DNA of 64,000 bases from Minisyncoccota bacterium (lineage in GTDB: Bacteria > Patescibacteriota > Minisyncoccia > Phycocordibacterales > UBA9973), in NCBI GenBank assembly GCA_017991395.1, contig JAGOQQ010000002.1, positions 61,925 to 125,924 on the forward strand. The letters run 5' to 3'. Position numbers and translations under genes: made by a program. How positions within the stretch are numbered: position 1 is the first letter of the stretch; every line of letters starts with the position of its first letter. The notes beneath the pieces were generated by a model. The model was given only the letters and a program-made list of their open reading frames with translations, ran no database searches and was not told the origin of the DNA. Below, in pieces: positions 1 through 64,000 of this stretch.

Positions 1-843
1 CTCGTTTCAGGATCTCAAGTATTTTTCCCTCCTGCCAAGGCGGGGTGCCTGAAAGGCGGGGTGGTGTATTCCAGTTAGTTTGGTTTCCCAAAATCACCAT
101 CCTTCCTCATTTAAAACATTGCGCAAGGCTGACGAGCCGAGCATAGGAATTTTTCAGCAGAAAAATATACGTGTTTTAAATGGGGAAGGATAATAAACTT
201 TGACATTTTTTAAATCCATTGTCCAAATAATATCCTTGTAACATAAGCCTATAACCGTCGTCATAATAAGTGTAGTGCGGTGAGTATCTGTCATTTAGCC
301 AGATACGATCCAACTGCCTCTTTGTTGGCAGTCGATCAAAACGTAATTCGTGGAGATTTCCACATATTTATTACTTGTTTTGAAAGATGTGCTCTATAAT
401 AAAGAGTGCATAAGAACTGGTGTTTTAGCGAACATTATGGTATTATGCGTTTACGTATTTCGTCCGCGCATCTTCCGGAATGATAGGATTCCTGAAGTAC
501 CGCGATAACGAAACGCGTGTTCACAAGCAAGAACAGATCGATCATTGAAAACTAAACTTAGGATTTTTCTCAAATTACTTGAGAATATTTTTAGTAGTTT
601 TCTTTCGAAGTTTTGCTCTTGTCTGTATGCCCTGTCGACAAGGCAGACACAACGCTTAACATACATAGATATATGTATGGGTAAGTTTATTCAGAAAGAA
701 ACCAAACCCGATTTGTGATAAAGACAAATCGGATCAGGTATGTATGCAGTGATATGTCGGTATCACAATTTTAAATGCATACACTATGTGATTGATATGA
801 GTAAAATCGTAGCAACTCACGTAGGACTTATAAACGATAAATT

Positions 844-2733
844 ATGAAGAACATTACAAAGTTCGCAGTAAGTTTCGTTGCAGTAGCAGCTCTTTTTGTA
901 GCAGCAAACGCACAAGCTTACACACACATGGGAACCCTCAAAATGGGTTCAACTGGTTCACAAGTTATGGAGCTCCAAAAAGCTCTTAACGCAAAAGGAT
1001 TCGTTGTTTCATCAACTGGTGCTGGTTCACCAGGAATGGAATCATCTTATTTCGGTGCAAAGACAAAGGGAGCAGTTGTTGCTTTCCAAACAGCTAACGA
1101 TCTTGGAAAAGACGGTATCGTTGGACTTAACACAGGTGCTAAGCTTTCTTCAGGATCATCAACAGGTGGAACTTCAACAGTTCCAGGATGTACAGCAGGT
1201 GCAGCATTCAGTTCAACAACTGGAGCACCATGTACTGGAGGATCAACACCAACAACTCCAACAGGACCACTAGCTGGAACTGTTGGAACTATCGACTATT
1301 CTCTTACAACAGGTCTTTCTAATGAAGAAGTTGGAGAAGAAGATAGTGATGTTAAGGTTGCTGGTCTTGAGCTTGATCTCGATGACAGTGATTCAGATGT
1401 ACAAGTTACAGCAATCAAGCTTAACTTTGACGTTGGAACAGCAGGAAACGATTTTGAAGACTATGCAGATGAAGTATCTGTATGGCTCGGATCAACTAAA
1501 GTAGCATCTGTTGAGGCTGATGAATTTAACGATGATAATGACTTTGAAAAGACTGTATCTCTTTCAAATGCAGTAATTCGAATGGGTGATACTAAGGATC
1601 TTTACGTAGCAATTTCAGGTGTTTCTAATCTTGATACTGCTGATGTAAGTGATACTTGGACTGTTGATTTTACTCTCGTTCGTTTCACTGACGCACAGGG
1701 TGCAACTACATCTGAGGATCCTACGGAAACTGCAGTAACATTTTCATTCGAATCATTTGCTACAGCAACTGATGCTGAATTGAAGATTTCTGAAGGAGAT
1801 GATAGTATCAACGATGCTCATGTTATCAATGTAGACGCTACAGATGATACTGACAACGTTGAAATCCTTTCATTCAACATGGAAGCAGAAGGTGATTCAG
1901 ATCTTACAATTGATGCTCTTCCAATCACACTTACTTCAGTAGAAGCAACAGGTAATGACCCTGATGATCTCATTTCAATTGTTTACCTCTTTGCAGGTGA
2001 CACTGAAATCGGTTCAGAAAACCTATCTACTGGGGATGCTGATGGAAGTACAGAAGTAGTTGTCTTTGATGACCTCGATTACACAATTGATGCTGGTGAA
2101 GAGGAAGAATTTACTGTAAAAGCTAAGTTCTACTCTATCGCTGACACTCTTGATTCTGGAGACACACTCCAAGCAACATTTGGTGAGACTGAAACTGATC
2201 TTGCAACATTTGAAGTTGAAGACGAATCAGGTGAAGAACTCGCAGACGGAGACAAGACTGGTACAGTTGCTGGTGGTGCTCACGGTGTATACGATGTTGG
2301 TATAATGGCTAAATACATTTCTTCTACAGCAACAGCGACTCCAAGTGGAGTAGCTACTGTTGATGATAACGGTACATTTACTATCGTATTTGACGTAAGT
2401 GCATTTGATTCTGATATCTACGTAGATGGAACTGCTATTGCAGATGAAACAGGTGGGGCGACTTACCAAGACATTGATGCTTCTACTACAAGTGTAGCTA
2501 GTGGTGTTCTATCATGTTCAGGATGTGCTGATGCAGCTAACTCTACTTTCAAAGTAGCAGAAGGCGAGACTGAGAGATTCACAGTTACAGTTGCTGGTTC
2601 AGGAGCTGACGTATTTGCGATGGCTTCTCTTACAAGTATCTTGTATGCTACAACTGCAATTGATGGTGATACTTTGTACGCTTTCAACATGACAGACTTC
2701 AAGACAAACAGCGTATGGTTGGACAGTAACTAA
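844..2733 (+). CDS. secreted surface protein with an N-terminal peptidoglycan-binding-like domain, a Ser/Thr/Gly linker and long acidic D/E-rich repeats
   Basis: Signal-peptide-like N-terminus (MKNITKFAVSFVAVAALFVAANA). A PG_binding_1-like segment (GSTGSQVMELQKALNAKGF...GKDGIVG). The rest is acidic and repetitive. Confidence 0.55.
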   Translation: MKNITKFAVSFVAVAALFVAANAQAYTHMGTLKMGSTGSQVMELQKALNAKGFVVSSTGAGSPGMESSYFGAKTKGAVVAFQTANDLGKDGIVGLNTGAKLSSGSSTGGTSTVPGCTAGAAFSSTTGAPCTGGSTPTTPTGPLAGTVGTIDYSLTTGLSNEEVGEEDSDVKVAGLELDLDDSDSDVQVTAIKLNFDVGTAGNDFEDYADEVSVWLGSTKVASVEADEFNDDNDFEKTVSLSNAVIRMGDTKDLYVAISGVSNLDTADVSDTWTVDFTLVRFTDAQGATTSEDPTETAVTFSFESFATATDAELKISEGDDSINDAHVINVDATDDTDNVEILSFNMEAEGDSDLTIDALPITLTSVEATGNDPDDLISIVYLFAGDTEIGSENLSTGDADGSTEVVVFDDLDYTIDAGEEEEFTVKAKFYSIADTLDSGDTLQATFGETETDLATFEVEDESGEELADGDKTGTVAGGAHGVYDVGIMAKYISSTATATPSGVATVDDNGTFTIVFDVSAFDSDIYVDGTAIADETGGATYQDIDASTTSVASGVLSCSGCADAANSTFKVAEGETERFTVTVAGSGADVFAMASLTSILYATTAIDGDTLYAFNMTDFKTNSVWLDSN

Positions 2734-2782
2734 TACGCAAGTATTTAGTTAAATGTTCTAACAATATCTGATTGCTTAGAAA

Positions 2783-2818
2783 ACAAAAAACCACCCTTTT
2801 GGGTGGTTTTTTGTTTTC
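2783..2818 (+). terminator. rho-independent terminator (ccaccc-tttt-gggtgg followed by a T-run)
   Basis: GC hairpin followed by tttttgtttt, directly after the stop codon of 844..2733. Confidence 0.6.
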
Positions 2819-2872
2819 TAAGGAAAATGAATGCGACATCACTGAAAAGAATTTTGATCAGTTAAAAGAAAA

Positions 2873-2901
2873 ACTCAGGCAAGTAATTGCCTGAGTTTTT
2901 C
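2873..2901. terminator. second hairpin plus T-run (actcaggcaagtaattgcctgagttttt)
   Basis: Perfect inverted repeat followed by ttttt. Confidence 0.45.
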
Positions 2902-3030
2902 TTTGTCTATACCCCTTGCGGGGGAGGGCCGAAGCCATTTGCGCCGTAATTATAGATTATGTAGCATTGGAAGTCAACATCTTGTACCAACAAGCACCCT
3001 GTCACTAACGTGTCGTTCCTTCTCATCAAG

Positions 3031-3096
3031 GAGGGGAAGAAATACAACTAAAGTCTAAAGACTAACTACTAAAGACTTCCTTCTCCTTCCGCGTCT
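3031..3096. repeat. dispersed ~66 bp intergenic repeat (ggggaagaaatacaactaaagtctaaagactaactactaaagactt...ccgcgtc); second copy at 17063..17128
   Basis: Near-identical copy upstream of truB, seen by direct comparison. Confidence 0.7.
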
Positions 3097-3152
3097 GTCA
3101 GCGTTCAGGCTTTGCATAAGTGTTCCCTTATCCGCGTAAGTCTGCGATTACT

Positions 3153-3181
3153 TTGACAAAACCCCCTAAAAAATGTAGTAT
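3153..3181 (+). promoter_or_regulatory. sigma70-like promoter: TTGACA, 17 nt spacer, TAGTAT, upstream of rpsN
   Basis: -35 TTGACA at 3153-3158, a 17 nt spacer, -10 tagtat at 3176-3181. About 135 nt upstream of the rpsN start. Confidence 0.5.
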
Positions 3182-3317
3182 GTAGCTTGTACGGACGAGA
3201 TCCGTTTTTCTCCTTGAGAGAGGCCAGTACGGCTTGATTCAAGAACCAAAACGAGATATCTCCTGTACGAACATTAGCAAAAGGCCACAGGTCAATGGTC
3301 TTTAATATTTTATTTCT

Positions 3318-3503
3318 ATGGCAAAAAAGTCAGTAATTGCACGATCAGAAAAAAAGCCAAAATTTAGCACTCGGTCAAAAAACCGATGTTTTAAGTGTGG
3401 TCGCGGAAATGCGTTCATGCGTGATTTTGGACTTTGTCGTATTTGTTTCCGAGAACTTGCAAACGAAGGAATGATTCCAGGAATTCGCAAATCAAGTTGG
3501 TAG
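3318..3503 (+). CDS. rpsN: 30S ribosomal protein S14 type Z (zinc-binding, 61 aa)
   Basis: 61 aa with the CxxC...CxxC motif ([25 protein letters not shown]), typical of S14 type Z, and spc-operon context. Confidence 0.9.
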
Positions 3504-3505
3504 AC

Positions 3506-3591
3506 CTAAAAGCTGAAAGTTTAAAGTTAAAAGCTTAAAGAAGAAGATTCTAAGCTAAAATTTTAAATCTGAAAGTTAAAAGTATGCTCGT
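3506..3591. repeat. tandem array of A-rich heptads (AAAGCTG/AAAGTTT/AAAGCTT...) between rpsN and rpsH; same family at 4039..4084, 7437..7476, 12714..12749 and 16675..16709
   Basis: aaagctgaaagtttaaagttaaaagcttaaagaagaag... recurs at five intergenic loci. Confidence 0.75.
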
Positions 3592-3631
3592 ATTTTTTAG
3601 ATTACTTATTACTTATTACTAATCACTAGTT

Positions 3632-4021
3632 ATGACAGATCCAATCGGAGCTATGCTCAACATGCTTAAGAATGCAGGGAATGCTGGGAAACCAACAATC
3701 ACTGTTCCATTCTCTAAGATCAAATTCGCGATTGCCGAGTGTTTGAAGGCACAAGGTTATGTCGAATCAGTCTCAAAAAAGACTAAGAAAAATCTTCCGT
3801 ACCTTGAAGTAGGTGTGAAGTTCGAAGGAAATGCTCCTCGAATCAACGAAGTAGCACGTGTGTCAAAACCTTCACGAAGAATGTATATGGGTGTAAAGGA
3901 TATCAAGCCGATGAAGCACGGAAAAGGTATGTTTGTCCTTTCAACACCAAAGGGAATATTACGAGATAAGGATGCCCGCAAGGAAATGGTCGGAGGCGAG
4001 GTGTTGTTTAGTATTTGGTAA
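3632..4021 (+). CDS. rpsH: 30S ribosomal protein S8
   Basis: 129 aa with S8-like sequence and position after S14. Confidence 0.9.
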   Translation: MTDPIGAMLNMLKNAGNAGKPTITVPFSKIKFAIAECLKAQGYVESVSKKTKKNLPYLEVGVKFEGNAPRINEVARVSKPSRRMYMGVKDIKPMKHGKGMFVLSTPKGILRDKDARKEMVGGEVLFSIW

Positions 4022-4038
4022 CAAAAAAAGGGGATAGA

Positions 4039-4084
4039 AAAAGCTAAAAGCTGAAAGTCAAAAGCTGAAAGAAGAAATTCAAAG
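4039..4084. repeat. A-rich heptad array (aaagctaaaagctgaaagtcaaaagctgaaagaagaaa) between rpsH and rplF
   Basis: Same motif family as 3506..3591. Confidence 0.7.
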
Positions 4085-4137
4085 CATAAGGCCAGTCGCT
4101 AGAAGCTTAAAAAATAACTATCCGCTAATAAAAATTT

Positions 4138-4671
4138 ATGTCACGTATAGGAAAACAAATCATACAAATTCCACAAGGAACAGAAGTTACTCTTTCAAAG
4201 GGAATTCTTCGTGTGAAAGGTCCAAAGGGTGAACTCATCAAAGAGTTCAAAGACGACATTGTTGTTACAATTGAAAACAACACAGTCGTATTCGTTCCAA
4301 AAGACAACACTCCATTTTCTCGAGCACTCTGGGGAACATATGCTTCACATGTGAAGAATATGATCAAAGGGGTAAATGAAGCTTTCGTAAAGAAACTTAT
4401 TCTCGAAGGAGTTGGATTCAAATCAGAATCAGACGGGAAGACTCTCAAGCTTGCACTCGGATTTTCACATCCAGTACTCGTTCCAATCACAGATGGTCTC
4501 ACTGTCACAGCTGAAAAAAATATTATTACGGTAACTGGTATTGATAAAGAAATGGTCGGCCAGTTCACAGCGGATGTTCGCGCAATGAAGAAACCAGAAC
4601 CATACAAAGGTAAAGGATTTCGATACGATGGCGAAGTTATCCGACGTAAGCAAGGTAAAAAATCAGCATAA
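4138..4671 (+). CDS. rplF: 50S ribosomal protein L6
   Basis: [19 protein letters not shown]...KGPKGEL is an L6 signature. Confidence 0.9.
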
Positions 4672-4676
4672 CGTTT

Positions 4677-5027
4677 ATGAAAATAACACAGAAAAAAACT
4701 CAAAAGCGAATGCGATTGAAAGCAAAGATTCGAACAAAGATCTTTGGTACAGGTGCTACACCTCGACTTTCAGTCTTTCGTTCAAATACATTTATCTACA
4801 CCCAGCTTATCGATGATGAGAATGGTGTTACGCTTGCATCAGCATCTGATGTTAAGATAAAGAAAGGTACAAAAGTAGAACGCGCAGCACAAGTAGGCGA
4901 AGAGCTTGCAAAGAATGCACTTGCAAAAGGAATTTCAAAAATTGTGTTCGATCGAAATGGTTTCAAATATACAGGTCGTGTATTAGCACTTGCAGAAGGA
5001 GCTCGAAAGGGTGGCTTGCAATTTTAA
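4677..5027 (+). CDS. rplR: 50S ribosomal protein L18
   Basis: 116 aa. PRLSVFRSN...YTQLIDD...[30 protein letters not shown]. Confidence 0.85.
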
Positions 5028-5030
5028 TTT

Positions 5031-5633
5031 ATGGAAACAAACACAACAACTCAAACAAAATCTGGAGCATATGTCGCTCCGTCAGGTGCATCACGTGCAC
5101 CGCGAAGTGGTGGAGGTTTTAGATCTGGAGGCGGACGCTCACCTCGAGCATTTGCAGAAAGACCAAAGCCAGAATTTGATCAAAAAATTCTTTCTATCCG
5201 ACGTGTGACTCGTGTGGTTGCCGGAGGACGACGATTTTCATTTGCAGTATCTATTGCGATTGGAGACAAGAAAGGAGCTATTGGTGTAGGTACAGGAAAA
5301 TCTACTGACACATCACTTGCAATCAACAAAGCAGTTAAGACAGCAAAGAAAAACATGATTCGAATCAAGCTTACAAAAGATGGCTCAATTCCTCATGACG
5401 TCAAAGCAAAATACGCGAGTTCACGAATCTGGCTTATGCCAAACAAGGGACGAGGAATGGTGGCAGGTTCAGCTATTCGAGACATGCTCGTACTTGGAGG
5501 TATTCACAACGTGACTTCAAAAGTACTTTCAGGAAGTAAGAACAAGCTCAATATAGGTCGAGCAACAATAAACGCTCTTTCAGCTTTTGCATTGCCTAAA
5601 AAAGTGGCAGTAGTAAAAGAAGAAGAGAAATAA
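5031..5633 (+). CDS. rpsE: 30S ribosomal protein S5
   Basis: RRVTRVVAGGRRFSFAVSIAIGDKKGAIGVGTGKS...GRGMVAGSAIRDMLVLGGIHNV is the S5 core. Confidence 0.9.
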   Translation: METNTTTQTKSGAYVAPSGASRAPRSGGGFRSGGGRSPRAFAERPKPEFDQKILSIRRVTRVVAGGRRFSFAVSIAIGDKKGAIGVGTGKSTDTSLAINKAVKTAKKNMIRIKLTKDGSIPHDVKAKYASSRIWLMPNKGRGMVAGSAIRDMLVLGGIHNVTSKVLSGSKNKLNIGRATINALSAFALPKKVAVVKEEEK

Positions 5634-5636
5634 TTT

Positions 5637-6074
5637 ATGCAACTTCATACATTAAAGCGAAAGACAAAAAACAAGAAAGATAGAGAAGTGGGACGAGGAG
5701 GCCGACATGCCAAGACTTCAGGTCGTGGAACAAAAGGTCAAAACGCTCGTGCAGGACGAAAGCTCCGACCGCAACTTCGTGATATCATTAAGAAGCTTCC
5801 AAAGCGACGAGGACGAGGAAAGAATGTCAACAAGTCATTTGAAATTCGACCGGCGGCTGTGAGTCTCACAAAGCTTTCAGTATTTTCTGCAAAGGATATT
5901 GTCACAAATACTTCACTCTTTGAAAAAGGAGTTATCCAAAAAGTAAAAGGACGAATTCCACAAGTCAAAATATTGGGAACAGGAACAATCGCAATCGCAG
6001 TCACAGTGACTGGATGTACAGTTTCAAAATCTGCAAAAGAAGCAATTGAAAAAGCTGGAGGAAGCGTGAACTAG
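5637..6074 (+). CDS. rplO: 50S ribosomal protein L15
   Basis: Gly/Arg-rich N-terminus (GRGGRHAKTSGRGTKGQNARAGRKLR). It follows rpsE with a 3-nt gap, so there is no room for L30. Confidence 0.85.
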   Translation: MQLHTLKRKTKNKKDREVGRGGRHAKTSGRGTKGQNARAGRKLRPQLRDIIKKLPKRRGRGKNVNKSFEIRPAAVSLTKLSVFSAKDIVTNTSLFEKGVIQKVKGRIPQVKILGTGTIAIAVTVTGCTVSKSAKEAIEKAGGSVN

Positions 6075-6103
6075 TTCATCATTACTTATGGTAACCATGC
6101 AGG

Positions 6104-7399
6104 ATGGTAACATCTTGCTCAAATAGAATGCGAAACGTATTACACAAACTTCGAATAATTTTTGGTGACAAGTCACTCCGAAACCGTATTTTCTTTACGC
6201 TCGGAGCACTTGTGGTATTTCGACTTCTTTCAGCAATCCCAATTCCAGGAGTTGATCAAAACCAACTCGCAGCATTTCTCGCAAGTAACCAACTTGTTGG
6301 AGTGTTGAATATTTTCTCTGGAGGAGGACTTTCAAATCTTTCTATTATCATGCTTGGAGTAGGAGCATACGTGACATCATCAATCATTATGCAGGTGATG
6401 ACAATCATGTTTCCAAAACTCAAATCAATGTATCAGGAAGAAGGTGAGGCAGGACGAAAGAAATTTACTCAGTACTCTCGAATGCTCACAGTACCACTCG
6501 CTGCGATTCAAGGTTTTGGACTTCTGACTCTTCTTGAAAGACAAGGTGCACTCGGCACAGTGACGACATTTCAAATGATTACAAATCTTTCGATTGTGAT
6601 TGCTGGTGCAATGCTCACAATGTGGATCGGCGAACTCATCTCTGAATACGGTATTGGAAACGGTGTTTCTGTACTTATCTTTGGAGGTATCGTGGCGTCA
6701 TTTCCAACAAGTGTTAGTCAGGCATTGTTTACGTATACTCCGGCAGATTTGCCACTGTACATCGCGTTTGTCCTAGTAGGACTGATTGTGATTGCAGGTG
6801 TGGTGCTCGTGACTGAAGCAGAGCGTCCTATTCCTGTGACGTATGCAAAGCAAGTACATGGAAACCATGTCACAGGTGGAACATCAACATATATTCCACT
6901 TCGACTCACACAAGCGGGAGTTATCCCAATTATTTTTGCGCTCTCAATTCTGTTGTTTCCGCAAATTATTGCAAACTTCTTGGCTGGCTCAACAAATGCG
7001 ATTCTGCTCTCGATTTCAAATTCGATGACAGCGTTTTTGCAAAATCAATTACTTTACGGTGCTGTGTACTTTGTACTTGTATTTCTCTTCACATACTTTT
7101 ATACCGCAGTTACCTTCGATCCAGAATCAATGTCTCACAATCTACAAAAGAATGGAGCGTTTATTCCAGGAGTTCGACCAGGTCAATCTACTGCAGAATA
7201 CGTAAGTAAGATTCTGACACGTGTGACATTGGTAGGAGCACTGTTTCTTGGTGTGATTGCGATCTTGCCACTCATAATGCAAAGCATTACAGGTATTACT
7301 CAAATCGCGCTTGGTGGTACATCACTCTTGATTGTTATCAACGTTGCAGTTGATCTCGTAAAGAAAATTGATGCACAGATTGCAATGAGGGAATACTAG
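6104..7399 (+). CDS. secY: preprotein translocase subunit SecY (true start may be the internal Met at ~6128)
   Basis: 431 aa polytopic membrane protein with SecY motifs (GALVVFRLLSAIPIPGVD, GGLSNLSIIMLGVGAYVTSSIIMQ), located after rplO. Confidence 0.9.
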   Translation: MVTSCSNRMRNVLHKLRIIFGDKSLRNRIFFTLGALVVFRLLSAIPIPGVDQNQLAAFLASNQLVGVLNIFSGGGLSNLSIIMLGVGAYVTSSIIMQVMTIMFPKLKSMYQEEGEAGRKKFTQYSRMLTVPLAAIQGFGLLTLLERQGALGTVTTFQMITNLSIVIAGAMLTMWIGELISEYGIGNGVSVLIFGGIVASFPTSVSQALFTYTPADLPLYIAFVLVGLIVIAGVVLVTEAERPIPVTYAKQVHGNHVTGGTSTYIPLRLTQAGVIPIIFALSILLFPQIIANFLAGSTNAILLSISNSMTAFLQNQLLYGAVYFVLVFLFTYFYTAVTFDPESMSHNLQKNGAFIPGVRPGQSTAEYVSKILTRVTLVGALFLGVIAILPLIMQSITGITQIALGGTSLLIVINVAVDLVKKIDAQIAMREY

Positions 7400-7478
7400 G
7401 GAGCAGTTTATAGCGAATAGGTTTTAGGGAATAGTGAAAAAGCTGAAAGCTAAAAGTTTAAAGTTGAAAGAAGAAATT

Positions 7479-7520
7479 GTGTCATCCTGAACTTGTTTCA
7501 GGATCTCAAAACTATTTTCC
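7479..7520. repeat. palindromic dispersed element GTGTCATCCTGAACTTGTTTCAGGATCTCAAA; reverse-complement copy at 12890..12921, partial copy at 1..25
   Basis: Exact reverse-complement match between 7483-7512 and 12891-12920. Internal hairpin atcctgaa/ttcaggat. Confidence 0.8.
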
Positions 7521-7531
7521 AATCCAATTAC

Positions 7532-7566
7532 AAAAGAGCGGCGCCTAGGGCGCCGCTCTTTTGTAA
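7532..7566. terminator. bidirectional rho-independent terminator (agagcggcgcc-tagg-gcgccgctct), A-run upstream and T-run downstream
   Basis: Perfect 11-bp GC-rich stem followed by ttttg, after secY. Confidence 0.65.
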
Positions 7567-7605
7567 TTAACCCTGTTCCCTTATCACTAATCCCTAATTA
7601 CTCGC

Positions 7606-8211
7606 ATGTGTTATAATGTCGTCATGACATCAAATACCTTTATATTCTTCGGGCGGTCGGGGTGCGGGAAAGGTACTCAGGCCCACCTTTTGCAACAAAA
7701 ACTAGAGCAGGCAGGCGGTAAGGTTCTTTATATCGAAACTGGAGCTAAGTTTCGTGAGTTTATGGAAAAAGGCAACCACACAAGCAATCTTACAAAAGAA
7801 GTCATCGACAATGGTGGTCTTTTGCCAGCGTTTTTGCCGGTGTGGGTGTGGTCAAATTTTTTGATTGAAAATTTTACTGGCACTGAGCATCTTATTCTCG
7901 ACGGATTATCACGACGAGCTTTTGAAGCTCCAATACTTGATTCGATGATTGGTTTCTACAAACGCGATCGACCATATGTGATTTTGATTGATGTGTCTCG
8001 TGAGTGGTCAAAAGAGCGATTGATGGGAAGAAAGCGAGAAGATGATACCGATGAATATATCGAAAGTAGACTCAACTGGTACGACCGCGATGTTGTGCCC
8101 GCGATTGAATATTTTAGAAATCATTCCGGCTATCATTTTGTTGAAGTGAATGGAGAAAAATCAATTGAAGAGGTGCATGATGAGATTGTAAAAAAGCTAG
8201 AAATATTTTAA
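7606..8211 (+). CDS. adk: adenylate kinase (likely start at Met 7624)
   Basis: P-loop FGRSGCGKGTQ, LID-like region, and the conserved secY-adk-map order. Confidence 0.8.
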   Translation: MCYNVVMTSNTFIFFGRSGCGKGTQAHLLQQKLEQAGGKVLYIETGAKFREFMEKGNHTSNLTKEVIDNGGLLPAFLPVWVWSNFLIENFTGTEHLILDGLSRRAFEAPILDSMIGFYKRDRPYVILIDVSREWSKERLMGRKREDDTDEYIESRLNWYDRDVVPAIEYFRNHSGYHFVEVNGEKSIEEVHDEIVKKLEIF

Positions 8212-8214
8212 ACG

Positions 8215-8262
8215 GTCGCGGACCTAACGCGGAAGGTCGCGGAACGGACGCGGAATTTTGCA
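8215..8262. repeat. GCGGA-type short tandem motif cluster (ggtcgcggacctaacgcggaaggtcgcggaacggacgcgga)
   Basis: Same motif family at 17126..17170, 24661..24700 and 25139..25170. Related CGTAGAACG clusters at 19855..19893, 45675..45712, 46088..46180 and 54547..54585. Confidence 0.65.
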
Positions 8263-8291
8263 GCTTACGTTTTACGTATAACTTATCGCCA

Positions 8292-9056
8292 ATGATTATA
8301 ATTAAGACAGAGAAAGAAATAAAAAATCTACGTATCGCCGGAAAACATCTCGGTGAGATTCTTTCAATTCTTGAAAAGGAAATCAAGCCAGGCGTCACAC
8401 CAAAACAGCTCGATGCAAGATCACGAGAGCTCATACAAGAGAGAGGGTGCACACCTGCGTTTCTTGGATACACACCGCATGGAGCACCGCGTCCTTATCC
8501 ATCTGCACTTTGTACTTCTGTAAATAGTGAAGTAGTTCATGGTATTCCCACAAACACACCACTTAAAGAAGGAGATATTATTTCGATTGATCTTGGACTT
8601 TGGTACAACGCCGTGGTGGTGGATTCAGCACGCACAGTTCCTGTTGGGAAAATTTCACCCGAACTTGAAAAGCTTTTACAAATTACACGCGAATCACTCT
8701 ATGTCGGTATACAACAAGCAGTGGCGGGTAATCGCACAGGAGATATAGGAAATGCAATTGAGACGTTCATCAAACCTCATAACTATGGAATTGTGAAAGA
8801 ACTCGCTGGTCACGGAGTGGGACGTGAAATTCATGAAGATCCCTATGTACCAAATTATGGGAAAAAAGGCACAGGGTCACTTTTGAAAGAAAACATGGTT
8901 ATTGCAATTGAGCCAATGATCAATCTTGGGAAAGCAGGCGTAGTGTTCCACAAAGATGGGTACACCGTCACTGCAAAAGACTCTCTTCCAAGTGCACACT
9001 TTGAGCACACCGTACTGATCACAAAAGGTAAACCAGAAATTCTCACAGATTATTAA
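8292..9056 (+). CDS. map: methionine aminopeptidase type I
   Basis: 254 aa with the pita-bread fold metal ligands in context (DLGLWYN...HGVGREIHE...AIEPMI...FEHTVLIT). Confidence 0.85.
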   Translation: MIIIKTEKEIKNLRIAGKHLGEILSILEKEIKPGVTPKQLDARSRELIQERGCTPAFLGYTPHGAPRPYPSALCTSVNSEVVHGIPTNTPLKEGDIISIDLGLWYNAVVVDSARTVPVGKISPELEKLLQITRESLYVGIQQAVAGNRTGDIGNAIETFIKPHNYGIVKELAGHGVGREIHEDPYVPNYGKKGTGSLLKENMVIAIEPMINLGKAGVVFHKDGYTVTAKDSLPSAHFEHTVLITKGKPEILTDY

Positions 9057-9157
9057 ATAATTAGTTAAGTATATGCCAGGAATAGTTGTATTTATTATAC
9101 TTTTTTCACTCGTTGTATTTCTAATAAAGGATTGAACTTGTTATACTTACAGTATCT

Positions 9158-11896
9158 ATGGAAGGTTACCTAAAAGAAGTTCCTCAATTTAATACACCAG
9201 AAGAAGAACTTGCGTATTTGCGTGAGCATGTTTCTCGTCGTGAAAAAGAACTCTATGAAAATGGATTTGAAGCAGAAAAAGCAAAGATAGCACACGAAAC
9301 TCTTCGTTCATATGGAAATATTCCAAAAGCTCAAGCACTAGAACGCAGTCAAATGATACAAGACGGCGAAGCACACGAGATAGTTCTTCGCCTCAAGCCT
9401 GAACCACATGATCACAAAATGGAAGAATTGCTTGGTATTTTACTCGAGCGAGGAATTCGAAATGTTCTTGATATTATAGAAAAATCAAAAAACCCACATC
9501 TTGACGATGACTTCCATCGCTTTTTGGTGCAATATCTTATTTCGTCTGACCAAATACCAGGGTTGAAAGAGGGAACGGAAATTTGGAAATCTCTCCATAT
9601 GAAATTGTTTGAAGTGACTCTCCCAGAAAAATCTGGAAATGACACTCGTGGATTCAAGGATTTTCTCGGAGGAATGGAACAGTTTTTTGCTGGAATGAAT
9701 TCAATTGCTTCAGACAAAGACAATACGAAGAAAAATTATTTTACTATTGAAGTAGCACTTTCAAATCAAAGTGATGAAGTCGTGGTGTATGTGGGTGTGC
9801 CAAATGAAAAGATTGATTTGTTCGAGAAACAATTGAACGCATCATTTCCAAATTCAAAAATCCGCGAAGTCGTGGATGACTACAATGTGTTTATGGAAGG
9901 CGGTGGATCTGCAGGCTCATATGCAGTACTTGAAGAAAGCGAAATTTATCCACTCAAGACTTTTGATACCTTTGATCACGATCCAATTAATGCACTTTTG
10001 AATGCGTTTTCTAAACTCAAAAAAGAAGGCGAGGGAGCGTCAGTACAGTTTGTGATTGCACCGACCGGGACTACTCACATCAAGCGATTTCAGGATGTAC
10101 TTAAACATGTTGAAAAAGGTCTTTCCGCAAAAGATGCTCTCAAAAAAACTTCAAGCGCAATCGATGATGCACTTATTGAGATCGGAAAAGGATTATTTTT
10201 TGGACATACTTCAAACAAGGACGAAAAAGAACCACCAAAAATAGATGACCGCACAATCAAGCGAATTACAGAAAAAATGAAAGCGACGATGGTGCTTTCA
10301 AATATCCGCATAATTTCTGGTGCTCGTGATGTTGTTCGAGCAGAACAAATAGTGGCAGAAATTGCGTCATCATTCAATCAGTTTACCGAAGCAGGAAGCA
10401 ATAGTCTTGTCTGGAAAAAAGTTGAGGGAAATTCTGCAAAGGAACTTTTTCATATGTTTTCATATCGCATTTTTGACGATTCAAAAAAGCTGGTGCTCAA
10501 TCTCCACGAGCTCTCAACTATGATTCATTTTCCATATGGCATCACCAGCGCACCACAGCTCAAGCAAGCACGTGCGGGTACTGCATCAGCACCACTTGAA
10601 CTTATTGGCGAAGGGACGCTCCTTGGTGTCAATCGTTTTCGAGGATTTGAAACTCCGGCATATCTGACAAAGGAAGATCGCGTGAGACATTTTTATTGTA
10701 TTGGACAAACCGGTACTGGTAAGACGACTCTATTGAAAAATATGATAGTCCAAGATATCGAAGCAGGCCACGGTGTGTGTTATATTGATCCGCACGGAAA
10801 TGATATCCAAGATATTCTTGCTTCTATTCCACGAGAGCGTATTGATGATGTGATTTATTTTGACCCCGCATACACAGCTCGACCAATGGGTCTCAACATG
10901 CTCGAATACGATCCACGATTTCCTGAACAAAAAAGTTTTGTGGTGGATGAGATGCTTTCGATTTTCAATAAGCTTTTTGATATGAAAACTGCGGGAGGTC
11001 CTATGTTTGAACAATACTTCAGAAACGCTACGATGCTCGTACTTGAAGATCCAGAAAGTGGAAATACACTTCTTGATATTTCACGCGTGCTTGCAGATGA
11101 AAAATTTCGCGCGCTCAAACTATCAAAGTGCACCAATCCGGTAATCCTTCAGTTTTGGAATAATATTGCAGGGAAGGCAGGAGGTGAAGCGTCTCTTCAA
11201 AACATCGTCCCTTATATCGTCTCAAAATTTGACGTGTTTCTATCAAATGAAATAATGCGTCCGATTGTTGCTCAAGAAAAATCCGTATTTAATTTTCGAG
11301 AAATTATGGATAACAAAAAGATTTTGCTTGTGAATCTCTCAAAGGGTCGTCTCGGTGAAATCAATTCGAGCTTGCTCGGACTTGTGATTGTAGGAAAAAT
11401 TTTGATGTCGGCACTTTCTCGCACGGATGCGATGGGACAAAAGCTCAATGATTTTTATTTGTATATTGATGAATTCCAAAATGTGACCACAAACTCAATT
11501 TCACAAATTCTTTCTGAAGCACGAAAATATAGACTTTCGCTCAATATCGCTCACCAATACATTGGTCAACTTGAAGAGGGAATCAAAAATGCGGTGTTTG
11601 GAAACGTCGGATCAATGGCAGTATTTCGTGTTGGACCAGACGACGCAAAATATCTTGAAGCACAGCTTGCTCCGGTATTTTCATCTGATGATATTATTAA
11701 GCTCGAAAATAGAAATGCGTATTTGAAACTTCTTGTGAATGGTCAACCAGTAAAACCATTTAATATAGAAACACTTCGCCCGCCAGAAGGTCGCCCGGAA
11801 ATTATCGACAAGCTGAAAGAGCTTTCATACCTCACATACGGACGCGACAGAGCTGAGGTAGAGGAAGAAGTGGCGCGTAGATATCGAGCACTCTAA
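9158..11896 (+). CDS. 912-aa cytoplasmic FtsK/HerA/VirD4-superfamily P-loop ATPase (T4SS coupling-protein-like, TraG-D_C-like C-terminus) with no predicted TM segments
   Basis: Walker A GQTGTGKTT at roughly aa 515. Walker B YLYIDEFQN followed by ARKYRLSLNIAHQYIGQL, as in TraD/TraG/VirD4 C-terminal domains. The ~480-aa N-terminal region is soluble with no recognisable motif. Confidence 0.5.
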   Translation: MEGYLKEVPQFNTPEEELAYLREHVSRREKELYENGFEAEKAKIAHETLRSYGNIPKAQALERSQMIQDGEAHEIVLRLKPEPHDHKMEELLGILLERGIRNVLDIIEKSKNPHLDDDFHRFLVQYLISSDQIPGLKEGTEIWKSLHMKLFEVTLPEKSGNDTRGFKDFLGGMEQFFAGMNSIASDKDNTKKNYFTIEVALSNQSDEVVVYVGVPNEKIDLFEKQLNASFPNSKIREVVDDYNVFMEGGGSAGSYAVLEESEIYPLKTFDTFDHDPINALLNAFSKLKKEGEGASVQFVIAPTGTTHIKRFQDVLKHVEKGLSAKDALKKTSSAIDDALIEIGKGLFFGHTSNKDEKEPPKIDDRTIKRITEKMKATMVLSNIRIISGARDVVRAEQIVAEIASSFNQFTEAGSNSLVWKKVEGNSAKELFHMFSYRIFDDSKKLVLNLHELSTMIHFPYGITSAPQLKQARAGTASAPLELIGEGTLLGVNRFRGFETPAYLTKEDRVRHFYCIGQTGTGKTTLLKNMIVQDIEAGHGVCYIDPHGNDIQDILASIPRERIDDVIYFDPAYTARPMGLNMLEYDPRFPEQKSFVVDEMLSIFNKLFDMKTAGGPMFEQYFRNATMLVLEDPESGNTLLDISRVLADEKFRALKLSKCTNPVILQFWNNIAGKAGGEASLQNIVPYIVSKFDVFLSNEIMRPIVAQEKSVFNFREIMDNKKILLVNLSKGRLGEINSSLLGLVIVGKILMSALSRTDAMGQKLNDFYLYIDEFQNVTTNSISQILSEARKYRLSLNIAHQYIGQLEEGIKNAVFGNVGSMAVFRVGPDDAKYLEAQLAPVFSSDDIIKLENRNAYLKLLVNGQPVKPFNIETLRPPEGRPEIIDKLKELSYLTYGRDRAEVEEEVARRYRAL

Positions 11897-11959
11897 GTTT
11901 GATTTTGTACGTGATTGTATGGTAGGATACACACACTTATTCAATAATTCATATTTGTT

Positions 11960-12436
11960 ATGTCACAACCAATTCACGAGAGGTCTTTAATAATCATCAA
12001 GCCAGATGCAGTTCAACGAAACCTAATCGGCGAGATAATCAGTCGTTTTGAAAGAAAAGGATTGAAAGTAATTGGTCTAAAAATGATGAGTGTTGAAGAC
12101 GCGACACTAGAAGAACATTACTCACACATTAAAGATAAACCATTTTTCCCAGGCATTCGAGATTTTATGAAATCATGTCCTGTGGTGGTGATGGCGCTTG
12201 AAGGTATCAATGCAGTATCATCAATTCGTATTCTCGTTGGTCCAACCAAAGCATGGGAGGCAGACGCGGGAACAATTCGAGGAGATTTCTCTCTTTCAAC
12301 TCAATCAAATATTGTGCACGCATCTGATTCTGTAGAAAATGGTCTTATTGAAGTTGATCGATTTTTCAAGAAAGAAGAACTCTTTGTATACAAGAAAATT
12401 GATATCGATTTTGTGTACGCTGAACACAAAGAATAG
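11960..12436 (+). CDS. ndk: nucleoside diphosphate kinase
   Basis: ERSLIIIKPDAVQRNLIGEIISRFERKGLKVIGLKMM...NIVHASDS is the NDK signature including the active-site His region. Confidence 0.9.
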   Translation: MSQPIHERSLIIIKPDAVQRNLIGEIISRFERKGLKVIGLKMMSVEDATLEEHYSHIKDKPFFPGIRDFMKSCPVVVMALEGINAVSSIRILVGPTKAWEADAGTIRGDFSLSTQSNIVHASDSVENGLIEVDRFFKKEELFVYKKIDIDFVYAEHKE

Positions 12437-12529
12437 CATTAGGCTTTAGAGTATATTTTTTGAAACATTTTTACTCGTGTGTACAGATTGCGTCCAATTG
12501 TAGATTTTGTATATACTTAAGGTACGGTT

Positions 12530-12700
12530 ATTTGGAAAAATTACCTAGAAACAATATCACTATGGGAACTTGGAATGGACGCATTCCTAATGTAGTACAC
12601 CACTTTGGTGATGTACTCAGGTGCCCACCTAGCTTTCATGCTAAGGTAATTTTACCCAGATAGCCGTAAGAAAAAACTGTCGCGCAAGCGACAGTTTTTT
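12530..12700 (+). ncRNA. candidate structured RNA: long-range helix (aaattacct / aggtaattt) enclosing three hairpins, ending in an intrinsic terminator
   Basis: ggaaaaattacctag (12537-12551) pairs with ctaaggtaattttaccc (12640-12656). Internal hairpins ggaatg-gacg-cattcc, agtacaccac-tttg-gtgatgtact and ggtg-cc-cacc. Terminator aaaaaactgtcgc-gcaa-gcgacagtttttt at 12671-12700. Confidence 0.3.
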
Positions 12701-12790
12701 CTAATAACCACCAAGCTCAAAGTTTAAAGCTGAAAGCTAAAAGAAGAAAAATATAGTATCTAGCTTTGCATTTAGTGAATCACTGAATTG

Positions 12791-12836
12791 AAGCCTCCCC
12801 TTGAGGGGAGGTGTCCGAAGGACGGAGGGGTAAGGA
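12791..12836. repeat. double-hairpin dispersed element (cctcccc-ttga-ggggagg then tccgaaggacgga then ggggtaag); copy at 54591..54634, degenerate copy at 2921..2953
   Basis: Near-identical palindromic sequence at three intergenic sites. Confidence 0.7.
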
Positions 12837-12889
12837 AACAGGTTATAGCAAATAGTTTATAGGTGATAAAGAAATACAAATAAATACAT

Positions 12890-12921
12890 TTGAGATCCTG
12901 AAACAAGTTCAGGATGACACG
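12890..12921. repeat. reverse-complement copy of the 7479..7520 palindromic element
   Basis: Exact match seen by direct comparison. Confidence 0.8.
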
Positions 12922-12994
12922 GAATCCTGAATTTTCCTATTTCCTACTACCTACTTATTATTTCCTATAATCTTTATGTTAAACTATATCCATA

Positions 12995-13420
12995 ATGACA
13001 GTACAGAAACGAATTTTGACAGAAATATTCCTTCTCATTGCGGGTATTTTTTTGGTAAATATCATGGCAATGAAATTTCATTGGTATAGTATCGTATGGT
13101 GGTTTGATATGCCGATGCACACGCTCGGAGGAATGTGGATTGCGCTTACGAGTCTTTTTGTATACAAATATCGCCGTACGACATACGATGATATTACAAA
13201 CCCAAAAAAGTTGTTTTTTGTTGCACTCATCTGTGTGATCATAATCGGATTACTCTGGGAAATTTTTGAGTTTGGGATGGAGACGGTGGGCACTCTAGAT
13301 CTTGCTAATCCTATTGATTCAATTTCTGATCTATGTTTTGACTTGGTTGGTGGCGTTGTAGGGACAATGTATTTTATTTACAAATATGAACGTGTCATAA
13401 AATCAATAGACAAGGTATAA
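12995..13420 (+). CDS. small aromatic-rich integral membrane protein, function unknown
   Basis: 141 aa with about four hydrophobic helices and no recognisable motif. Confidence 0.4.
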   Translation: MTVQKRILTEIFLLIAGIFLVNIMAMKFHWYSIVWWFDMPMHTLGGMWIALTSLFVYKYRRTTYDDITNPKKLFFVALICVIIIGLLWEIFEFGMETVGTLDLANPIDSISDLCFDLVGGVVGTMYFIYKYERVIKSIDKV

Positions 13421-13427
13421 TAAAAGT

Positions 13428-14798
13428 ATGGAATCAGAAAAAAAGTTGAAACTCACATTTTGTGCGGGCGCTGGCTCTGTAACCGGAGCGAATTTTCTTT
13501 TGGAAGGCGAGGGTAAAAAATTTCTTATTGATTGTGGTCTGACACAAGGGACAAAAATGGCGGAGGAGGTAAACTGGGAAGATTTTTCATATGATCCGAA
13601 AACTATAGATATTCTTTTTATTACACACGCACACATTGACCACATCGGGCGTATCCCAAAACTCTATCATGATGGATTTCGAGGACGAATCATCTCGACC
13701 GATGCTACAAAAGACATAGTGTTGCCGATGTTGCTTGATACATGTGGAATACTTTCAAAAGACAAAGAACGTGGACTTGATACGATTTATGATGAGACCA
13801 AAGTAAAAAACATTTTGCATCTTTGGGAAGGCGTGCCCTATCATCAAAAAATCAATATTGATCATGGCTTCCAAATGACACTTAAAGACTCAGGACACAT
13901 TCTCGGCTCTGCAATGCTTGAGATAGCCTACAACGGTAAAAGGATTGTATTTACAGGTGACTTGGGAAATTCGCCGTCGCCACTACTTCGTGACACTGAA
14001 GAACTCACCGATGTTGATTATTTGATAATGGAATCTGTGTACGGAGATAGAAATCATGAATCACGTGATGAAAGAAAAAAGCGTCTTGAGGCGGTGATAG
14101 AAGACAATTTCAATCGAAAAGGTGCACTCGTGATACCAACATTTTCACTCGAGAGAAGTCAGGAGCTTTTGTATGAAATAAATGATTTTGTGGAAGACAA
14201 ACGTATTCCATTTATGCCCGTATATTTTGATTCACCACTTGCGATCGAGCTCACAAAAGTCTACAAAAATTATACAAAGTATTTCAATGAAGAAGCACAA
14301 TCACGAATAAAGGGAGGGGATGATATTTTTAAATTTCCAGGTCTTCGTGTGACTGCAGAAACTGAAGAATCAAAAAGAATTTTTGGTGAACCAAATCCAA
14401 AAATAATCATCGCCGGTTCTGGTATGTCAAACGGCGGACGAATCATTCACCACGAAAAGCATTATTTGCCAGACCCAGACAGCACACTTCTTTTGATCGG
14501 GTACCAATCTGTGGGGACGCTCGGTAGGCTTATTGAAGACGGCGAGAAGGAAGTCAGAATCAATGGTGAAATGATTTCAATCAAAGCAAAAATCGAGAAA
14601 ATTAGTGGCTATTCCGGGCACAAGGATTCTGACCACTTGATTGAATTTGTAGAGAAAATGGCAGATAAAGTGAAGCGGGTGTATGTGGCAATGGGTGAAC
14701 CAAAATCATCATTGTTTCTTGCTCAGAGGCTTCGGGATTATCTTGGTGTAGAGGCATATGCGCCGGAACAAGGTCAGGTGGTAGAATTAGAATGTTAA
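13428..14798 (+). CDS. MBL-fold metallo-hydrolase of the beta-CASP family (RNase J/CPSF-like RNA-processing nuclease)
   Basis: HxHxDH motif (ITHAHIDHIG) and beta-CASP layout (GDLGNSPSP...MESVYGDRNHE...GYSGHKDSDHL). Confidence 0.7.
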   Translation: MESEKKLKLTFCAGAGSVTGANFLLEGEGKKFLIDCGLTQGTKMAEEVNWEDFSYDPKTIDILFITHAHIDHIGRIPKLYHDGFRGRIISTDATKDIVLPMLLDTCGILSKDKERGLDTIYDETKVKNILHLWEGVPYHQKINIDHGFQMTLKDSGHILGSAMLEIAYNGKRIVFTGDLGNSPSPLLRDTEELTDVDYLIMESVYGDRNHESRDERKKRLEAVIEDNFNRKGALVIPTFSLERSQELLYEINDFVEDKRIPFMPVYFDSPLAIELTKVYKNYTKYFNEEAQSRIKGGDDIFKFPGLRVTAETEESKRIFGEPNPKIIIAGSGMSNGGRIIHHEKHYLPDPDSTLLLIGYQSVGTLGRLIEDGEKEVRINGEMISIKAKIEKISGYSGHKDSDHLIEFVEKMADKVKRVYVAMGEPKSSLFLAQRLRDYLGVEAYAPEQGQVVELEC

Positions 14799-14802
14799 AA
14801 CT

Positions 14803-15402
14803 ATGGAAGAGAACACAAAGCACAATCATCTAAAATTAAAATTGGGAGTATCAGGTGCAGCCGAAACGGGACACTGTGGTATTGACGCACTTTCAAAGGC
14901 AAAAGAGCTCGGACGGGAGATTGTTCGTCAGGGTGGAATTCTTGTCACTGGTGCGACTACTGGATTTCCTCTGTGGTCTGCGATGGGAACAAAAGAAGAA
15001 CGAGGAATATCAATCGGCCTTTCGCCTGCATCAAATGAACGAGAACATGTGGGTGTGTATCGACTTCCGCTTGATTATATGGATTTGATTGTCTATACAG
15101 GGTTTGGATTTCCTGGAAGAGATCTTCTCTTTACACGCTCGTGTGATGCCTTGTTTGTAGGATGTGGACGAATTGGTACTATTCACGAGTTTACTATCGC
15201 GTTCGAGGACAACAAGCCTATTGGGGTACTTGAAGGAAGCTGGGACATGGATGAGACCATCAAAGATATTCTTTCAAAAGGCCATCGTCCAAATGACAAA
15301 ATTGTGTTTGATTCTGACCCAAAACGTCTTGTAGAAAAAGTCATCGCACTTGTGCTCAAGGACAAGGTAGACGAATACAAAACTATCTCAAACGATAAAT
15401 AA
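14803..15402 (+). CDS. LOG/TIGR00725-family Rossmann-fold protein (SLOG, lysine-decarboxylase-like)
   Basis: GVSGAAETGHCG...GGILVTGATTG...IVYTGFGFPGRD pattern as in TIGR00725/LOG proteins. Confidence 0.5.
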   Translation: MEENTKHNHLKLKLGVSGAAETGHCGIDALSKAKELGREIVRQGGILVTGATTGFPLWSAMGTKEERGISIGLSPASNEREHVGVYRLPLDYMDLIVYTGFGFPGRDLLFTRSCDALFVGCGRIGTIHEFTIAFEDNKPIGVLEGSWDMDETIKDILSKGHRPNDKIVFDSDPKRLVEKVIALVLKDKVDEYKTISNDK

Positions 15403-15431
15403 AAAAAATCCCTCGAAAGAGGGATTTTTTT
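15401..15431. terminator. bidirectional intrinsic terminator (aaaaaaaatccctc-gaaa-gagggattttttt) between convergent genes
   Basis: Perfect hairpin flanked by an A-run and a T-run. Confidence 0.75.
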
Positions 15432-15774
15432 ATGAGAGAGATTTTACAACTCGTTCAAATGATGAAGGATTGTTTTCTGCCAAGTCAGCAAGAATTTTTC
15501 GATCTACACCAATTGATTTCTTTGTAAGAATATCAATAAATTTTGAGTATGAGTATCCAAGTGGTCGAAGTGCTGCATTGATCTTGACTTGCCAGAGGCG
15601 TCGTCGGTCAGACTTCTTGTCTCGTCGGTGAGCAAAGGCATGAGTTCCAGCGTGAAGGAGTGCTGTCTTTGCTTCGATTTCCTTTGTTCCTCGTCCAAAT
15701 CGGAATCCTTTTACTCTTTTTAGAATGTTTCGGCGTCGCTTGAGAGCGGTCACGCCTCGTTTTACTCGTGTCAT
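15430..15774 (-). CDS. rplT: 50S ribosomal protein L20
   Basis: TRVKRGVTALKRRRNILKRVKGFRFGRGT...LHAGTHAFAHRRDKK. Confidence 0.9.
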   Translation of the reverse strand: MTRVKRGVTALKRRRNILKRVKGFRFGRGTKEIEAKTALLHAGTHAFAHRRDKKSDRRRLWQVKINAALRPLGYSYSKFIDILTKKSIGVDRKILADLAENNPSSFERVVKSLS

Positions 15775-15806
15775 ATACTAGTTGATAAGTGATTTATAAT
15801 AATTGG

Positions 15807-16001
15807 TTATTTTACACCAGGAAGCATTCGGCTTTTTGCCTTTGGTTTGATACTAAAATCTGTTGCTACTCGTCCTCCGAGTTGTGTTGCGCGAGATTGT
15901 TTTGCATTGAAGTGGTTGAACCCAGGCTTTCGTGCCTTGATCTTGCCATTCTTTGTGACCTTCAAGCGTTTTGAATATGATTTGTTGGTTTTGATACTCA
16001 T
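15807..16001 (-). CDS. rpmI: 50S ribosomal protein L35
   Basis: 64 aa basic protein in infC-rpmI-rplT context. Confidence 0.85.
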   Translation of the reverse strand: MSIKTNKSYSKRLKVTKNGKIKARKPGFNHFNAKQSRATQLGGRVATDFSIKPKAKSRMLPGVK

Positions 16002-16036
16002 AAATGTTTCTTTAACTTTGGATTTGTGTCTCGTAA

Positions 16037-16549
16037 TTATTTTTTACTTTCTTTCTCGAGTGTTACCATGAGGCCTTTTGGACTTCGTTTAACCGGTTCG
16101 GAAATTTTGTAATGCTCAGTAATAAGGTGAAGTACTCGATCGAGTCTTTCTCTCAAGAAGTCTTCCTTCATGTATTTCGCTCTTCCTGCAAGGAAAAGTT
16201 CAACTTTGATTCGGTGACCTTCTTTCAACCACTGTGATGCCCGTTTTGCTTTGAGTTCAAGATCATGATCACCTGTGGCGATTTTGATTTGGATAGATTT
16301 TGTTTCTGTTGTCTTTGCTCCTGCTTTGGCCTTTTTTTGTTTCTTATTTTCGAGATATTGGTACTTACCAAAGTCCATAATCTTTGCGATTGGTGGGTTG
16401 GTGGTTGCCGAAATTTCAATAAGATCAAGACCTTTTGTTTGTGCAAGAGAAAGAGCCTCTTCTCGAGATAATACCCCGAGATTGTTTCCTTCATCATCTA
16501 TGATACGAAGCTGTAAGGCGCGTATTTGGTTGTTTATTCGTTCCTTCAA
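16037..16549 (-). CDS. infC: translation initiation factor IF-3
   Basis: INNQIRALQLRIIDDEGNNLGVLSREEALSLAQTKGLDLIEIS...GKYQY... is an IF3 N- and C-domain pattern. Confidence 0.85.
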   Translation of the reverse strand: MKERINNQIRALQLRIIDDEGNNLGVLSREEALSLAQTKGLDLIEISATTNPPIAKIMDFGKYQYLENKKQKKAKAGAKTTETKSIQIKIATGDHDLELKAKRASQWLKEGHRIKVELFLAGRAKYMKEDFLRERLDRVLHLITEHYKISEPVKRSPKGLMVTLEKESKK

Positions 16550-16674
16550 CGTAAATTAAAAAATCGTGAGACACGATTACCTTGGCTTTCATAATAGCGA
16601 ATTTAAGCCTGAAAGTCAAATCGATTGGGCAGGCCATAGGGGGGGGGATAGTTTATAGGGGATAGGCGAGGGAG

Positions 16675-16709
16675 CTCAAAGCTAAAAGTTTAAAGCTGAA
16701 AGAAGAAAA
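16675..16709. repeat. A-rich heptad array (gctcaaagctaaaagtttaaagctgaaagaagaaaaa)
   Basis: Same family as 3506..3591. Confidence 0.7.
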
Positions 16710-17062
16710 ATGCGGTCTTTGGTGGATTTTCCCCTCCTGCCAAGGAGGTGAGAAAGTGTGGGACACTTTCGCAAGACCTTTTGAGATAGATTTCGAACTC
16801 GTGAAGAAATATATCCAAAAGGTATACAGCTTCTGTAAGAAGTGCCTGAAAGGCGGGGTGGTTCCTCTCCTAGACAGGTGAGCTTGGGAGAGGGACCCAA
16901 GCGCAAGTACTTTTGAGATTTTATTGGAGGTACTTCGAACAATAAAATCCAAAAGTTAAACAGTTTCTGTAAGAAAAGGACGACACGAAGTGACTGGTGA
17001 GGTTGTTTGAATACTCTATACATATACACCACCCCGTCGCTTCGCGCCACCCCTCCTTGAAA

Positions 17063-17128
17063 AGTAGGGGAAGAAATACAACTAAATTCTAAAGACTAAC
17101 TACTAAAGACTTTCTTCTCCTTCTGCGT
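17063..17128. repeat. second copy of the ~66 bp dispersed repeat seen at 3031..3096
   Basis: Direct comparison shows a few mismatches only. Confidence 0.7.
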
Positions 17129-17190
17129 CCGTTCCGCGTAGGTCTGCGTTTAGTCCGCGACTTCCGCGATTTGTGTGTTAGATTTGAGAT

Positions 17191-17955
17191 ATGAGTGAAG
17201 GAATTCATAATCTATACAAAAAGCAAGGAGAAACACCACTCGCGTGGATTAAGCGATTTCAGGAAGAATTTCCACAATACAAAGATATCCCGATGACATA
17301 CGCGGGCAGGCTTGATCCTATGGCAGAAGGGGTACTTTTGGTGCTTTCAGGAGAAATGACGAAAAGGAAAGATGAGTATTTGTCTGTAGATAAAGAGTAT
17401 GAGATTTCTGTACTTGTCGGCGTCTCAACAGACACGGGCGATGTGCTGGGTATTGTAGAAGAAGTGGATGGTGTGGGCGAGATAGATGATTATTTGATTT
17501 TAGAAAAAAATGCACAACTGGTAGGAACTCACGAAGAACCATATCCAATTTTTTCTTCAAAACCTGTAAATGGAAAACCGCTTTTTGAATGGGCACGAAA
17601 TGCACCACTTTTGGCAAAAGATATTCCGCTTCACACTGTGGTGATTGATACGATAGAATTACTTTCAAAAAAATATTTCACACTAAGTGAATTGCTCGAT
17701 GAAATAAAAAATAGAATTGAATATGTCGAAGGAGATTTTAGACAAGAAGCGATAATGCGAAAATGGGAAAGTACGATTGAAGAGTATGGTGAGAATAATG
17801 TATGTATGATAAAGCTACGAATCAAATGCGGAAGTGGTGCGTATATGCGAGTGGTGGCACAGAAGCTTGCGCGAAGTCTTGGGTATGGAGGACTTGCGTA
17901 TCATATAAAAAGGACAAGGGTGGGGGATTTTATAATTGAAGAAAGTGAGAAATAA
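17191..17955 (+). CDS. truB: tRNA pseudouridine synthase, TruB family
   Basis: Catalytic motif YAGRLDPMAEGVLLV (the conserved Asp) plus a C-terminal extension. Confidence 0.7.
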   Translation: MSEGIHNLYKKQGETPLAWIKRFQEEFPQYKDIPMTYAGRLDPMAEGVLLVLSGEMTKRKDEYLSVDKEYEISVLVGVSTDTGDVLGIVEEVDGVGEIDDYLILEKNAQLVGTHEEPYPIFSSKPVNGKPLFEWARNAPLLAKDIPLHTVVIDTIELLSKKYFTLSELLDEIKNRIEYVEGDFRQEAIMRKWESTIEEYGENNVCMIKLRIKCGSGAYMRVVAQKLARSLGYGGLAYHIKRTRVGDFIIEESEK

Positions 17956-17983
17956 AAAAACATCTCATCGTAAAGATGAGATG
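17954..17983 (-). terminator. intrinsic terminator for the minus-strand gene 18000..18476 (catctcatc-tttac-gatgagatg then a T-run on the minus strand)
   Basis: Hairpin followed by ttttttt when read on the minus strand. Confidence 0.55.
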
Positions 17984-17999
17984 CTGAGAGTGGATAGTT

Positions 18000-18476
18000 C
18001 TAGTAAAGAGGACTCCACACAAGCATAGATTTTTTTATTGCAGCAAAAAAAGAAGCGTTGAGTCTGTCTAACTGCGTTTGGTTTATTCTGCTGGAATTGA
18101 ACCACGTCTCGATTTCTTCCTGATCAAGCACCTCCGATAATATTTTTTGGATTTGGAGGCGTACAGTGTCGATGTCCGAAGGTGTTCCAACCGGTGTTTT
18201 CACTATGTGAAGAATGCCGAGGTCATCACAGATATCAAGAACGGATTCGACAGATGCTTTACTTTCAATCATGAATTCAATTTTGAATGCGATTTGAGAA
18301 GCGATTGTTCCAATAGGTAAACCGCTTTTAAGTAGAACCGAAAGATTGATTTCACGGTTTGAGAGCAAGTGGCGTAGGCCATCATTTTCTTTTTCAAGTT
18401 TCTTATTTTTTCTTGTTTCTTGGGTAAGAAAAAGAATAAGAAATAGAGTAATAATTCCAAATACTAATGCTGTCAT
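18000..18476 (-). CDS. membrane-anchored hypothetical protein (N-terminal TM, coiled-coil)
   Basis: Single N-terminal hydrophobic helix and no known motifs. Confidence 0.35.
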   Translation of the reverse strand: MTALVFGIITLFLILFLTQETRKNKKLEKENDGLRHLLSNREINLSVLLKSGLPIGTIASQIAFKIEFMIESKASVESVLDICDDLGILHIVKTPVGTPSDIDTVRLQIQKILSEVLDQEEIETWFNSSRINQTQLDRLNASFFAAIKKSMLVWSPLY

Positions 18477-18572
18477 GTTTTCTTGTTTTTAGATGTTTAA
18501 TATATTATAGCACATAATATACTGTTTTGTCAAATAAAAATGCCCCGTCTTAAACGAGGCATCAATTCGAAT

Positions 18573-19007
18573 CTAGCTTACAATTGAAGGACTGTGGTAA
18601 CACGTAACAAATGGTGAAATCGCAATTTCGATGAGTTCTAGGTCTTTTTCAACTCGTCTTAGGTGTTTGAGAACTACATGAATTCCGTCATTGGCAAAAT
18701 AAACTCGCTCGATCAATTTGTGTTTGGAGTTTTCAATTTCTATACCAAGCAGGGCAAGGGCAATTTTTTCTTGCAATTCGTTCATTTTGATTGCATTGTT
18801 CATTTTGCCGATAGTACGATCAATAATTTTTAGACATTTACTTTCATCGCGATCTTTTTCGTATTGAAAGTATTCTCTGTTGTCGCTTACAACTACAATT
18901 TCAGGATGTGTAGTCTTGAGGTCAATCCAATATTGATTGTTCGATCCGCCTGTAATTTCTACTCTATACAAGTGATCTGGTTTCTGGTCTGTTTTCATTT
19001 TTTTCAA
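18573..19007 (-). CDS. hypothetical protein
   Basis: 144-aa ORF with consistent codon usage and no recognisable motif. Confidence 0.35.
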   Translation of the reverse strand: MKKMKTDQKPDHLYRVEITGGSNNQYWIDLKTTHPEIVVVSDNREYFQYEKDRDESKCLKIIDRTIGKMNNAIKMNELQEKIALALLGIEIENSKHKLIERVYFANDGIHVVLKHLRRVEKDLELIEIAISPFVTCYHSPSIVS

Positions 19008-19058
19008 TTTTTCTTCATAATACTGTTTTTGAGAAAAAATGCAAAAGGAGGGAATTGG

Positions 19059-19301
19059 TCACGGAAGCAATCTTTTTCTTGAGAATGCATGACCAGAAGA
19101 ACTTTTTAGATATTTTTCAAAATCGATTGCCTTTTGTTTTTCAACAAATGCACCATACCAAACTATTACATAGGGTAATTTACTGCTTGTATATTTTGAA
19201 TATCCACTATTGTGCTCAGATAGTCGTTTTTTTAAATCATCGGTATGACCATAATAGAAAGTATTATCTTTTTTACTTTGAATAATATATGAATAGTACA
19301 T
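19059..19301 (-). CDS. GIY-YIG nuclease family protein (stand-alone, 80 aa)
   Basis: YYSYIIQSKKDNTFYYGHTDDLKKRLSEHNSG matches the GIY-YIG motif (YxYIL...YxGxTxDLxxRLxxHN). Confidence 0.7.
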   Translation of the reverse strand: MYYSYIIQSKKDNTFYYGHTDDLKKRLSEHNSGYSKYTSSKLPYVIVWYGAFVEKQKAIDFEKYLKSSSGHAFSRKRLLP

Positions 19302-19436
19302 ACTATAAATATAACAAAAAGCCCCACTACGCTAAAGCTACGCGGGACACCACTTCTCTATCTTTTAAATATTGAAGTGTATTTTGTTGTGCCTGCACCG
19401 CGTAGCCAAATGAAGTGACAACGTAATGAGGCGAAG

Positions 19437-19826
19437 TGGTGGAGATGGGGGGATTTGAACCCCCGTGCAAGAGTGTTTCTCAAATGTTTCTACATGTGTG
19501 TCGTGTTTCAATGATTTAAATTCATATTCTTGGAAACACGCAAGATAAATATGAATCGAGTTCTATGATTGTCGAAAATGTGGCGAACACTCACATTTCG
19601 TAACCCGATAACATGTTGCCCCTCAATCACTATCGGATGTCGTGACGAGAGACACCGGCGACGCTATTAAGCGAACGCTGGAGCAAAACCAAACTTACTT
19701 GCGTAAGGAGACTTTACTGAACTAAATGTTTTTCCATTTAGAAAATATACGATGATTTACGAGCTATACGTATGTGCTCGACATGCACAAGAGAGAAGTA
19801 AACAATTGTCGATGCCTGGCATCCCC
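19437..19826 (-). ncRNA. ssrA: tmRNA (SsrA), about 390 nt, one-piece
   Basis: Minus-strand 5' end GGGGATGCCAGGCATCGAC and 3' end ACGGGGGTTCAAATCCCCCCATCTCCACCA. The acceptor stem has the G3:U70 alanine identity pair and a T-arm GGGGG-TTCAAAT-CCCCC. The internal tag frame ends ...SKFGFAPAFA with a double stop TAA TAG. It lies adjacent to smpB. Confidence 0.7.
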
Positions 19827-19921
19827 AAAGTTTTAGCGGATAGGGAATAGTGACGTTGTACGTAGAACGCAAAGCGTAGAACGTACATACGAAAAAATGC
19901 GCACTCGATATCACTAGTCTA

Positions 19922-20377
19922 CTAGCTATCCTTTCCTGTTTTCAAAGTTCTACGAACCTCACGATCTGTATCACGTTTTTTGATACTTTCTCGTTTGTCG
20001 AATTTCTTTTTTCCTTTCGCAAGACCAATTTCTATCTTAATCTTGGGACCTTTATTGTACAACGAAATAGCTATAAGTGTCAAACCTTTGTTTTTGAGCG
20101 ATTCCTCAATACTTTTAATTTGTTTTTTATTTAAAAGAAGTCTTCGAGTTCGGTCTTCGATATATGTCACTTGAGTATTGTTGGCTTGATATGGCGGTAT
20201 AGTGAGTCCAGTGATATATGCTTCACCACCTCGAATAATCACAAAACTTCCAAGAAGTTGCGCGCGTCCGAGCCGGATAGACTTCACTTCATTTCCAAGT
20301 AGCTCAATTCCCGCCTCGTGTGTTTCAAGGATTTCGTAGTCAAAATGTGCTTTTTTGTTGGTTGCAAATGTTGCCAT
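19922..20377 (-). CDS. smpB: SsrA-binding protein SmpB
   Basis: KKAHFDYEILETHEAGIELLGNEVKSIR...LLLNKKQI is SmpB-like. Confidence 0.9.
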   Translation of the reverse strand: MATFATNKKAHFDYEILETHEAGIELLGNEVKSIRLGRAQLLGSFVIIRGGEAYITGLTIPPYQANNTQVTYIEDRTRRLLLNKKQIKSIEESLKNKGLTLIAISLYNKGPKIKIEIGLAKGKKKFDKRESIKKRDTDREVRRTLKTGKDS

Positions 20378-20443
20378 ATAAATTATTCTATCATGATACG
20401 GAAGGGTTTATGTTTTGTCTACTTCCGTGTATAATGCGCCTAC

Positions 20444-22360
20444 ATGGAAACCAACACAAAAATACCAAATAAATCAAAAAAGAACCCTCCAAAAATGGGA
20501 ACTCAGATGATTGCGGTCATTCTGTTTTTTATGGCATTGACGGCTATCTATACTCTAGTCGCAGAAGATAAAAAGGAAATCAAAGAAGTCGCGATTTCAG
20601 ACGTGGCTTCGTCTGTCATAAAAGGTGAAATAAAATCAATTCTCATCGAAGGCGAAACACTTTCTATAGAAAGACTTGATGGCACATTTGAGAAAACAAA
20701 AAAAGAAGCTGATGCGTCTGTCACAGAAACTCTTTCATCATATGGTGTGACACCAGAACTGCTCGGCAAACTGACAATCAACGTAAAATCTGAAAGCGGA
20801 TTTGGATATTGGGTACTCGCAATACTTCCGATTGCACTTCCAGTACTATTTATTGTACTTTTCTTTTGGATGCTCACACGCCAAGCAAAAGGCGCAGGTA
20901 TGCAAGCATTTAGTTTTGGGCAATCAAAAGCAAAACTTACTGATCCAAACGACAAAAATAACAAAGTCACTTTTAAGGATGTTGCGGGAAATCGTGAAGC
21001 AAAAGAAGAACTCAAGGAAATTGTGGACTTTCTTCGAAATCCAAAAAAGTTTCTTGATATTGGTGCAAGAATTCCAAAAGGTGTGATATTGACCGGAGCT
21101 CCAGGTACAGGAAAAACGCTTCTTGCACGTGCTGTTGCAGGAGAAGCAGGTGTGCCATTTTTTCATCTTTCTGGATCTGAATTTGTGGAAATGTTTGTGG
21201 GAGTAGGAGCATCACGAGTACGTGATCTTTTTCAAATGGCAAAACGCTCATCACCAGCAATTATTTTCATAGACGAAATTGATGCGGTTGGACGAGTACG
21301 AGGTACAGGAGTTGGCGGAGGAAATGATGAACGCGAACAAACTCTCAATCAAATTCTCGTGGAGATGGATGGATTTGAACCAAATGAAAAAGTGATTGTG
21401 ATTGCAGCAACAAACAGAAGCGATGTGCTTGATCCTGCACTTCTTCGTCCAGGACGTTTTGATCGCCGAGTGATGCTTGATTTGCCAGACCGAAAAGATC
21501 GAAAAGAAATTTTGGCAATTCACTCACTCAAGAAGCCTTTTGCTGAAGATGTAAACTTGGATGTTATTGCAGAGAGAACACCTGGATTTTCTGGTGCGGA
21601 TTTGTTTTCATTGATGAACGAAGGTGCTATTTTGGCTGCACGTGAAGATAGAAAAACAATTGGGCAATTTGACCTTGTACGTTCAATCGAAAAAGTAATG
21701 ATGGGACCAGAAAGAAAGAGCCATCTTTTTTCAAAGAAAGAAAAAGAAATCACTGCATATCACGAGGGTGGTCATGCACTCGTCGCATCAGTGCTTCCGT
21801 ATGCTGATCCTGTACACAAAGTCTCAATTGTGGCACGTGGCAGAGCAGGTGGATATACACTCAAGCTTCCACTCGAAGACCGAAAACTCCAAAGCAAAAA
21901 AGAATTTCTCGATGATATTGCAATGTCACTTGGTGGATATGTTGCCGAAGAAATGATTCTCGGTGACATCACTACAGGACCTTCAAATGACCTTCAGGTT
22001 TCGACAGCACTTGCGCGTGCTATGGTGACACGATGGGGAATGAACGAAACTATTGGGCCGATGGCACTCGAATCTGATGGCGGACGAACACTCTTTGGAC
22101 GAGGAGTAAATGACAAAGAATATTCAGAAGAAATGTCTGCAAAAATCGACAGTGAGGTGAAAAATATTATGAACACCGCACTCGCTCGGGCAAGAGAAGT
22201 GCTCACGACTCATCGCATAGTACTTGATGCGATTGCAAAAAAACTTATGGAAGTCGAGACTCTCGAACAAGCTGAATATGAGGAAATTTTGAAAGCTCAC
22301 AATATTCCGCTGAAGAAAAAAGATTCTCCTGCGATTGATATAGTAAACGATACAAAATAA
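20444..22360 (+). CDS. ftsH: ATP-dependent zinc metalloprotease FtsH
   Basis: Two N-terminal TM helices. AAA module ([38 protein letters not shown] region). Zinc protease motif HEGGHAL. Confidence 0.95.
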
Positions 22361-22388
22361 AAATCCCCGAAAGGGGATTTTTATTTTG
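22358..22388. terminator. bidirectional intrinsic terminator (aaaaatcccc-gaaa-ggggattttt)
   Basis: Perfect hairpin with A and T runs, sitting between convergent genes. Confidence 0.75.
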
Positions 22389-22390
22389 TA

Positions 22391-22900
22391 TTACATACCT
22401 GCTTTATCTTGTCCGACTTGTTCGAGTTCACTACACACCGTATCGAGAATTTCGTGATGGAAATTTTGTGCTTCTTCAGAGAGTGTCATCAAAAGTTCAC
22501 TGTTCAATCCTTCGCCTGCACCTTTGACGAGTGCCCAGTGAGCAGATCCTGCTCCGTGAAAAAATGATGACCATTCGAGAAGTTCGGTGGGATTGTCCCA
22601 CTGGTCACCAATATACATATCACGCATATCTCGAAGTTTTTTTCCTGTCGATTCAAGTTTTTTCATTACGATTTCAGATACATTGTTTTCTTCTGCAAAC
22701 TTTTTGATCTCCTCGCTATGAATTCGATTTTTATCGAGTATTCCTTCGACCTCCTCATCTCCCATTACAAGAATAAAACCTGCTTTACCTTTGGTGATTG
22801 TTTCGTTTCCAATTTCTGCAAAGGCAAGAACCTCACCAAGCTTTTTTGCTACAAATTCGTTTATCATATATCTATTATACAAAATTGCGGGAAGTCGCAA
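22391..22900 (-). CDS. hypothetical protein (possibly ferritin-like helical; start likely at an internal Met)
   Basis: 169-aa ORF with no clear motif. Confidence 0.3.
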   Translation of the reverse strand: MRLPAILYNRYMINEFVAKKLGEVLAFAEIGNETITKGKAGFILVMGDEEVEGILDKNRIHSEEIKKFAEENNVSEIVMKKLESTGKKLRDMRDMYIGDQWDNPTELLEWSSFFHGAGSAHWALVKGAGEGLNSELLMTLSEEAQNFHHEILDTVCSELEQVGQDKAGM

Positions 22901-22923
22901 AATCTTGTACTATAAGCCCATAA

Positions 22924-22997
22924 CCGTCCTTAGCTCAGTTGGTTAGAGCACAGAGCTTATACCTCTGGGGTCCATGGTTCGAATCCATGAGGACGGA
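22924..22997 (+). tRNA. tRNA-Ile with anticodon UAU (reads AUA)
   Basis: Manual cloverleaf: acceptor CCGTCCT/AGGACGG, D GCTC/GAGC, anticodon stem CAGAG/CTCTG with loop CTTATAC (anticodon TAT), T-arm CATGG-TTCGAAT-CCATG, discriminator A. No encoded CCA. Confidence 0.75.
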
Positions 22998-23046
22998 CAA
23001 ACATAAGAAGCGACACCGTCAGGCGTCGCTTTTTATGTTTGTCCGT
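22984..23046 (+). repeat. ~62 bp direct repeat (tRNA-Ile 3' end plus terminator hairpin); second copy at 23200..23262
   Basis: atccatgaggacggacaaacataagaagcgacaccgtcaggcgtcgctttttatgtttgtccg appears twice about 216 bp apart. Confidence 0.8.
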
Positions 23047-23279
23047 CCTCAGTGAACAAACTGCTTTGTTCACGTATGGATTCGAAAGGCGCAGGCATGT
23101 TTTTCAAAGTTCACACTTTGAAAAATGCCGAGCCCAGGTCAGGAGTACTTTGTAGAATTTGAGCGTCGCGAAAAATTATACTTAGTAACTCGGGACCGAT
23201 TCCATGAGGACGGACAAACATAAGAAGCGACACCGTCAGGCGTCGCTTTTTATGTTTGTCCGATAAGTATGAAATCAAC

Positions 23280-23792
23280 CTATTTCTTAAACCCGTCCCA
23301 TTGCTTCACGACAGATATTGGAGAAAATGGTGCAGACCAAATCTGTATCAGATAGTGATCATCTCCTTCTTCGGCATCTTTACCTTCTTCTTTGAGGTTG
23401 CCAAAATAAATTCGGACACGGTATTCACCCGGACTTACATTCATTACAATGTTTGCATCTCCAGGCATACCATTGCTGATTTCCAGTTCATCGTTTTGTA
23501 TTTCGATTGATGCTTCGACAATATGATCCCATGATCCTGATTCGAGACTTGGCTCACCATCTTTTAGTTCTGCCACTACAGACACATCATGCATGTCTGA
23601 ATATGGATGAAATCCAATCATTGTTTTACTTTTTGAGTCATCTACATGTGTCACTTCTGCTGACTCGTCTGATAGATTCGAGTCATCCATCATTTCTGGT
23701 GCGTCCTCTCTTGACCAAAACTTTCTGTCTTGAATATAAATATTATGAAAATCGGGAAACAATATCGCTTCTTGTTTGCTTGGTGTGTTCAT
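23280..23792 (-). CDS. acidic hypothetical protein
   Basis: 170-aa ORF with no recognisable motif. Confidence 0.35.
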   Translation of the reverse strand: MNTPSKQEAILFPDFHNIYIQDRKFWSREDAPEMMDDSNLSDESAEVTHVDDSKSKTMIGFHPYSDMHDVSVVAELKDGEPSLESGSWDHIVEASIEIQNDELEISNGMPGDANIVMNVSPGEYRVRIYFGNLKEEGKDAEEGDDHYLIQIWSAPFSPISVVKQWDGFKK

Positions 23793-23832
23793 GTTCTAAG
23801 TATAGCAAAAATTAATTTATGTCAAACTCGCA

Positions 23833-26487
23833 CTATTCAAAATGAAATGTGCTAAATTTTGAAACTTTTTCTTTGAGTATCGGGTATGAATCAAGCTCAC
23901 TATCAGATTCAACCATTTTGAGTGCTTCATTTCGGGCAGCTTCAACCATTTTGAGATTTTTGATTGCCTCCATTCCAAGGTCTGTGATACCCCACTGTTT
24001 TCCTCCTCCAAGTTCTCCCGCGCCACGAAGTTGCAAATCAAGCTCTGAAAGTTCAAATCCATTTTTCGCTGTTTTAAGTGCCTTAAGTCTGTCGAGAGTT
24101 TTTTGAGTTTTTGCATCTGCAAAAAGATAACAATACGCTTGATGATTTCCACGGATAACACGACCCCGAAGCTGGTGAAGCTGTGCGAGTCCAAATCTCT
24201 CCGCACCTTCGATGATTATCATTGTGGCGTTTGGCACATTCACTCCCACTTCGACCACCGAAGTTGCGACAAGAATATCGATTTCGTGGCGAGAAAAGGA
24301 TTGCATGATCTCTTCCTTTTTCTCTTTGGTCATTTTTGAATGAAGTATTCCAATTTTTGAACCTTTGAATACTTCCTTTGAAAGTCTCTCTGCTTCACTT
24401 GTGACTGATTTCACTTGCAGTGCCATTTCTTGATCCGGGTCTGGGTCGTTGATTCGCGGACAAATCACATAAAGCTGACGACCGGATGCCATTTCCTTTT
24501 TTATAGCGTCATAGGTTTTTTGTCTACCGTCCACACCAATAATTTCTGTGATGATTGGTTTTCGACCACTTGGCATTTGGTCGATAATACTCACGTCCAA
24601 ATCTCCGTAGATTGTAAGTGCGAGAGTACGAGGAATAGGCGTTGCGGTCATGGACAACAGGTGGGGCATGATCGCGGACTGACGCGGACTTGACGCGGAA
24701 CGAGCTTGATTTACATTTCGTGCAAGCTGGTATACTACTCTTTCAACATCGAGTGTTGATTTACCGAAATTGACTAAAAGTCCGAGTTCAAAATCTGATC
24801 CTTTGAGATATGACCACAGTTGTTTCTTTTCCTGGGTTCCGAGAAACGGAAGTGTTTTTAGCTCTACAACAATTTTATTTTCTACAACAAAGTCCGGAAT
24901 GTATGTACCCACTTTTTTACCTCTAAATTTAATATCAATTCTATGTTCTTGAGAAAATTGTATATTATTTTTTTTCAATTCTATCGCCAAAGCTTTTTGA
25001 TAAATAATTTCTTTATGCCCAAGCCCAAGTTCTTGTTTTACGTTGAATAGAGATCTTCTGATTGCATACGTAAGGTCGCGGAATAGCAATGAGTCATCGA
25101 CTGTTTTATCAAAATGAGTATTCTCGAGGTCGGATTTTTTCCGCGTGAGTTCTGCGCTGTCCGCGTCAAACTTGCCCCTAGCAAGGAGGAAGCGTTGGTT
25201 GGTTCCAAATCTATGTTGTTCATCGATTATCACAAGTGCGAGATGTTTAAACTTCACGCTTTTTTGGATGAGTGTGTGCGTTCCAATTACAATCGGGATA
25301 TCACCAGAGGCGACCCATTTCATGAGCTGAGGTTTTGAAACTGTTGTCCACGAATCTGGGTTGACCTTTGAGGGGAATTTTCTGCACCCACTTCCTGTCA
25401 TGAGTGCGATGGATATCCCTGTGTGCCTGAAATACGTGATGAAGTTTTCAAAGAGTTGTGTTGCGAGAATTTCTGTCGGTGCCATATATGCCACTTGAAG
25501 TGAACCAAATTTTTGATCATTTGGTCGACTCGAAATAATTGAGTGAGACACCACTGCGGCAACTGCAGTCTTTCCACTACCCACATCTCCTTCAAGGAGT
25601 CGTGCCATTGGATGAGGTTTTTTTAAATCAGAAAGTATTGTGTTGATTGAATCCATCTGACCTTTAGTCGGAGTGAAGGGAAATCTGCTGATGAATGACT
25701 CAGTGTCTTTTTTTGATGTGGTGACAGTGAATGCATTGTTCTCACGAAATATTTTTTTATCTTGTTGTTTTTTGAGTTGGATAACAAACACTTCTTCAAA
25801 TGCAAAACGCTTTCGTGCGACTTCAGCGTGTTCTTTTTTCTTTGGAGTATGAACCCAGACATATGCTGTTGAAAGAGAAGGAAGGTTGTACTTTTTGAGA
25901 ATCGACTCCGGAATGTATTCTTCGAGTGTGTCGAGTAATCCAGATTTAAAAATTCTATCTATTGCATGATAGAGCCATTTTGAGGTGACAAACTTTGTTT
26001 CGGGATAAATTGGATATCCAAAAACTTCATGCGAATTTCCCTCATCGCTAAATAATGATGAATGCGAATCAATAGGCAGGTCGGGTGTTTTTTCAAATTC
26101 AGGGTTGGTCAGATAAAGTCCCGTACTTCCTTCGGCGACTTTTCCTGTGATTTTTACGGTATCACCATCACGAAGCATTTTTGCAATGTATGCTTGGTTG
26201 AACCACATCACCTTCATTTTTCCAGAAAGATCTTCGATCCACGCTTCAGCCATTGGAATTTTTGTACGAAAAGACTTCTTTGTTTTTGGTGCACTGATGG
26301 TGCCGTAGATTGTGATACTTTCTCCTTTTACCGCATCAGCGATTGACTTTATGGTAGAGAGGTCGCTGTATCGTGTGGGAAAATAGCGAAGTATATCTTC
26401 AATGGTCTGAAGTTTGATTCGGGTTAGCGCTTTTTTTTGTTGTTCATCAATTCGAAAATGTTTCTCGATTGTATCGGTTAGATTCAT
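23833..26487 (-). CDS. recG: ATP-dependent DNA helicase RecG carrying an in-frame ~180-aa insertion between helicase motifs II and III
   Basis: Wedge/N-terminal domain, Walker A LEGDVGSGKTAVA, motif II IIDEQHRFG, motif III MTATPIPRTL and C-terminal helicase motifs (VATSVVEVGVNVPNATMIII, QLRGRVIRG). Motifs II and III are separated by ~185 aa, versus the ~25 aa between these motifs in E. coli RecG as recalled from memory. Confidence 0.85.
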   Translation of the reverse strand: MNLTDTIEKHFRIDEQQKKALTRIKLQTIEDILRYFPTRYSDLSTIKSIADAVKGESITIYGTISAPKTKKSFRTKIPMAEAWIEDLSGKMKVMWFNQAYIAKMLRDGDTVKITGKVAEGSTGLYLTNPEFEKTPDLPIDSHSSLFSDEGNSHEVFGYPIYPETKFVTSKWLYHAIDRIFKSGLLDTLEEYIPESILKKYNLPSLSTAYVWVHTPKKKEHAEVARKRFAFEEVFVIQLKKQQDKKIFRENNAFTVTTSKKDTESFISRFPFTPTKGQMDSINTILSDLKKPHPMARLLEGDVGSGKTAVAAVVSHSIISSRPNDQKFGSLQVAYMAPTEILATQLFENFITYFRHTGISIALMTGSGCRKFPSKVNPDSWTTVSKPQLMKWVASGDIPIVIGTHTLIQKSVKFKHLALVIIDEQHRFGTNQRFLLARGKFDADSAELTRKKSDLENTHFDKTVDDSLLFRDLTYAIRRSLFNVKQELGLGHKEIIYQKALAIELKKNNIQFSQEHRIDIKFRGKKVGTYIPDFVVENKIVVELKTLPFLGTQEKKQLWSYLKGSDFELGLLVNFGKSTLDVERVVYQLARNVNQARSASSPRQSAIMPHLLSMTATPIPRTLALTIYGDLDVSIIDQMPSGRKPIITEIIGVDGRQKTYDAIKKEMASGRQLYVICPRINDPDPDQEMALQVKSVTSEAERLSKEVFKGSKIGILHSKMTKEKKEEIMQSFSRHEIDILVATSVVEVGVNVPNATMIIIEGAERFGLAQLHQLRGRVIRGNHQAYCYLFADAKTQKTLDRLKALKTAKNGFELSELDLQLRGAGELGGGKQWGITDLGMEAIKNLKMVEAARNEALKMVESDSELDSYPILKEKVSKFSTFHFE
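24650..25200 (-). other. in-frame GxxExxY-family (PD-(D/E)xK-like, 23S-rRNA-IVS-type) domain inserted inside recG, flanked by GCGGA-repeat clusters
   Basis: Insert sequence ...LGLGHKEIIYQKALAIELKKNNIQFSQEHRIDIKFRGKKVGTYIPDFVVENKIVVELKTLPFLGTQEKKQLWSYLKGSDFELGLLVNFGKSTLDVERVV contains the literal G-H-K-E-I-I-Y (GxxExxY) and a PDF...ELK PD-(D/E)xK core. Nucleotide flanks: gcggactgacgcggacttgacgcggaac at 24661-24700, and its partial inverted counterpart at 25139-25170. Confidence 0.6.
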
Positions 26488-26496
26488 ACTAGAAAT

Positions 26497-27081
26497 TTAT
26501 TTCACCACTATAGTTCCCGCAAGTGATTGATTGTTGATGTTTTTATAGCGCCATTCACCCGTGTCTTTGAATGTGTAGCTAAAAATGCCGTCTGAGCCAT
26601 ACGCGGCTGTTGATTCAAATGTTGCCATGTTTGGGTACGTGGGATTTGGTTCAGATTTGATATATACTTCATCATCGCTGTTGTTTACAAACCGTACCGA
26701 GTCACCCTTTTTAATAGTGAGAATACTTGGAAAAAATCCATTGCTCGAATACGAGACTGTCCATGTGGCGCTCTCTTTTGGAAGGGTTACGTTTTTTGAA
26801 AGCGATGAACCTTGTATCTCACCTTGATCTTCGTTTACTATTATTGAAGCATCGCCTTCGGCTGATGGTGTGGGAGGTTCGTCGTCAATGATGTCTTGTG
26901 CCGGAGTTGTGTCATTTAGTTCACTGTTTGTATTTTGTGGTGTCTCAGCAATAGGAGTATCATCTTTTGTAAAAAAGTATATACCTGCAAGAACAAGTAG
27001 TATGATTGAGATTCGTGCAAATGTGCTCATGAGTATATTGTACCTTTTCTTGGAAACCACTGCCACCTTCATAAAAAGCAA
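26497..27081 (-). CDS. secreted/membrane-anchored protein with a possible cupredoxin-like C-terminal fold (no copper ligands evident)
   Basis: N-terminal TM or signal anchor (start probably Met at ~27028). C-terminal region ILTIKKGDSVRFVNNSDDEVYI...GEWRY resembles the cupredoxin strand pattern but lacks His/Cys/Met ligands. Confidence 0.35.
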   Translation of the reverse strand: MLFMKVAVVSKKRYNILMSTFARISIILLVLAGIYFFTKDDTPIAETPQNTNSELNDTTPAQDIIDDEPPTPSAEGDASIIVNEDQGEIQGSSLSKNVTLPKESATWTVSYSSNGFFPSILTIKKGDSVRFVNNSDDEVYIKSEPNPTYPNMATFESTAAYGSDGIFSYTFKDTGEWRYKNINNQSLAGTIVVK

Positions 27082-27083
27082 GT

Positions 27084-27113
27084 TCTCTCACACAAAAATC
27101 GCCCACATGTGGG
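27084..27113. terminator. bidirectional intrinsic terminator (aaaaatcgcccacatgtgggcgattttt)
   Basis: Perfect palindrome with flanking A and T runs, downstream of the minus-strand response regulator. Confidence 0.7.
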
Positions 27114-27131
27114 CGATTTTTGTGTAATACT

Positions 27132-27500
27132 TTAGTCAGTCAGCTCTCTTACTTTTGATACGATTTCATCAAGCGTAAAGTTTGATTTGATCATAAAATG
27201 ATTCGCACCAAGTTCTTTGGCTTGAGCGATATCTTTCTCATCACTTAGGTTTGAGAAAATAATAACAGGTGTTTCTGTAAGCTTTAGGTTCTCACGAATT
27301 TTTTTAAGAATGCCAAATCCGTCTGTTCCTGGCAAAAGCAGATCAAGCAATATAATATCTGGAGTATGCGATTCCAAGATAGTATTGAGCTCTTCAACGC
27401 TACTTGCAGGAAGTACTTCAAAGCCTTCTTTTGTAAGCTTTGTTGATGCGAGGTTTTTTAGAAATGTATCATCTTCTACGATTAGGACTTTTTTGCTCAT
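27132..27500 (-). CDS. stand-alone response regulator receiver (CheY-like)
   Basis: IVEDD...D54-equivalent (DIILLDLLLPGTDG)...K (IIFSNL...AKELGANHFMIK). Confidence 0.8.
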   Translation of the reverse strand: MSKKVLIVEDDTFLKNLASTKLTKEGFEVLPASSVEELNTILESHTPDIILLDLLLPGTDGFGILKKIRENLKLTETPVIIFSNLSDEKDIAQAKELGANHFMIKSNFTLDEIVSKVRELTD

Positions 27501-27535
27501 AATGGAAATTATTATCTTATATACTTACTATTTTA

Positions 27536-28288
27536 TCACAATTTTGATTCAAAGGGCAGGGTGATTGAAAATGTCGTACCTTGACCCTCAGTGCTTTCAA
27601 ACACCATCGTTCCTCCGTGTTTTTCAATAATATTCTTTGAGGTGTACAATCCCAATCCTGTGCCAATTTCTTCTTTTTCTTTTGCATTTTTTGAGCGGAA
27701 GAATTTTTCAAATATTTTGGCTTTGTCCTCGTCTTTTATTCCGATGCCCGTATCTTTGACCGTGATTGTCAGTGTGTCGAATTGTTCATGCAAAGAGATG
27801 AGTACTCGGTCACCATCGTTGCTGTACTTGATTGCGTTTTCAATAAGATTTTGAATCACAAACCGTATCTTACCTTGATCTACGTGGATATCTTTCGGCG
27901 TGTAATCAGGCTTCAGGAAAAGCAATTCAATTCCTCTTTTGTATGATTCTCCGACAAAGTCAAACACGATGCTGTCGATAAGTGTAATGATGTTTGTGGG
28001 TTGCGGGTTGTATGAAAGACTCGCTTCTTCTGTATGATTGATAGAGAGCATTTCATTTACGAGTCCTATCATTCTGTCGTTTCCTTCAAATGCTTTTTTG
28101 AGAAGTTTTGATTGATCCGGTGTCAGCACGCCCAAGTCGCCATCGAGACACATTTTGAGTAGCCATTTTGTAGCTCCAAGTGAGGTGCGAAGTTCGTGAG
28201 CGCTAATTGAAATAACATCAGACTTAAAAGAATTAAGCTTTTTGAGTTTCTCGTTTTCTTCTTGTAGTTTTTTTATTTCTTCGTCCAT
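27536..28288 (-). CDS. cytoplasmic sensor histidine kinase (HisKA plus HATPase_c)
   Basis: H-box SAHELRTSL, N-box QNLIENAIKYS, G-boxes DTGIGI and GTGLGL. No TM segments. Confidence 0.8.
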   Translation of the reverse strand: MDEEIKKLQEENEKLKKLNSFKSDVISISAHELRTSLGATKWLLKMCLDGDLGVLTPDQSKLLKKAFEGNDRMIGLVNEMLSINHTEEASLSYNPQPTNIITLIDSIVFDFVGESYKRGIELLFLKPDYTPKDIHVDQGKIRFVIQNLIENAIKYSNDGDRVLISLHEQFDTLTITVKDTGIGIKDEDKAKIFEKFFRSKNAKEKEEIGTGLGLYTSKNIIEKHGGTMVFESTEGQGTTFSITLPFESKL

Positions 28289-28290
28289 TG

Positions 28291-28602
28291 TTATTCTTTT
28301 TTCATATCAAGATTTTCGAGCTTGAGTGCCTTGAATCCAAAATAAATTACCGCTGCTACAATTATAAAATCAATAATACTTGAAATAAATGCTCCGTATT
28401 TGATTGACGTCGCACCAATTTCAATCGCCTTGTCCGCGAGATTTACTTTTCCAAGAAGTGCGCCGATGAGGGGATTGATAATGTTGTCGACAAGTGACGT
28501 CACAGTCTTTGAGACAGCTCCGCCAAGAATAAATCCAATCGCGAGTCCAATGACACCTTGTTTTCTAATAAATTCTACAAAACCTGTAAGTTGTTGATTC
28601 AT
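28291..28602 (-). CDS. mscL: large-conductance mechanosensitive channel MscL
   Basis: FVEFIRKQGVIGLAIGFILGGAVSKTVTSLVDNIINPLIG is the MscL N-terminal/TM1 signature. 103 aa. Confidence 0.8.
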   Translation of the reverse strand: MNQQLTGFVEFIRKQGVIGLAIGFILGGAVSKTVTSLVDNIINPLIGALLGKVNLADKAIEIGATSIKYGAFISSIIDFIIVAAVIYFGFKALKLENLDMKKE

Positions 28603-28677
28603 ACTACCTATAGTATATCCTTTCTTTTAAAATACAAAAATACACCATCAGTGTAAATAGTGTATTTTTTGGGAATG

Positions 28678-28899
28678 CTATTTGATTGGATTTTCTCCGC
28701 GAATTATGCGAACGAGGAAAAGTATAACTGCGATAACGAGAAGGATGTGAATAAATCCACCGAGGACATGAAATCCCAAAAATCCGAGTAACCATAGTAT
28801 CAAAAGTATGGTAGCGATAGTTGTAATCATAAAATGAGTTAAGTGTGAAATTGTAAGTAAGTTGACATCGACCAATTGTCTCTGTATTAAGTATACCAC
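28678..28899 (-). CDS. small lmo0937-family-like membrane protein (likely shorter, starting at an internal Met)
   Basis: ILLILWLLGFLGFHVLGGFIHILLVIAVILFLVRIIRG resembles the small GG-containing lmo0937-type membrane peptides. Confidence 0.45.
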   Translation of the reverse strand: MVYLIQRQLVDVNLLTISHLTHFMITTIATILLILWLLGFLGFHVLGGFIHILLVIAVILFLVRIIRGENPIK

Positions 28900-28943
28900 T
28901 TAATGTGGTATTTTTTGAGGTTGTAACTTATTGACGTATATGT

Positions 28944-29552
28944 TCACTTGTGAAATCTGAGGCGTTTGATGGCTTGGTGAATAAGCACGGAGATAATTGA
29001 GACTATGATTAATAGTAGAATTAATGATAAGGCGCGATCCCCAAAATACGACGTGAAAAAATTTCCTGCATACACTCCAACAACACCCCAAATCATAGAT
29101 CCAATAAAGCTGTATATAATGTATCGTTTTGTGTGGACACCGCGGACAGCTGCAAATAATGACGGCGTTGAACGTACCAAAGGTATGAGTTTGCCAAAGA
29201 TTGCGATGAGCGCCAAGTGTCTATCAAAAAGTTCCCACGATTTTTGATGTTTTTCATTTTCCACAATTGCTTTAATCCACTTGAGGTGTTTGAATCGTTT
29301 TGCTATTAAAAATCCTGTCATATCGCCAAGGAAGCTTGCGAGTCCCACTATTGTGCACGCTGTAAGTGGAGCAATAATACCTTTTGCAGATAACCCTCCT
29401 GCAAATATGGCAATCGTACCACCGGGCAGCACAGAGCCAATCACTGGCAACCCTTCCGCAAATGAAAAAAATCCAAGTACGAGCATTTGCCATTCTGTCG
29501 GAATTGTTTCAAGTAGTGAGATTATTGAATTGGAAATAGATGCCATGCACAA
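28944..29552 (-). CDS. DedA/VTT-domain family membrane protein
   Basis: FAEGLPVIGSVLPGGTIAIFAGGLSAKG and overall DedA topology. Confidence 0.75.
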   Translation of the reverse strand: MCMASISNSIISLLETIPTEWQMLVLGFFSFAEGLPVIGSVLPGGTIAIFAGGLSAKGIIAPLTACTIVGLASFLGDMTGFLIAKRFKHLKWIKAIVENEKHQKSWELFDRHLALIAIFGKLIPLVRSTPSLFAAVRGVHTKRYIIYSFIGSMIWGVVGVYAGNFFTSYFGDRALSLILLLIIVSIISVLIHQAIKRLRFHK

Positions 29553-29653
29553 ATCTTACCATGTAGACTTGTTGTACAAGAAGAGGTATGTGTCGTTTTA
29601 ATGCGGTGTCTATTGTGCAAAATTCGAACATTTTTTGACGAAAATCCTAAAAA

Positions 29654-29872
29654 CTAATTTTCTGGATAGTGTTCTAAATAAAACTCACGAAGTATTTCAC
29701 TCTTACTTTCATAATTCTTATCTTGTTCTGAAACTGCAATAACTCCCTCCAAATATTTTTTTGCTTTTGGCTCATCGTATTCCTTCATAGACAGAAAAAT
29801 TTCTACAGCTTCTTTAATGGGTAAGTATTTATTCTCAATTGGTGTTGGGCTTGATTCAAAGTTTGTATTCAT
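29654..29872 (-). CDS. hypothetical small protein
   Basis: 72-aa ORF with no motif. Confidence 0.3.
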   Translation of the reverse strand: MNTNFESSPTPIENKYLPIKEAVEIFLSMKEYDEPKAKKYLEGVIAVSEQDKNYESKSEILREFYLEHYPEN

Positions 29873-30090
29873 AAGTATGATTATATCATATAAAAATGAT
29901 CACTTTTTTCTTTGCGGAACCGGCGAGATTCGAAACTTACAGTTTCAGTACACCTTTTCGATTTGTTTGGAGAAATCTCCTCACAAACAACGAAAAGCTC
30001 TTCGAATCTCTCTCGGAAGTACCGCAGGGTACTTCCTCGTCTCCGCGAACAAAAATGGTCCGGAATGATTCCGGACTCATTTTTTGTAAT

Positions 30091-30293
30091 CGCGGTGTGT
30101 ATTGAACGAAGTTCGAATGTATTTTGAATTGAATCCTGACGACCAATGATGCGCGCCTCGGACACGCTCGCGGACTCGCGTGTGCAAAAACCAAAAAATT
30201 TCCTTGCATTTTTCTCGCGTCTCCTCCCCCCACCCCTCCGCCGCGAAGCGGAAAAAGAAATGGAAAGGAAATTTTTGGTTTTGCTTCGCCGTT
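30091..30293. repeat. inverted repeat arm A (~203 bp) with an internal long palindrome (aaaccaaaaaatttccttgcatttttc...gaaaaagaaatggaaaggaaatttttggttt around a GC-rich core)
   Basis: Reverse complement of 32270..32474. ORF-track translations on opposite strands are identical over about 65 aa (AKQNQKFPFHFFFRFAAEGWGEETREKCKEIFWFLHTRVRERVRGAHHWSSGFNSKYIRTSFNTHR). Confidence 0.85.
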
Positions 30294-30573
30294 TCAGTCT
30301 CCGAAAAGAGCAATCTTATTTTAACATTTTTGTTTGCTCTTTTCTCCACCCTCACGGCGACCGAGGCGCTTCCTCTCCGCGTTTGGTGGTGACTCTAAAC
30401 TCCGTGGCTTCGACGGAGAAAGTGCCAACTCATCAAAGTGGAGCCTCGCCATACAAAATTCTTTAAGGAATGGCGAGGCGCAAATCCTATTATGTGTTTG
30501 CCCCACCCTCCCGTGCGCACACATCATCCCCGCCGTTTTGGGAGAATATTATAAAACGGCGGGGATGGCTCCC

Positions 30574-31317
30574 TTATTTAAAATTCATAGTCCACTTATC
30601 TTTACCTTCCCAACCATCAAACATTTTTCCATGTCCCATTTCTCGGCTCAGTTTTTCAATACCAGAAAGTAAATCTTGTTGAGTTTTAAGGTCTGCTGTT
30701 TCTAAAATATGTTTTATTTTTTCTACAAATTCTTTGGGCGACCAAGGCAAATTTTCCAAAGGATACTTTTCTAGTTCTTTTTGAACATAACCGAGAAATG
30801 GTCTATGCCTGCCATTCATGGCAAATACGAGTGTAAGTAAATCAAGCATGGAGTTTACTGCCTCCAAATGAGCACCAAACATATTATTATTGCGAATACA
30901 TTTTACAGAGCGATATACACCATTTACATACCCGTCAATCCACCAATCAATAAATTTATTCAATTTATCTGGCGGTATTTGACCTTTTTCCTTAACCAGT
31001 TTTTCCAATTCTCCGTCTGTCCTGTCTACAAGAATTTTGACATGAGCGTAATTATATCTGTCCCATGATTCTGGGCTTTCCCAGCCAGCAAATGTTTTGA
31101 AATCAGAGAAAGAACGCACTGACAAATCCACATTATCTAAAGTCATCTTTTCGTATTTTTCGTGGATTGTGTTAGCGGCTTCGTCTTTAATAATCATTAC
31201 AGCATCATAATCGGAATGTTCATTTTCAAAACCCTTGCCACGCGAACCAACAAGAATGAAGCCGACAACGTCCTCGTTTTCTTGTGCCTCTTTAAGTATT
31301 TTTTCGTAGTCGTTCAT
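30574..31317 (-). CDS. ANT(6)/AadK-like minimal nucleotidyltransferase (putative aminoglycoside adenylyltransferase-family protein)
   Basis: N-terminal NTase motif VGFILVGSRGKGFENEHSDYDAVMII (GS...DxD) and a helical C-terminal domain. The layout resembles the ANT(6) N-terminal motif (GSRANINIPKDEFQDYDITYFV in ANT(6)-Ia) as recalled from memory. Confidence 0.5.
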   Translation of the reverse strand: MNDYEKILKEAQENEDVVGFILVGSRGKGFENEHSDYDAVMIIKDEAANTIHEKYEKMTLDNVDLSVRSFSDFKTFAGWESPESWDRYNYAHVKILVDRTDGELEKLVKEKGQIPPDKLNKFIDWWIDGYVNGVYRSVKCIRNNNMFGAHLEAVNSMLDLLTLVFAMNGRHRPFLGYVQKELEKYPLENLPWSPKEFVEKIKHILETADLKTQQDLLSGIEKLSREMGHGKMFDGWEGKDKWTMNFK

Positions 31318-31321
31318 AGAT

Positions 31322-31981
31322 TTATTTTAACATTTTATTAGCTAATAATAATTTTTGAATAAGTTCCGAAATATTTTTATGGACAGGCCAAATTTTTTGT
31401 ATTTCGGCACGCATATCTTGATGTTGAAGGTATCCCTCATCTCGTTTTCCATTCATTAGATCGGAAAACTCAAGATTCAAAAGTTCCGTCAAAGATTCTT
31501 TGATGTCGTTATACGCCAATTTTGAAAGTCCCTCGTCTAGCAACTTTTTACCGAAAGTGTGCCATGTGTAGAAATGTAAAAGTTCGTGCATTATCGTGTT
31601 GTTGGAAAATTCCGAGCCGATTCTGACGAAAAAATAGTTTTGCTCGATGTTGTAGGTACAACGCTCGTTGTGGGTCAAATAAACAGTAATAATCGGGGCT
31701 GGGTAAGAAATGCCGAATAACTTTTCCACTCGCTCAATGAAAATGGGTTCGGCAATTTTCCATCTTGCCTCTACAGCAACAATTTCCTTGTTAGCGTCGA
31801 AACCACTTATTTTGTCTTGTTCCCCAATAAACGCCTTGACCTTTTCCGTTTCAAAATTTTCGCCGTATTTTTCGGAAAACGAAATTTGAAACTTTGTTGG
31901 TTTCTTACTATTCGTCGCGTTCGTTCCCTTGATAAAGTTTTCAACGTCCTTATCTATATTGTATGCAAAATGTAATTTCAT
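31322..31981 (-). CDS. HExxH-motif protein (putative ImmA/IrrE-like zinc metallopeptidase), function unknown
   Basis: IMHELLHFYTWH contains HExxH. It is co-oriented and adjacent to an XRE-family HTH gene, as in ImmR/ImmA modules. Confidence 0.35.
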   Translation of the reverse strand: MKLHFAYNIDKDVENFIKGTNATNSKKPTKFQISFSEKYGENFETEKVKAFIGEQDKISGFDANKEIVAVEARWKIAEPIFIERVEKLFGISYPAPIITVYLTHNERCTYNIEQNYFFVRIGSEFSNNTIMHELLHFYTWHTFGKKLLDEGLSKLAYNDIKESLTELLNLEFSDLMNGKRDEGYLQHQDMRAEIQKIWPVHKNISELIQKLLLANKMLK

Positions 31982-31985
31982 AAAT

Positions 31986-32198
31986 TTATTTCAAAAGTTC
32001 ATCACTTGCAACTCCTAACGCTTGAGCGATTTTCTCAATGGTTGCGAGTGTTGGATTTCCTTTTCCACTCTCAATATTGCTCATTTGAGCGCGATCAAAA
32101 CCGAGAGCACGACAAATGTCGCCTTGCGACATTTTCTTTCGCTCTCGTATGCGCTTTATGTTTCTTCCCAACTTAATTGACGATGTTTTCATATCCAC
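31986..32198 (-). CDS. XRE-family helix-turn-helix transcriptional regulator (70 aa)
   Basis: LGRNIKRIRERKKMSQGDICRALGFDRAQMSNIESGKGNPTLATIEKIAQALG is a canonical HTH_XRE. Confidence 0.75.
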   Translation of the reverse strand: MDMKTSSIKLGRNIKRIRERKKMSQGDICRALGFDRAQMSNIESGKGNPTLATIEKIAQALGVASDELLK

Positions 32199-32269
32199 AG
32201 TTTATATTCTAGCAGTTTGTTGTGTCTTATATCAATAATGTGATATATTACAATAGATGAGAATGTTGA

Positions 32270-32474
32270 TAACGGCGAAGCAAAACCAAAAATTTCCTTT
32301 CCATTTCTTTTTCCGCTTCGCGGCGGAGGGGTGGGGGGAGGAGACGCGAGAAAAATGCAAGGAAATTTTTTGGTTTTTGCACACGCGAGTCCGCGAGCGT
32401 GTCCGAGGCGCGCATCATTGGTCGTCAGGATTCAATTCAAAATACATTCGAACTTCGTTCAATACACACCGCCA
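32270..32474. repeat. inverted repeat arm B (reverse complement of 30091..30293), directly fused to 32471..32587
   Basis: Sequence identity, plus shared ORF-track peptides on opposite strands. Confidence 0.85.
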
Positions 32475-32587
32475 GAAAACGAAATCGGATTTTAGAGCCG
32501 AAATGGGGTCGCGCCGAAGGCGCGACACTAGGGCATTCCCCCCGCCGAATCCAGAATCCAAAAGGGTTTTCCACGCTCCGCGTGGCT
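32471..32587. repeat. second inverted repeat: reverse complement of 33994..34110, which abuts the tRNA-Ser 3' end
   Basis: Peptide RKRNRILEPKWGRAEGATLGHSPRRIQNPKGFSTLRVA is encoded on opposite strands at both loci. Confidence 0.85.
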
Positions 32588-32609
32588 CGTCGTTTGCCAA
32601 TACAATTCT

Positions 32610-34160
32610 ATGAATAATCAAACCAAAAAGTTTTTCATATATACTCGCAAGTCTACGGACGACAAAGACAGACAAGTCCGCAGTATTTCCGACCAGTTGA
32701 GTGAGTTAAAAGAGTTAGCGCTGAAAGAGCAACTGGAAGTGATGGATGTCTTTGTCGAAAAGCAGACCGCCAAAATACCAGGTCGTCCCGTGTTTAATGA
32801 AATGATGACGAGAATGGAAGCGGGCGAAGCGTCTGGTATTTTGGCGTGGCATCCCGATAGACTTGCTCGCAACTCGGTAGATGGAGGAAAAATCATCTAC
32901 CTCGTTGATACTGGAGTAATTTCAGAAATGAAATTCCCAACTTTTTGGTTTGATCCGACACCGCAAGGCAAATTCATGCTCTCAATCGCTTTTTCGCAAT
33001 CCAAGTATTATGTGGACAATTTGAGTGAAAATATCAAGCGCGGACATAGAAACAAAGTGAAGGAAGGGATATGGCCTCAAATGTCTCCGATTGGATATGT
33101 GAACGAGAAAGGAAAAGGTATTGTGCCACATCCTGAACTTTCGATTTTAGTAAAAAAGACATTTGAGGCATATGCAACTGGAAACTTCACTTTGCGGGAA
33201 GTCCGCGACAAATTTAACGCGCTTGGATTGAAAAGAAAAAGCGGTAGAGAGCTTGCGGTGTCGAATTATCAAAAACTTCTCAAAAATCCTATTTACACTG
33301 GTCTCATGAGGTATAACGGAGAGATTTTTGAGGGAAAGCACGAACCGATTATTTCAAAGAAACTTTTTGATTCTGTTCAAGAAGTGATGAGTCGAAAATC
33401 TAAACCTCATTCCAAAGGTTTGAAACCATATATTTATCGGGGATTTTTCCGTTGCGGAGAATGTGGATGTTTTATAACTACCGAGCAACAAAAAGGTCAT
33501 AACTATTTGCGATGTACCAAACGGAAAAATCCTTGTGAGCAAAAATATGTTCGTGAGGAGCTCATCACTTCTCAAATTCAAGAGGAAATCAAAAAAGTTT
33601 CTTTGCCTCTCGATTGGACAGAATGGATGATTGCCGAAAATGCAAAGGATCGGCAATCGGAAGTCCAATCAAGTGAGATTTTTTCTCAAAAAATACAAAG
33701 TAAAATTTCTCTTTTGGATGCAAAAATGGAGAAGCTGATGTCTGCGTATTTGGAAAGTGCATTTTCGCTTGAAGAATATCGTGATGCTAAAAGTGCCATG
33801 GTTAACTCAAAACAGCTTCTCAAAGAGAAATTATCAGCTTTTGAGAAAAAATCTCATAATCGGTTCGAACTTACCGAAAAGTTTTTGAAATACAATATGG
33901 AATTGGCAAACGACCGAACAAATGAGGAAAATACTCATTTGTTCAAAAAAGTCGGTTCGAACTTTCAAATTAAGGATCGAACCGTACTTTTTGAGCCACG
34001 CGGAGCGTGGAAAACCCTTTTGGATTCTGGATTCGGCGGGGGGAATGCCCTAGTGTCGCGCCTTCGGCGCGACCCCATTTCGGCTCTAAAATCCGATTTC
34101 GTTTTCTGGCGGAGACGGAGAGATTCGAACTCTCGAGGCCATTACAGCCTGCCTCCTTAG
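32610..34160 (+). CDS. large serine recombinase (resolvase/invertase N-terminal catalytic domain, recombinase domain, zinc ribbon, coiled-coil). The annotated 3' end runs through the repeat and tRNA-Ser, so the true stop may be earlier or the C-terminus repeat-derived
   Basis: FFIYTRKSTDDKDRQVRSISDQ (catalytic Ser in YTRKS), GILAWHPDRLARN, recombinase-domain residues, and a Cys cluster RCGECGCF...CTKRKNPC. Confidence 0.8.
   Translation: MNNQTKKFFIYTRKSTDDKDRQVRSISDQLSELKELALKEQLEVMDVFVEKQTAKIPGRPVFNEMMTRMEAGEASGILAWHPDRLARNSVDGGKIIYLVDTGVISEMKFPTFWFDPTPQGKFMLSIAFSQSKYYVDNLSENIKRGHRNKVKEGIWPQMSPIGYVNEKGKGIVPHPELSILVKKTFEAYATGNFTLREVRDKFNALGLKRKSGRELAVSNYQKLLKNPIYTGLMRYNGEIFEGKHEPIISKKLFDSVQEVMSRKSKPHSKGLKPYIYRGFFRCGECGCFITTEQQKGHNYLRCTKRKNPCEQKYVREELITSQIQEEIKKVSLPLDWTEWMIAENAKDRQSEVQSSEIFSQKIQSKISLLDAKMEKLMSAYLESAFSLEEYRDAKSAMVNSKQLLKEKLSAFEKKSHNRFELTEKFLKYNMELANDRTNEENTHLFKKVGSNFQIKDRTVLFEPRGAWKTLLDSGFGGGNALVSRLRRDPISALKSDFVFWRRRRDSNSRGHYSLPP
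33994..34110. repeat. inverted repeat arm C (partner of 32471..32587), ending at the tRNA-Ser CCA end
   Basis: See 32471..32587. Confidence 0.85.
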
Positions 34161-34195
34161 CAAGGAGGTACGTTAGACCACTCCGACACGTCTCC
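34107..34195 (-). tRNA. tRNA-Ser (anticodon GCU), class II with a long variable arm and encoded CCA
   Basis: Reverse complement GGAGACGTGTCGGAGTGGTCTAACGTACCTCCTTGCTAAGGAGGCAGGCTGTAATGGCCTCGAGAGTTCGAATCTCTCCGTCTCCGCCA. Anticodon stem CCTCC/GGAGG with loop TTGCTAA, T-arm AGAGA-TTCGAAT-CTCT, discriminator G. Confidence 0.85.
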
Positions 34196-34299
34196 AGATA
34201 ACATAAAAACAATACCATATTTAGTCTCTTTTTCCCAAAAAATCTACCTCTTAAAAATCATAGAAAAAAAGCACAATATATGATATATTCTATTCGCAC

Positions 34300-34386
34300 G
34301 GAGGATTGGATGAGTGGTTTAAATCAACGGTTTACTAAACCGTCGTTCCTTAATTGGAACCGTGAGTTCGAATCTCACATCCTCCG
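34300..34386 (+). tRNA. class-II (Ser-like, G73) tRNA with anticodon loop UUACUAA, i.e. an apparent ACU anticodon; possibly aberrant or a pseudo-tRNA
   Basis: Acceptor GGAGGAT/ATCCTCC (7 bp). 3-bp D stem GAT/ATC. Anticodon stem ACGGT/ACCGT. Variable-arm hairpin GTTCC-ttaatt-GGAAC. T-arm GTGAG-TTCGAAT-CTCAC. Discriminator G. Confidence 0.55.
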
Positions 34387-34388
34387 CA

Positions 34389-34426
34389 AAAAAACCAAAC
34401 TCAGATTATCTGAGTTTGGTTTTTAA
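34389..34426 (+). terminator. intrinsic terminator (aaaccaaactcaga-ttat-ctgagtttggttttt)
   Basis: Perfect 14-bp stem followed by a T-run. Confidence 0.7.
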
Positions 34427-34509
34427 AATTTTGACAAAAAAATAATTTTATTGACTTATTGCGTAAACGTTTCGCTTCAGAAGAACACGTTGACTCGTAG
34501 TTTGTCAAA

Positions 34510-35076
34510 TTGGTACTATTAAATTCTATGATTACAACAATGCCTTATGACGTTCCATTGTATTCTCAAATAAGTGATATTTCATCCGTTGCATGGCAAC
34601 AAAAAGGATGTGGTGTGGCTGATGTGGCAATGATTGTAGAATTCTACAAGCCAAATACTACGACCGTACAAAAAGTTCTCGAAACAGCACTTGCGCAAGG
34701 CGCATATCAAAAAAATGTTGGGTGGAAACATGCGGGTCTTGCGGCACTTGCTTCAAAATACGGTCTCGTCGGAAAGACAGTGGATTTTTCTACGTATTCA
34801 AATGATTCAGCATTGAAAAATTTCAAAAAAGAAGTAGATGCGGGTCCGGTAGTGGCTTCAATTCGTCGCGGATTCAATCCAAAAAGTCCATATGGACACC
34901 TCGTGGTGATCACTGGATATGATGACAAAGTCGTGTACTACAACGATCCGGGAAAAAGAGACGGAAAAAAGTCCGTACTAATTGCAGATTTCATGAAAGG
35001 CTGGAAAAAAAGATTGATTGTTATACGTCCACCTGCAGAGAAAAAGGAAATTGTAAAAGTGACTTACTCGTACTAA
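34510..35076 (+). CDS. peptidase C39-like (papain-fold) domain protein
   Basis: VPLYSQ...GCGVADVAMIVEFY...GHLVVITGYDD gives the Cys/His layout of Peptidase_C39_2-like domains. Confidence 0.55.
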   Translation: MVLLNSMITTMPYDVPLYSQISDISSVAWQQKGCGVADVAMIVEFYKPNTTTVQKVLETALAQGAYQKNVGWKHAGLAALASKYGLVGKTVDFSTYSNDSALKNFKKEVDAGPVVASIRRGFNPKSPYGHLVVITGYDDKVVYYNDPGKRDGKKSVLIADFMKGWKKRLIVIRPPAEKKEIVKVTYSY

Positions 35077-35092
35077 TTTTAGCTTTCTAGAT

Positions 35093-36976
35093 TTAAGGTG
35101 TTTGTGTGCCCACTAAGCATACTTTTTGCCATGGTCTATAGACACTGTGAAAGTTTTTATCTTTCTTTGTTCCGTCTTTGTACAAGATAGAATACAACAC
35201 ATCGGTGGTGATGCCATCATGAGGACTCTCTATGCATTTGGTTTGTCCAATTTTCAAATCTGGTGTTGGTATGTATTTTGCTGGAGGTGCAGGAATTTTG
35301 TTGTATATTTTTGGTTCTGAAATTGTGACCGTGCGACCATCGCTATGACCATAGAGTTCCATTATTACTTCAGTACCTTCTACTCGTGCTTGAAGTAAGA
35401 GATAGCCCTCTGTGTCATTTGTAAATCGAAAATCAGGATGTGGACCATATATTGTGGCATCAAGTCCTGGCGGATCATAATAGTGAACGACAAATTTGTG
35501 ATTCATTCTCTCTGTTATGGGAAGTCCCGCATCAAGCGCAACACGAAAAAGAGTTGTGGCGATTTGGCACAATCCACCACCAAATTCCTTTGCGGTGGTG
35601 TTTTCTTTGATCACTGTTTCTTTTACGTAGCCTTCTTTTTCAGTCACCGCACCAATCGATTTGACTGTTGAAAATTCTCCACCAGGTGGAATAAGCATTC
35701 CATTTATTGCTCCTGCTCCTATTGTTATGTTGTGTGCACGATCAGCACTACTACCTTTGAAGCTTGTGCGCACTTCGCCAACAAGGTCATTGATATAATA
35801 TTTTTCTACTGTTTCTTTCGTGACACGTGGCTCAATTTCGATTGTTTCCACAGGAATAGAAAACGTACTACTTTTTGCATCATATGTCGCGGTGGTATCT
35901 TTTGTGTAGGTTTGTGAGTCTGGTGATTCTGGATTTACCAAATAACTTATTTGAATTTCATTAAATATTTTTTCTAAATCATTTCGTACTTTTTCAGCAT
36001 TTACTGCCTGACCACTTTTCCCCTTGGATATCTCTACAAGTTCACCTTCGATCATTTGGAACCTACTGTTTTTTCTTGGGTTGTTTATGTATTTAGCGAC
36101 TGTACCATTCATGTATCTATCGAATATACTCGGATCAATGCTTATGAGACGCTGTTCGTTTAATGTCAGCCACTCTACAAATTTTGGACTCGTCACTTTC
36201 CATTTTTGACCTTTGTAGGTGAATACCACATTCATTTTTTTAGCAATATGTTCTGCGAGTCCTCGAAATTGCTCAAGGTCTGATTTGACCACAGAAGGAA
36301 TGTCATCATACACAGAATGCTCACTGGGTGAAATGTCGAGAGTGGCTATTTTTGTTTCAAGAGATTTTAGTACCTCATCCATATGGACACTCTTTCCATT
36401 TTTTTCTTGTGTGATCGAAAGTGTATTATTTGAAAACGTGAATTGAGCAGGAATTTTTTCCTCAACAAATGGCAACATTTCATGATTGATGAGTGATGTG
36501 ATTGCGTCGTGTTGGATGCTGTTTGCGAAAGTGAAATATTTTTTTCTAAAAAGGAGTGATATTTTGTGCGCACTATTTTTAATCAAAGAAGGTGATCGTC
36601 CGTACATGAATGCTTCGTTGACGGTGCGTTGCCAGTCTGCAATCGTGAGATATTCGACGGATGTATCAGAAGTGAGTCCTGTATAAGAAACAGGAATTGT
36701 GATCTTGCGCTCTTCCTCGCCCATGTCGAAATATACAGAAAGCCCATCTGCTTCAAGAGAGGCAATTCGTTCGCTAAAAATAGTTGCGACTTCAGCCTCT
36801 GTGAGTCCGCCTGCGTATACATTACCGACATAAATGCCCGGGTAGAAGCGATCTTTGTACTTTATTTGGAGAACTATAAGTGAAATGATTCCGGCAAGTA
36901 GGCACACCGCAAGAAAAACACCTACTTTGAAATAAGATTTTTTTCTAAAGTATTCCAATGTGGAATGCTTTATCAT
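35093..36976 (-). CDS. VanW-family protein (N-terminal TM anchor)
   Basis: GGGLCQIATTLFRVALDAGLPITERMNHKFVVHYYDPPGLDATIY matches the VanW core. Confidence 0.7.
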   Translation of the reverse strand: MIKHSTLEYFRKKSYFKVGVFLAVCLLAGIISLIVLQIKYKDRFYPGIYVGNVYAGGLTEAEVATIFSERIASLEADGLSVYFDMGEEERKITIPVSYTGLTSDTSVEYLTIADWQRTVNEAFMYGRSPSLIKNSAHKISLLFRKKYFTFANSIQHDAITSLINHEMLPFVEEKIPAQFTFSNNTLSITQEKNGKSVHMDEVLKSLETKIATLDISPSEHSVYDDIPSVVKSDLEQFRGLAEHIAKKMNVVFTYKGQKWKVTSPKFVEWLTLNEQRLISIDPSIFDRYMNGTVAKYINNPRKNSRFQMIEGELVEISKGKSGQAVNAEKVRNDLEKIFNEIQISYLVNPESPDSQTYTKDTTATYDAKSSTFSIPVETIEIEPRVTKETVEKYYINDLVGEVRTSFKGSSADRAHNITIGAGAINGMLIPPGGEFSTVKSIGAVTEKEGYVKETVIKENTTAKEFGGGLCQIATTLFRVALDAGLPITERMNHKFVVHYYDPPGLDATIYGPHPDFRFTNDTEGYLLLQARVEGTEVIMELYGHSDGRTVTISEPKIYNKIPAPPAKYIPTPDLKIGQTKCIESPHDGITTDVLYSILYKDGTKKDKNFHSVYRPWQKVCLVGTQTP

Positions 36977-37042
36977 CTATTAAGTATATGCCTATATTAG
37001 CAAGACTGCTAATTGGCAACTATACGCAAGAGGGAATACGAC

Positions 37043-37291
37043 CTATTTTTTACTCCACCGTGGTGCAAAACGTACAAGCCATGTGAAGAATGTTGCTTTG
37101 ATTGGATTGATGCCAATACCACGCATTCCTTTGTAGACGAATTTTTTGAAACCCTTCAAATCGCCTTCGTAGGTGAATTTTCCATCTTTGAAGCAATAGC
37201 TACAATATCTACTGTCTTCTTGTACACCAGGATCTTTTGAAAATGGCATGAGACAGCTTTGGCACTGGTCTTTGCATTGTGATTCTTTCAT
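37043..37291 (-). CDS. small zinc-ribbon domain protein
   Basis: CKDQCQSC...RYCSYCFKDGKFTYEG: two CxxC pairs. Confidence 0.4.
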   Translation of the reverse strand: MKESQCKDQCQSCLMPFSKDPGVQEDSRYCSYCFKDGKFTYEGDLKGFKKFVYKGMRGIGINPIKATFFTWLVRFAPRWSKK

Positions 37292-37315
37292 ACATATATA
37301 GTATCAAATTCCTTT

Positions 37316-37960
37316 TTAGTGTGCAACTGCAATGAGGATGACTTTTTTTGCACCAGATTTTTTCAATATACTCAGTGCTTCTTTCATTGTGGCGCCCGTG
37401 GTGACTATGTCATCAATCAGGAGTATTGTTGCACCCTTGAGAAGTTCTTTGTTTTTCACACCAAATACTCCTTTGATGTTTTCGAGTCGTTCACGTTTGA
37501 GGTGAATGGAAGATTGGGGTTTTGTGTGGCCGTGTCTAAAGAGGATATTTGTGGAAAGCGAGAGTGTAGAGTCGCGCGAAGCGAAGCTTCGCGCGACGAG
37601 TTCGGATTGATTGAACCCGCGTTCGTTTAATCGCTTTTTGGAAAGCGGAATCGGCACGACCGATACTTTTTTGTGCAGTGAAAATGCTTTTTCATCAGAT
37701 ATGTCTTCGATTATTCGTTCATAGAGAAGTTCGCCAAGTATTTTTGCCAACATTTTTCTTTTTCGAAATTTCAACGCCTTGAGCACACGCTTCACAATCG
37801 GATCTTGATATGAAAATCCGATATGTATCTGCGGAGTTGTGCGTGGAAATGAATTTCGGATATGCTCGATACATTTTTCGCACAGTTCAAAACCTTGTAC
37901 GCGACATCCGGCACAGTGTGGAGGAAAAAGATATTCAATAAATGTGTCTATCCACTTCAT
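37316..37960 (-). CDS. comF: ComF-family protein (phosphoribosyltransferase domain, competence-associated)
   Basis: N-terminal Cys-rich motif (CAGCRVQGFELCEKC) and PRTase motif ILLIDDIVTTGATM. Confidence 0.7.
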   Translation of the reverse strand: MKWIDTFIEYLFPPHCAGCRVQGFELCEKCIEHIRNSFPRTTPQIHIGFSYQDPIVKRVLKALKFRKRKMLAKILGELLYERIIEDISDEKAFSLHKKVSVVPIPLSKKRLNERGFNQSELVARSFASRDSTLSLSTNILFRHGHTKPQSSIHLKRERLENIKGVFGVKNKELLKGATILLIDDIVTTGATMKEALSILKKSGAKKVILIAVAH

Positions 37961-38006
37961 ACGTTATTTATTGTATCGTACTTCATGATATACTTTTGGT
38001 ATATTC

Positions 38007-39134
38007 ATGGACAATCCTTTTAAGAAAATCTTAAGTGAAGGACTTTCTTTTTTTAACTCTCAGAAAACCGAGAGTGTTATTGGTATTGATATTGGGTCAT
38101 CTGCAATCAAGGTTGTGCAAATCAAAAAAAAGAACGGCAAAGCAGTACTTGAAACATATGGAGCCCTTGCACTTGGTCCATATGGCAAGCTTGATGTTGG
38201 ACAAGTCACAAATTTTACTTCAGATGTCGTCGGACAAGCCCTCGTAGATGTACTCAAAGAAACAAACGTCACCACAAAGGACGGTGCAGTCGCAATTCCA
38301 TCTGCATCAAGTCTTATTTTCACAATCGAACTTCCAAGTATGGTAAGTGACGCAGATATTCCAGCGGTAGTTCCCACAGAAGCACGAAAATTTATTCCAG
38401 TTCCAATTACCGAAGTATCACTTGATTGGTTTGAAGTGCCAAAACGCGAAATGGTATACGAAGATCCAAGTGTGACTGAAGGAAGTGTGAAGGATGAACG
38501 AAGAGAAGTGTTGGTTGCCGCAATCCACAATGACACAATTGAGAAGTATCGTGATATTATAAAGAGAGCAGATGTGAATGCCGGTTTCTTTGAAATAGAA
38601 GTGTTCTCAAGTATCAGATCTACACTTGGTCGCGAAGTTGGAGCGACAATGATTATGGATCTCGGTGCGTCAAAAACAAAATTGATAATTGTAGATTATG
38701 GTGTGGTGCGAAATTTTCACATCGTCAATCGTGGCGCGCAAGATATTACGAGTTCACTTTCAAAATCATTAAACATTTCTTTTACACAAGCCGAAGATTT
38801 GAAACGTGAATACGGACTCGGTGGAGGAGCACCAGATCCAAATGTCACAGAAGTTGTACGACTTGGACTCGATTATGTGTTCAACGAAACCCAAAGTGTA
38901 TTGCTAAATTACGAAAAGAAGTATAATAGAAATGTAGGTAAAATAATTCTTATAGGTGGAGGTGCACTCACACGAGGAATTGAACAGCACGCACGTGAAA
39001 GTTTTAGAAGCGAAGTCGTACTCGGTCATCCTTTCGGGAGAACAGAAGCACCCGCATTTCTCGAGCAGATACTTCAAGCAACAGGTCCAGAGTTTGCTGT
39101 TGCGGTAGGTCTTGCATTGAGAAAATTACAATAG
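38007..39134 (+). CDS. pilM: type IV pilus assembly protein PilM (actin-like ATPase fold)
   Basis: GIDIGSSAIKVVQIKK... and overall PilM length and pattern. First gene of the pilMNO block. Confidence 0.85.
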   Translation: MDNPFKKILSEGLSFFNSQKTESVIGIDIGSSAIKVVQIKKKNGKAVLETYGALALGPYGKLDVGQVTNFTSDVVGQALVDVLKETNVTTKDGAVAIPSASSLIFTIELPSMVSDADIPAVVPTEARKFIPVPITEVSLDWFEVPKREMVYEDPSVTEGSVKDERREVLVAAIHNDTIEKYRDIIKRADVNAGFFEIEVFSSIRSTLGREVGATMIMDLGASKTKLIIVDYGVVRNFHIVNRGAQDITSSLSKSLNISFTQAEDLKREYGLGGGAPDPNVTEVVRLGLDYVFNETQSVLLNYEKKYNRNVGKIILIGGGALTRGIEQHARESFRSEVVLGHPFGRTEAPAFLEQILQATGPEFAVAVGLALRKLQ

Positions 39135-39155
39135 TTCATTCAATATAGTTCATTC

Positions 39156-39818
39156 ATGGAATCAGAATTTAAAACATCATTTATCCCAAAAAAGCCAATT
39201 GTCGAGGAAAAGTTTGAGCGTCCTCGCTCTGTTGGTTTGATTTCGTTTATTGGTACAGTTATTTTTGTTGCGTCACTTGTTTCTGCTGGCGCAGTATATT
39301 TCTATAAAGTATCACTCGATACTCAGATAAAATCAAAAGGCAATCAGCTCAAGATCGCGGAAGAGCGTTTTGACTCAAATCTTGTAGAAGAAATGCAAAA
39401 GCTCGATCGACGTATCAACAGTGCACGTGATGTTCTCTCAAGTCACGTGGTTATTTCTCCTATTTTCAAAGCTCTCGAAGAGTACACACTTCGCTCAATC
39501 AGCTTCACCAAATTTACCTATGCATTTGATCCCATTTCACAACGCGTCAACGTGGAAATGTCGGGAAAGGCGACAGGGTACGATGCAATCGCGCTTCAGT
39601 CTGACGCGCTCGCGACAAATCGATACATCAAAGATCCAGTATTTTCAAATTTGAATCTCGACGACAAAGGCAAAATCACTTTTGACCTCACTTTTTATGT
39701 TGACCCAACATTCATCAACTTTGAAGATACATTGGCACGAGAGGGAACAGCGAGCATGAACACAATGGAAACAGGAAGTGAAATGCCTATTACTAGTGAT
39801 AATGGTGCAACACAATAG
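39156..39818 (+). CDS. pilN: PilN-like inner-membrane pilus assembly protein
   Basis: Short cytoplasmic N-terminus, single TM, periplasmic coiled-coil. Positioned after pilM. Confidence 0.55.
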   Translation: MESEFKTSFIPKKPIVEEKFERPRSVGLISFIGTVIFVASLVSAGAVYFYKVSLDTQIKSKGNQLKIAEERFDSNLVEEMQKLDRRINSARDVLSSHVVISPIFKALEEYTLRSISFTKFTYAFDPISQRVNVEMSGKATGYDAIALQSDALATNRYIKDPVFSNLNLDDKGKITFDLTFYVDPTFINFEDTLAREGTASMNTMETGSEMPITSDNGATQ

Positions 39819-39820
39819 TT

Positions 39821-40417
39821 ATGTTTAGATACATCGTCCCAATAATAATGATATCGATTTCACTAGGTATCTTTTTCGCATACACAGATCCTGTCTACAA
39901 AGATGTCAAAGATCTACGAACACAAGTCGCGTCATACGATGAAGCACTTGATAACTCAAAAAAGCTTGAGGAGGCAAAAAATATTCTCAATCAACAATAC
40001 AACACATTTACAGAAGATGAGCTCGAGCGCCTCCGAAAACTTATTCCAGACAATGTCGACAACATCCGATTGATTCTCGAAATCGAGAGTGTCGCTGTGC
40101 GATACGGTATGACTGTCCAAAATGTTGAATTTGATGTCGCAAAACGTGATGCAACAGGAAAAGAAATCGAAGAAACATCAAAAGACTTGAAGGAGACACA
40201 AAAAGAATACGGCGTGTTTGACCTTTCATTTTCAACCGAAGGTACATATCCAAATTTTGTCGCATTCCTTGCTGATGTTGAAAAAAGTCTTCGTATTGTC
40301 GACATAAATCAAATTGACTTCACTTCACCTGAAAATAATCCAGTTCAAGGATTTGGAAAACCGAAAGATATATACAAGTATGATATTTCATTACGAACCT
40401 ATTGGCTCAAAAACTAA
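39821..40417 (+). CDS. pilO: PilO-like pilus assembly protein
   Basis: N-terminal TM plus coiled-coil, in operon position. Confidence 0.5.
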   Translation: MFRYIVPIIMISISLGIFFAYTDPVYKDVKDLRTQVASYDEALDNSKKLEEAKNILNQQYNTFTEDELERLRKLIPDNVDNIRLILEIESVAVRYGMTVQNVEFDVAKRDATGKEIEETSKDLKETQKEYGVFDLSFSTEGTYPNFVAFLADVEKSLRIVDINQIDFTSPENNPVQGFGKPKDIYKYDISLRTYWLKN

Positions 40418-41145
40418 TTATGTCTAAAATACGAAACATCATCATATTTGTGCTCATTCTCGGAGGTGTAATTTACGCATTCAATTCTTTCTCAAAAAAA
40501 GATACTGCATCAACTGATCAATTGCTCAGCGTAGAAGGTGGCGACGAAGGTGTACTCGCAGGTGAAAGTATTCCTGGCGGAGCGGAAAATGTAGGACAAG
40601 GATTCCTCGACACACTACTTAGTCTTCGAACAATCAAGCTCGACAGATCAGTCCTCGATCGAGATTCTTTCAAAGCTCTTCGTGATTTTACAAAAGAATT
40701 GATTCCACAAAACAACCAAGGACGACCAAATCCATTTGCGCCGATTGGTACAGACGTGGAAATTGCGCCAAGTGCAGCTCCGACACCTGAGACAGGTGCA
40801 TCACTTCAAGCACAAGCAATCGCTTCGACAAGCGGGAATTCTGGTGCGACATCTTCATCTGTGGTGATTGAAACAGCAGATGCAAGTGCAGTCGCTCGAA
40901 CTACAGCGACATTAAACGGCAAGATTTTTTCACCTTCATCTACCACAGTTCGTTCTTTTGAATGGGGTACAAATCCAGACGCACTCGCAAATACAACTCC
41001 ACAAGTAAAACAAGCTACACAAGGTGCATTTACAACCGCAATTAGCGGACTTGCACCAAACACTACGTACTATTTCAAGGCAGTGGCACTCACTGGTGCA
41101 CTTGTAGCCGAGGGTGATATCTACATGTTTACGACACTTCCTTAA
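40402..41145 (+). CDS. membrane-anchored pilus-locus protein with a C-terminal Ig/FN3-like beta domain (PilP-like?)
   Basis: N-terminal TM. C-terminal TATLNGKIFSPSSTTVRSFEWGT...YYFKAVALT beta-sandwich-like. Confidence 0.35.
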   Translation: MAQKLIMSKIRNIIIFVLILGGVIYAFNSFSKKDTASTDQLLSVEGGDEGVLAGESIPGGAENVGQGFLDTLLSLRTIKLDRSVLDRDSFKALRDFTKELIPQNNQGRPNPFAPIGTDVEIAPSAAPTPETGASLQAQAIASTSGNSGATSSSVVIETADASAVARTTATLNGKIFSPSSTTVRSFEWGTNPDALANTTPQVKQATQGAFTTAISGLAPNTTYYFKAVALTGALVAEGDIYMFTTLP

Positions 41146-41162
41146 TATAGAATTTTTACATC

Positions 41163-42890
41163 ATGACTTTTCTTGAAGATTTAGCAAAGAAAGGCGTAAT
41201 TGATCAAAGCCAAGTATCACTTGTGCTTGATCGCTCACGCGAAATGCACGGGGGCAATATTGCGCTTGCGCTTATTGAGCTTGGCATGAACGAAGATGAT
41301 CTCACTCGAATGCGTGGTGAGTTTTTCAATATTCCTACCAAGAAAATCAGTATCAAATCATTCAATTTTGATGTACTCAAATATATTCCACAAGATTCAT
41401 CAGAGCACTACAATTTTGTTCCGATTGGAATGACAGACGGCGTGCTCGAAATCGGTGTTATTGAACCAGACAATATTGAAGCCATGAATGCGCTTCAGTT
41501 TATCGCATCAAAACTCAATACTCCTTTCAAACTTTTTCTTATCTCACACTCAGATTTCAAAGAGATAATGAGCAACTACAAAGGACTTTCAGGCGAAGTT
41601 GACCAAGCGCTCTCTGAGTTTGATACAAGTATTTCACAAGAAGACGCAGAAAACGTGCTTCGTTCTGCCACAAAAAGTCAGACATCAGGAAATGATGAAA
41701 ACAAAATTACCGAAGATGCACCTATCATCAAAATCGTGGCGGTGATTTTGAATCATGCGACCGAAGGAAATGCATCCGATATTCATATTGAAAACACCGG
41801 CGAAAGAGTCAAAGTGAGATTTCGAGTTGATGGAATACTTCATACATCACTTGTGCTTCCTCCAAACGTATACTCTGGAATCGTTGCGCGTATCAAAATT
41901 CTCTCAAAGCTCAAACTCGACGAAAAGCGTAAGCCGCAAGACGGAGGATTTTCAGCAAAAATTGCCGGACGAAAAGTGGATTTTCGTGTCTCAACATTTC
42001 CTGCGTACTATGGTGAAAAAGTGGTGATGCGTATTTTGGATTCCGAAAAAGGAGTGAAGCCACTCGCCGAGCTTGGACTTTCACCAGAAAACGAAAAGCT
42101 TGTTCGAGACGCACTCGCGCGTCCATATGGACTTATTTTGATTACTGGTCCGACTGGTTCCGGAAAAACGACCACACTGTATTCGATGCTAAAAGAGCTC
42201 GATCGCGAACAAGCAAACGTGGTGTCACTTGAAGATCCAGTTGAATACCACATTCCCGACATTGCTCAATCACAAGTTATGCCAGAAATTGGCTATACAT
42301 TTGCGTCCGGAATCCGTTCTATTTTGAGACAAGACCCAGACATCATTATGGTGGGAGAAATCCGCGATCTTGAAACAGCAAAACTTGCGATTCAAGCAGC
42401 GCTCACTGGACACTTGGTGCTTTCAACACTTCACACCAACAGTGCGATTGGTGTTGTACCAAGACTTGTCGATATGGGAGTAGATCCATATCTCATCGCG
42501 CCCACGCTCACACTCGCCATTGCTCAGCGACTCACTCGCACAATGTGTCCATCTGCTCGCAAAAAAATCCCGCTTGATGAAGCCACAAAGATAATGCTCG
42601 AAAAGCAATTTGCTGATTTGCCAAAAGAACACAGAGACAAAATTAAAATGGATGAAAATATGTACGAAATGGAACCGAGTTCAGAATGTCCATCTGGTAC
42701 ACGAGGACGAACTGCGGTGTTTGAGATGTTTTCAGTGGACAAGGAAATGCAAAACGTCATATTAAAAAATCCTGTCGAACAAGAAATATTCAAAGTAGCA
42801 CGAGAAAAAGGCATGCTTACCATGAAAGAAGACGGGTTCCTAAAGAGTCTCAAAGGAGAGATTCCAATCCAAGACGCATACGCACTCTAA
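41163..42890 (+). CDS. pilB: type IV pilus assembly ATPase PilB (GspE family)
   Basis: Walker A GPTGSGKTTT, Asp box, His box (LVLSTLHTN) and a tetracysteine-like segment. Confidence 0.9.
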   Translation: MTFLEDLAKKGVIDQSQVSLVLDRSREMHGGNIALALIELGMNEDDLTRMRGEFFNIPTKKISIKSFNFDVLKYIPQDSSEHYNFVPIGMTDGVLEIGVIEPDNIEAMNALQFIASKLNTPFKLFLISHSDFKEIMSNYKGLSGEVDQALSEFDTSISQEDAENVLRSATKSQTSGNDENKITEDAPIIKIVAVILNHATEGNASDIHIENTGERVKVRFRVDGILHTSLVLPPNVYSGIVARIKILSKLKLDEKRKPQDGGFSAKIAGRKVDFRVSTFPAYYGEKVVMRILDSEKGVKPLAELGLSPENEKLVRDALARPYGLILITGPTGSGKTTTLYSMLKELDREQANVVSLEDPVEYHIPDIAQSQVMPEIGYTFASGIRSILRQDPDIIMVGEIRDLETAKLAIQAALTGHLVLSTLHTNSAIGVVPRLVDMGVDPYLIAPTLTLAIAQRLTRTMCPSARKKIPLDEATKIMLEKQFADLPKEHRDKIKMDENMYEMEPSSECPSGTRGRTAVFEMFSVDKEMQNVILKNPVEQEIFKVAREKGMLTMKEDGFLKSLKGEIPIQDAYAL

Positions 42891-42936
42891 ACGTGTGGAT
42901 TGTTGATTGTGAACCAAATGCTATACTAAATATATT

Positions 42937-43329
42937 ATGGATGAACAGAAAAAACTCAAAATTCTTATAATTGATGATGACAATTTTTTGCTTGATATGT
43001 ATGCGCTCAAGTTTGGGCAAGCTGGTTTTGAAGTAGTCACCGCGCTCGGATCACAGATTGCATATGATCAACTCAAAAATGGTCTTGTAGTGGATGTGAT
43101 TTTGACCGACATCGTGATGCCGATTATGAGTGGATTTGAATTGTTACAAAAAATGAAAGACGAAAATCTTTCTTCAAACTCAATCAAAATCTTGCTTTCA
43201 AATCGTGGACAACAATCTGATATAAATCAAGGAAAAGATATTGGTGTCGCAGGATATATCATCAAAGCAAACAACACACCATCTGAAGTTATTGAAAAGG
43301 TAAACGACATCATTAAAAAATCTAACTAA
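42937..43329 (+). CDS. response regulator receiver domain protein (PilH/PilG-like) embedded between pilB and pilT
   Basis: LIIDDD...D (DVILTDIVMP)...K (ILLSN...GVAGYIIK). Confidence 0.75.
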   Translation: MDEQKKLKILIIDDDNFLLDMYALKFGQAGFEVVTALGSQIAYDQLKNGLVVDVILTDIVMPIMSGFELLQKMKDENLSSNSIKILLSNRGQQSDINQGKDIGVAGYIIKANNTPSEVIEKVNDIIKKSN

Positions 43330-43341
43330 CATATAGTACAC

Positions 43342-44403
43342 ATGGATTACAAAACAGAACTCGAGGAGCTTATTCTTACCGTCCTTCGCGAAGGAGGTTC
43401 AGACCTGCATATTTCAGCCGGTCGGTATCCTGCAATCCGTGTGACAGGCCAGCTTATATTTTTGGTCAAACGAGCAATCTTCACAAATGAAGATGTGCTT
43501 GGTATTCTCGGACAGCTTCTTGGCGACAAAGAAAAAATTGAACTCTTTCTAGAAAATCAGGAAGTAGACTTTTCGTTCAATTTCCGCGGAGAATCTAGAC
43601 TTCGAGGAAACGCATTTTTCCAAAAAGGAATGATTGGTATTGCAATGCGTTTGATTCCTCAAGTCAAAACTATTGCTGACCTCAACCTTCCGCCAATCAT
43701 CGAAACGTATGCCCGCAAAAAGCAAGGGTTCTTTCTTGTGGTGGGTCCAGTGGGTCAAGGAAAATCTACCACAATGGCGGCTATGATAAACCTCATCAAT
43801 ACTGAGCGTGCAGAACACATTGTCACCATCGAAGATCCGATTGAATTTATTTTTGAACCAAAACGTTCGATGATTGATCAACGTGAAGTGGGTATTGATA
43901 CAAAAGATTTTACCGTGGCACTCAAGTCTGCATTTCGTCAAGACGTGAATGTAATCATGATCGGAGAAATGCGTTCACCTGATACTATCGCTACCGCCGT
44001 GACTGCCGCTGAGACAGGACACTTGGTGCTTTCAACGCTTCACACCAACAACGCATCTCAAACTATCGACCGTATTATCGACTCGTTCCCACCAGGACAA
44101 CAAGATCAGATTCGAATTCAGCTTTCAAACTCTCTTCTCGGTATTTTCTCACAGCGTCTTATTCCTCGTATCACAGGAGGCCTCGTGCCCGCGTTTGAAT
44201 TTCTCGTCAACAACAATGCAGTATCAAACCTTATTCGAGAAAAGCGTACACACGAGATTGATGTGGTGATTGAAACAGGATACGAAAACGGAATGATAGA
44301 CATGAACCGTTCATTGCTTGAGCTAGTTCAAAAAGGAGAAATCAGTATCGAAAATGCATACCTGCACTCACTTAATCCAAAAGGACTTGAGCGGTTAATA
44401 TAG
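43342..44403 (+). CDS. pilT: twitching-motility (retraction) ATPase PilT
   Basis: GPVGQGKSTT Walker A, EDPIEF, VIMIGEMR, LVLSTLHTNNASQTIDRI. Confidence 0.9.
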   Translation: MDYKTELEELILTVLREGGSDLHISAGRYPAIRVTGQLIFLVKRAIFTNEDVLGILGQLLGDKEKIELFLENQEVDFSFNFRGESRLRGNAFFQKGMIGIAMRLIPQVKTIADLNLPPIIETYARKKQGFFLVVGPVGQGKSTTMAAMINLINTERAEHIVTIEDPIEFIFEPKRSMIDQREVGIDTKDFTVALKSAFRQDVNVIMIGEMRSPDTIATAVTAAETGHLVLSTLHTNNASQTIDRIIDSFPPGQQDQIRIQLSNSLLGIFSQRLIPRITGGLVPAFEFLVNNNAVSNLIREKRTHEIDVVIETGYENGMIDMNRSLLELVQKGEISIENAYLHSLNPKGLERLI

Positions 44404-44438
44404 CTACTTACTACTAATTACTATCTACTAACTAACAT

Positions 44439-45644
44439 ATGCAATTCAACTACAAAGCCATTACGGCAACGGGTGAAAAAAAAGAAGGTGTGGTGGAGGC
44501 GGTCAACAAAGACCTCGCTATTTCTGCGCTCCAGCGTCGCGGACTTGTGGTTGCAGCTATCAAGTCTACAGAAGAAGCAAAAAGTTTTCTTGAAATAAGT
44601 CTTTTTGAATCTGTTCCAATGAAAGATGTGGTGATGCTTTCTCGTCAGATTTCAACATTGTTTGAAGCCCAAGTTTCTGCCCTCAAAGCGTTTTCTTTGC
44701 TCGGTGGAAATTCTGAGAACAAACTTCTCCAAAGAACACTCAACCAAATAGTAGACGACATCCAAGCAGGATTTTCAATTTCCGGTGCACTTGCAAAACA
44801 TCCAAAAGTTTTTTCTGAATTTTATGTAAACATGGTTAAAGCCGGAGAAGAATCAGGAAAGCTCGTGCAAACATTTACCTATTTGGCGGATTATCTTGAT
44901 CGACAATACGAACTTACTTCAAAGACTCGTAATGCACTCATCTATCCAGCCTTCGTGATTTTGGTTTTTATCACAGTGATGATACTTATGTTTGTGGTGG
45001 TAATTCCAAAACTCTCACAAATTATTGTTGAATCTGGACAGGAAATTCCTGTGTATACAAAAGTAGTAATCGGTATTTCAAATTTCTTTGTAAATTATGG
45101 ACTGTTTCTATTGATTGGTGTTGTGGCATTTGGAGTATATGTGTGGTGGTTTGCCCAATCAGATCGCGGAAGAAAATACCTTGACCAAGTGAAGCTTTCA
45201 ATTCCATTCGCAGGAAATCTTTTCACAAAGCTTTATCTTTCTCGAATCTCAGACAACATGGAAACAATGCTCACCTCAGGTATTCCAATTGTGCGCTCAA
45301 TCGAAATCACTGCTCAAGTCGTGGGCAATCGAGTGTATCGAGATATTATGCTCATGTCAGCTGAAAAAGTGAAATCTGGTTCGTCACTCGCCGATTCTGT
45401 CGATAGACATGTTGAAATTCCATCTATTATGGTGCAAATGATAAAAGTGGGAGAAGAAACTGGATCTGTGGGAATGGTACTCAAAACTCTTGGAAAATTT
45501 TACAAACGAGAAGTTGATGACGCAGTAGATACACTCGTCGGACTCATCGAACCATTTATGATCGTGATGCTTGGAGTGGGAGTGGGAATTCTCCTTACGT
45601 CTGTGTTGGTGCCGATTTACAATATTGCTTCTGGAATTTCTTAA
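44439..45644 (+). CDS. pilC: type IV pilus platform protein PilC (GspF family)
   Basis: About 400 aa with two GspF-like repeats and three TM segments. Confidence 0.85.
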   Translation: MQFNYKAITATGEKKEGVVEAVNKDLAISALQRRGLVVAAIKSTEEAKSFLEISLFESVPMKDVVMLSRQISTLFEAQVSALKAFSLLGGNSENKLLQRTLNQIVDDIQAGFSISGALAKHPKVFSEFYVNMVKAGEESGKLVQTFTYLADYLDRQYELTSKTRNALIYPAFVILVFITVMILMFVVVIPKLSQIIVESGQEIPVYTKVVIGISNFFVNYGLFLLIGVVAFGVYVWWFAQSDRGRKYLDQVKLSIPFAGNLFTKLYLSRISDNMETMLTSGIPIVRSIEITAQVVGNRVYRDIMLMSAEKVKSGSSLADSVDRHVEIPSIMVQMIKVGEETGSVGMVLKTLGKFYKREVDDAVDTLVGLIEPFMIVMLGVGVGILLTSVLVPIYNIASGIS

Positions 45645-45674
45645 AAAGCGAAGCTTTTTAAGAAATTCCAGATA

Positions 45675-45712
45675 GAACGTGATACCTAAAACGTAGAACG
45701 TTCAATTCATAT
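45675..45712. repeat. CGTAGAACG-type repeat cluster (left flank of the four-helix-bundle cassette)
   Basis: agaacgtgatacctaaaacgtagaacgttc. Inverted counterpart at 46088..46180. Confidence 0.65.
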
Positions 45713-45713
45713 A

Positions 45714-46067
45714 ATGCAAAACAGTTTTCAAGAAGAACTTAAAAATCTTGCAGATGAATATGCACACAGTGTGTATTCTGTTACAAAAAAATTTCCGAAA
45801 GATGAACAGTTCGGGATAACTTCACAATTGCGTCGCTCCTCACTGTCCGTACCTTTAAATATTGTTGAAGGCTATGCACGAAATAGTAAAAATACATTTC
45901 GTAATTTTTTGGAAATTGCATTTGGATCTTTAAAGGAATCATTATATTTGATTGATTTTTCACAAAAAGAAAATTATATATCAGAGGAAAAATCATTAGA
46001 ATTGAAAAAAATAGGTGATAGAATATCTGGAATGCTTTGGGGAACAATACAAAAATTGAAAGAATAA
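45714..46067 (+). CDS. 'four helix bundle' protein (TIGR02436-like, 23S-rRNA-intervening-sequence-type protein)
   Basis: SVYSVTKKFPKDEQFGITSQLRRSSLSVPLNIVEGYARNSKNTFRNFLEIAFGSLKESLYLIDFS matches the conserved four-helix-bundle (IVS) protein pattern. Confidence 0.75.
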   Translation: MQNSFQEELKNLADEYAHSVYSVTKKFPKDEQFGITSQLRRSSLSVPLNIVEGYARNSKNTFRNFLEIAFGSLKESLYLIDFSQKENYISEEKSLELKKIGDRISGMLWGTIQKLKE

Positions 46068-46087
46068 AGCATTCCCAATTAGGATTT

Positions 46088-46180
46088 CCACGTTCTGCGT
46101 TCTACAATCCACGTAATATATTCGAATCAATCTTGCATAGAACGTTCTGCGCTCTACGTTCCGCGTTCTACCCGTAGGCG
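46088..46180. repeat. CGTTCTACG-type repeat cluster (right flank, inverted relative to 45675..45712)
   Basis: ccacgttctgcgttctac...agaacgttctgcgctctacgttccgcgttctacc. Confidence 0.65.
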
Positions 46181-46304
46181 GTTTTCCACAGTTCCTTATT
46201 TTGCAATATAAAAATGAATATGTGTTAGAATATAAGCATTACAAGGTCGTGTCTTTATTCATAAAGGCAAAGAAGTAATTTAGATTAATAAATAATTAAT
46301 TAGT

Positions 46305-46739
46305 ATGGTTAATAAACAAAAAGGTTTTACGCTTATCGAATTGCTCGTTGTTATTGCTATCATCGGCATCTTGGCATCAGTTGTGCTTGCGTCACTTAAC
46401 TCAGCTCGATCAAAGGGTGCAGATGCTGCGACAAAGTCAAACTTGTCAAACATCCGAGCTCAAGCAGAAATTGTATATGATTCTGCAACACCAAGTAATA
46501 GTTATGATGCAGTATGTGCAGATGGAACTGTATTAAATGGTCTTGCAGGTGCAACTAATTCATCAGGTGCTGCATCGGTTTGCTGGGATAGTGCAACAGA
46601 ATGGGCAGCAGCAGCTGTTCTCAAACAAACAAATGTTGTGGGCGCTTCATCAGGAACTGATTACTGGTGTGTTGACTCAGAAGGTCAATCAAAAGCAATA
46701 GACGCTGTACTCGCAACTAATGATACAAACTGCGATTAG
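46305..46739 (+). CDS. type IV pilin (major pilin candidate 1)
   Basis: Prepilin leader then GFTLIELLVVIAIIGILASVVL, followed by a strong terminator. Confidence 0.8.
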   Translation: MVNKQKGFTLIELLVVIAIIGILASVVLASLNSARSKGADAATKSNLSNIRAQAEIVYDSATPSNSYDAVCADGTVLNGLAGATNSSGAASVCWDSATEWAAAAVLKQTNVVGASSGTDYWCVDSEGQSKAIDAVLATNDTNCD

Positions 46740-46747
46740 TAAAAATT

Positions 46748-46785
46748 TAAAAAATACTCACACATTTGTGTGAGTATTTTTTAAA
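46748..46785 (+). terminator. strong intrinsic terminator after the first pilin gene
   Basis: aaaaatactcacaca-tttg-tgtgagtatttttt. Confidence 0.75.
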
Positions 46786-46805
46786 TTGCGTGATATACTT
46801 TTTGT

Positions 46806-47288
46806 ATGAGTGTTACTTTTAGAAAAGGATTTACCTTGATCGAACTTCTGGTCGTGATTGCAATTATTGGAGTATTAGCAAGTGTCGTGCTTACATCGCT
46901 TTCAACTGCAAAAAACAAAGCGCGAGATGCTGCTACAAAAAGTGGACTATCGACGCTTCGTTCACAAGCAGAGCTTTACTACACTGTAAATGGAAGCTAC
47001 CGAAACGCAGTCAATGCAATAGGAGCCACACAAGGAATAGAAGCATGCCAGACAACTGGAACAGTGTTCAATACCACAGATGGTCTCGGAGCAAAAATCG
47101 CAAAAATTTCAAATGATTATGATGCCACTGCATGGAATGCCACCTGTGCACTCGGTGATACTCCAGATAGTTGGTCTGTATCAATTCCCTTAAAGGAAGG
47201 CGGTGCGTGGTGTGTAAATCATCAAGGCGTTGCTCGAGTGGGTGTTGCATCTGGTGGTGGTCCAGGATTAGAAGCATTATGTCAATAA
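46806..47288 (+). CDS. type IV pilin paralog 2
   Basis: KGFTLIELLVVIAIIGVLASVVL. Confidence 0.8.
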   Translation: MSVTFRKGFTLIELLVVIAIIGVLASVVLTSLSTAKNKARDAATKSGLSTLRSQAELYYTVNGSYRNAVNAIGATQGIEACQTTGTVFNTTDGLGAKIAKISNDYDATAWNATCALGDTPDSWSVSIPLKEGGAWCVNHQGVARVGVASGGGPGLEALCQ

Positions 47289-47298
47289 TATTTTATAT

Positions 47299-47838
47299 AT
47301 GAAGTACAAAAATAAATTTATTTCAAAAAAAGGTTTTACAATACTTGAATTGCTTATCGTTATCGCTATAATCGGATTACTTTCTGCGGTTGTTTTGGCA
47401 GCACTCAATTCTTCTCGAAGCAAAGGGCGTGATGCAAAACGAATCGAAGAAATACGTCAGATTATAAATGCAGTAGAGCTTTCTTATAATGCAACTGGAA
47501 AATATCCAAGTCGCGCACAATTTGAGAGCACAATTAAGGCTCAAAATCCTCTTTCTCCGTATCTTTGGCCGATTCCAAAAGACCCAAAAACAAATGTAAA
47601 TTACAATTTTAGTGGAATTCGGACTGGTGCACTTAATGCACCGTGTACAGGCTATCATATTGGTGTTTCGCTGGAAAACAACAATAAGGTCCTTGAGGCA
47701 GATAGTGACTTTTCAAGTATTGCAAACAATTGCCGAGTAGCGGCTAGTGGTTCGGGTACGTCTGGCGGAAATAATGGTTTTAACGGTACAGACACTCCAA
47801 CTGGCAACAATAAATATAAGTATGATATTCGAAGGTAA
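47299..47838 (+). CDS. type IV pilin paralog 3
   Basis: KGFTILELLIVIAIIGLLSAVVLAAL. Confidence 0.75.
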   Translation: MKYKNKFISKKGFTILELLIVIAIIGLLSAVVLAALNSSRSKGRDAKRIEEIRQIINAVELSYNATGKYPSRAQFESTIKAQNPLSPYLWPIPKDPKTNVNYNFSGIRTGALNAPCTGYHIGVSLENNNKVLEADSDFSSIANNCRVAASGSGTSGGNNGFNGTDTPTGNNKYKYDIRR

Positions 47839-48634
47839 CATAATTCCATTTTTCGTCATAAGTGCGTTTGTACTCGGTACTATCATCGGAAGTTTTTTGA
47901 ACGTGGTGATACTTCGACACAATTCGGGACGCACTGTTGGTGGGCGATCGATGTGTTTTTCGTGTGGCAAAACTCTTCATTGGTATGAGCTTGTGCCTGT
48001 TTTTAGTTATCTTCTTCAAAAAGGAAAGTGTGTAAAGTGTAAAAGCAAAATCTCAGTCCAATATCCTGTGGTGGAATTTTTGACAGGTATTATATTTGCA
48101 CTACTCGCATGGAAACTGTCGTTCCTTTTCCTTATTTCACCGCTGACATTTCTTACAAAAATACTATTCTACGGATATTTACTCTCACTTCTCGTAGTGA
48201 TTTCAGTATATGATTTGAGACACGGAATTATTCCGGATCAATTTTCGTATCTGTTTTCGACGATGACATTTCTACTTCTTTTCTTTGAAACAGGGAATGT
48301 GATCCTTGCGCATGTACCAACATTTTCACAAGTGATTGCGGGACCACTCATTGCACTACCGTTTGCATTTCTTTGGTGGGTATCAAAAGGTAAATGGATG
48401 GGATTTGGTGATGCAAAGCTTGCACTCGGAATGGGATTTCTTCTTGGAGTGACGGGAGGTGTGACTGCGCTCATGATTGCGTTTTGGTCGGGAGCACTTT
48501 TATCGTTGTTCTTATTGCTTTTGAAGCGTTACAGGTTTACAATGAAAAGTGAGATTCCCTTTGCTCCATTTCTCGTCTTTGCAACATGTGTGACATTTAT
48601 TTTTAATCTCGACTTGATTGCATACTTATCTTAG
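47822..48634 (+). CDS. pilD: prepilin peptidase PilD (A24 family). Start taken at Met 47822; the track ORF begins at 47747
   Basis: Zinc-binding CFSCGKTLHWYELVPVFSYLLQKGKCVKCKS, polytopic membrane protein, catalytic Asp regions (YDLRHGIIPD; GFGDAKL). Confidence 0.8.
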   Translation: MIFEGNIIPFFVISAFVLGTIIGSFLNVVILRHNSGRTVGGRSMCFSCGKTLHWYELVPVFSYLLQKGKCVKCKSKISVQYPVVEFLTGIIFALLAWKLSFLFLISPLTFLTKILFYGYLLSLLVVISVYDLRHGIIPDQFSYLFSTMTFLLLFFETGNVILAHVPTFSQVIAGPLIALPFAFLWWVSKGKWMGFGDAKLALGMGFLLGVTGGVTALMIAFWSGALLSLFLLLLKRYRFTMKSEIPFAPFLVFATCVTFIFNLDLIAYLS

Positions 48635-49331
48635 TGTTATGAAAAGTACCTATATAAAAAATAATAAAAAATTTCTCAATTCATCTTCTCAGGCTGGACT
48701 CACGTTTATAGAACTTATTGTGGTGATGAGTATTTTTTCTATCATTGCGTCTGTGGTGCTTTTCAATTTCTCTTCTTTTAATACAAACATTACTTCTCAA
48801 AATCTCGCACAACAAATTGCCCTTCAAATCAAGCAAGCTCAGACTGAATCAATTTCAGGTACTCGAACAGTGGGTTTTGCTGAAGATGAGATTTTGAATC
48901 CAGAAGGTGCTCCGACATATGGTGTGAAATTTGATATTGATGTTACCGACGGAACAGATCAACTCGACGCAAAAAGCTTGGCGTATTTTGCAGATATGGA
49001 TGGTAACGGCACATATGACCACCCATCGAATCAAACTCCATGCGGTATTGGCATGAGCGGTACAGAATGTATTGCAATAATTGAAATCAATACAGCAGAT
49101 TCAATTGTTGGAATTTGTAGTGATGCGGATTGTGACGCAGGCAGTTATAATGAGATGCAAGCTACAATTCTTTTTCGAAGACCATTCCCAGAAGCTCGAC
49201 TTTATATTGGCACTGATCTCACTCCGCGATCAAAAATTGGAATAAAAGTGCGTTCATCAAAAGGTGCGGAGCGTGTAATCATGACAACAATTTTGGGACA
49301 AGTTAGTGTGTTTGGAATAGATACTCAATAA
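48618..49331 (+). CDS. minor pilin/pseudopilin (prepilin-type N-terminus)
   Basis: GLTFIELIVVMSIFSIIASVVL. Confidence 0.6.
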   Translation: MHTYLSVMKSTYIKNNKKFLNSSSQAGLTFIELIVVMSIFSIIASVVLFNFSSFNTNITSQNLAQQIALQIKQAQTESISGTRTVGFAEDEILNPEGAPTYGVKFDIDVTDGTDQLDAKSLAYFADMDGNGTYDHPSNQTPCGIGMSGTECIAIIEINTADSIVGICSDADCDAGSYNEMQATILFRRPFPEARLYIGTDLTPRSKIGIKVRSSKGAERVIMTTILGQVSVFGIDTQ

Positions 49332-49359
49332 TGAACATACTAATTTTACTGAATAATAT

Positions 49360-50013
49360 ATGAACAAGAACATTTCAAAAATAGAAAATCAAAAAGGATT
49401 TACACTCGTCGAAGTCATGATAGCAGTGGGACTTTTTGTTGTGGTAATGGTGTTTGGAATTGGTTCTGTGCTTTCAACAAACTCTGCTCACAAAAAAAGT
49501 CAGTCTCAACGTGCAATAAATGACAACCTAAGTTTTGTGATTGAAGATATGTCTCGAAATATTCGACTTGGAAGCAATTACCGATGCCCAATTGATTTTA
49601 GTGGAGGCATCAATCCTACTTCTTTGTATGAATTTACTGCAAATATCACTGATGCCACAGCGCAAGACTGTGAAATAGGTGATGAGTCACTCACGCTTTC
49701 ATTTGATCCAATGAATGCAAATTTTGATGATCCAGCAGATACGTCAGATCAGATGGCATATGTGATTTATGATAGTGCGATCTACAAAGCATCAGCAAGT
49801 ACCTATGATGGAAGTGCACATACATTTATTCGGATTACATCGCCAGAAATATTTATCGATATGCAAAAATCGGGGTTCACTGTCATCGGTACCGAGTCAA
49901 CTGGGACTCAACCACGTGTGATAGTGCGACTTTCTGGAACAGTGACTTACAAAAACATTACAACACCATTTGATATACAGACTACTCTCTCACAGCGACT
50001 TCTTGAAGAATAA
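49360..50013 (+). CDS. minor pilin (PilW/FimT-like)
   Basis: KGFTLVEVMIAVGLFVVVMVFGIGSV. Confidence 0.65.
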   Translation: MNKNISKIENQKGFTLVEVMIAVGLFVVVMVFGIGSVLSTNSAHKKSQSQRAINDNLSFVIEDMSRNIRLGSNYRCPIDFSGGINPTSLYEFTANITDATAQDCEIGDESLTLSFDPMNANFDDPADTSDQMAYVIYDSAIYKASASTYDGSAHTFIRITSPEIFIDMQKSGFTVIGTESTGTQPRVIVRLSGTVTYKNITTPFDIQTTLSQRLLEE

Positions 50014-50031
50014 TTATTTGCATAGATATTT

Positions 50032-50625
50032 ATGACCACTCAAAAAAACAACAAAATACGTACTCGTGGTTTTACACTCGTTGAGACACTTGTGTCTTTG
50101 GCAATATTTGCGTCTGCGATTGTGGGAATGATTGTCATTACTTCACAGGGAATCAACGACACAAACTATGCAAAAAATAAACTCGTTGCCACAGCACTTT
50201 CTCAGGAAGGAATTGAAATGGTGAGAAATATTCGTGATAGTGAACTACTAGGAGATACAGTGGGTGCAGGACAGGGTTGGCTCAATTTTCTTGGATTGAC
50301 GCAAGCTTGTGGAAATACAAATGGATGCAGTATTAACCCAATTGATTTAGTTATTGATACTTGTGATTCAGTTAGCGACTGCGTGCTTTATCGAGATGCA
50401 CAAAACGGTCCTTCGTATTTCCTAAGTGGAGATTCGACGTCTGGTGATGAATCATCGTATATTCGAACAATTCAAATAAATCAAATCCCAGATACAGATT
50501 CAGGAGAAATGACTACAGTGGAAATTATTTCAACCGTAAAATGGACACAAGGAAGTGGAGGACAAAAAGAAGTTGTCTCAAAAGAATACCTTACAAATTG
50601 GTTTGTTAATTCTGTCACTCCATAA
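50032..50625 (+). CDS. minor pilin (PilV-like)
   Basis: RGFTLVETLVSLAIFASAIVGMI. Confidence 0.65.
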   Translation: MTTQKNNKIRTRGFTLVETLVSLAIFASAIVGMIVITSQGINDTNYAKNKLVATALSQEGIEMVRNIRDSELLGDTVGAGQGWLNFLGLTQACGNTNGCSINPIDLVIDTCDSVSDCVLYRDAQNGPSYFLSGDSTSGDESSYIRTIQINQIPDTDSGEMTTVEIISTVKWTQGSGGQKEVVSKEYLTNWFVNSVTP

Positions 50626-50629
50626 TTAT

Positions 50630-51184
50630 ATGAAGCATACTAATACACACACAAAAAAAGGATTCGTCGCACTTTTCGCAGTACTACTTGCGACAGTCGT
50701 ACTTTCGATTTCGATAGGTATCGCAAATATTTCATACAAAGAGGTCGTGCTCTCATCTGCTGCACGTGAAGCAAATAGTGCGTTTTTTGCAGCAGACAGT
50801 GGAGCAGAGTGTTTGCTTTTGCATGATTTGAAATTGGGAGTATTTACAGGATCCGGTGTGGATGCAGAAATTTCATGTTTTGGACTTGATCCAACTGACG
50901 ATAAAGTGTCCAAGTTTCCTCCAGTTGAGTATGAAAATGAAGGATCAACTCCGTCGTACGCATTTGGATATCAATTTAATCTCGAAGATAGTTGTGCAAG
51001 AATCGAACTTCATAAAAATGTTGAAGAAAATGATGCTTTTTATACTAAAATCGAAGCGAAAGGATACAACATGTCATGTGATCAAATGAGCACCATTACT
51101 GCTGGTACCGCAATTGCCTCACGACTCGTGGAGCGTGCAGTCCGTGCTTCATACGTCGAACAAGTCATCACACCAGGTCCATAA
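50630..51184 (+). CDS. minor pilin (PilX-like); start at Met 50630 within the 50555 track ORF
   Basis: KKGFVALFAVLLATVVLSISIGIANISY. Confidence 0.5.
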   Translation: MKHTNTHTKKGFVALFAVLLATVVLSISIGIANISYKEVVLSSAAREANSAFFAADSGAECLLLHDLKLGVFTGSGVDAEISCFGLDPTDDKVSKFPPVEYENEGSTPSYAFGYQFNLEDSCARIELHKNVEENDAFYTKIEAKGYNMSCDQMSTITAGTAIASRLVERAVRASYVEQVITPGP

Positions 51185-51218
51185 TTTCAGTCTAAAAGTG
51201 TACAAAATATGCTATTCT

Positions 51219-51244
51219 AAAGAGGCAGAAATGCCTCTTTTTCT
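51219..51244 (+). terminator. intrinsic terminator closing the pilus operon (agaggca-gaa-atgcctct then a T-run)
   Basis: Hairpin plus tttttc, ending immediately before the ligA start. Confidence 0.6.
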
Positions 51245-53248
51245 ATGGAACAAGACACACAAATAGTCAAAAGAATACAAAATCTAGTTGATGAAATCCG
51301 CGAATTGCGGTATCGCTACCATGTCACAAATGACCCTTCGGTCACCGACGAGGTATATGATTCACTTCGCAAAGAACTCGATGCAATTTTGAAAAAGTAT
51401 CCAGCGTATATTGCGATGAAAAATGAACTCGACCGTGTGGCGGGCAAGCCACTTGATGCATTTCAAAAGGTCACTCACCGATCGAGAATGCTCTCGCTCA
51501 ATGATGCATTTTCGATTGATGAAATTCGCGAATGGGTTACTCGAATTCAGAAAATTATTCCTGATGCAAAATATGAATATTTTGCAGAACTCAAGCTCGA
51601 TGGACTTGCAGTGTCTTTGATGTATGAGAATGGTGTGTTTGTAAAAGGTGCAACTCGTGGGGACGGATTTATTGGAGAGGATATTACTGAGAATCTTAAG
51701 ATGATTAAAAGTATTCCACTAACAATTCCTGCACCATATCCTTCATATGTTGAAGTGCGAGGTGAAGCAGTTATGTCAAAAAAAGTGTGGCAGACTCTCA
51801 ATAAAAAAAATGAAAAAGAAGGGAAGTCAGTATTTGCAAATACTCGTAATGCTGCGGCAGGAAGTTTGCGTCAGCTTGATCCTCGACTCACACAAGAACG
51901 CAAGCTTGATTTTTTTGCGTATGATATTGCAGAAATTGATGGATGGAAAAATGTTCCGCGAACACACAGCGAAAAACACGCACTTCTTCGCGAGTTTGGA
52001 TTTGTGCTCGATACGCATGAGAAAATATTTTCAACAGTTGATGAAATCATTCCATATATTGAAATGATTGGAAAGAAACGTGAAGAATTTGCGTACGGCA
52101 CAGATGGACTTGTGATTGCAGTAGACTCACTTGCATTCCAAGAAGAGCTCGGCGTTGTGGGTAAAGCGCCTCGCTATGCAATCGCCTACAAATATCCTGC
52201 AGAAAAAGCTACAACGACCGTCACTGATATTACGGTCAATGTGGGACGCACCGGAGTACTCACTCCACTTGCGCATTTTGTGCCCACACTTGTCGCGGGC
52301 TCTACTGTGTCCAAATCTACTCTTCACAACATGGATCAGATTGAAAGACTTGATATACGAGTAGGAGACACTGTCGTGATTCAAAAAGCGGGCGACGTGA
52401 TACCGGAAGTGGTGGAAGTGCTCACACGTTTTCGAACTGGCAACGAGAAAAAATTTGTAATGCCAAAGAAATGTCCTGTGTGTGGTGCATCAGTCGAAAA
52501 ACGAGAAGGTGGAAGTGAGAAAACTGTAGCATTTTATTGCACAAACAATTTGTGCGAGGCACGCAATCGTCGTGGACTACAGCATTTTGTAAATGCATTT
52601 GAAATATATGAAATTGGGCCAAAGATTCTCGATCGACTTCAAGAAGAAGGGCTCATCACGGATGCGAGTGATTTGTTTATACTCGAAGAGTCTGATTTGT
52701 CGGGACTCGAGAGGTTTGGAGAAAAGTCTGCAAAAAATATTATAGAGTCTATCAAAATTCACAAAAAAGTTCCATTGTGGAGATTTTTGGTTGCGCTCGG
52801 AATTCTTCACGTAGGCGAAGAAACAGCAAAAGACCTGGCAAATCATTTTGGGACACTATCAAAAATAATGAATACAAAAGAATATGAGTTTAACGCACTT
52901 CCAAACATTGGTCCTGTCGTGGCAAAAAGTCTGACAGAGTATTTTTCACACAAAGAGCATGTACATTTCATCGAAAAGCTTATCGAAAACGGTGTGTCGA
53001 TAACAAAGCCCGACACAAAGAACAAAAAATTTGCTGGTATGACATTTGTACTTACTGGAACACTTCCGACACTTGAGCGAAATGATGCAAAAAAAATGAT
53101 TGAAGAGCGAGGTGGAAAAGTATCGAGTAGTGTGTCAAAAAATACAACCTATGTGTTGGTCGGCGAAAATCCCGGGTCGAAATTTGACGACGCAAAAAAA
53201 GTCGGCGTGCCAATTCTTGATGAGAAGGCATTTGTGAATATTTTATGA
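51245..53248 (+). CDS. ligA: NAD-dependent DNA ligase LigA
   Basis: KxDG adenylation motif (ELKLDGLAVSL), OB fold, Zn finger (CPVCGASVEK...C...C), HhH repeats, and a C-terminal BRCT (FVLTGTL...). Confidence 0.95.
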   Translation: MEQDTQIVKRIQNLVDEIRELRYRYHVTNDPSVTDEVYDSLRKELDAILKKYPAYIAMKNELDRVAGKPLDAFQKVTHRSRMLSLNDAFSIDEIREWVTRIQKIIPDAKYEYFAELKLDGLAVSLMYENGVFVKGATRGDGFIGEDITENLKMIKSIPLTIPAPYPSYVEVRGEAVMSKKVWQTLNKKNEKEGKSVFANTRNAAAGSLRQLDPRLTQERKLDFFAYDIAEIDGWKNVPRTHSEKHALLREFGFVLDTHEKIFSTVDEIIPYIEMIGKKREEFAYGTDGLVIAVDSLAFQEELGVVGKAPRYAIAYKYPAEKATTTVTDITVNVGRTGVLTPLAHFVPTLVAGSTVSKSTLHNMDQIERLDIRVGDTVVIQKAGDVIPEVVEVLTRFRTGNEKKFVMPKKCPVCGASVEKREGGSEKTVAFYCTNNLCEARNRRGLQHFVNAFEIYEIGPKILDRLQEEGLITDASDLFILEESDLSGLERFGEKSAKNIIESIKIHKKVPLWRFLVALGILHVGEETAKDLANHFGTLSKIMNTKEYEFNALPNIGPVVAKSLTEYFSHKEHVHFIEKLIENGVSITKPDTKNKKFAGMTFVLTGTLPTLERNDAKKMIEERGGKVSSSVSKNTTYVLVGENPGSKFDDAKKVGVPILDEKAFVNIL

Positions 53249-53302
53249 TGGGGTATAATATAGACATTAGTAATTTATTATAAAAATATGGAAGATAATG
53301 TA

Positions 53303-53337
53303 AAAACCTCAAAACCTCAAAACCTCAAAACCTCAAA
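53303..53337. repeat. 8-bp tandem repeat (aaaacctc) x4
   Basis: aaaacctcaaaacctcaaaacctcaaaacctcaaa, directly upstream of ORF 53356..53883. Confidence 0.85.
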
Positions 53338-53355
53338 GCAGTATTTAGTGTTACA

Positions 53356-53883
53356 TTGGCATTAATAGTTGGTTTTATTTTAGGTGGACTGTTTCCAGTA
53401 GATAATTATTTGAATTCTCAAAAGGCTACAAGTCTTGATTCAGAGTTTGCAGAGAAATCACTAAATGAAAATGGTCGTGCGCATACTAGTATCAATGACT
53501 TGAACAACACTGAGCCAACCCCTAATTCTAATTATCCATATCCATACATGTGTGGGGACGAACCTATGATTTTTGACTTACCGGACATTAATCCTCAGAA
53601 TGAAATTACATATATTACCCAGGGTGGACTATCAATAACGTGTTTTTTGATGGCTGCAAGAGTGGCAAAAGAGATTACTGATGAAGTTCTTGTTGAAGAT
53701 TTGAGTGTGGTTGGAAAATTGAATTCATCAACACAACCAAACCCATCACCTGAAAAGAAATATAAATGTACTTCACAATATGGGAGTAGTAACATTGAAG
53801 ATTTTCCATTTAATTATCAAAGTTTTAGCTACACAATATTGTATCAAGCATATAGCGTGACGTGGAATTGTGAGGCTATATAA
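53356..53883 (+). CDS. hypothetical (secreted?) protein with a TTG start
   Basis: Hydrophobic N-terminus and no recognisable motif. Confidence 0.35.
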   Translation: MALIVGFILGGLFPVDNYLNSQKATSLDSEFAEKSLNENGRAHTSINDLNNTEPTPNSNYPYPYMCGDEPMIFDLPDINPQNEITYITQGGLSITCFLMAARVAKEITDEVLVEDLSVVGKLNSSTQPNPSPEKKYKCTSQYGSSNIEDFPFNYQSFSYTILYQAYSVTWNCEAI

Positions 53884-53935
53884 TTACAACTTCCCCCATT
53901 TTTAAGTAGAAATTTCTGTGCTATTGTAATTTTCT

Positions 53936-54235
53936 ATGAACACCCCAGAATTTATTGTAAAAGCTTCAGATAATTCACGGTTTGATACTGCTGAGAGTGA
54001 CTATATGTACGGAGCATATATGACATATGAAGAAGCGTATGCAAAGTGTGAGGAAATTGTGGAAGATTTTTTGACGAGCAACAAGACGGAAGGCATGAGT
54101 GCCGAAGAGCTATACCACCACTATATTTCATTTGGTGAGGAACCATATATTGTATCTGTTGACGGAAGTGAGTGTCTTCCATTTCCTGCAATTAATTATG
54201 CAAAAGAACAAGTAAAAATTATTTGTCAAAAGTAG
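53936..54235 (+). CDS. hypothetical protein
   Basis: 99-aa ORF. Confidence 0.3.
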   Translation: MNTPEFIVKASDNSRFDTAESDYMYGAYMTYEEAYAKCEEIVEDFLTSNKTEGMSAEELYHHYISFGEEPYIVSVDGSECLPFPAINYAKEQVKIICQK

Positions 54236-54267
54236 ACTGTTTGTGTCTATTTGGGTATACTCACAAT

Positions 54268-54546
54268 ATGGAAATAAAAGACATTGAGCACCTGGCTCAC
54301 CTCGCTCGAATCGATATCGACGCTTCAGAGAAAGAAGCGTTGCTTTCTGATATGAAATCAATCATAGGATATATCGACACAATTTCAGAAGTTGATACAA
54401 GTGCTGTTGACCTGACACTTCCTCTACATCGAAACATTATGAGAGATGACGTCGTCACAAACGAAACAGGATCAAATACTGATGCGATTTTGAGCAATGC
54501 TCCTGATTCTCAAGATGGTTTTGTTAAGGTAAAGAAAATATTGTAG
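54268..54546 (+). CDS. gatC: Asp/Glu-tRNA amidotransferase subunit C
   Basis: MEIKDIEHLAHLARIDIDASEKEALLSDMKSIIGYIDTISEVDTS is the GatC pattern, upstream of gatA. Confidence 0.75.
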   Translation: MEIKDIEHLAHLARIDIDASEKEALLSDMKSIIGYIDTISEVDTSAVDLTLPLHRNIMRDDVVTNETGSNTDAILSNAPDSQDGFVKVKKIL

Positions 54547-54590
54547 ACGTGAAGCGTAGAACGTAGAACGCAGAACGTGCCTCGCTGCAT

Positions 54591-54634
54591 TCAAGCCTCC
54601 CCTAGAGGGGAGGTGCCCGAAGGGCGGAGGGGTA
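54591..54634. repeat. copy of the double-hairpin element (cctcccc-taga-ggggagg, gcccgaagggc) preceded by a CGTAGAACG cluster at 54547..54585
   Basis: Direct comparison with 12791..12836. Confidence 0.7.
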
Positions 54635-54690
54635 AAAAATATTTTCTGTATCTTCTACTCACTACTTACTAATCACTAATTACTACCCAA

Positions 54691-56109
54691 ATGATTGATA
54701 TAAAAAATCTCACAATTAAAAAAGCACACGAACATTTGAAAAGTGGTGACTTTTCGGTGCGTGAACTCGTGGATGCGTATCTTTCTGAAATCAAATCAAA
54801 AGACAAAGAAATTCATGCATACATTGAAATTTTTTCTGATATAGATGAATCAATCACTCGTGCACAAAAAATGTTCGAAGATGGCACTGCCACACTTTTG
54901 ACCGGTATTCCTTGTTCAATCAAAGACAATATGTTGTACAAAGGTCACATCACTTCATCGGGTTCAAAAATTCTCGAAAACTATGTTGCAACATACAACG
55001 GTACTGCAATAAAAAAAATCATTGATGCGGGAGCAGTGATTCTTGGACGAACAAACATGGATGAATTTGCCATGGGTTCTTCAACCGAGCATTCATTTTA
55101 TGGTCCAACAAAAAATCCCCTCGACACTTCTCGTGTACCAGGAGGATCTTCAGGTGGAGCGGCAGCGTCTGTGGCAATGGACGGTGCACTCTTTGCACTT
55201 GGTTCAGATACAGGAGGATCAATTTGTCAGCCAGCGTCACTTTGTGGAATTGTAGGATTCAAACCGACATATGGCGGAGTATCGCGATTTGGACTTGGTG
55301 CACTCGCGTCTTCACTTGATCAGATTGGACCGTTTACAAAAAGTACCGAGGATGCAGAAATTGTCCACTCATTTATTTCTGGATTTGATCCAATGGATTC
55401 GACCACAATCACCGCGGCAACTCGTGCAGATGGTGCATCACGCACACAAAAAAAGAAAATTGGTGTTCCTTGGCATTTGTTCAAAGATGGACTTCGCGCA
55501 GACATGAAAGAAAATTTTGAAAAGTCACTTGAGAATCTCAAAAAAGCTGGATATGAAATTGTGGATGTAGAACTTCCTCATGCAAAGTATGCGCTCGCGG
55601 TATATTATATTTTACTTCCCGCTGAAGCGTCTTCAAACCTCGCTCGATATGACGGTGTTCGCTATGGACTACGCGAAGAGGGAAAGGATTTGATGGATGT
55701 CTATATGAAGTCTCGTGGAAAAGGTTTTGGAAAAGAAGTTCGCCGAAGAATAATGCTCGGTACATATGTCCTTTCACACGGATACTATGATGCGTACTAC
55801 AACAAAGCACGAAAACTTCAAAAAGTAATCACTGAAGAATTTGAAAAAGTATTTGAAACAGTTGATGCGGTCATCACTCCTACCACTCCTTCACCTGCGT
55901 TTAAATTTGGTGAGAAGACCAGTGATCCTGTGGCGATGTATCTCTCTGATGTGTTCACAGTACCTGCAAACATTGCGGGAATTCCTGCGCTCACTGTGCC
56001 ATTTGGAAAATCAGAAGAAGGACTTCCACTCGATATTCACCTCATGGGACCAGCCTGTGGAGAACATATATTGTTTTCCATTGGAAAAGACTTCGAAAAC
56101 GTGGAATAA
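54691..56109 (+). CDS. gatA: Glu-tRNA(Gln)/Asp-tRNA(Asn) amidotransferase subunit A
   Basis: Amidase signature GGSSGGAAASVA...GSDTGGSIRQP-like (here GSDTGGSICQP). Confidence 0.9.
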   Translation: MIDIKNLTIKKAHEHLKSGDFSVRELVDAYLSEIKSKDKEIHAYIEIFSDIDESITRAQKMFEDGTATLLTGIPCSIKDNMLYKGHITSSGSKILENYVATYNGTAIKKIIDAGAVILGRTNMDEFAMGSSTEHSFYGPTKNPLDTSRVPGGSSGGAAASVAMDGALFALGSDTGGSICQPASLCGIVGFKPTYGGVSRFGLGALASSLDQIGPFTKSTEDAEIVHSFISGFDPMDSTTITAATRADGASRTQKKKIGVPWHLFKDGLRADMKENFEKSLENLKKAGYEIVDVELPHAKYALAVYYILLPAEASSNLARYDGVRYGLREEGKDLMDVYMKSRGKGFGKEVRRRIMLGTYVLSHGYYDAYYNKARKLQKVITEEFEKVFETVDAVITPTTPSPAFKFGEKTSDPVAMYLSDVFTVPANIAGIPALTVPFGKSEEGLPLDIHLMGPACGEHILFSIGKDFENVE

Positions 56110-56118
56110 TAGAGAGGT

Positions 56119-56712
56119 ATGCAACAACAGGTCTTTGAACCTAACTTTTTAAACCTCGAATTTATTTTCGGAGCGATCTATACTTTCTTTGGAAATCTTT
56201 TTTCCGGAGGTTCTGTTGATTTCACTCAACTTATAAATATACTCGTCGCACTTTTTTCTATTCTCGCAATACTACTTATTGCAATCATTATTTATACATG
56301 GGTACGAATATTTGAAATCAACAAAAAGGAACACGCCGAACACAAAGCACTCTTTGCAAAAGAACACGTGTCAGAAGATCCTGTTCGAATGACCGTCGTG
56401 AACCCACGCTGGGAACAAGTACAAAAGCATATACGCTCTGATACGCCTGCAGATTGGAGACTCGCAATACTTGAAGCAGACTTGATGCTTGAAGACTTGC
56501 TGGTCACGCTCGGATACAAAGAGGGAACTATAGGAGAAAAACTAAAAGCAATTGAACCAAGTGACTTTCCAGGACACGACAGAGCATGGTGGGCGCACAG
56601 AGTCCGAAACAATATTGCACACCAAGGCTCTACCTATATTCTCGGCAAAGCAGAAGCACGCAACACTATTGATATTTTCGAAGAAGTATTTAAGGCGAAT
56701 AATTATATATAA
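56119..56712 (+). CDS. membrane protein with a cytoplasmic helical domain carrying an Rx4H (HEPN-like) motif
   Basis: TM region followed by ...AWWAHRVRNNIAHQG (R-x4-H). Confidence 0.35.
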   Translation: MQQQVFEPNFLNLEFIFGAIYTFFGNLFSGGSVDFTQLINILVALFSILAILLIAIIIYTWVRIFEINKKEHAEHKALFAKEHVSEDPVRMTVVNPRWEQVQKHIRSDTPADWRLAILEADLMLEDLLVTLGYKEGTIGEKLKAIEPSDFPGHDRAWWAHRVRNNIAHQGSTYILGKAEARNTIDIFEEVFKANNYI

Positions 56713-56764
56713 GTAGCAACACCGCAATTTCTTTTGAAGGGATATTGCGGTGTTATAAGTTTGT

Positions 56765-59725
56765 ATGAAAAAAATATACAAAAGTATAATCAAGCTGTGT
56801 GTTGTATGTGCGATGTGTATGAATGGTGGTGATGTGTTCGCATTGACTGATCTTAGTGGCGGAAGTGTAATGCTTACCTCAAACACTACGTGGACACTTT
56901 CTGGTAGTCCGTATGTTGTTGATTTTGTGTACATTGATAACGGGGCAGTACTGACACTCGAGCCTGGTGTAATTGTAAAATTTACATATGGTGGGTCTGA
57001 TCAAGCTGCTCAGATAAGTATTGAAGACGGGGCAATTGTTGCAAACGGAACTGAAGCAAGTCCGATTATTTTCACTTCATACAATGATGATGTGGGAGGT
57101 GACACAAATGGTGATGGAAATTTGAGTGAACCTGCGATGTACGATTGGAATGGAATATATTTTTCAAATACTGAATCATCAGCCATGTTATTTACTGTGT
57201 TTAATAATGCACAAATAAAGTATTCAGAATTTGGATTGAAAATAAAAGAGGGAATTCTGACAAATATAGATTTCTCATATAATAACGTAGCATTGTTTTT
57301 GTTCGGTGGAGATCCAATGACAATTAGTGATATGGCTTTTGCTTCAAATGGTGTTGATTTAAAACTTGGCGGGAATAGAGAACTCTCACTTTCTGGATAC
57401 ACTTTTGATACTAGTGAAATCGCCGTTGTGACTCAAAATAATTCTCATTTTATTTGTGATGAGTGTAACTTTTTGGGAGGATATTCTGCAATTATGGTGG
57501 GTGGTGATTCGGATCTTACACTTACAAATTCGTTGATTGAAAACTATACAAATGCTGGAATATTTAATCAAAGTGTTTCGCCTACTTTCAGTCCTGAGCC
57601 AGGAGATAATGAAATAAACATTTCTAATAGTGAAATTAGAAACAATGATATTGGAATAGAATTTGGTTCGGATGGATATGGTGTAATAGTAAACAATTCA
57701 ATTCATGACAATGTGACATTCGGAGTGAAGATTCTTGATTTTGATTCACCAGCCACGGTTGACCTCAGAAACAATTGGTGGGGCCATGCCTCTGGTCCAC
57801 ATGAAGTCGTGGGGAATCCCAGTGGACAAGGTGACAATCTGCAAGTGCAGTTTATTCCGTATTCTCCATGGACAGGACAATTGTCACCTATGACTTTGCA
57901 TCAATATAAAATGGACGGCGAATTTGAATTGTCAGAAGGTAACACAAACATGAGTGACAAATTTGTATTCAAAGCGAAAGGTTCACTTGTGGCAAGTCCA
58001 AGAAAAATTGAAGTTGAAATAAAACCGCACGCACAAAGTTTTGATGGTCTGGTTACCCATCTTTCAGATTTTCAATCAAACACTGATGAGCTGAGTGTGG
58101 ACGTGAGTCCGATTGTGAAAGGTTCGTACAAATGGCGTGCGAGAATTGTTGATTCTGGCGGAGGTGAGGGGAACTGGATTGAATTTGGAACTACGCAAAG
58201 CGGAGTGGATTTCATTGCAAAACCAATTCCGCACTATACGCAAAATCAGTCCGATTTCCCAGAACCTGGATTTTCTGAGGAATGGTATAGAGAAGCTTAT
58301 GCAAATGGTAAAAGTACATATGAAGGTGGATGTGGATATACAATTAGAAGTTGTGGTTGTGCGTTAACTTCTTTAGTTATGTTGTTACGATTTCATGAGA
58401 TTGAAAATATACAAAACGAAGATATAAATCCTCTGTCATTAAATAATTGGTTAAATCAAAACAATGGTTACGGTCCACGTGGCGATGTATTGTGGTATAC
58501 CATGGCAAAGTATACAAACAATCAATTTAAAATTGTAGATTCAGTCAATTACGATACATACTTAGCAACTCGTGACAATTCGAAGCTTGACCAATATTTA
58601 GCACAAGGTTTTCCTGTGATTGCACGAATGAAGGGACAGCGAAAATTAACAGGGCAAAGTGGTGGAGGACATTTTCTGGTAATAGGAAATAAATTAAATG
58701 ATACGTATGAAGTAAAAGATCCATCACAATACAATACCACAACACTCAGTCACATTCCGGAATCAAATGAAGATCATGTAAGAACATACTTTAATGGTTA
58801 TGATGGTTTACGTTTTTTAAAACCTGTATTAAACAGTGTTACAGAAGCATACACTGCTGTTCATATGGCATCACCGGCAGATATTTTAATAACTGATTTG
58901 CAAGGCAGACGTGTAGGGCGAAATCCTATAACAGGAGAATATTTTCAAGAAATCCCGGGAAGTTTTTATGTTTCCGATAGTGTTGACGATGCGGAAAAAG
59001 AGAATCTTGAGAATTTTGACCATGACCAAAAAACAGCATACATTCCAAACTTAGGGAATGTATATGATCTCGATGTGTTTGGCACAGGTGATGGCTCGTA
59101 TAGATTGGATATAGAAAAAGTACCTGTAACAGGTGCCGAACAAACATTTGTATACGAGGGCGAGGTGGTTGAAAATGAAGTACAACCTTTTTCAGTTCTT
59201 TCTACAAATTCAGAAATACATATTAAAGATGAAAAGATTGATACAACTCCACCATCGTTGACACTTGCATTAAATGGCAACGAAGGAAAAAATTGGTTAT
59301 TGGAAGGAGTTGACGAGAATGCGCCGGTGACAAAAAATGTTGATGTGCATAACCATATATTTTCAGTTGAAGACAGATATGGAAATACTGCAAAAATAGA
59401 TTTTGATGTTGTGCCCGGATACAGAATGCCTGCGATTGGCAAACTCAATCTTGAGCTCAATCGTGTTACAATAAATGACACAGAACAGATGATTCCATAT
59501 ACATGGATTAGTTATGATTGGAGTAACAATGGAGGACCAGGAGTGATGTTCAAGCAGGTGTATTCATCGAGTGATGGATATGTTCAGGCAGTATATACCC
59601 AAGCAACAAATCAGACGGCAGTTACCATAATGAATGGAACAACAGTACAAAATCTCACATTTCCAAAATTAAAATTAATTAAGATACACATTTCACCAAA
59701 TGGACAACCAAGCTATCAACTATAA
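56765..59725 (+). CDS. large secreted protein with a right-handed parallel beta-helix (PbH1 repeats) and a central papain-like/C39-like peptidase domain
   Basis: Signal-peptide-like N-terminus. PbH1-like repeats (SNSEIRNNDIGIEFG, NNSIHDNVTFGVKI). Peptidase-like Cys (GGCGYTIRSCGCALTSLVMLL) and His (GGGHFLVIGN). Confidence 0.55.
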   Translation: MKKIYKSIIKLCVVCAMCMNGGDVFALTDLSGGSVMLTSNTTWTLSGSPYVVDFVYIDNGAVLTLEPGVIVKFTYGGSDQAAQISIEDGAIVANGTEASPIIFTSYNDDVGGDTNGDGNLSEPAMYDWNGIYFSNTESSAMLFTVFNNAQIKYSEFGLKIKEGILTNIDFSYNNVALFLFGGDPMTISDMAFASNGVDLKLGGNRELSLSGYTFDTSEIAVVTQNNSHFICDECNFLGGYSAIMVGGDSDLTLTNSLIENYTNAGIFNQSVSPTFSPEPGDNEINISNSEIRNNDIGIEFGSDGYGVIVNNSIHDNVTFGVKILDFDSPATVDLRNNWWGHASGPHEVVGNPSGQGDNLQVQFIPYSPWTGQLSPMTLHQYKMDGEFELSEGNTNMSDKFVFKAKGSLVASPRKIEVEIKPHAQSFDGLVTHLSDFQSNTDELSVDVSPIVKGSYKWRARIVDSGGGEGNWIEFGTTQSGVDFIAKPIPHYTQNQSDFPEPGFSEEWYREAYANGKSTYEGGCGYTIRSCGCALTSLVMLLRFHEIENIQNEDINPLSLNNWLNQNNGYGPRGDVLWYTMAKYTNNQFKIVDSVNYDTYLATRDNSKLDQYLAQGFPVIARMKGQRKLTGQSGGGHFLVIGNKLNDTYEVKDPSQYNTTTLSHIPESNEDHVRTYFNGYDGLRFLKPVLNSVTEAYTAVHMASPADILITDLQGRRVGRNPITGEYFQEIPGSFYVSDSVDDAEKENLENFDHDQKTAYIPNLGNVYDLDVFGTGDGSYRLDIEKVPVTGAEQTFVYEGEVVENEVQPFSVLSTNSEIHIKDEKIDTTPPSLTLALNGNEGKNWLLEGVDENAPVTKNVDVHNHIFSVEDRYGNTAKIDFDVVPGYRMPAIGKLNLELNRVTINDTEQMIPYTWISYDWSNNGGPGVMFKQVYSSSDGYVQAVYTQATNQTAVTIMNGTTVQNLTFPKLKLIKIHISPNGQPSYQL

Positions 59726-60794
59726 AAAATACTTGTTATTTGTTGTGATTGTTGGAATTTTCGCACACGGTGGATTGTATTTTCTATACCATAATATTGA
59801 GCCTCAAAATCAAGAAAAGTCACAGAATACAATTATTACTGAAAACAAACAAGTAAGTAATAAAAATTTAATTTGTCGTGACCAAATTAAGTCACTGAAA
59901 TGGGATGATAAGGTAAATGTATATAAAAATCAAAGCTCTGGTGATATGAGAGTTGAAATTACTGACCTACGCGATAAGAAGTATGATTATGTGATTAAAG
60001 ATGTGAATGTAGGTTCTATCGATTCATTCATTGAAACAGATTGTCATTTTTATACAACGAAATTCTTAAATGTGAAAAGAGAGTCATCTAAATTAACATA
60101 TGACGCTTCGTTATGGCAATATACTTATGATGGCACTGGTAAAAAGATCTTAGATTTTACAGAACGCATTGATATAAGTAGTATTAAATTTATATATAGC
60201 CTTGGCTACTCGGTGGATCCAAAGGAAAAATTTATCGCGCTTTCAAATAGACATTCCTCAAACGGAGAAATGTATCTGTTTATCAAGAGAATGGCAACAC
60301 TTGAAAATGTTTCTCAAATAAATCTTAAAAAAGATTTATTTGAGAAACATCCTGAGAAAAGAGGTGATATTGCCTTCGAGAATGGATCATGGTCTACCGA
60401 TGAAAAATTTTTCCTCGTTCCGTTTAGTGATCAAGCAAACATAACTGGCTATATAAGGGTACAATTAACTGATGGCCACTTCGATGTATTTGATGTGTAT
60501 CCAGGTACAATGGTGGGGGATAAGATAAATGTTGATTCAGGTTGGACAACATTTGATGATGGACCTGAATGGTCTGGTTGGTCTGACATTGAAGAATCAA
60601 ACAGAGATGAATGGAGAGCACAGGGTATCAAGATCAACTTTGGAATATACAATATATATACAAAACAAAAAATAGTCATTGAACAAGTGGACGACACGAC
60701 ACATTGGCATGAACCACGTTGGATTGATGACAATACACTAGAGTACCTTTCTATCACAGGTGAAAAAAAGATATTTATTGTTAGTACTAATTAG
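59700..60794 (+). CDS. membrane-anchored hypothetical protein, paralog A
   Basis: N-terminal TM. Shares blocks with the next ORF (SLWQYTYDGTGKKILDF vs SLWRYTYDGVGDKLIDL; C-terminal G[IV]YNI[YF]TK[QE]KIVI). Confidence 0.4.
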   Translation: MDNQAINYKKYLLFVVIVGIFAHGGLYFLYHNIEPQNQEKSQNTIITENKQVSNKNLICRDQIKSLKWDDKVNVYKNQSSGDMRVEITDLRDKKYDYVIKDVNVGSIDSFIETDCHFYTTKFLNVKRESSKLTYDASLWQYTYDGTGKKILDFTERIDISSIKFIYSLGYSVDPKEKFIALSNRHSSNGEMYLFIKRMATLENVSQINLKKDLFEKHPEKRGDIAFENGSWSTDEKFFLVPFSDQANITGYIRVQLTDGHFDVFDVYPGTMVGDKINVDSGWTTFDDGPEWSGWSDIEESNRDEWRAQGIKINFGIYNIYTKQKIVIEQVDDTTHWHEPRWIDDNTLEYLSITGEKKIFIVSTN

Positions 60795-60861
60795 ATTTTT
60801 TTTTGGAATTTTGTAAAACTACGTACAAAATTTAAAATTATATATTTAATTTTAAATAAAA

Positions 60862-61995
60862 TTGGATTTATGCACACTTGTTTTGAAGTATCTTATGACA
60901 TCTGATTTGAAAACAAAAAAGTATGGAAATGCCCCATTCTATATTATTGGAATTAGTGTCTTTTTGTGTACGGTGTTTGCATATTTAGGAGCACCAATAA
61001 AAATTGATGAAGATTTTAGTACAAATCAAGTACATGAAGAAAAAACTACATTGGCTGAGAAAAAGATATTATGTAAAGAACAAATTAGTTCAATTAAAAC
61101 TTTTAAAACTAATGTTAATCAGAAGCAGTACGATCAAGGTGTCAAAGTTTTTGTTGAGACGAAAACCGGACAAACTTATGAATTTGTAATTGAAAACTTT
61201 GATATTGAAAGGTTTGATGGATATTATCAGTCAAATTGTCATATTTATGCAGTTAGAATAATTCATGATTATACTAAAAGTGAAAATAAGATTCAGTCAG
61301 TTTCTTTGTGGAGATATACTTATGATGGTGTTGGTGATAAATTGATTGATCTATTTGACCGAACCAGTGTTGGGGAAAGTGGAAAACTTTTTTCATTCTC
61401 CGTGTTTGTGGACCCCCAAGAACAATTTATTATACTCGAGAACTATTTCAGCTCGCAGACACATAAATTATATTTTAAAAAACTTCCCGACCTTGAAGAT
61501 ATTTTTACTGTAGATGTGAAAGAATATTTTAATAGAAACAATCTAAATAATTTCTCTTGTTATATTGATTTTCATGAAACTGAAGTGTCTGATAATAGAA
61601 AATATATTGTCCTAGGCTCAAGTTTTACAACAGAGAAGTGTGGGTATTTTAAAATCGATATAATTAGTGGAATTATGGAGTATTTTGATTTACCAGTCGA
61701 TGAATTTACGGTTTATTCCTTAAATATTGATACGGGTTGGGTGTTTTTTGATGGAAGACCAAACTTTTTTTCATTCGACGGTGATGATTCAGAAGAAAAA
61801 GCATATGTCAAAGAATCCAAAGAAACCGGAAGAATTTTTCATCACGGTGTGTATAATATCTTCACTAAGGAAAAAATAGTAATTACAGAATATGGAGATT
61901 TTTATTTCTTTCCCCGTTTTGAATGGATAGATGAGTACTCAGCATGGTACTTTGACCCAAGTGGTGAAAAGAAGATATATACATTGCCGCAATAG
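60862..61995 (+). CDS. membrane-anchored hypothetical protein, paralog B
   Basis: Tandem duplicate of 59700..60794. Confidence 0.4.
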   Translation: MDLCTLVLKYLMTSDLKTKKYGNAPFYIIGISVFLCTVFAYLGAPIKIDEDFSTNQVHEEKTTLAEKKILCKEQISSIKTFKTNVNQKQYDQGVKVFVETKTGQTYEFVIENFDIERFDGYYQSNCHIYAVRIIHDYTKSENKIQSVSLWRYTYDGVGDKLIDLFDRTSVGESGKLFSFSVFVDPQEQFIILENYFSSQTHKLYFKKLPDLEDIFTVDVKEYFNRNNLNNFSCYIDFHETEVSDNRKYIVLGSSFTTEKCGYFKIDIISGIMEYFDLPVDEFTVYSLNIDTGWVFFDGRPNFFSFDGDDSEEKAYVKESKETGRIFHHGVYNIFTKEKIVITEYGDFYFFPRFEWIDEYSAWYFDPSGEKKIYTLPQ

Positions 61996-62046
61996 TTTTT
62001 AAATCTAACTACTTACAATTAGCTAGTAACTCAAAATTACGCATTT

Positions 62047-62087
62047 CCCGCGATAGCGGGAAATGCGTAATTTTTTTATACTATAGA
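62047..62087 (+). terminator. intrinsic terminator (ttacgcatttcccgc-gata-gcgggaaatgcgtaa then ttttttt)
   Basis: 15-bp perfect stem and a T-run. Confidence 0.75.
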
Positions 62088-62221
62088 TGGTTAATAGTTA
62101 ATAGTTAATGGATGATGAATGAAGGGTGATGGTTGATAATAGTACACGGTTGAATATGAGTGAGTCTTATATACAGTCAATTATCATCCTATTATCCAAT
62201 CTTCCTGTCTCGACCTGAAAT

Positions 62222-63127
62222 TTGCTATACTCACTCAATATGGACGCGACAGCAAAAGAACAATTACAAATGCGGATTGCCGAACTTGAAGCCAGTATGT
62301 CAGCGGCGGATTTTTGGTCAGACAAACACAAGGCGCAGGCGGTGATTAAAGAAATCCAAGAATTGAAAGACAAGATTGAAGGACTTGGAAAATACGACAA
62401 AGGTGATGCAGTGATCACGATTTTTTCTGGTGCAGGAGGTGATGATTCGGAAGATTTTTCTCGAATGCTTCTACAGATGTATATGAAATACATTTCAAAA
62501 AAAGGCTGGCAAATTTCTTTTCTTCATGAAAACAAAAATGATCACGGCGGATACAGAAATATTACTTTTGAAATAAATGGCAAAGGTGCGTACGGTACAA
62601 TGAAAGGCGAGTCTGGCGTGCATCGACTTGTGCGTATCTCTCCGTTTAATGCAAAACAACTTCGCCACACATCTTTCTCAATGGTTGAAGTAATTCCAAA
62701 ACTTCCAAAAGACAATGATCTTGTGATCAATGAATCTGATATCAAGATTGATTTTGCACGTTCGGGTGGTCCGGGTGGGCAAAACGTGAACAAGCGAGAG
62801 ACTGCAGTACGAATGGTACATACTCCGACAGGACTTGCGGTGCATGCAGATGGTGAGCGTTCACAAGAAGCAAACCGTGAAAAAGCTCTGATGCTTTTGA
62901 AGGGAAAACTTTTCAAAAGACAAGAAGACGAAAGAATCGCAAGTGAAAAAGGATTGTATATTTCCAAGACAACGGATATTGAATGGGGAAATCAAATTCG
63001 TTCATATGTACTTCATCCATACAAAATGGTCAAAGATCATCGCACAGAAGTAGAGACAAGTGATGTGGATGCGGTGCTTGAGGATGGTGAGATTGACGAA
63101 TTCATTGAAGCAGAGCGAAATATATAA
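62222..63127 (+). CDS. prfB: peptide chain release factor 2 (short N-terminus; TTG start or Met at 62240; no programmed +1 frameshift detectable)
   Basis: SPF tripeptide (RISPFNAKQ) and the GGQ motif ([18 protein letters not shown]). Confidence 0.8.
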
Positions 63128-63244
63128 TTGGTGTGATTCCTTTTTGAGAAAGACCTAAAATTTGATATACTATATTGGTTAGTTTCCGCACTCGACTATA
63201 CGACAGACTGCTTTTTCTATAAGCTATAACCATTAAACTCATTT

Positions 63245-63925
63245 ATGATTCAATTTGATAAAGTAAGCAAAGTGTATCCAAATAGTTCTGTGTCTCTTGA
63301 AGATGTGAATTTGTCTATCAAGCAAGGCGAATTTGTGTCACTCGTAGGACATTCTGGTGCCGGTAAGACCACCCTCATCAAGCTCATTCTCGCAGAAGAA
63401 TCACCAACCGAAGGTGAAGTGTGTTTTGAAGGCAAATGTATTCACAAACTTTCAAGTAAAGAACTCACCACTTTTCGAAAACGAGTTGGAGTAGTATTCC
63501 AAGATTTTCGACTTCTCCCAAACAAAACAGCGTACGAAAATATTGCATTTGCGATGGAGGCTGCAGGCAAACCAGACGAAGAAATTGCCTCAGATGTACC
63601 ACACGTGCTTGAGCTCGTGGATTTGATGGATAAGATCCACAATTTTCCACATCAAATGTCTGGAGGAGAACGACAGCGACTTGCTATTGCACGAGCAATC
63701 ATCAATCAGCCAGAAGTTATTATTGCCGACGAACCGACTGGAAACCTTGACCCAATCAATACATATGAGGTTGTCCAAATTTTGAAAAAAATAAATGATC
63801 TTGGAACAACAGTCATTTTGACCACACACAATCGTGGAGTTATTGATTCTATTGGAAAGCGTGTTATTACAATCGAAAAAGGTCGAATTACTCGAGATGA
63901 CGACAGTGGAAAATACGTCATTTAA
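63245..63925 (+). CDS. ftsE: cell division ATP-binding protein FtsE (ABC ATPase)
   Basis: Walker A GHSGAGKTT, ABC signature MSGGERQRLAIARA, Walker B IIADEPTGNLD, and FtsE-like length. Confidence 0.9.
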   Translation: MIQFDKVSKVYPNSSVSLEDVNLSIKQGEFVSLVGHSGAGKTTLIKLILAEESPTEGEVCFEGKCIHKLSSKELTTFRKRVGVVFQDFRLLPNKTAYENIAFAMEAAGKPDEEIASDVPHVLELVDLMDKIHNFPHQMSGGERQRLAIARAIINQPEVIIADEPTGNLDPINTYEVVQILKKINDLGTTVILTTHNRGVIDSIGKRVITIEKGRITRDDDSGKYVI

Positions 63926-64000
63926 TCATTATTCACACCCAAAAATCTACGCATTTTTGGGTGTGCTATAGTTAATCAATATGTTTTGGACAGACCTTAA

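Follow-up and report, generated by a model that had tools for sequence, protein, structure and literature searches.

A probable IVS-type passenger cassette outside rRNA: a four-helix-bundle protein gene within inverted heptamer arrays in the pilus locus of a Minisyncoccota bacterium

Introduction

Why does a gene of a family known from the intervening sequences (IVSs) of 23S rRNA lie between pilC and the pilin genes of a pilus locus, and what are the short repeats on either side of it? The family (TIGR02436/PF05635) is known in rRNA insertions of the CPR, and its protein is still called functionally uncharacterised (PMC11270868). The question came from an initial annotation of the window, by which we mean the whole 64,000-nucleotide stretch of DNA analysed. 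There, a small open reading frame (ORF 45714-46067) was described as a four-helix-bundle protein gene bracketed by inverted repeats and belonging to a mobile type of cassette. The window was compared with orthologous pilus loci and with family members from metagenomes. The analysis indicates that 45645-46180 is probably an IVS-type passenger cassette located outside rRNA, made up of a functional 117-aa ORF within inverted 7-nt arrays. Such a cassette in the spacer of an mRNA would be a new form of a known element; the architecture found across the family is the more interesting result.

Results

Position of the cassette in the pilus locus

Judged by its PilC relatives, the window belongs to the Patescibacteria (Paceibacterota/Nomurabacteria-like). 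The genes of the locus are arranged in the order pilB, response regulator, pilT, pilC, cassette, three pilin genes and prepilin peptidase. The features at and around the cassette are listed below.

44439..45644, plus strand: pilC (T2SSF family), the upstream host gene, with the cassette in its 3' spacer (PF00482/PF28597, matched on the identical gene of L001)
45630..45672, plus strand: perfect 20-bp palindrome with a 3-nt loop (100% complementary, -27 kcal/mol)
45672..45709, plus strand: left arm of ATAGAAC ... GTAGAAC units that stops 4 nt short of the start codon
45714..46067, plus strand: four-helix-bundle protein gene (TIGR02436/PF05635), 117 aa (family models, dN/dS)
46088..46105, plus strand: right arm, proximal cluster (GTTCTGC GTTCTAC), the left arm's partner in the minimum-free-energy fold
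46138..46172, plus strand: right arm, distal cluster, TAGAAC followed by GTTCTGC GCTCTAC GTTCCGC GTTCTAC
46181..46304, plus strand: pilin leader carrying a promoter-like site, conserved in an alignment of the window with L182, L186, L011 and L012; right boundary of the variable segment
46305..46739, plus strand: major pilin gene with the N-terminal methylation motif (PF07963), the downstream host gene

No rRNA was found in the window, and the cassette is not inside an rRNA gene. The closest cassette-free species are L011 and L012, whose PilC proteins are 94% and 92% identical to that of the window. After the pilC stop codon they have a terminator hairpin spacer of 43 bp and 84 bp, respectively, followed by the same pilin leader. 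The variable segment is 45645-46180 (536 bp), where L011 and L012 have this short pilC terminator, and the cassette comes last in the pilC transcription unit, upstream of the pilin promoter-like site. The initial annotation had proposed a check of orthologous pilus loci for presence or absence of the cassette, and both states were found: it is missing in L011 and L012 and present in L182 and L186. When the occupied and empty sites were compared, the spacer was seen to be replaced, with no clean insertion, and no clean target-site duplication was found at the cassette borders. The earlier statement that these elements insert into protein-coding loci fits the RecG insertion described below; it does not fit the cassette, which sits in an intergenic spacer and replaces a terminator.

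The window's pilin leader contains the promoter-like elements TTGCAA (46201-46206) and TGnTAGAAT (46223-46231), and the comparison with L011 and L012 gave a TTGCAA / TGnTAAAAT pair in the conserved leader. This conserved site may act as the pilin promoter. A promoter and terminator scan from pilC to the ORF found neither element; as it failed to pick up the conserved pilin site too, its negative result is weak evidence.

The encoded protein

The assignment to the four-helix-bundle family was borne out when TIGR02436 was run on the protein (105.6 bits, cutoff 24), and PF05635 gave 107.6 bits (cutoff 33.8). The protein also matched 2GSC, the solved pentameric four-helix bundle of X. campestris XCC0516 (E = 1.3e-13), and the structure 2RLD (E = 6.5e-4). 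From this homology, a four-helix-bundle fold is predicted. No match was obtained with PADLOC, which was searched for an association with defence. The gene is the only PF05635 gene within the 64-kb window.

The dN/dS of the ORF against the L182 and L186 orthologues was 0.14-0.18, indicating purifying selection, with 0.03-0.05 for pilC as a comparison. Because of this ratio, the protein is considered to be in use.

Weak matches were obtained to Avd, the accessory protein of diversity-generating retroelements (DGRs), which represents a related four-helix-bundle fold family. The Avd models scored below cutoff (PF22296, 24.2 bits, cutoff 40; NF033474, 21.5 bits, cutoff 80), and the Avd-type phrog_3206 matched weakly with E = 2.7e-05. 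Avd forms pentamers and binds both nucleic acid and the reverse transcriptase.

Arms of the pilC cassette

The inverted motif clusters first described around the ORF are real. The top inverted pair (45673-45709 / 46134-46170) is 37 nt long and 76% complementary. In the left flank the units include ATAGAAC at 45672-45678 and GTAGAAC at 45693-45699. Their reverse complements occur with period 7 at 46092-46105 in the proximal right cluster and as four tandem heptamers at 46144-46171 in the distal one. The unit variants in these arrays are GTAGAAC, GCAGAAC and GCGGAAC.

The window contained 5 copies of CGTAGAACG versus 0.27 expected, a number reached in 0/100 shuffles. The loose pattern GNRGAACG was enriched weakly (19 versus 10.3 expected); the repeat signal resides in the clusters and not in this pattern alone. 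The predicted pairing of the cassette arms was -32.7 kcal/mol, as compared to -15.8 ± 3.1 kcal/mol with shuffled right flanks (z about -5.5), and none of 500 shuffled right flanks paired as well as the real arms.

As antisense RNA, the window arms pair more strongly than in the sense orientation (-44.0 versus -32.7 kcal/mol). Selection on the arms at the RNA level gained no support from the transition mismatches between arms, which showed no bias (sense G.U 108 versus antisense 104), and an RNA stem is likewise not backed by this comparison. Given the lack of a G.U excess and the stronger antisense pairing, the complementarity of the arms appears to be kept up at the DNA level.

The palindrome at 45630-45672 has as its left arm the final 13 coding bases of pilC and the stop codon. 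It is present in the window, L182 and L186 and absent in L011 and L012. Derived from the pilC 3' end and found only in the cassette-bearing genomes, it resembles what templated fold-back synthesis would leave behind. A 10-nt direct repeat, GGwTTTCCAC, occurs at 46082 and 46180 and may be due to chance.

Inheritance and strain variation

Thirteen contigs, taken from several samples, encode an identical cassette protein, and in each of them the gene occupies the slot between pilC and the pilin genes; the orthologues in L182 (90%) and L186 (82%) occupy the identical slot. By PilC identity, the window groups with L182 and L186 (94-97%) and L011 groups with L012 (97%). This grouping, together with the shared slot, points to one event of gain or loss, after which the cassette was passed on vertically in the window's small clade.

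The cassette arrays gain and lose whole units between strains. Strain L007 lacks exactly one heptamer (46163-46169, a 7-nt indel), and L186 lacks the entire distal right cluster and has only a short proximal pairing.

The sister strains L003 and L005 contain the first cassette in identical form, plus another PF05635 gene, located in the pilT-pilC spacer, that is about 40% identical to the first. The arms of the second cassette consist of TAGTAGA/TAGGAAG units on the left and CTACTAC/CTACTAA units on the right. In the window, the same spacer contains one feature of this kind.

44404..44438, plus strand: lone CTACTAA-type array in the pilT-pilC spacer, equal to the right arm of the second cassette in L003 and L005

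Genes at pilT-pilC in the more distant L017 and L032 are 61-64% identical to that of L003, with PilC at 67%. These values are compatible with old residence in this slot and repeated loss. A further cassette occurs 3' of pilC in L084. Of 79 orthologous loci examined upstream of pilC, 77 were free of periodic arrays. All of the pilC-adjoining cassettes have inverted period-7 arrays with differing units (GTAGAAC, TAGTAGN, TAGTAAA and GCCACTA), and the TAGTAAA arms of L032 form a perfect 32-nt inverted repeat.

Architecture across the PF05635 family

A further 80 family members were taken from metagenomes, and 90 PF05635 genes were compared with 911 control ORFs from the same loci. The inverted-repeat score was the top local alignment of the upstream flank against the reverse complement of the downstream flank.

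Median inverted-repeat score: PF05635 genes (n = 90), 30.5; control ORFs (n = 911), 17
Inverted-repeat score of at least 30: PF05635 genes, 53% (48/90); control ORFs (n = 911), 3.2%

Inverted flanks were about 17 times commoner at PF05635 genes than at control ORFs of the same loci, and about 40% of the family members were without a strong inverted repeat. With a score of 29, the window cassette's arms are among the weaker ones of the family. The top arm period was 7 in 32 and 8 in 9 of the 52 non-redundant cases, and up to 14 units per side were observed (L166). The left arm is poor in C and in most cases stops no more than a few tens of bases short of the start codon; the right arm starts at the stop codon or just after it. 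The upstream neighbour is co-oriented, at a short distance, in 50 of 59 PF05635 loci. Core motifs of the protein are conserved across the family while the array units vary greatly.

Only one of the 80 sampled loci (L131) was located in 23S rRNA, and its arms, (AATTGAA)4 // (TCAATTA)4, lie outside a GC-rich basal stem. The family had 10 hits on Nostoc plasmids, and in pNPUN01 of Nostoc punctiforme a PF05635 gene lies between (GGGTGTG)n // (CCTACAC)n arrays. The cassette of Picosynechococcus PCC 7003 has GGAGATA // TATCTCC arrays and is found between cas10 and cmr3. The arrays were direct rather than inverted in two of the five named plasmid examples. On one CPR contig, three PF05635 genes were interleaved with consecutive genes of a conjugation operon. 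Inverted arrays of 7-nt (sometimes 8-nt) units, with the units specific to the lineage, are the general architecture of PF05635 genes, and the same layout occurs in a genuine 23S rRNA IVS, in CPR operon spacers and on cyanobacterial plasmids.

Stop triplets in all three frames were present in 20 of 41 periodic left arms, as compared to 12.8 ± 2.4 under a null that keeps the periodicity and composition of the arms, and 4 of 1000 permutations reached 20. The presence of any stop was not enriched in periodic left arms (34 versus 32.9). It is suggestive only that the arms block read-through in every frame, and this result is kept out of the main argument.

Linkage of gene and arms

A relative with 62% protein identity (P0004, locus L188) lies between the genes for a dTDP-sugar isomerase and a nucleotidyltransferase. 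About 27 CGTAGAA/CATAGAA units stand in tandem in front of it, and this unit is that of the window cassette. At 56-58% identity, relatives from other genomic settings carry similar units, with the pattern C-R-T-R-R-A-A. For period-7 cassettes, the mean cyclic unit distance was 1.6 at protein identities of at least 60% and about 3.1 otherwise. The more alike two proteins are, the closer are their units (permutation p = 0.0035); some of the close pairs share a locus and so do not count independently as signs of movement.

Because P0004 carries the CGTAGAA unit in an unrelated operon, the gene and its arms evidently move together. The window's own copy is vertical within its clade, so the evidence from P0004 concerns the lineage and not a recent movement of that copy. 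The description as a mobile cassette is accordingly retained in part: gene and unit occur together in P0004 and presence varies between relatives, but the copy is vertical in the clade and no single repeat is shared.

ORF-less arrays and the RecG insertion

Arrays with no ORF were found in several other places in the window. A strict period-7 detector was too stringent, giving only 4 window arrays, and the spacers were read directly instead.

about 3085-3150: further CG-type array
8212..8255, plus strand: ORF-less CGCGGAA-type array in the adk-map spacer
17120..17170, minus strand: ORF-less CGCGGAA-type array upstream of truB
19855..19893, plus strand: ORF-less GTAGAAC array, from smpB to the 5' end of the tmRNA gene
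54547..54578, plus strand: ORF-less GTAGAAC/GCAGAAC array in the gatC-gatA spacer

The solo copies of the motif reported at the outset were confirmed at both sites (19855-19893 and 54547-54585). Contigs whose GatC is identical have, in the gatC-gatA spacer, ACGCGGA/ACGCAGA units where the window has GTAGAAC. Because the two are interchanged at one spacer position, the GTAGAAC and GCGGAAC unit types are taken to be related. The solo arrays were also considered as sites that are occupied in sister strains; this gained no support, since the available strain contigs covering smpB-tmRNA were all identical and the gatC-gatA variants differed in their arrays and had no ORF. The 64-kb window has at least four array types versus one PF05635 gene.

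The RecG insertion is a GxxExxY domain (TIGR04256/PF13366), in frame at residues 471-583, and is bracketed by inverted GACGCGGA-type arrays. No free-standing GxxExxY genes were found among about 190 fetched loci. The proposal that both insertions travel with one related repeat family is reasonable for the CG-rich units; what cassettes generally share is the architecture, the units being specific to the lineage.

Discussion

Proposed mechanism

We favour the reading of 45645-46180 as a passenger cassette of the IVS type. Such a cassette would have no promoter of its own and would be transcribed from the host pilB-pilT-pilC operon, because no promoter-like site was found from pilC to the ORF and family members are mostly co-oriented with their upstream neighbours. 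In the transcript, the arms may pair into a long stem, with the ORF set apart as a loop. By analogy with rRNA IVSs, the stem could be a substrate of RNase III, so that the insert would be tolerated in the host transcript. Some observations count against this reading: the mismatch counts and the stronger antisense pairing are not expected under selection on the sense transcript, the window's arms are comparatively weak, L186 pairs only over a short proximal stretch, two of five named plasmid examples have direct arrays, about 40% of the family lack a strong inverted repeat, and no clean target-site duplication was found. The complementarity could be kept by copying of one arm from the other at the DNA level, through template switching or gene conversion.

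Alternative explanations

The co-variation of unit and protein lineage, which includes the pair of the window and L188, would also arise if protein and repeats formed a module in which the heptamer arrays are putative DNA or RNA binding sites of the encoded pentameric protein. The cassette would then be autoregulated or self-recognising, and the ORF-less arrays would be further targets. The weakly matching relative Avd, a pentamer that binds nucleic acid and reverse transcriptase, fits such a module, as does the symmetry of the arm complementarity, which is that of a duplex DNA feature. In Nostoc, heptamer arrays close to start codons affect expression and are said to have a partner yet to be found (bioRxiv 10.1101/2022.06.06.494920), and the excess of heptamers is greatest in Xanthomonas and Nostoc (PMC4692102), both of which have family members. 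However, physical linkage alone predicts that unit and protein co-vary. The excess of array types (at least four) over genes of this kind (one) in 64 kb, and the high variability of the units against conserved core motifs in the protein, also speak against the module, which we regard as unlikely.

A MITE-like non-autonomous transposon with a cargo gene, its arrays serving as terminal repeats or hairpins for a transposase encoded elsewhere, would account for the inverted termini and the presence or absence between relatives. It would likewise account for a gene and unit found at different loci of different genomes, for the ORF-less inverted pairs and solo arrays in other spacers, and for the perfect palindrome at the left junction, which suggests templated DNA synthesis at insertion. 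Yet the arms differ even within one genome lineage (GTAGAAC versus TAGTAGA), which misfits one sequence-specific transposase, and no clean target-site duplication was found. Within the 64-kb window there are no near-identical copies, the second cassette being about 40% identical with different arms, and there is no transposase nearby. Among cassettes that share a slot, divergence tracks that of the host gene (61-64% for the protein versus 67% for PilC). The differing arms and the lack of clean target duplications are hard to reconcile with a MITE-like element, and we consider this origin very improbable.

Bacterial intergenic DNA has a general excess of heptameric repeats (PMC4692102), window spacers are full of heptamer arrays beside ordinary genes, ORF-less arrays exist and the cassette is vertical in its own clade, so that a small resident gene of the ordinary kind, in a spacer that evolves fast, with unrelated slippage-prone microsatellites that are inverted incidentally, might be considered, but this reading is disfavoured and highly doubtful in view of the approximately 17-fold enrichment of inverted flanks over control ORFs, the 77 of 79 orthologous pilT-pilC spacers with no periodic stretch, the same architecture in a true rRNA IVS (L131) and the same unit and protein lineage in an unrelated operon (L188).

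Implications of the family-wide architecture

Beyond the passenger cassette of the window, we put forward tentatively, as a possibility and not as the expected outcome, that PF05635 proteins and arrays of 7-8 nt units make up one widespread system, with the protein as the partner of the heptamers and the 23S IVS as a special case. The protein would recognise or maintain its own arrays, and the cassette would colonise transcribed spacers, such as those in operons, cas loci and conjugation genes. Two puzzles that are decades old are tied together by the data: the nature of the ORF-bearing 23S IVSs and their protein, and the over-representation of heptamers in Nostoc and Xanthomonas. The gene called "IVS protein" is typically inside inverted heptamer arrays and seldom in rRNA (1/80 sampled loci). 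One small protein with a cognate repeat is a testable pairing, for which near-identical strains give pairs with and without the cassette. The architecture may also explain the annotation artefact by which "23S rRNA IVP" is listed as CRISPR-linked, with one plasmid gene merely wedged between cas10 and cmr3.

Comparison with known systems

The nearest known systems are the 23S rRNA IVSs with an S23p/PF05635 ORF, found in Leptospira, Coxiella, Xanthomonas and the CPR, which have the same protein family as the cassette. In both, the ORF is inside terminal inverted repeats that could pair as a stem, and the occurrence is sporadic among close relatives. The Coxiella IVS has GACAGAT heptamers before the S23p start codon, with a copy number that varies between strains, and is cut by RNase III at the first heptamer repeat; its ORF is reported to be decaying and probably untranslated (PMC4990558). 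The cassette is like it in having heptamers directly 5' of the ORF in strain-variable number, for which reason the initial description of this cassette type as essentially uncharacterised was too strong: heptamers beside such an ORF had already been reported there (PMC4990558). The differences are that the window cassette is located in the pilC-pilin spacer, where it replaces a terminator, and that its ORF is under purifying selection; processing by RNase III would apply by analogy. Among open-access papers and bioRxiv, none was found that links PF05635 genes with heptamer arrays outside rRNA.

The relation to DGRs is through the fold of Avd. The cassette differs in having no adjoining reverse transcriptase or template/variable repeats; its neighbours are pilC and the pilin genes, and the repeat survey at the locus gave heptamer arrays only. 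MITEs and REP/BIME palindromes are also short spacer elements with inverted termini that are polymorphic between strains and have ORF-less versions. Unlike them, the cassette has arms of tandem short units that differ between copies, a conserved gene and no clean target duplication.

The bacterial heptameric repeats (the cyanobacterial STRR, the Xanthomonas GGGAATC repeats and those close to start codons in Nostoc and Beggiatoa) are likewise tandem 7-nt repeats in intergenic DNA, and their length varies between close relatives (PMC4692102; bioRxiv 10.1101/2022.06.06.494920). They are over-represented in Xanthomonas and Nostoc with no function assigned, and X. campestris has about 70 convergent array pairs (PMC4692102). 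Convergent, that is inverted, pairs are frequent among such repeats, and Xanthomonas arrays are often of this form. The cassette arrays differ in that they enclose a gene and vary along with it, and their units are lineage-specific rather than genome-wide. On Nostoc plasmids the two come together, with PF05635 genes flanked by STRR-like heptamer arrays.

Short-unit arrays in intergenic spacers

The arrays that flank PF05635 genes also occur on their own. In comparison locus L024 the 84-nt pilT-pilC spacer (3917-4000) contains no ORF. It is made up of TAGGGAC/TAGTGGC units and, after them, a (CTAGAAC)x7 array without mismatches that abuts the pilC start codon; a passenger gene is therefore not required for the arrays to exist. 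In the window, C/T/A-rich heptamer arrays without G, of the CTACTAA/CTACTTA type, lie immediately 5' of five start codons, with a further array before the tmRNA. Some of these and of the TAGGGAATAGTGA-type complement arrays make inverted pairs enclosing no ORF.

CTACTAA/CTACTTA-type arrays:
3601-3628, before the rpsH start codon
7577-7605, before the adk start codon
12930-12970, before the start codon of a gene without assigned identity
44404-44437, before the pilC start codon
54655-54688, before the gatA start codon
19827-19850, minus strand, before the tmRNA 5' end
Complement arrays, TAGGGAATAGTGA type:
7406-7440, 12845-12880, 16640-16680 and 19835-19855

A third array type, AAAGCTG/AAAGTTT heptamers with AAAGAAGAAA at the end (3510-3545, 4039-4080, 7438-7478 and 12713-12750), is repeated across the spacers of ribosomal-protein genes and their neighbours. 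Two other repeats, the GC-rich element cctcccctagaggggaggtgcccgaagggcggaggggta of about 40 nt (three copies, at about 20-60, 12795-12835 and 54600-54637) and a near-identical spacer pair of about 100 nt each (3030-3110 and 17051-17150), could represent either mobile mini-elements or structured small RNAs.

Sequence features at pilC, RecG and tRNA genes

At the pilC stop codon there is a perfect 20-bp palindrome (45630-45672), the left arm of which is the final 13 coding bases of pilC plus the stop. It is kept in the cassette-bearing orthologous loci L182 and L186, is missing from the closest cassette-free species (L011 and L012), and looks like a templated fold-back copy.

In RecG, a GxxExxY / PD-(D/E)XK domain is inserted in-frame at residues 471-583, separating the two helicase lobes, and inverted GACGCGGA-type short-unit arrays on both of its sides are part of the translated sequence.

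23833-26487, minus strand, RecG gene; insert at about 24670-25165 (TIGR04256, 117.9 bits; PF13366)

ARAGORN assigned to a tRNA-Ile and a tRNA-Ser in the window anticodons that are uncommon in bacteria. A direct repeat of the tRNA-Ile 3' end encloses about 160 bp and may be an attachment-site scar left by an integrated element.

22924-22998, tRNA-Ile, anticodon UAU
22985-23045 and 23205-23262, direct repeat of about 60 nt, tRNA-Ile 3' end plus terminator hairpin
34300-34387, tRNA-Ser, anticodon ACU

PF05635 cassettes in other loci

A conjugation/type IV secretion operon in L190 (1478-3846), and likewise in L191, contains three PF05635 genes that alternate singly with its PrgI-like, TraC-like and VirB4-like genes; every one of the three PF05635 genes has separate short-unit flanks. 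L192 (1715-2860) holds two tandem PF05635-type ORFs with a tRNA gene between them. The flanks of the first (197 aa, a weak match) are ATAAGTCT/ATAGGACT 8-mers, and those of the second are CATGAAG heptamers. On the Picosynechococcus sp. PCC 7003 plasmid NZ_CP016476.1 (L197, 686-1042), a cassette with GGAGATA // TATCTCC arms has cas10/cmr2 on one side and cmr3 on the other. A large-scale screen listed "23S rRNA IVP" with CRISPR-linked domains (PMC10910872), a listing for which this placement may account.

Follow-up and report, generated by a model that had tools for sequence, protein, structure and literature searches.

Organization of the locus

The window analyzed here spans 64,000 nucleotides of contig JAGOQQ010000002.1 from a Minisyncoccota bacterium (assembly GCA_017991395.1). 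We found all four ORFs previously proposed between positions 56,119 and 61,995, which encode a small membrane protein (orf197), a predicted exported peptidase (orf986), and two membrane-anchored paralogs (orf364 and orf366). The genes and features of the locus are as follows:

56119..56712, + strand: orf197, upstream small membrane protein with a C-terminal RNNIAH motif, judged to lie outside the module
56718..56754, + strand: stable hairpin in the orf197-orf986 intergenic gap, marking the 5' boundary of the module
56765..59725, + strand: orf986, predicted exported modular peptidase and catalytic subunit, stop codon included (ORF, Pfam matches, 11 full-length homologs)
56765..56842, + strand: putative Sec-type signal peptide, orf986 aa 1-26, cleavage after VFA (assigned by inspection)
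56846..57880, + strand: right-handed beta-helix region, orf986 aa 28-372, exchangeable N-terminal accessory (Beta_helix above GA)
57881..58222, + strand: Ig/FN3-like beta-sandwich domain "midIg", orf986 aa 373-486
58223..58834, + strand: Peptidase_C39_2-like catalytic domain of predicted papain fold, orf986 aa 487-690
58241-58243, + strand: orf986 residue Q493
58358-58360, + strand: orf986 residue C532 (CGCA motif, with C530)
58670-58672, + strand: orf986 residue H636
58718-58720, + strand: orf986 residue D652
58835..59722, + strand: C-terminal beta-sandwich tail domains, orf986 aa 691-986 (all-beta in the model; "Cterm" HMM region conserved across loci)
59700..60794, + strand: orf364, cognate partner with an N-terminal TM helix (aa 8-32), a disordered linker and a predicted beta-propeller ectodomain
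60895..61995, + strand: orf366, divergent second partner paralog, likely start ATG 60895 (open from TTG 60862)
62033..62074, + strand: intrinsic-terminator-like hairpin (19-bp stem, then a T-run) marking the 3' end of the module

The 3' end of orf986 overlaps the start of orf364 at position 59700 by 26 nt, confirming the overlap reported before, and the two genes also overlap or abut in relatives. The orf986 gene lies 5' of the partner gene in nearly all loci compared. The hairpin at the 5' boundary has a folding energy of -19.1 kcal/mol (z = -4.2), which none of 200 shuffled sequences reached. In the clade of the window, prfB-ftsE-ftsX directly follow the module.

Domain architecture and catalytic residues of orf986

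The architecture proposed for orf986, an exported protein combining a beta-helix with a C39-like domain, is borne out by the Pfam matches. Beta_helix (PF13229) scores 35.6 bits in two stretches (GA 25.9), and Peptidase_C39_2 (PF13529) scores 30.8 bits over residues 528-640 (GA 24). The third family suggested in the earlier note, NosD (PF05048), stays below its GA in orf986 (19.6 against 23.6 bits) but passes it in module homologs at other loci with 48-137 bits. Homologs of orf986 match Peptidase_C39_2 with 26.7-32.2 bits, and some miss the GA. We observed no NlpC/P60 match in orf986 itself. At the N-terminus, residues 8-27 form a hydrophobic core, and a V-F-A/A-x-A site precedes the invariant T28. 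These are the features of a Sec-type signal peptide, by which orf986 is predicted to be exported. With 986 residues, the protein is large but not "giant", as it had been called.

None of the six residues Q493, C523, C530, C532, H636, and D652 varies among 11 full-length homologs of orf986 down to 31% identity, and the same holds across 19 of 19 loci and 13 diverse domains. The residue set of clan CA, composed of the oxyanion-hole Gln, Cys, His, and Asp/Asn, corresponds to Q493, C530/C532, H636, and D652. Of the two cysteines in the invariant CGCA motif, the predicted structure puts C532, not C530, at the N-terminal end of the main helix, and the histidine resides on a strand, as in papain-like enzymes. 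The best PDB matches of the model in the fold search are papain-like peptidases, with a cell-wall isopeptidase at the top. With moderate confidence in the model, we consider the C39 domain to be papain-like in fold. Together with the invariance of the Q/C/H/D residues, these matches support the peptidase assignment made in the earlier note.

Sequence-based searches were less informative. The C39 region retrieved only PeiR from the PDB sequences, at a non-significant E-value of 0.17, and a profile built from 13 C39 sequences retrieved nothing at E <= 1. In PHROGs, the similarity to a phage endolysin family (E = 0.04) was not significant. A search of viral folds was likewise uninformative, yielding just FN3-rich tail proteins with TM-scores below 0.2.

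The catalytic domain occupies an internal position (aa 487-690 of 986), with about 300 residues of beta-sandwich domains C-terminal to it. The N-terminal region varies between loci, where it is of the NosD/Beta_helix type, a Kelch module (one locus), or absent. Judging from this comparison of sequences, the beta-helix of orf986 is an exchangeable accessory, and the constant core appears to consist of the Ig-like domain, the C39 domain, and the beta-sandwich tails. At one locus, L029, the C39 slot of an otherwise identical architecture, next to the same partner, holds an NlpC/P60 domain instead (35.9 bits, GA 23). Both this replacement and the top structural match, the cell-wall isopeptidase, point toward a cell-wall substrate.

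The partner proteins orf364 and orf366

The paralogy suggested for the two membrane-anchored proteins is genuine: they align over their full length with 28% identity (E = 1e-44) and share the blocks SLW[QR]YTYDG[TV]G and G[IV]YNI[YF]TK[QE]KIVI, as described. Each is full length and possesses its own N-terminal TM helix; therefore, they cannot be the halves of one frameshifted gene, an artefact that we ruled out. Both ectodomains are predicted, with moderate model confidence, to adopt a beta-propeller fold, and neither protein belongs to a Pfam family.

The second paralog is a real gene, but its start has to be moved. A database protein (P0131) is identical to orf366 read from ATG 60895 (366 aa), which is most likely the true start codon. 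The nearest relatives of orf366 all belong to the orf364 clade, at 28-31% identity. Its GC content is 30.7%, compared with 39.3% for the window, and the gene is absent from the close relative L001.

The partner family comprises about 180 clusters at 50% identity, none of which is covered by a Pfam model. A word-indexed search recovered about 11 clusters even with a profile, and an exhaustive search was required to collect the family. It represents a previously undescribed family of presumed propellers.

A two-gene module conserved across Patescibacteria

We examined the linkage of the two genes from both directions. In a genome scan seeded with the partner, nearly all of 24 loci have a gene with the C39 core directly 5' of the partner, also in contexts unlike that of the window, e.g., after a V-ATPase operon. 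In a metagenome scan seeded with the enzyme, 63 of 71 informative loci carry the partner next to, overlapping with, or fused to the enzyme; enzyme genes without a partner account for 8 of 71. The propeller partner is the sole conserved neighbor of the enzyme across about 100 loci. The peptidase core and the propeller partner thus constitute an obligate two-gene module conserved across Patescibacteria. This differs from the unit drawn in the earlier note, as the beta-helix is accessory. The products of both genes very probably also cooperate physically. Our literature survey on YvpB and on C39 or peptidoglycan hydrolases in Patescibacteria found no description of such a module.

Five in-frame fusions of enzyme and partner were identified, representing four distinct sequences. 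In all five, the partner moiety starts after its TM helix, and the linker lacks any TM-grade segment. An N-terminal TM helix is found in 98% of the free-standing partners. The fusions argue that enzyme and partner share a compartment and are physically coupled. Since the fused complexes have no membrane anchor, tethering cannot be the universal role of the partner.

Tandem extra partner genes occur next to a single enzyme gene in at least 12 loci besides the window, and fragments of the enzyme tail are located downstream of the partner in L015 and L029. Several MAGs carry multiple copies of the module (L022/L033, L026/L028, and L020/L031/L032).

Mosaic alleles and joint exchange

Comparison of the window with L001 revealed a local concentration of divergence. 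Whereas the flanking proteins are 96-99.5% identical, identity falls to 42-54% in residues 501-700 of orf986 and to 28-62% in the partner's N-terminal half; taken as units, the C39 domain and residues 41-260 of the partner are each about 50% identical. Synonymous sites are saturated in exactly these diverged segments. We therefore regard them as imported alleles and reject pure point mutation or positive selection as the origin of the hotspot.

The C39 domain and the partner of L001 are nearer to those of L003 (77% and 82%) than to those of the window (56% and 60%), whereas its midIg and Cterm domains are nearest to the window (93% and 82%). In the enzyme, the breakpoints map to approximately residues 490-700, and in the partner to residues 41-260. 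We conclude that recombination has exchanged the C39 domain together with the partner, giving the two a history separate from that of the rest of the locus. Across all loci, the domain-wise correlation amounts to rho 0.69-0.76 for every domain. Because shared phylogeny confounds this correlation, we used only the discrete incongruence among the window, L001, and L003. The module is a local hotspot of divergence with mosaic alleles, in agreement with the earlier view of a diversifying cell-surface module, as is the recurrence of tandem extra partners.

Neighboring genes outside the module

Two other sets of genes that had been associated with the locus turned out to be separate from it. The Rx4H motif of orf197 is present as RNNIAH (R163-N-N-I-A-H168, Rx4-6H type) and is invariant in four homologs, but its HEPN label is unsupported: the best profile, HEPN_RiboL-PSP, reaches only E = 0.035 and 14.4 bits against a GA of 28.4 (3 of 4 homologs). 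Matches among PDB sequences were at chance level. A CARF_2M match was rejected as it spans the TM region alone. Homologs of orf197 are confined to syntenic, gatCA-linked close relatives and were found at none of the 16 other loci bearing the module. The protein is 99.5% identical to that of L001, a degree of conservation not shared by the module, and the 5' hairpin separates the two. We conclude that orf197 is an unlinked neighbor.

The second C39 protein (188 aa, 34510-35076; C39_2 2.4e-15, PF03412 1.9e-8) and the VanW/PG_binding_4/G5 protein (35093-36976) are both encoded by real ORFs, but the proposed link to the module does not hold. Their genes are convergent on opposite strands, and therefore form no operon, with a serine recombinase alongside. 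The C39 domains of this protein and orf986 share only 21% identity and their contexts differ. This pair at 34.5-37 kb is unrelated to the module.

Proposed mechanism

We propose that the Patescibacteria-wide module encodes an extracellular two-component cysteine peptidase. The orf986 protein would be exported by Sec, with a core formed by the Ig-like domain, the C39_2-type domain (Gln493/Cys of CGCA530-533/His636/Asp652), and the beta-sandwich tails. Beta-helices of the PbH1/CASH type commonly suggest glycan binding, and the N-terminal beta-helix would probably serve as an exchangeable glycan-binding targeting module. The orf364 protein, presumably coupled translationally to the enzyme through the 26-nt overlap, would be a propeller anchored by its single N-terminal TM helix and displayed on the outer membrane face. 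Docking of the propeller on the C39 domain would hold the enzyme, which has no anchor of its own, at the cell surface, and the docked propeller may control access to the active site or shape it, as the propeller of prolyl oligopeptidase/S9 enzymes does. The most likely substrate would be a cell-envelope peptide, such as a stem or cross-link peptide of the peptidoglycan type or some other peptide of the wall, belonging either to the organism to which the CPR cell attaches or to the CPR cell itself. In this scheme, orf366 would serve as an alternative allele of the partner or as a spare one.

For this proposal as a whole, a peptidase-propeller complex acting on envelope peptides with the propeller docked on the enzyme, we see a chance slightly below even. 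To an envelope peptide as the substrate we would give even chances, and gating or tethering by the partner, rather than inhibition, is offered more tentatively. Peptidase_C39_2/C39-like domains are listed among the catalytic domains of phage lysins (PMC8223927, PMC3314691). Against a peptide substrate, one archaeal member of the free-standing C39-like proteins, a group with uncertain substrates, reportedly lacks activity on peptides and hydrolyzes galactosides (PMC13642728).

Relation to known enzymes

The nearest known counterparts of the orf986 domain are free-standing C39-like peptidases (B. anthracis 3ERV) and the C39-like lysin domains of Gram-positive phages and mycobacteriophages. Unlike these, it resides in a multidomain, predicted exported protein of about 1000 residues, is obligately paired with a propeller gene, and bears the extra invariant cysteines C523 and C530. 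The pseudomurein endoisopeptidases PeiW, PeiP, and PeiR (PeiR solved as 8Z4H), to which the similarity is not significant, differ by pseudomurein-binding repeats lacking in orf986, and nothing in orf986 indicates an archaeal target. NlpC/P60 endopeptidases belong to the same papain-like clan and take the C39 slot in L029 beside the same partner genes, but orf986 differs from them in circular permutation and motif details. The likeness to prolyl oligopeptidase/S9 enzymes is generic to propellers: orf986 is papain-like and not an alpha/beta-hydrolase, and the parts of the module are usually separate polypeptides.

Alternative interpretations

The gene order, the orphan extra partners, and the concerted allele exchange fit an inhibitor or immunity protein equally well. 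The module might accordingly be an effector-immunity pair, in which orf986 is a secreted wall-degrading toxin directed at competitors or hosts, the membrane propeller is an inhibitor shielding the envelope of the producer, and orf366 is an orphan or extra immunity gene. We consider this unlikely, but several features fit it: the order enzyme-partner with its translational overlap, the predicted location of the partner on the outer face of the producer's membrane, the enzyme-tail fragments behind the partner in L015 and L029, and the surplus partner copies beside one enzyme gene. Like polymorphic toxins and T6SS wall-amidase pairs (Tox-PL-C39; Tae-Tai), the module has a downstream cognate gene that co-varies with the enzyme (63 of 71 loci, mosaic exchange), and C39-like papain domains do occur in polymorphic toxins (PMC3482391). 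The catalytic domain and the partner are replaced in concert with saturated dS, as in polymorphic toxin/immunity cassettes. However, the catalytic domain of orf986 is internal, instead of C-terminal behind a trafficking or repeat region, and beyond the Sec signal there is no trafficking or delivery domain. The recurrent TM-less in-frame fusions fit poorly with a dedicated inhibitor, unless cleavage occurs. At about 365 residues the partner is also large for an immunity protein, and a 2012 survey stated explicitly that no propellers were known in this class of proteins (PMC3482391). Moreover, PADLOC did not match the module to any defence-system protein model.

FtsEX/PcsB-type and LpoA/B-type regulators act on other wall enzymes. 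By analogy, orf986 could be a housekeeping autolysin that remodels the CPR cell's own wall during growth and division, with the propeller as a membrane-bound activator. The exchangeability with NlpC/P60, the predicted membrane anchor of the partner, the wide distribution among Patescibacteria, and the position just 5' of prfB-ftsE-ftsX in the clade of the window would suit such a role. The ftsEX neighborhood is not kept beyond close relatives, however, and extreme allelic divergence and mosaicism beside housekeeping genes of 96-99.5% identity are unexpected for a core growth function. The variable N-terminal targeting modules, the multiple copies in some MAGs, and a GC content lower than the genome average also make this role quite improbable.

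It is very unlikely that orf986 is a non-enzymatic adhesin or S-layer-associated protein whose papain-like domain only binds a ligand while the propeller anchors it. Adhesins typically contain beta-helix, FN3/Ig, and beta-sandwich domains, and the only membrane anchor comes from the partner, but this anchor is missing in the fusions, and the strict invariance of four catalytic-type residues at about 30% identity argues for catalysis.

The bacteriocin-processing role once suggested, in which the C39 domain would mature a double-glycine leader peptide as in ComA/PCAT transporters, is hardly credible despite the same clan and Q/C/H/D arrangement, since orf986 does not match PF03412 (Peptidase_C39) even at E <= 1, is predicted to be extracellular and not cytoplasmic as in ComA/PCAT1 and to carry adhesin-like modules, and, in about 100 loci, is neither fused nor adjacent to an ABC exporter and lacks a conserved gene for a small or GG-leader peptide at its side.

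Biological implications

Patescibacteria represent a large share of bacterial diversity and live mostly attached to other cells, and the molecules mediating their contacts are largely unknown. We regard the peptidase-propeller module as a candidate cell-surface or host-interaction determinant because strains exchange its catalytic domain jointly with the partner. It is phylum-wide, presumably surface-exposed, apparently intact in its catalytic residues, and locally hypervariable. Should the effector-immunity interpretation prove true, the partner would be the first propeller-type immunity protein. As a two-component peptidase, the module provides a natural system for the control of a papain-fold peptidase by a separate propeller subunit. 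More speculatively, and with low probability, the C39 domain and the propeller might form an exchangeable specificity cassette that recognizes and cuts the envelope of the partner organism and is diversified by recombination, with spare alleles such as orf366 kept in tandem; the module would then be a determinant of host range or attachment in episymbiotic Patescibacteria.

Organization of the locus

The window is a segment of a Patescibacteria (CPR) chromosome; the loci closest to it come from Paceibacterota MAGs, and a protein identical to orf366 carries the NCBI source label 'Candidatus Pacebacteria bacterium' MAG. The gene order is ligA, two small ORFs, gatC, gatA, orf197, orf986, orf364, orf366, a terminator, prfB, and ftsE, and every element described in an earlier note on this DNA was found in the window.

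56119-56712, orf197, small membrane protein
56765-59725, orf986, exported enzyme
59700-60794, orf364, first partner
60862-61995, ORF of orf366, second partner paralog, probable start at 60895
62033-62074, strong terminator between orf366 and prfB

The gatA-orf197-enzyme-partner synteny is common to the close relatives L001, L003, L004, L005, and L010. Between ligA and orf99, orf175 (53356-53883) is found in the window and in L003 (207-aa homolog, 44% identity), and L001 and L004 have no called gene there; it marks a second small point of variation in a region that is otherwise syntenic. A short way upstream of ligA, the syntenic relatives carry genes for a prepilin peptidase and for three or four N_methyl pilin-like proteins (L001:1-3111 and equivalents in L003/L004), for which synteny places the window equivalent at about 47.3-51.2 kb; a type IV pilus cluster therefore lies about 5 kb from the enzyme-partner module. 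The prfB gene appears as an overlapping pair of ORFs (62160-62345 and 62222-63127), as is usual for release factor 2 with its programmed +1 frameshift.

The earlier note counted orf197 as part of the locus and described it as a membrane protein with a HEPN-like Rx4H motif. The motif is indeed present at the C-terminal end as an invariant RNNIAH, and the HEPN assignment is doubtful, resting on this motif and a sub-threshold match (E = 0.035, 14.4 bits versus GA 28.4). The protein is 99.5% identical between strains with an omega of 0.008, and its gene always follows gatCA in the window clade. Since its homologs are confined to syntenic close relatives and a stable hairpin (-19.1 kcal/mol, z = -4.2) separates it from orf986, we regard orf197 as a neighbor and not as a component of the module.

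The enzyme and its catalytic site

As the earlier note had proposed, orf986 is a predicted exported protein with a Sec-type signal peptide, whose cleavage-site pattern is kept in homologs, and it matches Pfam Beta_helix (35.6 versus gathering score 25.9) and Peptidase_C39_2 (30.8 versus 24); the NosD match stayed below the Pfam threshold. The domains of the enzyme belong to known families. All aligned homologs keep an N-terminal segment of about 100 residues unchanged (aa 28-130, window 56846-57150; SGSPYVV...LTIEPGVIVKF...GGDTNGDG...DW). This segment may be the stretch that orf986 has in common with hundreds of large beta-helix proteins that are otherwise unrelated and contain dockerin, lipase, or T9SS-sorting domains; these match some 9-20% of orf986 at 35-50% identity.

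Q493, C523, C530-G-C532-A, H636-F, and D652-P are invariant in 11 full-length homologs down to 31% identity, and the same residues (Q493, C523, C530/C532, H636, D652) are invariant in 19/19 loci and 13 diverse domain sequences. A sequence profile search found no PDB relative of the C39 domain. The AlphaFold model of residues 373-986 (pLDDT 72.6) comprises an N-terminal beta-sandwich, an alpha/beta domain, and several C-terminal beta-sandwiches. Its structural matches include PeiR, PCAT1, the ComA peptidase domain, staphopain, interpain, and streptopain, the remaining ones being FN3/Ig domains; these papain-like matches point to a peptidase fold, the absence of which would have spoken against the earlier note, and lend indirect support to a papain-like catalytic geometry. 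The model has C532 at the N-terminal end of the main helix and H636 where a strand begins, the positions taken by nucleophile and base in papain-like enzymes; C532 is therefore more likely to be the nucleophile than C530.

A second C39 protein was found together with a VanW/PG_binding_4/G5 protein at 34510-36976. The two genes converge instead of sharing an orientation and so do not form an operon. The free-standing 188-aa C39 protein (C39/C39_2, without a TM or signal segment by hydropathy) shares only 21% identity with orf986 in the C39 domain. Its gene lies directly downstream of a large serine recombinase gene (Resolvase + Recombinase + Zn_ribbon_recom, 32610-34160) and may therefore be cargo of an integrated element.

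The partner family

The two downstream proteins are full-length paralogs (28% identity, E = 1e-44) containing the sequence blocks quoted in the earlier note, each with a single N-terminal TM helix as the claimed membrane anchor. The orf364 model (pLDDT 74.9, pTM 0.72) places a TM helix at residues 8-32, followed by a disordered linker and an all-beta ectodomain with a predicted beta-propeller fold. Pfam holds no model for this family, of which 2/52 members weakly match Peptidase_S9_N. An exhaustive HMMER search of 1.84 billion representatives gave about 180 clusters at E < 1e-3, mostly of 340-365 aa.

The second copy, orf366, is old, with nearest relatives at 28-31% identity at most. It is AT-rich (GC 30.7% versus 39.3% for the window) and absent from L001. 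The site downstream of the partner is variable, being empty in L001 and occupied by an unrelated 586-aa gene in L003 and by a 193-aa gene in L005. Tandem extra partner genes also occur in L018, L029, and 10 of the loci from the enzyme-seeded scan described below. The database homolog P0122 (NCBI MAG QG669_326) is identical to orf364 in its N-terminal ~60 aa, but its C-terminal tail GEKKIYTLPQ matches that of orf366, which suggests recombination between tandem paralogs in another strain.

Conservation and fusion of enzyme and partner

The unit of conservation is the enzyme core, composed of an Ig-like domain (midIg), the catalytic C39 domain, and beta-sandwich tail domains (Cterm), plus the partner. 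A partner-seeded scan of GTDB genomes yielded 24 loci spanning Paceibacterota/Parcubacteria, Yonath-, Campbell-, Nealson-, Berkel-, and Falkowbacteria and two MAGs labeled otherwise; alignment-built domain HMMs located the core in the gene immediately upstream of the partner, often overlapping it, in nearly all of them. An enzyme-seeded scan of metagenome contigs yielded 80 loci, 71 of them informative, with the partner adjacent in 57, adjacent or overlapping in 2, and fused in frame in 4 (63/71, 89%). The partner is absent in the other 8, most of which lack the midIg domain. In L006, the enzyme (31% identity) follows a V-ATPase operon without orf197, and the partner is directly downstream. 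No other conserved neighbor gene was found among the loci examined. Small PsbP_2-like proteins adjoin the module in three diverse loci (L017:2723-3250, L023:4733-5851, L029:4650-5261) and might be an occasional third component.

The N-terminal module of the enzyme varies: most loci have NosD/Beta_helix, L014 has Kelch repeats, and L013 and L022/L033 lack the module. In L029, the C39 slot of an otherwise identical architecture is filled by an NlpC/P60 domain (35.9 bits, GA 23), and two partner genes follow downstream. The C39 domain belongs to the same clan as the NlpC/P60 enzymes, which are peptidoglycan peptidases, and this displacement is our best indirect evidence for a cell-wall peptide substrate. 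The structural match to PeiR and the listing of C39-like domains among the catalytic domains of lysins (PMC8223927; PMC3314691) agree with this reading, for which an archaeal C39-like protein reported to lack peptidase activity (PMC13642728) is a caution. Short ORFs after the partner genes (L015:6950-7378 and L029:6494-6739) match the C-terminal tail domain only and resemble leftovers of enzyme genes that have decayed or been displaced.

Enzyme core and partner share one reading frame in five loci (L016, L042, L078, L093, L094; 4 distinct sequences). The partner part begins at profile position 36-43, past the TM helix, and the linkers contain no TM-grade hydrophobic segment (maximum 19-residue Kyte-Doolittle score 1.08-1.24), versus an N-terminal TM segment in 98% of 91 free-standing partners (median score 2.48). 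The fusions put enzyme and partner on one and the same side of the membrane, the extracellular one, and speak for a physical cooperation of the two.

Divergence of the catalytic domain and the partner

Compared with L001, a 213 kb JGI contig, LigA, orf99, GatC, GatA, orf197, PrfB, and FtsE of the window show 96-99.5% protein identity, and the flanks have a dS of 0.22-0.40 and an omega of 0.01-0.07 (Nei-Gojobori). In contrast, orf986 reaches 75% identity over its whole length but only 42-54% in residues 501-700, and orf364 is 60% identical, with 28-62% in its N-terminal half. By the same method, saturation of synonymous sites (pS ~0.75) was found across residues 501-700 of the enzyme and 59-250 of the partner. 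This hotspot therefore consists of old, divergent alleles acquired through recombination and did not arise by rapid point substitution.

Protein identity between loci by domain
Comparison; midIg; C39 domain; Cterm; partner
L001 versus window; 93%; 56%; 82%; 60%
L001 versus L003; 51%; 77%; 63%; 82%

In sliding windows, the identities switch at roughly aa 490-700 in the enzyme and 41-260 in the partner. The two patches are physically separate, about 290 codons apart, and have the same incongruent history, from which we infer a probable co-adaptation of interacting surfaces.

Discussion

Sequences and models make it most likely that the module encodes an extracellular complex, located at the CPR cell surface, of a modular papain-fold peptidase with its cognate propeller. 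Targeting would fall to the N-terminal helix or Kelch module, the substrate would be a cell-envelope peptide, and the propeller would dock and gate or regulate the peptidase, a role we favor because of the fusions and by analogy with propeller-plus-peptidase enzymes. The main alternative, a partner acting as an inhibitor or immunity protein, is in line with the order of the genes, the additional copies of the partner, and the concerted exchange of alleles, but is weakened by the TM-less in-frame fusions, which speak against a simple inhibitor as well as a mere anchor. We give a lower probability to a housekeeping autolysin-regulator pair, to leader-peptide processing, and to a non-catalytic adhesin than to the peptidase-propeller complex.

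The libraries and papers searched contained no description of the partner family, the obligate pairing, or the joint cassette-like exchange of catalytic domain and partner. We place the module among secreted wall-type hydrolases that are paired with a cognate partner. Its main importance is that of a candidate determinant of host interaction in CPR bacteria.
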